Part shown: positions 1 through 52,084 of the stretch, in pieces | Position numbering within the stretch: position 1 is the stretch's first letter | Layout: the number at the start of each line of letters is the position of its first letter | DNA from: Perkinsus chesapeaki ATCC PRA-425 | Taxonomy: Eukaryota > Protista > Perkinsozoa | Direction of reading: 5' to 3' | Assembly: GCA_013115145.1 (NCBI GenBank) | Contig: JAAPAO010000214.1 | Location: 1 to 52,084, forward strand | DNA length: 52,084 nucleotides | Notes under the pieces: generated by a model | What the model was told of the DNA's origin: nothing | What the model saw: only the letters and a program-made list of their open reading frames with translations | Database searches by the model: none | Program-made: the position numbers and the translations under genes

Positions 1-594
1 GCTATATTAATTTGTTCTGGGCTTTAACTAATTTGGTCTTGGCTTTTACTAATCAGATCTTGAAATGGTGTAGAAACGATTTACCTCTCTTAATAGACGC
101 GATAATCCTCTTATTATAGAACTTTTAATAATGGCATTTAATCCATTGCTCATTCTCTATATCAACGACTACATCTTCGAGGGGATGCACGCAGTTCGCA
201 TTAGCGGAGATATCTCAAAGTTTTGTTTACGGGTTTAGATAAATTCGCTAGCAGTGAATTTGCCAGTGTGCTAGCAATTTATAATAATTATTTTCTATCT
301 CCTTTAAACGGCGATAAAGAAGGGGCGAGAAACTAACAGATAAAAGGAGTCCTTCTATACGCTAGTTCACCTCCACTTCTCTACCGCCTTAGGTAGGATC
401 CCCATCTCAACATGCTATCCTACCACGACTACACCAGCGCAGAGATGGTTCGCGCAATATGCACAAAAACTCCTAGTCTCCCGAATTTTTCCCGGAAATT
501 CATTTTTAGTTTTACAAACCCATATTTGGATTTATAAGCTCCTCTTTGTGACTCTACCAGTGACCATGTCCCATCTGCCCTCCACTAGCCTATT

Positions 595-3500
595 TCATTC
601 TATAAAGCTCATTCTGAATACCTTGGAATATTTCTTTCCAGCCAAATTGAATGTTCGTCTTTTCATATCAATTTCGTAGCCCATCTTCAAACCGTGCATA
701 ATCCTCCTCCGAGAAGCCTCTTGGTATCTTGAGCAATCGATCAAAATACTCATTCTGGTCGCACCTCAACCGACCACCCATCAAATGTTTCACCATCAAT
801 AATTATTTTTATTTCATCATTTTCTGTCAAGTGTTTCTGTGTCATCCCCCATCCTGGCAGGAAGTTTCTCCTTCGTCACTTACTAGATTGTTACGAGGAT
901 GAGTCACAGTAACACAGGAGTCGGTTTGTGAGGATCTCTCCATTGCAATTCGGGTATCTTCAGGGTTTCCTAACTCTTGCCGCACACACTCTCTCAAGAT
1001 CTACGATAGTGCATCTCTATTTGCAGCTTGCTTGTCATTGCTTGTGCAGCGCATTATCATTGTTCTATATTCTTAATGTGTTGAAATATATGATTGTATT
1101 GTTATATACATTTGCACCAAAATGCCAAACACTCCCCTTACCCTCCAAAAGGTGACATCCAAACTCCAAGCTTCACACCATGCTTCTCCTGTGCTCTCCT
1201 CGCAACCTCACTCAGGTCCCCCCTCGGAAATGCCTTCTTATTAACACCCCAAAGCGTGTCCCAATCATCCCATCCATCATCCAGCAACACACCGTCCAGT
1301 TTAACCTGAATGGACCCTAGTCGCTCATTATTCCTCTTGGCGCAATAGTATTTCAGCAAAGTATCCCCATGAGCTGCATTCATTCAATTTAACAAACACA
1401 TACGAACATTACATTGGAACCATCTACGAACATTACATTGGAGCCATCTACGAACATTACATTGGAACCATCTACGAACATTACATTGGAACCATCTACG
1501 AACATTACATTGGAAACATCTACGAACACTACATTGGAACCATATACGAACATTACATCACCAATCCTATATATTACTTATATTAACAACCACATAGAGT
1601 CAGAAGATTCATCCATTCTCTTCCTTAGCTGAGCTCCCGAAAATTATCCCACCGAATCGCCACAGGAGACATACTCTCTATGTGGTTGCAGTAATCAACG
1701 AAATTTATTAATCAGTAATCACCAGCCGTGGAGACACTGTAGGAAAATGCACACCTTCGTATGAGTATATAAGAATGTCACGTCACGTGACACACGTGTG
1801 TCTATGGCGAGCACACAAAATTTCCTGTCTACTTCCACCCTACCCCGTTCTTCTCCAAGGAAGTCGCAATGGCATCAATCCTCTGATTGATGTTGTCTTC
1901 CGTAAACTTTTTGGAGTACTCACAAAAAGGGTCCTTCCCTCCGACCTCGACCTCAATACAGGGCTTGTATCGTAGATCGTACCTTAAACGCGTTACCGAA
2001 CTTGTTTCATCACCAACAGCCACTCTGCACTAGACAGGAAATAAATAGCTTCTTTATGCATCGCCGAGAGCACAGGGATTCATCTCGTCCCACAGCCCGT
2101 TGAACGTCTTTCAACAGCAGGGCATCTTTTCGAAAGCTAGAACGGTTTAGTGTGAAGAACAATGTGTTTATCTTTTATAAAACATGTTCCAGAAAGAAGC
2201 GTTATGTGCGTTCCCTCTGGACAGGACATTCAATTGTTCCTCATCAACTTCTCAAGAATGTGTTGAAACATTAAAACCGCCGACAACCCCAAGATGTCCC
2301 TGCGCACCCGAGCGGAAACAGTAAAAGCTTTTCAACATAGGTCATTCGTCCTTTCTTGAGAATACAAAAAAAGACTGCAGTTTTCCTGGAAAATTGCCCA
2401 ATACCGTCTTAACCCCTTACACCGCTACAATTGACCAGTTTTTATTGTCTCCTCGCTGACACGAGCAAGAGCAGCTCCCAAGGCGCTCCAATTAGTATTC
2501 CGATGACACTAACATGAGCCTCACGTGAACCATCGACGAGGAATATAATCTCTGCAAGTTGCAGATACCACAGACAATTTCACACTGCAACCGTCCGTCC
2601 CCACGCCCACCATGTGTTATAATGTAACCAAGAATGGTAAGGTGCTGCTCGTATCATTTCAACATAATCAGCAAAGGTCTTGAATAATGACGAAGACCCC
2701 TTCCTAGGATCGAACCTGTGCGGGAAGCCCTACCAACCTTCAAGGCAAACGCGCTCTACTACTTGCCCACCGCAGCTGAATATCCAAAGTCCAATATTGG
2801 CCGCCTTATGAATCCTGCCACTCTCCCTGAACCTTCGTCAATCGTATTTTTGGCCCTAGGGTGCTCCAAACCACAGAATAGGGAACGCTCAGGAATGACA
2901 ACCTGCCAGCGCAAATGCGTTGAGGAAATGCAAGATTGCAAGATTTAGCTTCTTACTGGGCTGCCGTCCACAACACCGGTTTTATAAGGTTCATTGTCCT
3001 CGCTTCGTTTGCTGTCATCCAGAGGGATGTCCAGAAGGAGCAAAGACTTCAACTCCAAAGGGGCGTCAGAAATGATGCGAACCGCCACTCCTACAACAGC
3101 AAAATCGATCATTTGATCGATAACAAACATGAAATATCCTTCTAATTCCAGGAGCCTTTCCCACTTTCACGAGACGATCATCGGGCCAGCTGTGTTTACA
3201 AATCCCACAACAAATCCTAGAGTCCATCATTAAATCCCAACTGGTGACTCACTCGCAACTGGTGTCACCACCAAACTCTCCGTCCTTTCAATCGCTGTCA
3301 CCATGCCAGTCCACTTAACACTTAATGATACATCATTATCACAACGACACTCGAAATCGATCCGCAGTCTCTTTTTGTTCCACCCTCGACCCTCGAGCGT
3401 GAGGACCTCCTCTTCGCTATCTCCCTCACTGGCTCGACAAACTTCCGGGTATGCTTTACCTGCTCACAGGAAACCACTCAGTGAGTGCGTCCCTCGAGTA

Positions 3501-4319
3501 GCACGTATGTGACGGAAGATACGTTCCAACCCACAACCATGCATCACCAGCACCCAGGGACTTCACTGTCATCATGAGAGTGTCATCGCACAAGTTGTTC
3601 CTCGAGGATCGAAAAATTTTTCCTGAGCCGTCTGGGAATTCACATGGAGCATTTGACCCTAGCGCCAAGAGAGCCAACGAAGACATTCCTATTGCGAAGT
3701 ATGTTTCCTTACGACTCCCTGGATGACACTTCTTGTTCCTATCGGGTCATCCTCCTAACGGGATTCTCAATCACCACCCTCTGTGGGCCACAATCCTGAG
3801 AACTCCCGTTAAAGTAACCCATCACAGTGCGCAGAGTTTTTCTCAAAATGGCCTTCAAACCTTCCCTCGACGTTGTTTGTGTTTCACCACGAAGCCCTAC
3901 CATACACACACCACCGACCACTTCACAGCCGACAAGAGCCGACGGCGATTCCAGTTTGCCGGAGATCTCATCAGACTTTTCAGCAATGATCCCCACTTCC
4001 CGCCCTCCTTACACCCATCAGTTGTTTCAATGTAAAATAGTGTTCCCAAATCCACGGCATCATCTTCATCGCCATCAAACACCGCTCGAGCCTCGAATGC
4101 CTTCCCGTTCTCCAGCACTTCCAAACCCACGCGGTCTCCTTCAATTCGCATCTTTTCGCCGTCGGAAATCGATCGCCCGGGAGATCGAGGCAAAACGTTT
4201 ACCCCCAGTCTGAAGGCATCCTCCAGAGTACCCATGGGCACTCCTCGAAGCTCCTCTCTCTTCGGCAAGGCTATCACTACCAAGTAGATATACCTGAATG
4301 AGCCGACCTTCTGGAACAC
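595..4319 (-). CDS. Multi-exon glycoside hydrolase, alpha-galactosidase/GH36-like, resembling bacterial 'enterotoxin'-annotated proteins; both ends uncertain
   Basis: Exons join in frame to give GVVDGSPV, FCGLEHPRA, YSAAVGK|KGSSSLFKTFADYVEMIRAAPYHSWLHYNTW, GVLLDDGWDDWDTLW and GVWMSPFGG|YQEASRRRIMHGLKMGYE...FNLAGKKY. These match, from memory, the LHYNSW, DDGWD and SPxGGY motifs of bacterial GH36-like proteins. Confidence 0.7.
1401..1558 (+). repeat. 24-bp tandem minisatellite (TACGAACATTACATTGGAACCATC), about 6.5 copies, in an intron of the glycosidase gene
   Basis: Direct repeat read by eye with few substitutions and no spacers. Confidence 0.95.
2704..2762 (-). other. 59-nt intron composed of a tRNA-like fragment (D-loop to T-loop)
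   Basis: GTAGTAGAGCGCG...CACAGGTTCGATCCTAG. Removing it joins GGC AA|G AAG GGG in frame and bypasses a TAG stop. Confidence 0.7.
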
Positions 4320-4919
4320 CAGCAGTTATGATAAAATGCTCTTGATTTCTGCAGCAACTAAATGACCCCTTCACCTCGGAAAATGCTGTGGAAGTTTTCC
4401 CGCGGCTCAACTAGGTATAATTAAGTAGTAATATAAGTTCAGAAAATGTGAAGTGCAATCTCCGACATCCCACATAATGAAATTTGTCGAGGAGAATTAT
4501 TCTTCAAACTTCCAACCGAATATCTACCCTTTACCCGGTAACTCCACACAATGGCCGCCCGGTTCGATATAGCAGGAAAAGGTCAACATATTTTTCTCGA
4601 GAGCTCGACGCAACCAACTTATCGTCAGATATATTGCCTTGACTTAACTCTCAACTCGACAAGATCCTCTCCCACCGCTCCAGAGATCGAGAGCAATTGC
4701 TCAGAAACGCGACAACTTACCATACAACCGCACAGACTATCAGTCCACCAAACAAACGATTTCGGAACACTTTGTACCCTCGCAGCCGACCAGCCTCTCC
4801 ACTACTAACACCGCTCATACTGAACACACATGATCAAGTATTAAAAACACAACACCAACGCCACCAAGCAAGATACTTTACACTTTCAATGGCTAATTAA
4901 TTAACTAAATACAAACGGC

Positions 4920-5867
4920 CTAGATCCTAGCAGATGGCAATGGGGAGCGACCGTAACTCATAATCCGATTCGTCGGTGACACGTCACCGTTCATTGCACC
5001 TAAATCCGCCACCGGTCGAAGAGACTTGTCCGCGGGCAGGCCAAGAGGAGGCAAATTAAGCTGCGTTTGTATCACCACTTGACGGCCGATGACGGAGGTC
5101 TCATCGAAGTTGAACAAAGGATGGTCCACTATAGTATGGTCACAAATGCTCTTGATGAGCCGATACACTTGATAAAAACACCAACCCGCCGTGACGATAA
5201 TTAATGGGTCTAAAGTGAGCAGACCAATCAACGCGAAGAACAGGCCAAACACAATTGTCAAAAATACCAGAATTATGGCTGCATTACGAGCACTCCTACA
5301 CATACATCGAAAAATCACCTGAGCGGTCCAGGAGGAGCCGTCGAGTGGGTGAACCGGTACAATAAGATTGATAATAATAATCCACAAATTAAGCAGTGAT
5401 GCCCATAAACAAAGCCCTTGCCAATCAGTCAACCCCTCAGCCGTTTCATCTTCGTTCTCATTGAGCTCCCAATCTTTAAAGTCGGCCCCACCAGCCAGGA
5501 ACCAAATACCGAAGAGAAGGCCATTGACAATAGGACCGCTCATGGTAACCACAACCTTATTAACAAACGTCCTTTCATACCAAGACACCCCAAGGCCGCC
5601 CAGAGGCCAGAGGACCACTTCATCGGTGTGGCCGCCGACCAAACGTGCCGCTGCTACATGACCCATCTCGTGCAGGAAGACCGTCACCAGGATAATAGCC
5701 ACGCTGGCAAGACCGAAAACCGACATAAACAGGATGAGTTGAGCGATGATGTAGAAGGCCAATGTGGGATGGAGGCGTATCTTAGGTAGAATGCGGTTAC
5801 CCTTGTAAAGTGTAACAGTGAAGTCGCCGTCCTCTTCGATGGTAGCAGGCAGGCCGAGATTCGCCAT
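4920..5867 (-). CDS. Intronless M50-family (site-2 protease/SpoIVFB-like) membrane metalloprotease, 315 aa
   Basis: HEMGH (HExxH), VVLWPLGG, MSGPIVN and NLIVPVHPLDG motifs, plus multiple hydrophobic helices. Confidence 0.9.
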   Translation of the reverse strand: MANLGLPATIEEDGDFTVTLYKGNRILPKIRLHPTLAFYIIAQLILFMSVFGLASVAIILVTVFLHEMGHVAAARLVGGHTDEVVLWPLGGLGVSWYERTFVNKVVVTMSGPIVNGLLFGIWFLAGGADFKDWELNENEDETAEGLTDWQGLCLWASLLNLWIIIINLIVPVHPLDGSSWTAQVIFRCMCRSARNAAIILVFLTIVFGLFFALIGLLTLDPLIIVTAGWCFYQVYRLIKSICDHTIVDHPLFNFDETSVIGRQVVIQTQLNLPPLGLPADKSLRPVADLGAMNGDVSPTNRIMSYGRSPLPSARI

Positions 5868-6405
5868 GGAAGGAAATCAACTGGAATACAGAAGTTAATC
5901 TACCATCCACGCGCAACTGCCTTTTGAACAGCTCTATAGGCATCCCGAAGGGTACTCTTAACTGCATTTTGAATAACCAAATCGCTGCCGAGCCCCTACG
6001 GTTTCGAGATACTCCAAGGCGAGCGAGAAGGCGACCGTTGCCAGTTCTGCAAAGTATCAAGTATCCAATTCAGACAACAGACCAGATGACAGATGGCGTG
6101 AGAACCGTAATGAGCTGCAGTCCGCTCGAAAGCCATTGGACCTCAACCGGATAACATCGGCAAGAACAACAAGGAACAGTTACAGAATCAATACCAATGC
6201 CGGAGAATGCTTCAACGACGCAAAGTTACAGAAGGTGTGCAGAGGCTCCATTAATCCCGGACACAGAAGCGATGAAAACGAATTAATTAAACACAAAATC
6301 TAGTCAAATGACGTAAAAGGTCAATGAACTACTCTGGTAGAACAGTGTAAACCAAGGATCGAACTTGACCTTTTTCGTATCTTGGCAACTTCAACCTAAG
6401 ATACT

Positions 6406-9400
6406 CTATATGCCCAGCGTCTTGTATACCGGCTCGTTCATCAAAGCATCATAACTATTGCTCTTGTGTTTTGGTACAAAAGTGAATCCTTCCGGCGCCG
6501 GACATATCAACAACTCCGACAGACGTATCCAGTCCTCAGAGTTGCTGCTAGCCATCAGGGTCTCGAGATCGTCTCGTCCCCTGAACCTTGGCGGTCTCCA
6601 CCCGATCTGCATGGGTCTCGCTTCTTCCATCAAACCAAGCGGAATGTAGCGGTGCATAAAGCTCAAAGCTTCCAGCAGGAATCGCCGAGTGCTCTCGACG
6701 CCTCTACTGTCCGTTCCCCAATGTGTCAGCCCATACGATACAAAACGTTTAAGCAGCTCGAAGCGTTCGGAGCTGGAAATGTCCCAATCTCGATGCTCCT
6801 TGATCTCCGTGAAGATCCAAGGCTTTATCAGCGCGCCTCGGCCAATCATCACGCCGTTCACGCCTGGAGTCTGAGGAAAGACGTGGAAAATGCGGAGCTG
6901 TCGACCCACCTGCAATCTCTCTACGGCTTCTTTCCAACTGATAATGTCACCACAACCGACCAACGGCACTTTATTATCTGATCAGAATCAAATACATGTT
7001 CTAACTACTATAGTCTTATACTTATCACTTTTACTGTATTAATACAGCAAAAGTTATATTAACTGTTATAGTTGTATTAATAATATATAATTGATATCGG
7101 CAATGAGGTAACTACCTAGTAGTTATTCGAGCTCTCTCGGCCAAGCTCGAAAAAGTATCAAGATTTCATGTTTCAGCGAATCAATTTTCATTTCATTTGA
7201 AATTAGTTTGAGATCCCACACATTCCTCCTTAGTTCTAGCTTTTCTACAATCGTCGGCGAACACTACTAAAATCCCCAGAGTCAACAAAAATCTTCACGA
7301 ACGCTCAGGCGAACAATATATGAGTCTTCTTTCCTCAACTCCTATAATCGATCCTTCTTAAAAATAGATGAAAGTGGTGATATTTAGACAGATGATATTT
7401 CTTCGAAATATCCTTCTTACTCGACATGAAAATGTACCGTATTTTTCGTAGCTTATTTCAAATACGCCCTCTAATCTAGGAAGAGATGTAGAGGTCTGCC
7501 GAAATGTTATAGTATCACCGATGTCTAGCCAAACGGACGTATTTCTACAACGGAGTCCAGCTCACCTGGAACGGCATCATCCATAGCCGAGCGACACTTG
7601 GTATGGAAGCTCCAGTCAGCCGGCTTGCTATATCGTTGCTGTGAAGTTCGACCGTGAAGCACCACACCGTCAGCTCCAAACTTAACAGCACGAGCGGCAA
7701 CCTAAGTGCACTCGGGTTCGATTCCCAGTTACGGCATTCTCCACCTCACCTTATCGCATATATGATTTTGTCTAAAATGAGCTGTTCGAAGCTTCACTGT
7801 CAGATTTTTATCATAAGCATGACATATCTGCGAGTCGCGACACAAAAAATCTGCACGCATGCGCACGTCCTCTGTCCCCTACTTGTGACATTGAACCTAT
7901 GACACCTTCTGCCTTGCCCATTCGAGCCATCAGAGCCGATCCGGCGCCCTAAAGCCAAGATTCCCACAGTAGGACTCGCCGACCCATACCTTCTTGTGCA
8001 ATCCTTCCAACGGGCATGCCATGTTGATGTCCAGGAAATCAAAGTCGTCCATTTCACGACAGAGCATCTCCGCGCACCGGCTCATCATATCCGGGAAGCC
8101 ACCAGCTATCTGAAAAAATACTTCTTTCGAAGAGAATCGTTTCGCAAGGCAAATTTACATAAAGAAATTGTAAGTAATTAAAATGAACCATCGTAAAGTA
8201 GGTGTCCAAGGGATAATGGGGAAGAGTACGGAGATCGAAATGCGGGTTGCCGAACACTTAAATGGAGACGTTCTTGCGAAGTCACGTAACCAACAAAACT
8301 ATTCCCCTAGCCGCTCGTCCTCGACTGGACATGAGAACCCCAAGTTCAGCGGGAAAGTCGGTATGACAGTGACGCACCTGTATTCCGAATATCTTTTCAT
8401 CAGGATGCTTCTTAAGCAAAGCATGCTCGGCACGATTCCCTTTCAGCAACGACTCTGCCAATGCCATCTCCGATACAGTTATCTGAAAAATGTCCCATCC
8501 GGGATTCGAACCCGCGCGGTCTTACTTCGCATCCAAGGCTCACACACAAGCGTCTGAATGGCAAATTGCCTACCGTTGTGAGCGGTGCTAGCATCGGTGG
8601 ACGGCCTGGACAAAATACACATCCGACCTTTACATTCTCAAAAACCAGTCCACACTTTAATGAAACGGGCCCCAAAGCAGTGCGCTCCTTGGAATTCAGA
8701 ATGTGTTCCTAGAAACTTGAATTTTCCTTTTCGTAATTTTTCCTGAATCCCAGATGTCAAAGTGCGCAGAAGTAAGTAAACATTCACAATATTCATTTAA
8801 CCTTCACCTTTTGGCACACTTTCATTTTTTTCTTTAATGGAGGCCCGAAAATAATGGGTTGAGAAGTTGAATAAAAAGTTATAAAAAATTATATGAAGCA
8901 AAATTTTCCCATAACATTTCCCATAAGCTTTCTCACCTTCGATCAGCTTCGAAAACGGTACTCTTTCTTTAACTCCTGGTCCAACGGGCCCGATGCGCTC
9001 AACAGGCTTCTTATTCAGAGCGGCTTTCGAGCCTGGAAATGAGTATCTGATAGACGGGTTGAATGATACCGAAAAAGAAGGTTAAGTTCCTTACTTCTTC
9101 CCCCTTAGTTCGAGCCTAAGCTCATTGGTTGTCGAATTAAGTGCTAAAGAATCCAATGCCTCGCCTGGGCCACCTTGCGCCACTTCTATTTTTGCACCGT
9201 CTTCTTCATTAGTATTAATATTAACGGGCAAACCATCATCAGTAACTGAAACGGCAAAAGAGGAAATTATATAAAGGAAAGAGGAAATTATATGAAGGAA
9301 AGATGAAATTATATAAAGGAAAGAGGAAATTATATAAAGGAAAGAGGAAATTATATAAAGGAAAGAGGAAATTATATAAAGGAAAGAGGAAATTATATAA

Positions 9401-10376
9401 AGGAAAGAGGAAATTATATAAAGGAAAGAGGAAATTATATAAAGGAAAGAGGAAATTATATAAAGGAAAGAGGAAATTATATANNNNNNNNNNNNNNNNN
9501 NNNNNNNNNNNNNNNNNNNNNNNNNNNNNNNNNNNNNNNNNNNNNNNNNNNNNNNNNNNNNNNNNNNNNNNNNNNNNNNNNNGAAATTATATAAAGGAAA
9601 GAGGAAATTATATAAAGGAAAGATGAAATTATATAAAGGAAAGAGGAAATTATATGAGGGAGGGTTTCCGATATAATATATTGTAGAATTGTCATAAACT
9701 CTCAGAAAGTGTCGCAAACAACAACAAGTGGCGATGAATGCAACTTACCCTACAAAGTATCATGCTAAACTCTCACCTTTCGTATGACTGGTAGGCATCC
9801 TACAGTTCAAGCCAAAAGGACAACACCCATCAAGAAGCTTCGGGAAGGGGCAGTCACCGGGGAGATCAACCGGCCTCTGAGAAACGAACTTTTCAACTGT
9901 TGAATCCAACCAGGTCTTTTTCCGAGCGCTCAGTGACAAGGCAGAGACTTTAAATTCGTATATCGCCATATTCACTACGGCGAAAATACAAATTTGGAAT
10001 ATTCGACCTCACTAAGGTTCCCGCTGTTCTCCCCATGGCTCACCTCCATCCAATACTTCCTAGCATCATGATTGAATTTGCAACTATCGCCAAAAACACA
10101 CGTTCCTCCGCGCGCCACAACCGTGCAAAGTTGCTGGTCGTTGTTAATAACGTTTAAATTGGTCTTCCTATCAATTGTCTTGTTCTGACCGTGCGTTCTT
10201 TTCCGCTTCGTGCCTCGATCTTCTTCGTCGCTCTCCCCCTCGGATGACTCTACAGGTTGTTGCTTTTCAACAGGTGTCTCTTGTATAAGATATTCTCTCT
10301 TAATCGGAGCTTCATGCCGAGCTATCGCGTCCGCCACCCAATCAGTGGAAGCTAAAACCGTCGAGGTTGAGACCAT
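6406..10376 (-). CDS. DUS3: tRNA-dihydrouridine synthase 3-like with N-terminal CCCH zinc fingers (multi-exon)
   Basis: CTVVARGGTCVFGDSCKFNH, CPFGLNCRMPTSH, LAPLTTVGNLPFRRLC, SEMALAESLLKG, DFLDINMACP (catalytic Cys), LHGRTSQQRYSKPADW, and a C-terminal exon with MIGRGALIKPWIFTEIK...FVPKHKSNSY. Confidence 0.95.
7681..7749 (+). other. tRNA 3'-half-like element (tRNA-His-like end) occupying most of a 69-nt DUS3 intron, antisense to the gene
   Basis: Plus strand reads GGCAACC...CTCGGGTTCGATTCCCAGTTACGGCA. The intron GTGAG...TTAAG lies between exons HICDK and FGADGVVLHGR. Confidence 0.65.
8483..8525 (-). other. 43-nt DUS3 intron composed of tRNA T-arm, 3' acceptor-like strand and T-tract
   Basis: GTAAGACCGCGCGGGTTCGAATCCCGGATGGGACATTTTTCAG lies between LGCE and ITVSEMAL (phase 0). 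Confidence 0.8.
9257..9655 (+). repeat. 21-bp tandem minisatellite (AAAGAGGAAATTATATAAAGG), at least about 14 copies, spanning an N gap at 9484-9582; intronic in DUS3
   Basis: Near-perfect direct repeats on both sides of the assembly gap. Confidence 0.95.
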
Positions 10377-10758
10377 CAGATGACTTAGGAACTGCAGATG
10401 GCATCCGTAAGGTAATACGAAATTAGCCTCCCCGAAACGCCGCGGAGCTCCAGAGACAATTTCTTGACAAAGAAGTCTTGGTAAAGTACTATTGAATAAT
10501 TACATAATTACACTTTCCGAAAACAGGAACTAGCCTCACGAAAATCTGCTGAAATATTAAAGGCATTTTAGTAAGAAGTATTTTCCTATCGAAAGATACA
10601 GTATTCCCTCTTCAGTCAACAAGATACCGATGGTATGATATATAACAATCGAAAGATACCATTTCAAACACCATAATTCTGCGGCATTTCCGACATGCAA
10701 CAACCAGGGCCAGCTTTGCCACTTCATAGACTTCACGAAGTAATATAATGGTATTGAA

Positions 10759-10893
10759 TGCAACTATATTACACTGTAAAACCGTTTCATAACGAAGAGT
10801 TAACGTCACTTTTTTACACTGTAAAACCGTTTCATTATAAAGAGTTAATGCAACTATATTACAGTGTGAATCTGTTGCATAATGAAGAGCTAT
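10759..10893 (+). repeat. Degenerate 45-bp tandem repeat, 3 copies
   Basis: TTACACTGTAAAACCGTTTCAT...AAGAGTTAA recurs at 45-bp spacing. Confidence 0.8.
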
Positions 10894-11133
10894 GCGTAAA
10901 GGACCCCTTCATTGAGCGCATCCAATACAAACGGATATTTCAACACTTCAACTCAACAGACATAAATCGCACAATTAACATCGACAACGGGACATGACCC
11001 TCATGAGCCTAAATTGCTCATTCTGGAGAAAACAGATTGAAATCGAAGGCGACCAGTTCTATCATCATAAGTATATGAACCAGTACCTTGCGGAACCTGA
11101 TAAATATTCTTCAATATCTCCGCAATGCGAGAG

Positions 11134-11436
11134 AAATCTTAGCAATCTTCGCAGTGCGCCAAGAATCTTTGAAATCTCCGCAGTGCGCCAACAATCTTTG
11201 AAATCTTCGTAGTGCGCTAAGAATCTTTGCAATCTTTACAACGCGCTAAGGAGCACCCTTCAAATCCTCACAGTGCACCCAAGAGTATCCTTAAAATCTC
11301 CCCAGTCCGCTCGAGAGTATCTTTAAAATCTCTCCAGTGCGCTCGAGAGTATCTTTAAAATCTCCCCAGTGCGCTCGAGAGTATCTTTAAAATCTTTACA
11401 GTGCGCTCATAGGTATCTTATAATCCTCACAGTGCG
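11134..11436 (+). repeat. Degenerate minisatellite of about 10 units, period 29 bp shifting to 32 bp (core AAATCT..CAGTGCGC)
   Basis: CAGTGCGC cores at 11152, 11181 and 11210; GAGAGTATC at 11313, 11345 and 11377. Confidence 0.85.
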
Positions 11437-11437
11437 T

Positions 11438-14400
11438 TTATCTCACCTTAAATGTATCTCTAAAAGATGTCGTCCTCCTCAATGCTTTTCTAACCATTTC
11501 AGTATCCTCCTCCAAACCATCGTCACCATCTCGACGGCGGAGCGATGCAAAAGATGCACATTTTTTAACAACATCTTTACGCGCTTTCTTCTCCTTATTA
11601 TCTGAATAAAGGCAACAATGGCTCAAACAATAATCCAATAATACGATAAACAACAATCTGAACAGGCGTCACAGCAAACAAAACTTGAATCGCAACAACA
11701 CCCGAGGATTCTTCCGTGTCAAGAATTTTCTCCAAAAAATCGAGTTTTTACAACTTTTTTAAGGACCTCTAAAAGGAGTGTGGAACGAGAAATTTCTCGC
11801 GGAATGACTTCTCGACAAGGGTCACTCAATTCCCCAAGTCGAATACATTATTGCCACTTTTCCGTTCAATTCACTTCGCAAGTACAAAGAGCTGGTGCAA
11901 CATTAGTCTAAAGCGTAGCAGCGATGTTTCGGAATCGATCGTGTGATCGATTTGCTATAGCTTACCTTTCAGTATGTGATATTTCCAATACCGGCATATT
12001 TGACCGTCTTCAGCAGGTGGACCTCTAGCTGGCGGTAAAGTGAGATGATCAACTCGTGAGCCCGTCATGTGATGATGCAATCGTAATCGAACCATTTCAT
12101 TCTGAAAACAAAACCAACTTGGGAACACCTTCAATGGTGCTTCGTTGAGCCCTAAATTTCATTCACCCAACTCTTTTCCTTTCTTCCCCAAAACTGGAAC
12201 CCTTGCGGAAATCAGTGTTGATTATCAATGAAAATTAACACTCATTTTCTGGATTTCGATGATTCAGAATATTCCTCCGAGAACGAAACGCCTCAAACAA
12301 CCTAAATTTAGATCTTGATCCGAATAGAAGCATGAGCAGAATTAGAACGATTTACTCTCCAACAATGTTAAGAGAAAACCTAAAATTTACAGCCTCAGCC
12401 GCGCACCCTCAAATCGATTGGATGTTACGAAACGGCCATCTCACAAATCCGAAATATTGAGGTAATCGTTCCACGTATCGTGTTGACGTTTTAAAACTTG
12501 AGCCTAACTTTTTGAAGAGATACGTATGCAAATGCATTCCTCGCAGCAAAGCTAAAAACCATATGAAGCGATTACCTCTCCGAAAACAATCTTAATAGAA
12601 AACCACATTTCCCTGTTTAATTCCCTGCTCGACTCACCCCTCTTATTTCTAATAATTTCCCTTCAGTTAGAATTGGCAAATCACTGTTAACCTGCGCCGC
12701 ACCAACCAGCCTTCCCCGAGTATCTTCCGACATCCCACAAATGGTAGGGAGCACTTCCGTGACGCGACGTCTCAGCCCCTGAAGAACTAACAGTATTCCA
12801 GACCAAAGCCGCCGCACCATCGCTCAACAGTTTATTGGAGCTTCACCTGGACAAGGTTCACTTATGTGCATTAGGAAGTCTCACGCCACTGCTTCTCACA
12901 ACACGGTTTAAAGTCGCACATGGCAATTCGGAAGCATTCGGCCACCGCTTGCATTATTATTTATTACGAAAATGATATATTGTCAGTCCCATTCAGCGTT
13001 ATTTGCGACCAAAGTAATCATGGATAATTCTACTAGAGGAATGAGAGAAATTCCCGCAATGATAATTTTTCCTGGAAAATTTCAGAAAAATTCGTCAAAG
13101 TACGGAAATTATTTTACCGATCTTACTTCTGGAAAAGTGAAGTGATGTGTTGCAATTTTCCTCAAATATCTCATCATGATCGGGTGATTGCCGTCCACAT
13201 ATCTTAGCTCGACCAGTGCACTGAAACCAGAATCTCGCGCAATTATTCTACAGAGAACAACGGTGTTGGTGAATCTTATAGGGGGGAGACCAGGACCCCA
13301 TATCATCGAAAATCCGAATTAAGTTATATTTGATGATCAATTTATTTCTCAAATTCATCGAGCTTCGTCCTAAACGTGGGATACAAAGAGATATTATAAA
13401 TTAAAAAATATTACTAATACTTTCTTTAAGAAAGAAAATGGTTTTATTCTGTATAAGGAATAATTATATTTTAACAATATTATTAATATGATATCGAATA
13501 AAACCATTTACAATGCTCTGCAAATTACAGTATAATAATCGGTACAATAAAACCGATATAATAGACCCTAAACCACTTTAGTTTTTTTGTCTTTTTTTCT
13601 ACAGATTATTGCTCATTTCAGATACCACTAACATTTTGCAGCTCAGGAGAATTCCCGACTCTAAGGTGTTGAGATCAGTCTCTAAAGCACTTAACTTACA
13701 CCAGTATTATTGCCGCCCTCTGTGCCATCCTTTCGTGCTTCTTCCTAGTTGTAAAACTAACCGCTCTTCCCCACATCATCAGCCCTCTCAGCAACTTCAC
13801 TGCCTCTGACGCATTCGATGATTTATCGGCACACAATGCGTCCAGATCAGAGGACCCGGTGCTCGATGAAGTGGCAACTCTCGCATTCTCCAATGGCCTG
13901 TAAACGAAGTATGCAGGAGAGGCTCATCCAACCTCAAGATACTTCTTTAACCCGAATGTCAAGTTCGTGATGAAATGTACAGACAATTGGTATCTTTAAT
14001 TGTGTGCGCTGTCTCCCTTCTCACCAAAGTGCAACCACCACTAATGTTCTTATAGGAAGTACTTTACTATTACAATAACCACCCCAAATCGGCTGTGTTG
14101 TTCAATCTCCCTAAGTTGCCAGTGCAAAGGTATAGTAACTATTTTGATATGAAATATGTTACTAGTAAACTTCATTCCAATTCGACCCATCCTACTCTGT
14201 TCCTCAAAATGTACAACGAATCTCCGACTTCCAGGGTCAAATTTCGCTGCCACTTTCGAAGCCATAATAATGCCGCATAAATTCTAAGCAGTGCGGAATG
14301 CTACCCAGTTGAAAGCCGCTGAACCCTAAAAATGCCTTGACATAAAAATGCCTTGAAACAAATCAGATGAATTTAATCGATCGGCTGTAGCCACGTCGGC

Positions 14401-16000
14401 TAATTCCCACTTTATAAGTTCATGAAACACTCCGTCACTGCGCCACGAAATTCCTACCTTGTCGTAGCAGTTGTGGTCGTCTGATTCTCCTCATAATGGT
14501 AAACTGGCCGGACAAGCGTATCAGGTAAAGGCAAGCCAAACCGTCTAACTTCAGATAACGCACTATAAAGACTTTTAGATACCTCCAAGGTGGTGACCTG
14601 AAATCTTGCTAATCTTGACCAATCTTGCATTTCCTCAACGCTACCGTGTATGTGATAAAAATATCGTCCAACATTTGTCTCACTTCGTGCGTCGATGCCA
14701 CCGGAAGAATGCCAACAGGCTCCACTGGACTAAAACACCAGTAAAGGTGAAAATTGAAAAATCGGAAAAATCCGGATTTTTCCAGGAAAAATCCGAAAAA
14801 TCTGGAAATTTCCGGAAATTCGTAGTAACGAAATTCTTCTCACCTTGCCATGATAGCTTTACTGGGATCAGCACTCGCCACATAGCTCAGCAAAGCACCG
14901 AAGCCGGATCCAAGGCTCGTCTGCAACTGGGCAATGAAGTCATTGATAAGCAAATCAAGGGATAATGCAGCCTGTTCTTTGGATACCTGAACAAACAAGT
15001 CATTAAATTACAATAACGAATAGAGTCTTTAACCAATTCCATTGTTTTCCTCTTTTCCGCCCCGAAGCCAGCAGTGAGACAGAGGGCTCGAAGAGAAGAA
15101 GGCCACCGAACTCGCGAGAGTGTTCTCTATAATTGTCGATCCCCCAGACATGGCAGTCCTACCTTATTTTCCAGGACGGAATCTCCGCCAACATCAACCG
15201 TTTCTCTCATCATAACAGTTAAGAGACCATCAAAGAATCTTCTAAGGCTACATAAACCATAGTCAATCTCACACATGGCTGAATGCAGCTTTAGTAACCA
15301 TTGCAGCTTTAGCCGCATCAACACCTGATCAGCGGAAAAGCTGGTATCAATTCAGCAAAACAAAGCTCAAGGTCGATTCCTGTTTGCAATAGGGAATTTC
15401 TGACCGAGATACATCAGCCGTAATTAAGGGAGAGCGAGACTGTTTAGTGACCCGCTAAACCGTATTATCCCGTGAACCGGGCTCCTGTGCGAAGGCTGAA
15501 CTCCCGAAGAACATCCGTCCCATTTTTCGGCACAAATCTGCGCTTACTACTTCTATAAACGCCACCCACCCACATGACCCAAATTGGCTATAAAAATGCT
15601 CAATCGTTCGGGGGGTTGCAACTATGTCTTTTATGAACAAAAATGACGCCAGAAGACTGAGCACCTCAGAAATACGAAAATGTGCGAGAATCAATGATAA
15701 TTGGAAAACAAAACATGATCAACAACAACTATTTCAACTCCAACGAAATATATTATTACAATTTACCAATGTCACGCTTCAACCTAAGATTCCCCAATCC
15801 CCACTTACGAAAGGTAGCGCCTCCGTATACTCCATTTCAATCTCGTCATTCATCCAACAGTCCTCAAATCTCGGACAAAGCATCACAATAAATCTCGGTA
15901 TTCCAGTATATGAAATCGTTCGTGCGTCTGCGTACGATACCGACTTGTCCCTTATTATCGGCGGAAATGAGGGTGACCCTCCATAATCACCAATAGTCTG
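11438..16000 (-). CDS. One or more multi-exon genes, poorly resolved; glycosyltransferase (GT32-like) hints and possible discoidin/F5-8-like segments
   Basis: Exon-like segments include YTGIPRFIVMLCP, FAELIPAFSADQVLMRLKL, IWGPGLPPIRF, WDVGRYSGKAGWCGA and NEMVRLRLHH, bounded by GT/AG. Motif similarity is weak and boundaries are approximate. Confidence 0.35.
14752..14822. repeat. Intronic cluster of A/T-tract-CCGG palindromes
   Basis: Perfect 20-bp palindrome GGAAAAATCCGGATTTTTCC followed by related units. Confidence 0.7.
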
Positions 16001-16638
16001 GAATAGCAGCCATAATCATGTAAATACTGCATTTGCCAGACCCATATAAAGAGTAGTTCATCCGCGTCACAATAGCGGCGTCACGCCATTCGCGCGGCTC
16101 CAATCACGTCAACCAAGATCACTACATACTATTTCTTGGTGGGGATACTTCCCTCAGAAGATTAGCTACACATCACGCTTCACTTTCTCAACATTTTCCT
16201 TAATTTTTATTCGAGCAATTCAACCTAATTACCAATTTTCTAAAATCTCTATTTTTGATAGGTCAACTGCTCGCCACTGCTACTTGCCACGTACACTGTC
16301 CCCATTATTACTTCATTCCATTTGCTCGACTTCGCATTCGTAATCTTCTTCCTCACTCTCAGTGTCACTCTATGAGGTAACTTCACACGATACAGAGTAG
16401 TGGTAGTGTGACCCCATGACCAAACATTGGTTATATTAGTAACCAACTGGGACAGTTCACCGTATCTAACAAAATCGATCACATGATCGATTATCATACC
16501 GACAATAATCACTCTACAAACATGCGACGAAAACCAGCAACAAAAGCGTATCCCTTCAGTATGTCTCGCGCAAGCAGTACAAGTTCTGAAAATTTTTCTC
16601 GTTTTTAACGTTGTTAGGGGTCAGTGAATCTGGCACTA

Positions 16639-17239
16639 CAGTCCTCCAAATTAACTCAGAATATCACGTTTTTGTGACCATTCTCTGCCAGATTTGCGAC
16701 TCTATGCCCAAAACTCAGAAAGCCTCGTTCTAACATGGCCTTCAATATACCACCGAAGTTTCAGCGCCTAACACTCACTGGTTATTGAGAACTGAGAAAT
16801 CGGCACGGAAAAGAAAAGATCGCTACAATTGGTGCATATTGTACCGTGTGCATCGCGAAATGAGCAATGTCAGGCTTCGCTCTGCGATTTCTCCTCAACT
16901 ACTTCCGACTGCTCAATGAGACTTTAAGGGGTGAGTACTGTATATGATAGGTTTCAAGTACTACGAGAGTTATAATCGAACTCTTCTATCTCGAGGTACT
17001 TCCCTAAGAAAAATCGTGATTTTTGGGCCAAAATTAAGGTGTGTATTCTAAGTTAATTTGGCAACTTTTCCGTGCCGATTTCTCAGTTCTCAATAACCAG
17101 TGAGTGTTAGGCGCTGAAACTTCAGCGGTATATTGAAGGCCATGTTAGAACGAGGCTCTCTGAGTTTTGGGCACACAGTCGCAAATCTGGCAGAGAATGG
17201 TCACAAAAACGTGATATTCTGAGTTAGTTTGGAGGACTG
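16639..17239. mobile_element. 601-bp non-autonomous TIR element (MITE), Tc1/mariner-type, with about 175-bp terminal inverted repeats and a TA target-site duplication
   Basis: 16637-16813 is the reverse complement of 17065-17241 with about 6 mismatches. Ends are TA|CAGTCC...GGACTG|TA, the spacer is 251 bp and there is no transposase ORF. Confidence 0.9.
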
Positions 17240-17999
17240 TATTATGATCGCATTGACATATCTGTCGGGTCTAGTACCAGTGACATGGGGAGCGAGAATC
17301 GATGGACAGCTGCCGACTCTGACGGTCTAGTAGACAACACCAACAGGAGCACTTTACTTAGGCACGACTGAGCTCCATGATGATTGAGTGAGAGGAAGTG
17401 AATAATATATTATTATAATGTAAATGTTATGATATTAAACGATATATTATAGATAGGAATAATGGTTTGATAATAACAGTAAATTATTGATTTGATTTAT
17501 CCACTAAAGTGTAATGATATAAATAATGATTTAATCCATACAAAAGGAAAACAACAGTAGAATAATAACAAGCAATAACATCTCTACAACAGCATATAAT
17601 ATTCTCATTTTTATGCAGCTGCCTGTCCCCTTCGATAAGGCTGCTGATTATCGCCAGTATAATGTTTGTTATCTCTGCGGGTTCAGTTATGCGTAATATC
17701 CTTCTAAGCCCTGGTCTGAGGATACATGCTACCATGAGTGACAGACGGGACGGCCCCAAGCTCGCTGATAATCTCTTCTATATTTTTCTAGACTATCTTA
17801 TACAATCATCTTCATACTGATATGCGAATTCAGTTGAACTCTCAACATTCCAAAGCCATACCATAAAGCTCGAATACCGCGAAATTCGAGACCCGCCTCC
17901 TGTCCAATCCTTGTTTCCTCCTTCTTTAACTATGAGCCATGATCGCCAATAATGTAATAAGGACCACCACTAACTAGTCCCTAACAGTTGCCCTTTATT

Positions 18000-19612
18000 A
18001 CAGGTCATTAACATTTTGTATCGGCGGTGATGCCATCTTTTGCAGGAACCCTGGCGAGTCGAACTTAGCTGATCCTTCCGGCATAATAGGAACAAAGGGA
18101 AAATAATTCACTGATATACAACATGCAGTAAAATATACAAGGGCCCAGGAACAGCGGACATTGGAAAAAAACAGTTACGATTAGGTTCGGTTGCAGGTAC
18201 TGCGTGCCTCGGTGCTCCGCCCTTCCCCAGCATCGACGCCTCGGCAGGCCATCACCGCTGGGCTATAGAAGCAAGTTGAGTCATATCAAACAGACTATTA
18301 TGAAACTTGATAATAAATATCCATATAAACATTTTTCCGAATGAGATGTGAATGCTCCGAGCCCTATTTGATATAGAATGTTTCAAGCAATAATACCGAT
18401 GGGTCAGCCTGACCCGTCAAGGACTACCAAAGACGTGCATGGATGCGTTCGAAGGTGGCGCAGGTGGTACGGGAGTGGCCCCATGGAAAACCACACCAGA
18501 AAAGGTCCCTAATGGCGAAATTCGACTACGGGCACCTTCCTAGGGCAAAATTTTTCCCCAATCGCATTCCTTCTGGAAACAATTCTGTTTTCCTTCCTTG
18601 ACTAAACAAAGCCCAGTAACCGAACGCAATACGACAAGTATTATGATAATCATGGACGCAAGCTCCGTGACATAGGGGGACAGGAATGAGGACGTAAGCG
18701 ATCAAAATCAGTACTACAAGGTATCTAAATCGATCAAATGGTCATTAACTCAACCTCAAGATACCCCCCCATATTACCCGCCCTTCAGCACTGCGGAATG
18801 ATGTCCCCTTTACACTGAGATGGTTTACTGGATATGAAGTCGCTGGTCGAAGTGGTGCTAGAATTTTCCACAAGTGCCTAACATGTACAAAATGGCCGAT
18901 CTTGATCGGCGAATTTTCCTCTAGAAAGCTCATGAAGATGCCATAGAGTTCTCCACAAGAACTTCCTATATTCCAGCCAGACTGCCTTTATTACCTGGAT
19001 CGCCGCCAATACAAATGCCTGTGGTCAGGTATCTTCCTTGGCATTATTGCCTTCCAGGACTTGAAGTTATTAAATCTATCCAACCTCGGATCCAAATGCC
19101 TGTATTGATGCCCATCGACTGTAGATGGTCGATTATCATGTCGCATTGATATACCTTCTATTGACAACCTAATAAAAAATATCCTCTTTTTGGAAAAAAC
19201 AATGGGGAGAAATTCCAGTATTCTCTTCGATGTTGAAGACGTTCTTGGTTCGATTTTAATAGCTAGCTTATAGAAAGATTCTGCAGAGGTCGATAGATGT
19301 GCCTCACCTGTTAGGTAGATTATCTCGATTCCTTCCGATATAGGCTGTCATTTCAAAATAACCATCATACTTCAAGGAAAATAAACAAGCACAATGCGCA
19401 GACGGAAATACAATTTTGTGGCGCGCGAGAGATATTCTCCGCCAAGGTTCGATCCCGGCAAGCTGTATTTTTCCATTAATTATTTCGCTGCGGTCGCACA
19501 AGCGCCGCGATCGTTCCCTACTTACCATCTCTACTGTGGAGGAAGGGCTATGGGCATCAATGCGGACAACAACACGGTTGCCCGTCGGTTTGCCTGGTCG
19601 GTCTAATGTCAT
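18000..19612 (-). CDS. Probable multi-exon gene of unknown function
   Basis: Several GC-rich open segments bounded by GT/AG (RVVVRIDAHSPSSTVEM|, YLTTGICIGGDP|, DLFWCGFPWGHSRTT). No family recognised and boundaries are approximate. Confidence 0.3.
19412..19472 (+). other. Compact tRNA-derived element: A-box-like GTGGCGCGCGAG, B-box GGTTCGATCC and TTTTT
   Basis: AATTTTGTGGCGCGCGAGAGATATTCTCCGCCAAGGTTCGATCCCGGCAAGCTGTATTTTT, antisense inside a probable intron. Confidence 0.55.
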
Positions 19613-20324
19613 TTATAACTACCCAAGGCAGCTTATTTATTTGGCAATTTCCCAAACTCACAGTTGAGCAATTTACTATTGCTTTTGTAAGGGATCCTTT
19701 TGCTGAAATGGATTTTTTGCCACCTAGGCTCTACGATTCCGGCATTCCAGTTAACATATATAACGGGCTGGCATAATTTTGGAAAAATAATAAGTCAATT
19801 TTCAAGCTTGATTTCGCCCAGGTCGAATGAGCAAGTCGAACAGGTGGTGTTGATGAAATCGGCTTCAGTGTTAGGATATAACGGTGAAGACGTTGGTGAA
19901 AGAAAAATTGACGAAGTTATGTCCATCTGGACCCAAAAGGCTGTATTTTATATGACTATTAAGCAAGGGAGAGTATTAGATATTTCAGTACTACTGCTTT
20001 TGTAGGGGAGATGGTTGCTGTTCTCACAGCTAGTTGTTAATCTAACTACATCTCGGAGAAACCGGTTCTGCCTCTTCGATTGTTAGTTCTACTTTCGGCG
20101 CCTTAAAACTTAACAGCTTATCTGTTGAGGCCCTAGACGAGTTGACTCTACTTACTGGCTCCGCCAATCGCGATGGAAATGCTCGCCTGTTGGTAAAGGA
20201 AAATTGGATTTCATATGGCTTTTGTGAGGGGAGTTAGAGGTCAACTGGGGAAGGTGGCGGATAGATATTTTGAAGGCAATCGCTGGTTCTGGCAGTATTT
20301 CCTATTCCTTGTTGTCTTCACTCG

Positions 20325-23300
20325 ATGACTAGTTCTCTATCACAGCTGCCCGGCAAGGACCAGAGTCTCTTCAGACAAGTAATATAAAAGGAGGGGAAGG
20401 CAGTTTACGGTTTTTCTATCAGATGGTACGGTACTATGAGACCAAGCAATACAAGAAAGGCATCAAATGCGCCGATCAAATCTTGAAGAAAAACCCAAAG
20501 CACGGAGAGACGGTGTGCATGAAGGCATTGATAATGTCTTACGTTAATCCAGAGGATAAGAAGGAGGCATATGAGTTGGTTAAGCAAGGACTCTTCTACG
20601 ATCTTAAGAGTCACGTCAGTTGGCATGTGTAATAATACCATATTTCCGTCTGATCGTGGTCTAAAAAGGCCTCTCCAGGTACGGTTTGATGCACAGAGCC
20701 GATAGGAACTACCAGGAGGCCGCCAAGTGCTACAAGAATGCCCTTAGAATCGATCCGGAGAACCAGCAAATCTTGAGGGATCTTTCAATGCTTCAAGTGA
20801 GCTTCGCTCCGCCCTATTTTGAATGCACGTTTACCATTTTTAGCTTCACCAGCGCGATTTGGAAGGATATACGGAGTCACGCCGGAAGCTGCTGTCGTTG
20901 AGATCGTCTCAAAGGATCAATTGGATGGCTTATGCAGTGGGAGAGCATATGTTGGGCAATTACGATGTTGCTAAAACGCTGTTAGACTCTTATAAGAAAG
21001 TAATAAGGCATGTGAGATGGTGCAGTGGTAGAGCTACCGTTTGTGGAGGGGAAGGTTGTGGGTTCGATACATAGGGAAGGCGTTTCTATTAGTCGGTTTT
21101 TTTATTAGAACTTTGCAGCGGAAGTCTCCGAGGATGCAGACTCGAAATACGAGCAGTCAGAGCTCTACCTCTACCAGGTGAAGATTCTCCCGAGGTCGAT
21201 TAGCTGACCTTCCCTTCAGGCTGTCCTTTTGGAACAAGGCGGGGAATTGCAGGAGTCACTGGATATCTTAGAGGATCATAAAAAGTAGAAATAATTTCCG
21301 CGGTTAAGTCGGGAAATTATTTTCAAGGGAAATTGTGGACGGCACGACGAGACTGGAAAGCATCGCGCGGCTCTCAATGGGTTTGGGAAAGCTTGATAAG
21401 GCAGCGGCAGCGCTTAAGGAACTCATAGTGGACTACAACGCAGAACAGGAAAGCTACGTGCTTGCGTGGCTTAGCTGTGTGGAAGACGGAAAGTAGTATA
21501 GGAAGGATGGTCTAACGGTATAATTCAAAGTTTTCATGCGAGAGGTCGTAGGGTCATTTCCAGGATGGTGCATTCTCAGGTTTTCTAACTTTTGGCCGCA
21601 AATGACTTCGAAGGAATGCTGCTGGCCGGTGAATTCTGGCCTTCTTCCTAAAGGAGGCGCGAGGGTAGTGGGGAGGGCACGGGTTCGATTCTCGATAGAT
21701 GCATTTTATTGGCACTATTAGTGGGACCTGTTAGGTTCGTGGATGGTTGCCAAAACCAGAAGATAGGAAGATTGCCGCGCCAGTCGAGGTGGAGTTCGCT
21801 CCTGAGCTTAATGCTGGGAAAAAGAGTAATCCTTGGAGCTGATTTGTATCTTGCACGCTCCAACCTTGGATACGTTTTAGCTCTTCTCGTAAAGGGCGGG
21901 TGCAAAGCTCTGTATCGACCGGCCCGAGAGCTCACCGTTGAGGAAGAGCAAGAAGTCATGAAAGCTTTCGAAGGTCTCAATGCTGACGTAAAAAAGGAGA
22001 CCGGTAATTAAGTCAGGCGGAGCGAAGCGATTTTTATTTCCAATTTTCAGGATTTTACTCGGGAACAATCACCAAATGCATCTTGCTGTTCTTGACTGGC
22101 GAACGTTTCGAATCGAAACTGAAGGAATATGTTACTAAGCAGCTCTGTAAAGGTGTACCGTCAACTCAAAAGTAATAGGGAATCTTTCTCCGCTATGAAG
22201 TGCACGCTTCAACCTCTCTCAGATTGCTCCGAGTGTTCTACAAGCAAAGTGCTAGCAAGCAGCTAAGTGTTGATCGTATCGTTAAGGAGTGTGAGGCTGA
22301 AGGAGAGGAACTTATCGCTCTCGCTGATGCACGCTCGAAGGCCACAGACGCGGCGGATGTGCCCAAGCCACGCGAAGGGTTGGCCAACCTCCCGCCAACC
22401 TACGCGTGCTTTGCCTTGCTCTTGGCAGCAAACCACCTGGATCATATAGGCAGCTACTCGGAAGCTGTAATGAAAGGAATTTCGTGGCGCAGTGACGAAG
22501 ATTGGTGTTGTTCGTTTAGATGGAGAAGATACAACGTGGATTGGAAGTTAGTCCTACTTGCATTGACCTTTACGTGTCGGCCTCGAAAATGTAGTATTCG
22601 ATGGTATCTTTGCGCACTATAAAGAATATCTTTTCAGCTTAAAACATGAGGAGCGCTTTGATGAAGCTGCCGAGTATATGGACAAGGCTCGACGGATGGA
22701 CTTGGCAGACAGGCAGCTTAACACACTCAGTGTGAAGGCGCAGCTGAGGAAGGGTGATATTGACACAGTAAGATAATATTAGGATTTCATACCGTATTTC
22801 TCACTGATCGCGACGGTTTTTATTAGGCGAACTCCCAAATTATGTTATTTGCTAAGGAGAATGACACGATGACCACGTCGAACCTTTACGATATGCAGTG
22901 TATGTGGTGGGAGATCAGAACTGGCATGGTAGGCGGCGGCGGCAGCGGAGCGAAGTGATTTTTGTTTACACATTTCGGCTTAGTTGTACGAAGCTCGAGA
23001 AGACTATAGCATGGCCCTAAAGCGCTTTAATGATGTTTTGAAGCAGTTTGAGGACATCCGCGATGATCAGTTCGATTTCGCGACCTACTGCATGAGGAAG
23101 ATGACTTTGAGAACGTAAGGTTCCGGGAAGGATCGTCGGCGCCGTCATTTTACGCTTTTTCTATCAGATTCGTCGAGTTCTTAAAGACAGAGGACAACTT
23201 GGAGCAACATATCTACTATAGGGAGGCGAGCGCTGGTGTGATACGATGTTACATGAAGTTGATGGATAAAAGGGAGAAGGAGGCAGCCGAGGCGGCCAAG

Positions 23301-23997
23301 GCGAAAACTGAGAGCGAACAGAATAAGGAAAACGATTCCAAGGTGGGGAAGTCTCAGGGCTTGTAATGCGTGATTTGGTCATCGTTAGTTGTCTTCGGCG
23401 GAGCGAAAGCGTCTGAAGCATCAAAAGAAGAGAAAGCAGCATGACCAGCAGCAACAAACCACTACACAGGACAACTCGAAAAAGCCCGAAGGTAAGGAAG
23501 TTAGCTGGTTACGTGGGTTCGATTCCCACATGGTGCATTTTAGGTGCCTTTGGTATGCGAGCAACTGGCCTGACGATGGAGGAGGAAAGAGCGAAGGGTG
23601 ACGAGCTCGAGGCAGTTGCAGATCCTCTTGATCGATGCGCGCATATTTGCGAAGTAAGACCGCTGTGGTTCTGATAATATATTATGCGTCGCTCCGCCTT
23701 TGTAGGTTTTATCAGAAAAGTGCGGCACTTGGCCCGAGACACAATCCTTATGTTTTGACGTTTCCCTTCGACGGAAGAAATTCTTACAGTCCTTAGCCTG
23801 CCTGGTGCGACTGAGGAAGCTCGGCGAGCCCGTAGCAGAGCAGGCCAAAAAGCTGGCTGAAACGGCGAAAGCTGGTGAGTTTTGGTTTTTGTTGGCATCT
23901 AGAGTCAATACTGTTGTTGTCAGACGGCACATTGGAAGGAGTGCCAGCCAAGGTGTTCAATGAAGAGCTGAAAACTCTACTTTCAGAGTCGTGTTGA
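20325..23997 (+). CDS. NAA15: N-terminal acetyltransferase A auxiliary subunit (TPR), multi-exon
   Basis: [33 protein letters not shown]|[70 protein letters not shown] and ADPLD. Confidence 0.95.
21000..21108 (+). other. NAA15 intron carrying a degenerate tRNA-like element with A and B boxes
   Basis: TGGTGCAGTGGTAGAGC (A-box/D-loop) and GGTTGTGGGTTCGATAC (B-box at 21061). Flanking exons YKK|NFAAEV join in phase 0. Confidence 0.7.
21629..21734 (+). other. NAA15 intron with a B-box/T-loop element
   Basis: CACGGGTTCGATTCTCGATAGATGCATTTT at 21678-21707. Confidence 0.55.
23492..23543 (+). other. 52-nt NAA15 intron built around a perfect tRNA T-arm, acceptor-like strand and T-tract
   Basis: GTAAGG...GTGGG TTCGATT CCCAC ATGGTGCA TTTT AG. 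Exons KPE|GAFGMRA join in frame. Confidence 0.75.
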
Positions 23998-24302
23998 AAT
24001 ACTCATACGATAAAGATGTGTTCCTTTAATGCTACTAATGACGATTGTGAGACTGTGGGCCGCTGCTGATGATGGTGCTGCTTGAATGATCTACAATCAG
24101 CAACAACTTGTTAAACTAGTAACACTGTCTTTATCAGCGGATGCTCACGTTTGGTTGTCAATCATGGTTAGATGGAAATGTCCCCCCACTTTACATACTA
24201 TAAGTGTCCTCGAGTGCTTCACTTCACTCTTCATCCGCACTGGGGTTTTGTGTTAATTGTGAAAGTCGTTATTATTACGAGATATTCCAAATGCTTACTC
24301 TT

Positions 24303-36803: not shown

Positions 36804-39800
36804 TCAACCCATCATAGTGTGCTTTCGAGAAACCAATGCCTGACACAACACAAAAAACGACACTTGCCAAAATCGATCAATCGGGCGAGCGCTGCTTACC
36901 GGATGATTGCATATCACCGCGTGACTTGGTTTGCACTGGAGATGGTCTTCACCGTTGGACCAGGTTTTAACAGTCAATGCTGACATTAAAATCGATCACC
37001 TGGGCGAGCGCTTTTGACGATTTCGGCTTACCGTGCTCCGTCAGCCATGTGGTGGCATCAGCGGCATCGGTGAAGTCTAACACATCGACAAGATGAGCGA
37101 CTGGGTACGTTTGGTATCTGATCGAAAATCTTCGCAGTGCGCAAGATACTTTCGTACGCCTTTGTGATGGTCCGTAGTGCCTTGAGACGCATTCGTTCGA
37201 GGAAGAGTCGGAGCAAATGGTACGCATGCGTTGGGGCAGCTCTGATAGGTATACTTGACGATGGATCTTCCTCGTCGATTTCAGAGGAATCTTTACGAGC
37301 AATTCGGACCAACCTGATGACATGAAAGCCACTGAGCTGTGATCAGCGTGGGAGATTAATAAAACTTTCGGCAAATGGAAACTAACCATCCCTACGTCCT
37401 GAACGGACTGATGAACGTGGATGAACGAGGAGCGATAGATATTATTAGTTTGTTGGTGATGCTATTATTAATGGTAATATCTACATACAGCACATTATAA
37501 TGAATAATAATGTTATATTATTAGTATTGATTATTACCACATTAGCCTACTGAGTATCAAATCTATATATATTATATAGGCATTAACATCACCAATTCGG
37601 TGGGATTTGTTCAGAAGTGATAAGGCTAGATATGAGTAATGCGTTTCCTATTACCATCAATGATGCTCGATAATAATATAATGTGATGAGCAATCACGCA
37701 ATAGGCGAAAAATAAACAAGGAGCGGTCTTTAGTGCGCACTGCGGAGAGTCCCGAGGATAATGATGTTAGATAATCGATTGAGGTGACGCTTGATGCTAT
37801 CTATTATTATACATATTAATTATCATCCATTATAGAATTATTATTAATGAAACGTAGCAATAAGGTCATTATGAATCATCAATATATATTATCATATGCA
37901 TTAATACAGGGTAAAGTGATGAGCCTGAATGGCGTTGCCTTATTTACCTAAAACAAGCCTTATAATCGTTGGTAGCCATCGCTTGTCGAGCCTTCTTAGC
38001 AAATACGACATACGGGTGATGCCGCTGTTCGGGGGTCAGTGCTCTTAGGAACTTCATTTCATCAGCACGCAGTGACTGTAGCGAGTAGTATCTGTCACGC
38101 GCCACGAAATACGTCCTTATCGACAGCGATCAGACGAAGCTTACAGGAGTCTGTAACAGAGAAACTCGCAAGTCACATTGTCGTCATTGGCGTCTTTAGC
38201 TGCGTAAAGGTATCTTAGCTCGAAGCATGCAAGATGCACCAAATGTCAACCTGCCGCTCACTTCAATTGCGTTTGACACTGATTAAACTGCCCAAGATCT
38301 TCTGCTTCCAAAGCCCATCGGGCATTTGCTTCATACACCGACCGAGTGAAATCATCCTTTATATTCTGCACAGTTAGGTCTTGCCGGACCGCTCTGATGA
38401 CATCCAACAGCTAGAGGTGTCAGAAAACCAAACGGCCCACCTGAGCTGCTCGCCAATGTATTTCCAATCTCGTGACTTTTCATGATGATAAATCTTCAAT
38501 TGCTCCATCCACTTCTTCAGCACACTCGGTGGTCGAACCTGCGCAGCAATTTCACATTTTCAACGACAAACCCCGCTCGCACCCCTCGATGTGACACTGC
38601 GGAGAGAGAGAAGGGAGAAATGAAAACAACTGTATCCGACACGCATGAATTCGTATCTCTCCTCCTGATAGATTGAGATCCTCAACACCCTATAATTCCC
38701 TCAACTATCACTGGAACGTGTTTCAAATCGCCGACTTACCATCGCCGAATACCAAATTTAGTAGATACTCCATCATCGATGATAATAATGATACGTGTTA
38801 GTGATTTTTTAGTACTAGTATGATTCATTGGAAACTTTCGGTGGCATATCTCAGGAATCTCCACACTTCATGATGGTGAACTACCCGTTCTTCCCGCGCG
38901 CCACGAAACTTACCAAGCTCGGATCGGGTTGACTGGTAAGACGGAGATAGTTCTTCTCCATTTTTTGACATGTTCCAACAACAACAAAATCGACAGTCTG
39001 TTCAAACACTTCAGTCTCATCGACACCAAACGAGAAATTAACATCCAGCGGAGCGACGCGAGGTGCTGCCGACCTAATGACAGCTAGAGGTGTCAGAAAA
39101 ATGTACCCTGAAAACTCACCTGCTGGCATCATCTGTCCATAGCCCCGAGGCCGATGAGCTTGAATTATCGTCTGCTTCTGAAGAAGATATCCGTGAGAGC
39201 TTAAATGCAGAGACTAAGATCTGAACCCCACTGCAAGAGTTATCTCCTAATAGCAATATGAGAGCTATAAACCACAATGATACTTTTATAATAGGATTTG
39301 ATCGTATTATTGATGAGAAAAATACGGCTTGAATATTAAATTATTGACTACAAGGTTATATATCTTTATTGAACAACTACAATACAGTATGAGCCAAACT
39401 ACCTTACTTCAAACTATTATCGAATAACCTTTCATATCTCTTCCATTGATAATAACCATATTGATAAATTATTAATAATATTATTAGTAATTACTATCAG
39501 TTTATTGGTAATAATATTTTTATCGAACGAATACAATATGGACTTGAACCCCGTACTAATATCTCCATACTTCAGACTATCATCAAATAACCTTCGTAAA
39601 TCCCATTATATATAACTTCACATCTCGCCGAGCTAAACTCACTGAATCTCTCCATTCGTTGTTGCCTCCTCTTCAGCTCCTCTGCAGTAGCCTCACCCGC
39701 CATCATCAAAATAGCTCCCTGCACAGAAAACCTTCGCAGTGCGCGCTTTAACAAAGATCTTCTCGGAAAAGATTCATTTGTTTTCTTTGATGAAGGCACA

Positions 39801-42058
39801 TGCTGCTCGAGCTCTCTATTAACACATTGAAAACTCATCCAACAATTTCCAAAAATTGACATATTTTTTTTCATACGCAAATTCCGTGGAATAAAAAATA
39901 ACTGCGAAAATACATGTACTTTAGTAGCCCTTTTTGGCTCCTCGTTAACCCACTTTCTTTGGCTTAGCCTTCGCTGCTGCCTGCAGTTTAGCCTTCCGCT
40001 TGTTATTCCCTCTCTTACTCGCTCCTGGCGTCAACGTTACATTATACCCCGCCGGCGTCCCGTCACTGAGGGGTATGAAGTCTGCAGACTTCTGCCCTGA
40101 AGCACGATCACCTTTACGAAGACAATTACGTTTCAATTGGCAACTCACCGAAGGACGCACGCCGCGAAGGCGATTTCTTCGGACTTCCTCGCCGGGATCT
40201 TTTGGGCGAAGGAACAGCCGCGGACTCCTGAAATGCCAGCATTGAACGTAGGAATAGCAGCACATTGTGGTAGGATGGAACTACCTACCACTACAAGATA
40301 TTAAATAACAGATATAAAATAGTCTACAAAAATATCTAATAGTAGTATAAAGAAAGTCCAATATGACCGGTATAATGAACTCCCTTAAAGACTTATACGA
40401 CCTAACCTCTTTCGATTACTGCTGTGATTAATGTGTACATTTATATGAGCAATTGAACTACGATTTACAATGTAGATCGTATCAGGTTATAAATACATCA
40501 GACCCTCGATTAAGATATTCCCCTACCAACCTGTTCCCATAGCTTTGGATCCACACGGCAGTCTATCTCATTCTCACTCGGTATCGGATAATTGTTCCAG
40601 TCTGTTGCCCAGTACGTCCCTGAGATAGATCAAGTTACAACGGACCTCGTTCTGCGCTTAAACTCAACAACGGCCGCCTAACTTCACAACTAGACGCAGT
40701 TCAAGTATTCAAAGTTCAAGCGCAACATATCTACAGATCAGTAGCATAGGCAGATATTTTGACACAACTCGGATAGGATATTTCATCACTAGTTATTATT
40801 TTCTTTACCGCTGTATTTAATTATTCCATCTCTCGACTACCACTTCATTGAGAAGCTCGCAAGCGTCGAAAAAAGAAACAAACCATCCCAGACAGCTGAG
40901 CGATGTAAAGTTCCACCGAAAAGACTCCCTCCTGCCCGACGAGTCTATGAGGCATCCGACAGACAACGATATTTCTCTTAACCCGACAAGCGTCTTTGCC
41001 GATCCGATCTCTCCTCCTCACCAGCAGCTTTAAGCTTGTTAGTAATATCCTTCACAATGCCATCAGCTGCTGACAACCTGGCCGTCCTCAACTCTTGGCT
41101 CATACCAGGGTGACCACCGAGGGAAGCATACAGTCGTTGAACCCATTGGAGCATTCCAGGTGGATGTTGAGATGCAGCCGCCTGAGAACCAAACTCACGC
41201 AGAGTTAGCAAATCCCTGCTGGTCATCGGTCCCAGGTTCGATCCCCACCCCCAGAAACATCGGATTTTCTCAGAAAACCCCATTCCAGCTTTTCACTATC
41301 TTTTGTAATAATTCCTTCCAAGTTTGTGTTCTCCAACTCCGCTTCCGTAAGACGTAAGGATCGATCCTGTAGCCCCACCAATATAGGACACCCGTATTAA
41401 AGCGAAACATCCCACTATGGACCGGTCGCGGGTTCGATCCCCGCACCCCGCATCCCTACCTTATTATTCATTGCATTTTGGATCACTGCAGCTGCCCCAG
41501 GTTGACCAAAATGTCTCGCCTGGCCTCCTGCCGCTCTAAGCTGCTGTTGTTGCTGCTGCTGAGCATACCATGCCTGAGAGAATGCAAGATTGAGCAAGAT
41601 TGCAAGATTCGATACATATACGATCCTTATAAGAACAACATGTGCTGCTGAAAGCACAACAACAACTATACTGAATCCACGGATCCCGGATTGCTTGTCC
41701 CGGATTCGGGTTTCGGGTTTTGAAAACCCGGAAATCGTCCGGTCTTACCTGTTGATAGGCCATCGCTGCTTGTTGCTGTTGATACATCATATACATCGCT
41801 GCTTGCTGCTGCTGTTGACTAACAATAATGAAAGTGAGATAATCATCGATGAATAAATACTAGATTCTAATTTCATTAATAAACATAACGATCCTGGGAT
41901 CGAACGTGTGCGGTTTACTTCCCAAAGTTATGCGGCGGTTGCTGCCCCCCAGCTGAGCTGCCGCTCGTCTGTTGCTGCTCCGCCGGCTGGCTGGCTGGAG
42001 GGGATACTTTCTTCACTTGCTGCTTCTCCACCGTATGCTCATAAAGATGCGCCACCAT
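36804..42058 (-). CDS. LENG8: SAC3/GANP-domain protein, LENG8/THP3-like, with a Q-rich N-terminus (multi-exon)
   Basis: [50 protein letters not shown]|[44 protein letters not shown] and [17 protein letters not shown]. Confidence 0.85.
41182..41459 (+). other. Two related tRNA 3'-half-like modules, antisense within intronic sequence of the LENG8-like gene
   Basis: CGGTCCCAGGTTCGATCCCCACCCC (B-box at 41235) and CGGTCGCGGGTTCGATCCCCGCACCCCGCA (B-box at 41431, T-arm GCGGG/CCCGC). Confidence 0.65.
41819..41918 (-). other. Intron beginning with a B-box-like element
   Basis: GTAAACCGCACACGTTCGATCCCAGG closely resembles CGCACAGGTTCGATCCTAGG at about 2700. Confidence 0.5.
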
Positions 42059-42229
42059 CGTCTTCCAAAATTGATATCTGACCTCGGAATTCCGCCAATA
42101 GCATCTTTTCAAAACCGAGGCAAGACAACGACCGAAAATGCTAGTCTGTCGAAGATTAAAACACGCATACTGTATGCACCAGTGTAAGGGAATATATTAA
42201 AACGTTTTTTCGAATATGAAAAGTCAAAT

Positions 42230-45200
42230 GTGTCCCCCGATTTCCAAAACCACTGTCCATTTCCCCCAGTCTAGCGAACCACAGTCATCGTTTTTCATAA
42301 CCTATGCTGCTGGCGAACCAATTTCATTATTTCGCATTGAGGATCAATATTGCTCAGAGCCTGTATCGTTAGCGCAATCAGTTTCTTGGGACACTCATCT
42401 CAGCAGCTTCAGCAAAGCCTACCCCTGATTTGTGACCGACATCTATCCTATATGAAGCACTTATTATTAAACAACACCAACAGCAGCTGCGCAATCTTCC
42501 CCTGCACAGCAGCTTAAAGCGTCAATAGTAACGGACCTCTCAATCATCAGTTAGTGAATCAAGTCGCGGGTGACCACAAACGTTACCAGAAATATGACCA
42601 CCATATTTCCCTCTACTACAAAGCCACTCCTTTTTTAGTTGAATTCGGTTGCTGTTTGTTCAAAGTCTTGGCATACTCCTGCACATGCTGTCGAACCTGA
42701 GAACCCCACCACCAGCATCCGGGTTCGATCCCACCGTCTAGCATTTTAAAAGAAACAGCCACGCATGGTTCATAAGGTTCATATGGTCTTATGGCAATTT
42801 GCTGCAAATTCGCCTTATGGCGAGTTTCGGCACTACGAATTAACGACTATCTAACAGTATTTACTCCACATCAATACGAAAGAAGATGCTGATGGATATT
42901 ATGTCCCTTCTCGGATGCATGCGAATCAACCTCGAAAGAATCTTTCTACCTGTTCCTGTTGCGCGGCTGGAAGGACATTAAACATCCCACAGACTCGTTG
43001 CTTTTCCACGGGATTCTCCGCCGAGCTATCCAAAGTAACCCCACATGACGCTTCTGCCATTTACGGAAATAATCCAAGGCCTATGATACATCAGTCAACC
43101 TAATATGCATCATGTACGCTCAACTTAAGGATTCTCTAGTATAATATACCACAGGCAAATACGAGCTTATTGAAATGAATGCAAATAAAAAATATAAACG
43201 AAATATCTGTTCGCACTGTTATAGTCAGGAACCGACCTAACAATGTCAATAAGCTCTACTGATCAAGCATCAACTATCGAGGCAGCAGCAGCAGCAGCAA
43301 TCTTCAAAAATGGAGGGTAGTAATATCTCGTAAACATCTTAGGCAAATCTAAATGAGTTGCACTGGGAATTTTCCGACTTAGACGATCCCAACTGAGCTG
43401 CTCGAGGCAGATTGAGTGAATATCGATCATGGTTGCACTGACGTAATATACTAATAATATCTACACCAATCTATAAGCACTAGATCTTCGCTGCGAAAGG
43501 GCGGAGGTCCCCAATACTATATCACTACAAACCAAAGAATGACCTCCTTCCGCTCAACAACCACAGATGAGGTCAACGAATATAAAGCAGATGCCTTTCT
43601 TATACAACACAATACAGTATATAGCAACAACCCCTCCCCCCAAAAAAACTATAACTCAACAACCGTCACTGCGCCACGAAATTACCAGTCCACTGGTCAT
43701 GCCTTCAGCGGCCCCAGCCATAGTGCCAATGTCTCAGCCCACACTTTTTCAGATCTTTCTCGTACCCACCATATTTAAAGTCAACTCTACCATTCCAGTG
43801 CTCCCCTCGATCCTGGGGCAGCACTCTAACCGATGCCTATAAAAAGGTACGTATTCGAACCGAGGACCTTTCGAATGACAGTCAAGCGCTCTACCAACTA
43901 GACTACCTCGTTTCTCGTTTTGTATTCCTTATCTGCCTGTAGTGTCGTTACTCCTAAGGCTTCCTTAACCATCCTGTCCATCAGTTCCATCGACACAAAC
44001 TCATCTATCCGCTTCGGAATGCCTTTACTCTCCTGACATACACCACCTCCATCACACATTGTTCAATAAAGTGTATTGCTGCTAATATTAATAATAGCAA
44101 ATCCTATCTCGACAACACATACTGACAAAAACCAGCGGAGCGGGGAAGTGGGAAATTCCGATGCGATCCGATTTTGCCAGTAGTCACGACTCGTGCTTAG
44201 CCCATGCCATTTCGCTGGAATAAATTCGACCTAGGCCGACCAGCCACTCTTCTGTTTACAACATCACTTAGGAATTGCATTGGGAGTGCGCCGATTAAAA
44301 CAGATACCAAGACGAGGAGTACTTCTCAGCGATGGACCAAAAGCTTCTGCTCTAAAGCTTGTCCACTGTCAGGACAACCTGTAAATTGTCACCCCGCTCT
44401 AACCGTGCTTCCGCTCTATTTAGCCACACTCCCGTGACTTCTTCGTGTCACCAATTCACATTGACGCTGCGCCGAGTGAGTGATTGGTTGACGGTATTGG
44501 GTTCCCAATGCCACCACAACCGGACAAGTATCCCTTTCCTTGGCCGCCGAGCAAGCCCATATATTCCCGAAACTCTACTCCTCACATCGTGCGAGAGTAT
44601 CTTTTCGATCGCCACCTCGAAAAGATCTCCCAAAATTTGATTCCTCGGTGACGCTGCGAAGCCCCACTGGGACACCTACGCGCGAAAATCCTGCGGAAAG
44701 TAATAAATGGTATAACCTGCTGATTGGGCATGTTCCCCAGACTAAAAACTAAGTCATCGGACGGCCGAAGGAGCTCCTCTATACTTTCCTTGCATCGAGT
44801 ATCGATATCAAAGTAAACCCCTCCTAATGATAGGCAACAAGCTGCACAAGTGTGTTTATGAATACTACCGACTGATACTGTATCAGTGATAAATGAAACG
44901 GAGACTTTAGAGCTTCTAGTATATCGAAAGTAACCCAGGCACTGTCAGCGAGCGTTGATTTAATACACCAATGAAGGAGTGACTAACGGTGCGTGATCGT
45001 GGAAGGAAAAGCAAGTATGATGCTTATAGAGAACGAATTCGGGGGTTAAGAGATGACCGTGAGGATCATCGATAAATATGTACTCCTCAAAGGTGGAGTA
45101 GGAAGAGGAGATATAATATAAAATATGTTACTACTACGGAGGCGGAGGAGGTCTAATATAAAATACCAGTGTGGGAATCGTCAGTGATAATTCGCCATCA

Positions 45201-47393
45201 GTGATTGTCAGTGTGACAATAATCCCTCAGTTCTTTCCTTCCAAACTCAACATTCCTCCATGACTCCCCTCCTCCTTACTACTACCATTCAAGTATATAA
45301 TACTATACCGGAACAGCTCAGCTAACACAACACCCAGCAGCTGCAGGCCTCCTGCTTCGTCCATCCTTACCAACTTGTTCAATGCATCTCGAATATTACC
45401 ACCTTACAACACCAGCAACTTCAATGCGATCGAGCACACCTGCTCCGGTTGAACATTCCTAGCTCGAGCCACACGGAGACCTTCATCAGCAAAAACGACG
45501 ACTTTAACATCCGACTCGAACATTAGATTTCTCCTCCTTGAGAGATAACGCAGGAGAAGATGATCAATAGTGCAAATAAGATGCTCCCTTCTTAGACTTT
45601 AACGAATAAAATGTATATTAATATAAAGCCACGACTAAGGGAACAAGACGGTACCTCAGCACTGCAGCAACTTCAAGGTTGAATTGCACTTGGTCGAGCC
45701 TCGGCGATCACAAGCGGTAGGAATTTTAAAATGTACTTTAGAATGTATGGCGGAGAGATAAGAATCCCCCTACAGCGAGCCATAACCTCTATCGGGATCC
45801 AATCGGCCTTGGCAAAAAAGTATATTGAACATCTAACTGAACAATGTAATAAAACTGTAATTTGTCACTATAAATAATAATTTTCTTCTCGCAACTACGT
45901 GCCAGAAAATGCCCACAATATTCAACGTCAAGAACACACTCGAGCCGGGTGGCCCAATTCCTCCACTGCCGACTGATTTATCAGGTACACTCATACACCT
46001 GAGATTCATGCAGGGTAGGCGACGGTCGGCGGACCAGCTGACAGTGTCAGCCTGACACTGGAAGAATTGAACAGCGCCGCTGCTGAGGCCTATTGCCCGT
46101 TCCAAGATGCAAATTGCCAAATGGTCATTTTCTTGGTAGCTACCAAAATTGAACTGTACATAGAATAGGAAAAGCTCAGATATGCGGAAGCAATGTGCGA
46201 ACGGTTGATGAGCCAACAACAAGATATAACTGAGGTACCCGTTGTTGTTGTTGCTATTATTACCATTAACCCTATTAAAGGGCTTATCTCTTCCATCGGC
46301 CCTGTCCGCTACCGACATTAGGAACTCCCATCGATCTTGAGCATCGAAGAAAGTGTACTGCCATGAGGGGTGCTGACTAGACCACTGTGACACGACCTGA
46401 TAATTGAGAATAGGCGTGGATGAAGGAAGGGAGAGTTTGCAGTGCCAGCTTTGGAAGGCACCTTCACTCTTTCCGAAAGGAGGGGAATACCGTGGTACTG
46501 GGAGGTCATCATCACTAGTAATATACAAGCATACTCAAGGGAGGTTGGCATTTTAAACAGTTCTTCGAAACGCTACCAAGAAGAGTTATTACTATACACA
46601 TAAAAGCAATAATACAAGTTTGTATTTAACAGTAGACCCTTACTTCACCTATATCATCGAGTAAAGCCAAGGATCTATAGTATATTGATAGAAGATATGG
46701 AATAATAAGATAGTACCCGGACGCACCTGAGCCATTCTAACTGGCATGATCGATGATTCCATCGTTTGGTAAATAACCCTTGGAATTCGTAGAGGCTTAT
46801 CTTCATCAGACAATACGTACCGAGGAGGAACACTGAGAAACAATGACAAGCAACGGGCTGCTGGCAACCTACTATTTGGTGAGGACCGCCGTTGATATTC
46901 TACAAGTGAGGTTTTTAGGCATCGACCCTCGCTGCTCTTCGACACTTCGCGATTTAGCAACCTAACCTTGAGGTCGGTAAGCTGAGGTGAGCTGCTGCGA
47001 GATAGTAAAGCATTTTGAGTACAATAAAATGAATCCTGGACCGGAGTTCAGTAGTAAAATTTGCAAATGCCAGAATAATCCCTTCTCAGAACCGAAGGGG
47101 TGGGTGGGTGGTGAATTGGTCGACAATCCAGCTGGTAAGTGACGGCTCTGCGACCAGCCTACCTTGTAGCCGACAGAAGATTCTTTGTTGAGGTCGGAAT
47201 TGCCAGATGCTGCCAGAGTGGTGCAAGTTCGTTCATACCAATACCTTCACACTCAGCTCTGCGAGCACGATTACGTTGCCGTAGGGTACCCAGTTGAGAG
47301 AAGGAATCCAATAGAGGCTGATAGGAGTGACAAAGATAATGCGCGGTTAACGGAAATGTGCCAAGTTGCTGGCTTTCTAAAAGTTGCTGTCAT
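42230..47393 (-). CDS. Multi-exon type II membrane glycosyltransferase-like gene (GT32/OCH1-type N-terminal motif); may be more than one gene
   Basis: N-terminal anchor RALSLSLLSASIGFLLSTG; LRIPRVIYQTMESS; WSSQHPSWQYTFFDAQDRWEFL. Downstream in-frame exons include DKEYKTRNE|ASVRVLPQDRG. The 3' end is uncertain. Confidence 0.5.
42697..42762 (+). other. 66-nt intron with an antisense B-box element
   Basis: Plus strand CATCCGGGTTCGATCCCACC. Minus-strand exons YEPC|VRQHVQEY join in phase 0. Confidence 0.5.
43837..43906 (-). pseudogene. 70-nt intron that is an almost complete degenerate tRNA (GTC at the anticodon position)
   Basis: GTAGTCTAGTTGGTAGAGCGCTTGACTGTCATTCGAAAGGTCCTCGGTTCGAATACGTACCTTTTTATAG has an A-box, anticodon arm, B-box and T-tract. 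Flanking exons join in phase 0. Confidence 0.8.
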
Positions 47394-47619
47394 TGTAGTA
47401 ACAATCTCTAAATAAGTGGTCGTGTGCCAGTTGGTCGTCGAGTGACCTGGGGTCAAGTACAGGTATTAAAATCTATTAATACTTCCGGTTCGCCTCATCA
47501 CATGATTGAACCATGAAGATTCAGATTTTGTACTATCAATCATCCTAGATGGTCGTCATTCTATCCAAGTATTTGCTATGATACGCAACAAATATGTATC
47601 AACAAGTAACTTGTGAAGC

Positions 47620-47695
47620 ATCCAGATAGTTCGGTAGGTGGAGATACAGACCTTGAACCTGTTGGTCGACGGTTCGATTCTAGGGCGAGGCATTT
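47620..47695 (+). pseudogene. Intergenic degenerate tRNA-like element (TTG in the anticodon-like loop)
   Basis: TAGTTCGGTAGGTGGAG...ACAGACCTTGAACCTGT...GGTCGACGGTTCGATTCTAGG...GGCATTT. Stems are poorly paired. Confidence 0.55.
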
Positions 47696-48762
47696 GAAGG
47701 ATAGCCCACGGTGTTCACGCTAACCCAAACAGGTTGCTTCTGAGAGTGGACTGCGTTATGCGGCAACACTTTTGCCCAACTTCAATGAACGACCCGGGAC
47801 GGTTAAAATGGCGGCCCTATGGCGCTTCAAGCACCATAGGATCATCATCGCACAGACGCGGCGCTTGGGTATGCGTTTATTTGCACGCATACCCATAGTC
47901 GGCCACTGGTATCAACAACTTGGTAGGCCGGAGTCTTATACCTTCGAATGATATGAACAATAGATTAACTTTCGGAAATTCATGGAACTCCGTAGTCGCA
48001 CTCAATAGTCGTTTTCTGAAAACGACTATTCTCAGGATCAACTTGAATCAAGTTGATCGCACTCCTTTATCATCGCAGCCAACCGTATCCCGGTGGCATC
48101 ACTCGAGCAACCGTGTTGCGTATTGAATCAATCCGTCATCAGATGACGGAATCCCTCACATGAGCCATGATGAATGTTTAATGATAATCTTGAGCATCAG
48201 TCCGAGGCCCTTACACTGTAAGGCTTACAGAGTATCAAGTACACATTCCAGGGTTGAACTGCCACCCGTGTTCTAGAATGACATTAGCCACTGCTACTCC
48301 CGGCTGGAATCAGTCTAGCAGGCTTGAATCAGGCAAATAGTTTACCCGCAGTCGTATGGCAAGGCAGATAGGCTTTATCGACTACAGTAGTTGTCTTCTG
48401 TTTGGATTCGAAAATATCTACGCAATCGTGCTAACGACGTACAGCTTATGCTGAGCTACTCAGTAGCCATGCTTGAGTTTCATGTTGAAACCCCTTGAAC
48501 TCGCCTCAGATGTTGCTAGAGGAAGCATCTATTGTTAAAGCGATTTTACTTCAGCGTATGAATGCCACCGACAAAACGCTAGCCATACTTGACCGCAATT
48601 AAGGAAACAACTCCCCGTATGGTACGAGATGAAAAGAGATGAACAGTATTACACTGAACGATACACTAACTTTTATCATTTATTAGACCCTTCTCGATCA
48701 CGTGAAGCCTTCAGGCGATTACCCTTCATGAGGAAGGATAACCATTCGTCGTCATCCGACAA

Positions 48763-49194
48763 TCATCTCAGACCAATAGTAATAGTTCGACCTTCCTCGT
48801 GTACCACAAACCGAGGACCAGGAGGCAAAAACTCGAAAACTAAGAAATCCCCCATTTTGAATCTGTTCGGGCAAATCGAGTTCAGGGTGTAGATAAACTC
48901 CCCGTAGTTTGCCGAACTTGGATCAAAAAAGATGAAGTCGTTGGTTTCATGCCTCATCCTCAAGTAGCCCGACTTAATAAACGGCTCCTTATCACACACG
49001 ACCCCTATGTCGGCAGTCGGACTTAGGTTGCTATATCTGAAGCTTACTGTAATGTAAGTGTAAGGGTTGACTTTAAAGCCACTGTACTGACCCTCAGGGA
49101 AAGGCCACCCGTAACCGGCAACGATCACTTGGGTAACGAGGATTAAATCCAGCATAGAAGCCATTGCCATAACGAAGGTTTGGGAAGAATACAT
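48763..49194 (-). CDS. Single-exon putative secreted hypothetical protein (about 135-143 aa)
   Basis: Hydrophobic leader MASMLDLILVTQVIVAG, then WPFPEGQYSG and a globular Cys-containing body. Confidence 0.6.
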   Translation of the reverse strand: MYSSQTFVMAMASMLDLILVTQVIVAGYGWPFPEGQYSGFKVNPYTYITVSFRYSNLSPTADIGVVCDKEPFIKSGYLRMRHETNDFIFFDPSSANYGEFIYTLNSICPNRFKMGDFLVFEFLPPGPRFVVHEEGRTITIGLR

Positions 49195-49701
49195 TGAAAA
49201 GTGCTATTGTAGCCGGTAGCTATGCTTGCACGCATGGTTCGCGTCTCAGCTGCCGAGGCTCTGCTAAAGTCTCCTGATCTCTCGAGTATGCCCTCCCCGC
49301 AGCGTGTCTCCCTAGGCATGGTCAGAGTACGCTTCGGCCACCTGCATCTTACTCTACAGGTTTCAAACCTATATTCACTTCAGCATCAATATAATCCTGA
49401 CCGTAGACTTCTATTTGATGATACTCAGCATAACAGTTTGGTAACAATTACCAGTGAATATGTTGGCTCGTATGAGACCTTTTATATTTACCCTATTTGA
49501 ACTGGGGCGTACGAGGATCACTAGAGTAAGCTGTTATAAATCATAACAGCTTGGTTTGGTGAGCCTCTCTCTAAGAGAGGCTGCAAGAGAGGTTCTCTTG
49601 CCGCAAGAGTCTTGCAGCCTAACTACTCATGATGGCCGTGTCCATCAGATGATGCAGATGGGGTACTACGCCGCTAAGTTCAACTTAGTAAGTTATCTTC
49701 G

Positions 49702-51145
49702 TTCCTAGTAAGTTATTGCCAATAACTTATTAGTTGTAACGCAACTCGCAGGAGGCATGAGACATTAACAAGATACTATTACTATGGAGTGGCCCGAAGC
49801 GCACAGTGTTCCCGCGGCAATAGCATGGCTATCCAGAGAGTGGCGCGTGTTACAAAGATGGGCACAGATATAGACTAATATAGGACGGAAGTGCTATGAT
49901 GGACAAAAAAGAGACAGCTCAAGAGTATTACAGAACTGGCACGCCTACGGCAATGTATCTTCCAGCTGAGATGACTCATAATCTGATCCCAGAACAGCGA
50001 CTCGAGGACCTCGATACCATTCTAACGACATGGTAATCTCTTATCAAAGAGAGACGAAATTTGGTATCAGCGGGTTTGACATCTTTTCCAGGTGTGTTGG
50101 CATCCTCACGAGAATAGGCTTGGGCGGCGGAAAAGCTCCACTCTTCCAGCATCTCTCGAGATTTGATGATACCAACCTTCTCCTTCATATGCATATTCCT
50201 CGGCCTTTTGTGGGTGTGAACCAGTACTACTCTTTCAGAAAGAGTCATTCTGCCACCAATTGCGACAGTGGCATCAATACAGAGGTAATATACAGTAGCG
50301 AGCGGGGTGTACTTCTTCTAACCCTCAAAGCTGTTCTGAGAAAGCTTGCCCCCAAGAGCACAATCTCCACTCTTGTAGTCTCATTCGCGATAGCCCCACC
50401 CCGTATTTCATGAGCATGTAAACCCCGTTACAAAATAATATGACCTCTACACTTTCGAGCGTAAAATAGTAACGAGAAAGAGTTAGGACTTGATATTTTG
50501 TGAGAACACTACTTTAATACTTTCATTACTTTAGAATACTTGGCACTGCCAAGTTGGCAGTAATACTTCTTTTATATATTTCGGCGAAAATGCCTACAGA
50601 GGAGCCGAAGGGAAAGTATCAACTCTCAACTAGACAAGGCAAAACTAGAGAATATAGGAATGGTAGACTAATCAATAATATAGCAAAACAACAACTAAAC
50701 ATTATCAATGTATACTATATTATATAGTACACATGCCGCATGTGACATGCGCACTACCCAAGCGAAATATGTGTAGCGGTGCTAAGTTAGCGGACTTCCT
50801 AGTAAGCTGCTACTAATAACTTACTAGTAACTCGGCTGCAGGAGGCATGAGAGATCAACATAAGACTCTTATTATGAAGTGGTCCCCATTCGGGCCGCAC
50901 GAAGCGCACAGGGCTACTGCGGCAGTGGCATAGCTATCAGTTTCGATCGACCAAATTGTGGTGCGTCCTACAAACATGGGCACAGATACAGAATAATATA
51001 TGACGAGAAAGCTATGATGGGCAGATTTGGCACAGCTCAAGAGCTGTGTTGAAGTCAGAATTGAAGTATCAGTATTAGTTGAAAATACGGTTATTAAAGG
51101 CAATGTATTTGCTAGCTGAGGTGATTCAGAATCTGGCCCGAGAAC
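49702..51145. repeat. Diverged direct duplication: about 49702-49996 and about 50796-51145
   Basis: Shared blocks TTCCTAGTAAG, GCAGGAGGCATGAGA, CGAAGCGCACAG, ATGGGCACAGATA, GCTATGATGG and CAGCTCAAGAG occur in the same order. Confidence 0.8.
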
Positions 51146-51235
51146 CTTAACTTGAGATCGTCGAGACAAGTCTTGCCTCAAAAGAGGGGTGTTGCCGCGT
51201 TTCATCTCTATTGATGATACCATCATTATGATAGA

Positions 51236-51664
51236 CTAGCATTCTGGTGCGAGAGGGAGTCTGTAGCACACAAATCCTTCCTTTTGCATCACAACAAGAC
51301 GACGCCCTGCACTGGTCTCTATCACTCTCATAATCAGGAAAGTGTGGTCCAGAGTGTTAGGAAACGACCTTATCAAGTCGTTGCATTCTTTACCACCAAC
51401 GATGACTTGGATATAACCTTCGACTTCTTGCAGTCTATATACACATTTATATTTCTTATCCGGCAGGTCTTCTCTTCTTCTTATTAATTTCATCGTACGA
51501 TTATCAAAGAACTGGATACTGTAGACTAGCGCGTTGCTGAATGATAAACAGCGAACATATTTATCAGTGAGATATATTGGAGTGGAAACGATCTGGCCAA
51601 TGACCGCAGCCATAATGAACATGGCGTTCATGTTTGCAAATAAGTTATTTGGAATAACTGCCAA
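51236..51664 (-). CDS. Single-exon putative secreted hypothetical protein (about 130-142 aa)
   Basis: Leader MNAMFIMAAVIGQIVS followed by a Cys-containing globular region. Confidence 0.6.
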   Translation of the reverse strand: MAVIPNNLFANMNAMFIMAAVIGQIVSTPIYLTDKYVRCLSFSNALVYSIQFFDNRTMKLIRRREDLPDKKYKCVYRLQEVEGYIQVIVGGKECNDLIRSFPNTLDHTFLIMRVIETSAGRRLVVMQKEGFVCYRLPLAPEC

Positions 51665-52084
51665 TTCCGACGTCCTACTCCCACAAAGGAATATGCAATC
51701 ACGCTACGTTAATAACATATACTCGAAACGGCGACCATGGCGCGGCGGCACGGCGCCTGTGGAGCGGATTGTTCGTTTGCGAAATAGCAGGATTTCGAGC
51801 GGCCCCGTCCTCTGCCAACAGATAACGGGCTATGGGAGATGATAAGTGGCATTCCGCAGCCGTCTAACTCTGTTAAATGATCCCGGTGCTCTCGAAGCTA
51901 TTCAACGATTAGAAGATGAAGGTGCAGACAGCACGTTTGCGAATGGGGCGACGCAAGCGTTGCCAAGCTGATATTGTGCCACAATCCCACTGGGTCCAGG
52001 TAGGTTACTATTGTTGTGACCCCATGGAACTAGACATTTGGAAGATAAAGTTGAAACAATTTATTTAGTTATAAGTAATCGTAA

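What the first reader, a model, noticed from the sequence alone, without database searches (positions are those of the whole stretch)
43837..43906. A whole tRNA body as a precise 70-nt intron
The donor GT coincides with tRNA positions 7-8 (G-T8-A9-G10). It is followed by TAGTTGGTAGAGCG (A-box/D-arm), TTGA-CTGTCAT-TCGA (anticodon arm), AGGTC (variable loop), GGTTCGAAT (T-loop) and CCTTTTT-ATAG. The upstream exon end AACGAG plus G can pair 6 of 7 with CCTTTTT (counting one G-T), as if the 5' acceptor strand has been absorbed into the exon. Splicing joins YKTRNE|ASVRVL in frame. This is the strongest single indication that a tRNA copy became an intron through its intrinsic GT and terminator-adjacent AG.
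Basis: partly seen in the sequence, partly recalled or inferred. Interest (0 to 1): 0.85.

Follow-up and report, generated by a model that had tools for sequence, protein, structure and literature searches.

The report
tRNA relic filling a Perkinsus intron
The last intron (70 bases) of a sugar-transferase gene in this Perkinsus parasite is a worn-out tRNA gene almost from end to end, and the distantly related P. marinus has a tRNA relic in the same intron, so this is an old example of an undescribed link between tRNA genes and introns.

Summary
Window 43840-43912 (-) matches the Rfam tRNA model at 26.7 bits, just under the cut-off of 29. It is the only sub-threshold tRNA match in 59 kb. Relaxed ARAGORN calls it tRNA-Asp(GTC).

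The 70 nt at 43906-43837 very probably form a real GT-AG, phase-0 intron. The flanking exons are 85% identical in protein to P. marinus, while four-fold degenerate sites are saturated (32% identical). Both species have a stop codon soon after the donor. The GenBank P. marinus model splices at the same codon boundary. No RNA reads were available.

The P. marinus intron (103 nt) is also a tRNA relic, with a perfect A box and a near-perfect B box at tRNA spacing. The relic therefore most likely predates the species split.

Neither copy folds as a tRNA. The promoter boxes are better preserved than the stems.

In P. marinus the donor lies 3 nt off in tRNA register, and the acceptor lies 29 nt beyond the T-run. 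The "absorbed acceptor strand" is not conserved. No intron-less ortholog was found.

This scan has already flagged and followed up the same class of tRNA-derived introns on other DNA of this genome. I found no published description.

The parts
43837..43906 (-). 70-nt GT-AG, phase-0 spliceosomal intron. It is the last intron of the glycosyltransferase gene and has an in-frame TAG at its third codon.
   Evidence: The orthologous intron is L001 931-1033 and L002 3813-3915 (103 nt). P. marinus model P0037 joins ...KTNDG|ISVRVL....
43840..43912 (-). tRNA-like sequence of 73 nt, a decayed tRNA gene with anticodon GTC. Its first 6 nt lie in exon Y.
   Evidence: Rfam RF00005 at 26.7 bits, full-length alignment. 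Relaxed ARAGORN reports tRNA-Asp(gtc). There is no stable fold: z = +0.64.
43894..43905 (-). A-box-like motif TAGTCTAGTTGG (tRNA positions 8-19), with one mismatch to TRGCNNAGTNGG.
   Evidence: P. marinus has a perfect TAGCATAGTGG at the corresponding place.
43875..43881 (-). Anticodon-loop remnant CTGTCAT (anticodon GTC).
   Evidence: The P. marinus counterpart is CTGTGTA (GTG).
43851..43861 (-). B-box-like motif GGTTCGAATAC (tRNA positions 52-62), with one mismatch to GGTTCGANTCC.
   Evidence: The P. marinus reference has GGTTCAAATCT.
43841..43845 (-). T5 run. It sits where a Pol III terminator would be and also serves as the polypyrimidine tract, 4 nt before the acceptor AG.
43907..44032 (-). 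Exon Y, 42 codons: ESKGIPKRIDEFVSMELMDR...EYKTRNE.
   Evidence: Same length and frame in P. marinus (L001 805-930).
43705..43836 (-). Exon Z, 43 codons plus the stop: ASVRVLPQDRGEHWNGRVDFKYGGYEKDLKKCGLRHWHYGWGR*.
   Evidence: 93% amino-acid identity to P. marinus, with the stop at the same position.
44586..44675 (-). Exon X, 30 codons. It is followed by a 553-nt intron (44585-44033) that is only 52 nt long in P. marinus.
44717..44823 (-). Exon W, carrying the DXD motif (GGVYFDIDTRCKES...). The intron that follows it (44716-44676) is 41 nt.

Best explanation
The 70 nt at 43906-43837 (-) are a real phase-0 GT-AG spliceosomal intron. It is the last intron of a DXD-motif (GT32-like) glycosyltransferase gene. 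Its sequence is a dead tRNA gene of the GTC/GTG-anticodon type (Asp or His), lying in the sense orientation of the host gene.

The relic was most likely already in this intron in the common ancestor of this Perkinsus species and P. marinus. It no longer encodes or folds as a tRNA.

What has survived best in both lineages is the Pol III type-2 promoter layout: an A box, a B box about 45 nt downstream, and a T-run. In the window's compact copy the T-run now also serves as the polypyrimidine tract in front of the acceptor.

Shown: the tRNA likeness; conserved coding exons on both sides; the same intron position and phase in two species; a tRNA-promoter signature in both introns; no cloverleaf fold.

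Inferred: (a) that it is spliced, since no reads were available; (b) that both relics descend from a single ancestral copy; (c) origin. I favour a tRNA gene that lived in a short intron, as intact tRNA genes of this genome appear to do, then died, with the intron contracting around it (about 0.45). (d) That the boxes are retained because they still bind TFIIIC or Pol III (about 0.3).
For: tRNA likeness:
- Rfam tRNA scores 26.7 bits over the full model length and is the only sub-threshold hit in 59 kb.
- Relaxed ARAGORN reports tRNA-Asp(gtc).

Real intron:
- The upstream ORF has a 68%-identical counterpart in a Logan contig, L001. L001 is 97.4% identical to P. marinus ATCC 50983 GG678123.1 (L002).
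- Exons W to Z have equal lengths in both species. Over 149 codons, amino-acid identity is 85% and codon positions 1+2 are 89% identical, but four-fold sites are only 14/44 = 32% identical.
- Introns are 70 against 103 nt, both GT-AG, at the same codon boundary, each with an early in-frame TAG.
- The GenBank P. marinus protein P0037 reads ...EYKTNDGISVRVLPQD..., which is the same junction.

Host gene: PF04488 at 31.4 bits on P0037:1-165, with a weak hit on the window's own exon.

Relic in P. marinus:
- The only exact A box (TRGCNNAGTGG) in L001 lies in this intron, against 0.10 expected for the whole locus.
- A strict A-box...B-box pattern hits L002 only in this intron. A relaxed version hits only this intron and the true tRNA-Arg gene. 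Shuffles gave 0 to 0.005 hits.

Boxes against the rest, in tRNA register: A and B boxes are 17/22 identical between species, against 14/44 at four-fold sites (Fisher p = 6e-4). The rest of the body is 20/42 identical (p = 0.19).

No fold: z = +0.64 and +0.51.

Not a recent repeat: there is no second copy in the window or the loci.

Intact tRNA-Trp genes lie between GTAAGT...CAG pairs ~108-125 nt apart.
Against: - There is no transcript evidence. No RNA run was listed as holding the stretch, and the two small runs of the species label laid 0 contigs.
- cmscan and ARAGORN do not call the P. marinus intron a tRNA.
- Direct intron-to-intron similarity is only marginal: p = 0.026 for the full introns, 0.076 for the interiors, and 13% of random L001 windows score as well. 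Common descent of the two relics therefore rests on shared position, orientation and register, not on isotype-specific identity.
- The anticodons differ (GTC against GTG).
- Against selection on the boxes: the two P. marinus haplotypes differ at 6 of 103 intron positions, against 2.6% locus-wide. The differences include G53 to C in the B box and TTTT to TTCT.
- Only two species could be compared.
Confidence: 0.75

Rival explanations
1. Intron gain by insertion. A tRNA gene copy landed in the coding exon and was tolerated because G7-U8-A9-G10 mimics a 5' splice site and the oligo-T terminator followed by AG mimics a 3' splice site. The first six tRNA bases became two new codons.
For: In the window the donor is exactly G7-U8, and the acceptor AG follows the T5 run by 2 nt. 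The intron is almost exactly tRNA-sized, 70 nt. The exon-end residues that would come from the acceptor strand (NE against DG) are the least conserved in the exon. GTAG- donors are also used elsewhere in this gene, for example GTAGTG in the P. marinus X-Y intron.
Against: In P. marinus the donor is 3 nt out of register (tRNA positions 4-5) and the acceptor lies 29 nt past the T-run. The 'absorbed acceptor strand' pairs 3/7 there, and the window's 6/7 is expected fairly often against a T-run. There is no target-site duplication at the junctions. No intron-less ortholog was found. Live tRNA genes of this genome already appear to sit in short introns.
Confidence: 0.3
2. Independent occupancy or refreshment. 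An old ordinary intron at this site was invaded separately in the two lineages by different tRNA copies (Asp-like here, His-like in P. marinus), or was overwritten by gene conversion from live tRNA genes. The shared A and B boxes would then only reflect universal tRNA positions.
For: Identity between the two relics is concentrated in universal positions (boxes 17/22) and is not significant elsewhere (20/42). The anticodons differ. The window's copy is far better preserved (26.7 bits) than the P. marinus copy (no cmscan hit), despite supposedly equal age.
Against: It needs two hits in one ~70-100-nt intron, in the same orientation and starting within 3 nt of the donor. The non-universal stretch GCTTGA(A)CTGT in the anticodon arm is shared. 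In the P. marinus copy the stems are near random while the boxes are near perfect. That is differential decay, not what a young neutral copy would show.
Confidence: 0.12
3. Chance resemblance, or not an intron. The region would be non-coding and the tRNA likeness and reading frames accidental.
For: The score is below Rfam's gathering threshold, default ARAGORN misses it, and there are no RNA reads.
Against: The tRNA-family E-value is about 6e-5 over 59 kb. The exons show a strong purifying-selection signature and share a stop codon with P. marinus. The orthologous intron carries an independent tRNA-promoter signature.
Confidence: 0.03

Closest known systems
tRNA pseudogenes and tRNA genes nested in introns of protein-coding genes
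   Same: A tRNA gene body with A box, B box and T-run lies inside a Pol II gene's intron. The stems are decayed and there is no cloverleaf fold.
   Different: Here the relic is essentially the whole intron (70 nt). Its 5' end overlaps the splice donor and its terminator doubles as the polypyrimidine tract. It has persisted across two species whose synonymous sites are saturated.
Introners and transposon-derived introns (Micromonas, fungi, dinoflagellates; review PMC11282704)
   Same: The intron sequence derives from a mobile or multicopy genetic element, and the element's ends may supply the splice sites.
   Different: There is no multi-copy near-identical family (no second copy in 52 kb), no terminal inverted repeats and no target-site duplication. 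It is old rather than recently gained. The source is a tRNA gene, which the review does not mention as a source of introns.
tRNA-derived SINEs
   Same: A tRNA-related head with an internal Pol III promoter, found within genes.
   Different: There is no SINE body or tail beyond the tRNA. The length equals one tRNA, and no family of copies was seen.
ETC (extra-TFIIIC) sites and B-box insulators of yeasts
   Same: Isolated B-box (and A-box) motifs are kept without a functional tRNA. B-box-like motifs are 6-fold enriched in this window: 15 found against 2.5 expected.
   Different: Binding of TFIIIC is untested. One P. marinus haplotype carries G53 to C in the box.
Dada DNA transposons inserted in P. 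marinus tRNA genes (PMC3706591)
   Same: The same genus. It shows that Perkinsus has unusually many tRNA genes (more than 500 copies across five types) and mobile-element traffic at A boxes.
   Different: Dada elements are 4.7-11 kb transposase-coding insertions into tRNA genes. Nothing of that kind is present at this locus.

Membership tests
Spliceosomal (U2-type GT-AG) intron | GT...AG boundaries, with removal restoring a conserved reading frame | tested here: met
   GTAGTC...TTATAG. The join gives ...KTRNE|ASVRVL.... P. marinus has the same boundary and phase with a 103-nt GT-AG intron. Each intron has an early in-frame stop.
Spliceosomal (U2-type GT-AG) intron | Flanking sequences are coding exons under purifying selection | tested here: met
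   149 codons: 85% amino-acid identity, positions 1+2 89% identical, four-fold sites 32% identical. Non-coding DNA is not alignable between the species.
Spliceosomal (U2-type GT-AG) intron | Junction observed in RNA | not testable with these tools
   No RNA run was listed as holding the stretch. 0 contigs were laid from two small runs.
Functional tRNA gene (RF00005) | Score at or above the Rfam gathering threshold, or detection by a tRNA finder at default settings | tested here: not met
   26.7 bits against 29. Default ARAGORN gives no call and only the relaxed setting does.
Functional tRNA gene (RF00005) | Cloverleaf with four intact stems | tested here: not met
   T stem 2/5, D 3/4, anticodon 4/5, acceptor 6/7 using exon bases. 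The minimum-energy fold is not a cloverleaf (z = +0.64).
tRNA-derived sequence (pseudogene or relic) | Collinear full-length similarity to the tRNA model, with A box, anticodon loop, B box and T-run in order | tested here: met
   The alignment covers model positions 1-71. The A box and the B box each have one mismatch, and a T5 run follows. P. marinus has a strict A...B pattern hit.
Introner / transposon-derived intron | Many near-identical copies serving as introns in unrelated genes | tested here: not met
   No other copy in the window, L001 or L002. Only 52 kb of this genome was available, so the test is limited.
Introner / transposon-derived intron | Target-site duplication or terminal repeats at the intron ends | tested here: not met
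   The junctions CGAG|GTAG...ATAG|GCAT share only the AG|G splice consensus.
TFIIIC-bound ETC-like site | B box conserved beyond the neutral expectation | tested here: inconclusive
   Boxes 17/22 identical against 14/44 at four-fold sites (p = 6e-4). Universal tRNA positions would also match under independent origin, and a P. marinus haplotype has G53C.
TFIIIC-bound ETC-like site | Occupancy by TFIIIC or Pol III | not testable with these tools
   This needs ChIP or small-RNA data.

The most novel reading that the evidence does not exclude
In Perkinsus, tRNA genes are a direct source of spliceosomal introns. A tRNA copy inserted into a coding exon would be removed by the spliceosome because N7-U8-A9-G10 acts as a 5' splice site and the oligo-T terminator plus a nearby AG acts as a 3' splice site. 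The A and B boxes would then be kept for tens of millions of years as TFIIIC or Pol III landing sites inside Pol II genes. This locus would be a full-length, cross-species example of that route.
Probability: 0.25. Interest if true: 0.85.

Novelty: new variant of a known kind. Interest (0 to 1): 0.6.

Why it matters
Where new spliceosomal introns come from is a long-standing question. The documented sources are mostly transposons (introners). A short intron that is one dead tRNA gene from end to end would add tRNA genes to the list of intron raw material or intron residents. It sits at the same site in two Perkinsus species with saturated synonymous divergence, and it keeps its Pol III promoter boxes better than its stems. 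That hints at cross-talk between Pol III factors and Pol II genes in a compact alveolate genome.

This locus is a useful test case for four reasons. The relic is full-length. It lies in the sense orientation. The host gene is small and conserved. And the two species show different stages: a compact 70-nt form and a 103-nt form with extra 3' sequence.

Tried and rejected
I did not resend those letters to any reads tool.
- More species.
  - A 233-aa open segment of the gene as a protein query found nothing.
  - A metagenome scan with the exon-Z alignment and with a degenerate DNA pattern for HWNGRVDFKYGG found nothing.
  - The representatives search with a SAC3 exon gave only distant eukaryotic homologs.
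  - A profile of those homologs plus the window's exon pieces finally recovered the P. marinus protein, but no third Perkinsus species.
- Parent tRNA. The three tRNA-Trp genes in the window are clearly not the parent. No Asp, His, Asn or Tyr genes of Perkinsus were available, so the isotype rests on the anticodon remnant alone.
- cmscan and ARAGORN on the P. marinus intron were negative. I relied on promoter-box patterns with shuffles instead.
- The DNA search rejected two gapped patterns that began with IUPAC codes. I redid them in Python.
- Rejected: Trp as the parent; a high-copy repeat; RNA structure as the conserved feature.
Full report
**1. What is in the sequence**

On the minus strand the window reads ...AAG GAA TAC AAA ACG AGA AAC GAG | GTAGTCTAGTTGGTAGAGCGCTTGACTGTCATTCGAAAGGTCCTCGGTTCGAATACGTACCTTTTTATAG | GCA TCG GTT AGA GTG CTG....

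- The Rfam tRNA model aligns over its whole length (positions 1-71) to 43912-43840 at 26.7 bits. The gathering score is 29, and E = 0.002 in a 501-nt search.
- In a permissive scan of the window plus one related locus (59 kb, both strands, 4227 families) it is the only tRNA match below threshold, with E = 0.24. By my own division that is about 6e-5 for the tRNA family alone.
- The three matches above threshold are intact tRNA-Trp genes elsewhere in the window.
- Default ARAGORN does not call the element. With relaxed thresholds it draws a 73-nt tRNA-Asp(gtc) at the same coordinates.
- In the model alignment the splice donor GT is G7-U8.
- Stems pair as follows: acceptor 6/7 (five of those partners are the T-run), D 3/4, anticodon 4/5, T 2/5.
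- The RNA does not fold better than shuffled sequence (z = +0.64 for the 73 nt and +0.51 for the intron), and the best fold is not a cloverleaf.

It is a tRNA gene relic, not a tRNA gene.

**2. Is it an intron?**

No RNA data could be brought to bear. No run was listed as holding the stretch. Two small runs carrying the species label laid nothing. The reads tool refuses loci fetched by the look-up of encoding contigs, and I did not resend those letters. The case is therefore comparative.

*Finding the ortholog.* The 54-codon open stretch upstream of the element found a 48-aa ORF, 68% identical, on a Logan contig, L001. L001 is 97.4% identical to P. marinus ATCC 50983 scaffold GG678123.1, fetched as L002. 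The comparison is therefore between this Perkinsus species and P. marinus. Earlier scan notes call the window's species P. chesapeaki; I did not verify that.

*Exons.* Four consecutive exons have identical lengths in the two species:

| Exon | Window (-) | Note |
|---|---|---|
| W | 44823-44717 | carries the DXD motif |
| X | 44675-44586 | 30 codons |
| Y | 44032-43907 | 42 codons |
| Z | 43836-43708, stop 43707-43705 | 43 codons |

Over 149 aligned codons, amino-acid identity is 85% and codon positions 1+2 are 89% identical. Four-fold degenerate sites are only 14/44 = 32% identical, which is saturation. blastn aligns only the exons between the species.

*Intron.* Exon Z ends ...KCG[L/I]RHWHYGWGR followed by a stop at the same place in both species. 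The interval between Y and Z is 70 nt here and 103 nt in P. marinus. Both are GT-AG, at the same codon boundary (phase 0). Both have an in-frame TAG within the first four codons. Exon Z can therefore only be translated after splicing.

*Annotation.* The GenBank P. marinus model P0037 reads ...EYKTNDGISVRVLPQDGGEHW..., which uses exactly this junction.

*Host gene.* It is a DXD-motif glycosyltransferase. PF04488 scores 31.4 bits against a cut-off of 23 on P0037:1-165. The window's exon W gives a weak hit (E = 0.007).

I rate "real spliced intron" at about 0.9.

**3. The ortholog's intron is also a tRNA relic**

cmscan and ARAGORN find no tRNA in the P. marinus intron. The promoter motifs tell a different story.

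- Four nucleotides after the donor it carries TAGCATAGTGG, a perfect A box (TRGCNNAGTGG). This is the only exact match in the 6975-nt L001 on either strand, against 0.10 expected.
- 44 nt after that T8, the reference allele has GGTTCAAATC, a B box and T loop.
- A strict A-box...B-box pattern at tRNA spacing hits L002 (12.8 kb, both strands) only in this intron. A relaxed version hits only this intron and the genuine tRNA-Arg gene. 200 shuffles gave means of 0 and 0.005.
- Read in tRNA register, the P. marinus copy has loop CTGTGTA (anticodon GTG), against CTGTCAT (GTC) here.
- It keeps 4/5 anticodon-stem pairs, but only 2/4 D-stem, 3/5 T-stem and 3/7 acceptor-stem pairs.
- A TTTT run follows its 3' end. 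A further 29 nt precede the acceptor.

Both species therefore have a sense-oriented tRNA relic that starts within a few bases of the donor of the same intron. A single ancestral copy is the most parsimonious reading.

The direct evidence for common descent is thin. Intron-to-intron alignment gives p = 0.026 for the full introns and 0.076 for the interiors, and 13% of random L001 windows score as well. Outside the universal tRNA positions, the only notable shared stretch is GCTTGA(A)CTGT.

**4. What is conserved**

I aligned the two relics by hand in tRNA register (two 1-nt gaps) and tested the counts.

| Region | Identical between species | Fisher test against four-fold sites (14/44) |
|---|---|---|
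| A box and B box | 17/22 | p = 6e-4 |
| Rest of the tRNA body | 20/42 | p = 0.19 |

Within each copy the boxes are near consensus, with one mismatch each in the window, while the stems are decayed. This is what selection on TFIIIC/Pol III promoter elements would produce. It agrees with the window-wide excess of B-box-like motifs: 15 with at most one mismatch, against 2.5 expected and a maximum of 7 in 100 shuffles.

There are two caveats.

- Universal tRNA positions would also coincide if the two relics came from different tRNAs.
- The two P. marinus haplotypes differ at 6 of 103 intron positions, against 2.6% for the locus. The differences include G53 to C in the B box and TTTT to TTCT. That does not look like strong constraint.

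I put "boxes still functional" at about 0.3.

**5. Origin**

The window's copy fits that picture, but the ortholog does not.

- In the ortholog the donor lies at tRNA positions 4-5.
- Its acceptor is 29 nt past the T-run.
- Its exon end pairs only 3/7 (all G-T) with the 3' strand.

The window's 6/7 pairing is also not surprising. Purines pair with a T-run, and the two G-C pairs involve the donor G and the usual exon-final G. There is no target-site duplication.

By contrast, two intact tRNA-Trp genes of this window lie antisense between GTAAGT and CAG signals only about 108 and 125 nt apart. This is consistent with first-reader notes that live tRNA genes of this genome sit in short introns.

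I therefore favour a resident intronic tRNA gene that died, with the intron contracting around it in this lineage (about 0.45). Intron creation by insertion gets about 0.3, and independent occupancy or gene conversion about 0.12. No intron-less ortholog or third Perkinsus species could be obtained, so the route remains open.

**6. Comparison with what is known**

Text searches found no description of tRNA-derived spliceosomal introns in Perkinsus or elsewhere.

- The review of transposon-derived introns does not mention tRNA genes as a source (PMC11282704).
- Perkinsus introns are reported as 39-1622 bp, mostly under 100 bp (PMC3101222).
- P. marinus has more than 500 copies of five tRNA gene types, plus Dada transposons that insert at A boxes (PMC3706591).

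The element is not an introner in the defined sense. It has no copy family within reach, no terminal repeats and no target-site duplication. It fails the tests for a functional tRNA. It is best filed as a tRNA pseudogene or relic that coincides with a whole short intron, which is a new variant of known kinds.

This scan has already noted and followed up the same class of tRNA-derived introns on many other pieces of this genome. This locus adds a full-length, sense-oriented, cross-species case. It is not a new phenomenon.

**7. Verdict**

- Observation: confirmed.
- Real intron: strongly supported, but without RNA evidence.
- tRNA origin: supported in two species.
- Interest: 0.6.

Noticed in passing
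L002 3001-9773 (P. marinus GG678123.1); window 43705-43060: The GenBank P. marinus model P0037 (1029 aa) fuses the DXD glycosyltransferase with the downstream SAC3/GANP (LENG8-like) gene. It does so by splicing out of exon Z before the conserved ...KCG[LI]RHWHYGWGR* end. Both species keep that stop, and the next gene has its own ATG (window 43060). This is probably an annotation fusion.
   Followed up: partly
window 44033-44585 (-): The intron between exons X and Y is 553 nt here but only 52 nt in P. marinus. The extra sequence matches nothing else in the window or the loci.
   Followed up: partly
window 36684-36768 (+): This apparent GTAATA...CGTAG intron contains a tRNA 3' half (AAGGTC CCCGG TTCGATT CCAGG CATTGTCA TTTCT) with an exact B box.
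   Followed up: no
window 42722-42732 (+): A B-box-like GGTTCGATCCC lies antisense inside the first intron of the SAC3/LENG8-like gene, between exons 43033-42947 and 42699-42619. No counterpart was seen in the same P. marinus intron.
   Followed up: partly
window, whole: B-box-like motifs (GGTTCGANTCC with at most 1 mismatch) occur 15 times against 2.5 expected (maximum 7 in 100 shuffles). None of them is in the three intact tRNA-Trp genes.
   Followed up: partly
window 24383-24492 and 25045-25175 (+): Intact tRNA-Trp genes lie antisense between GTAAGT/GTAAGA and CAG signals about 108-125 nt apart, so they fill most of what look like short introns.
   Followed up: partly
window 21018-21070 (+): This is the only place in the window that fits a relaxed A-box...B-box pattern at tRNA spacing (TGGTGCAGTGG...GGTTCGATAC).
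   Followed up: no
L001 931-1033 vs L002 3813-3915: Two P. marinus haplotypes differ at 6 of 103 intron positions, including G53 to C in the B box and TTTT to TTCT. The whole locus differs by 2.6%.
   Followed up: yes
L002 9912-9986 (+): An intact tRNA-Arg(TCG) gene lies about 140 nt after the end of the annotated SAC3 gene in P. marinus.
   Followed up: no
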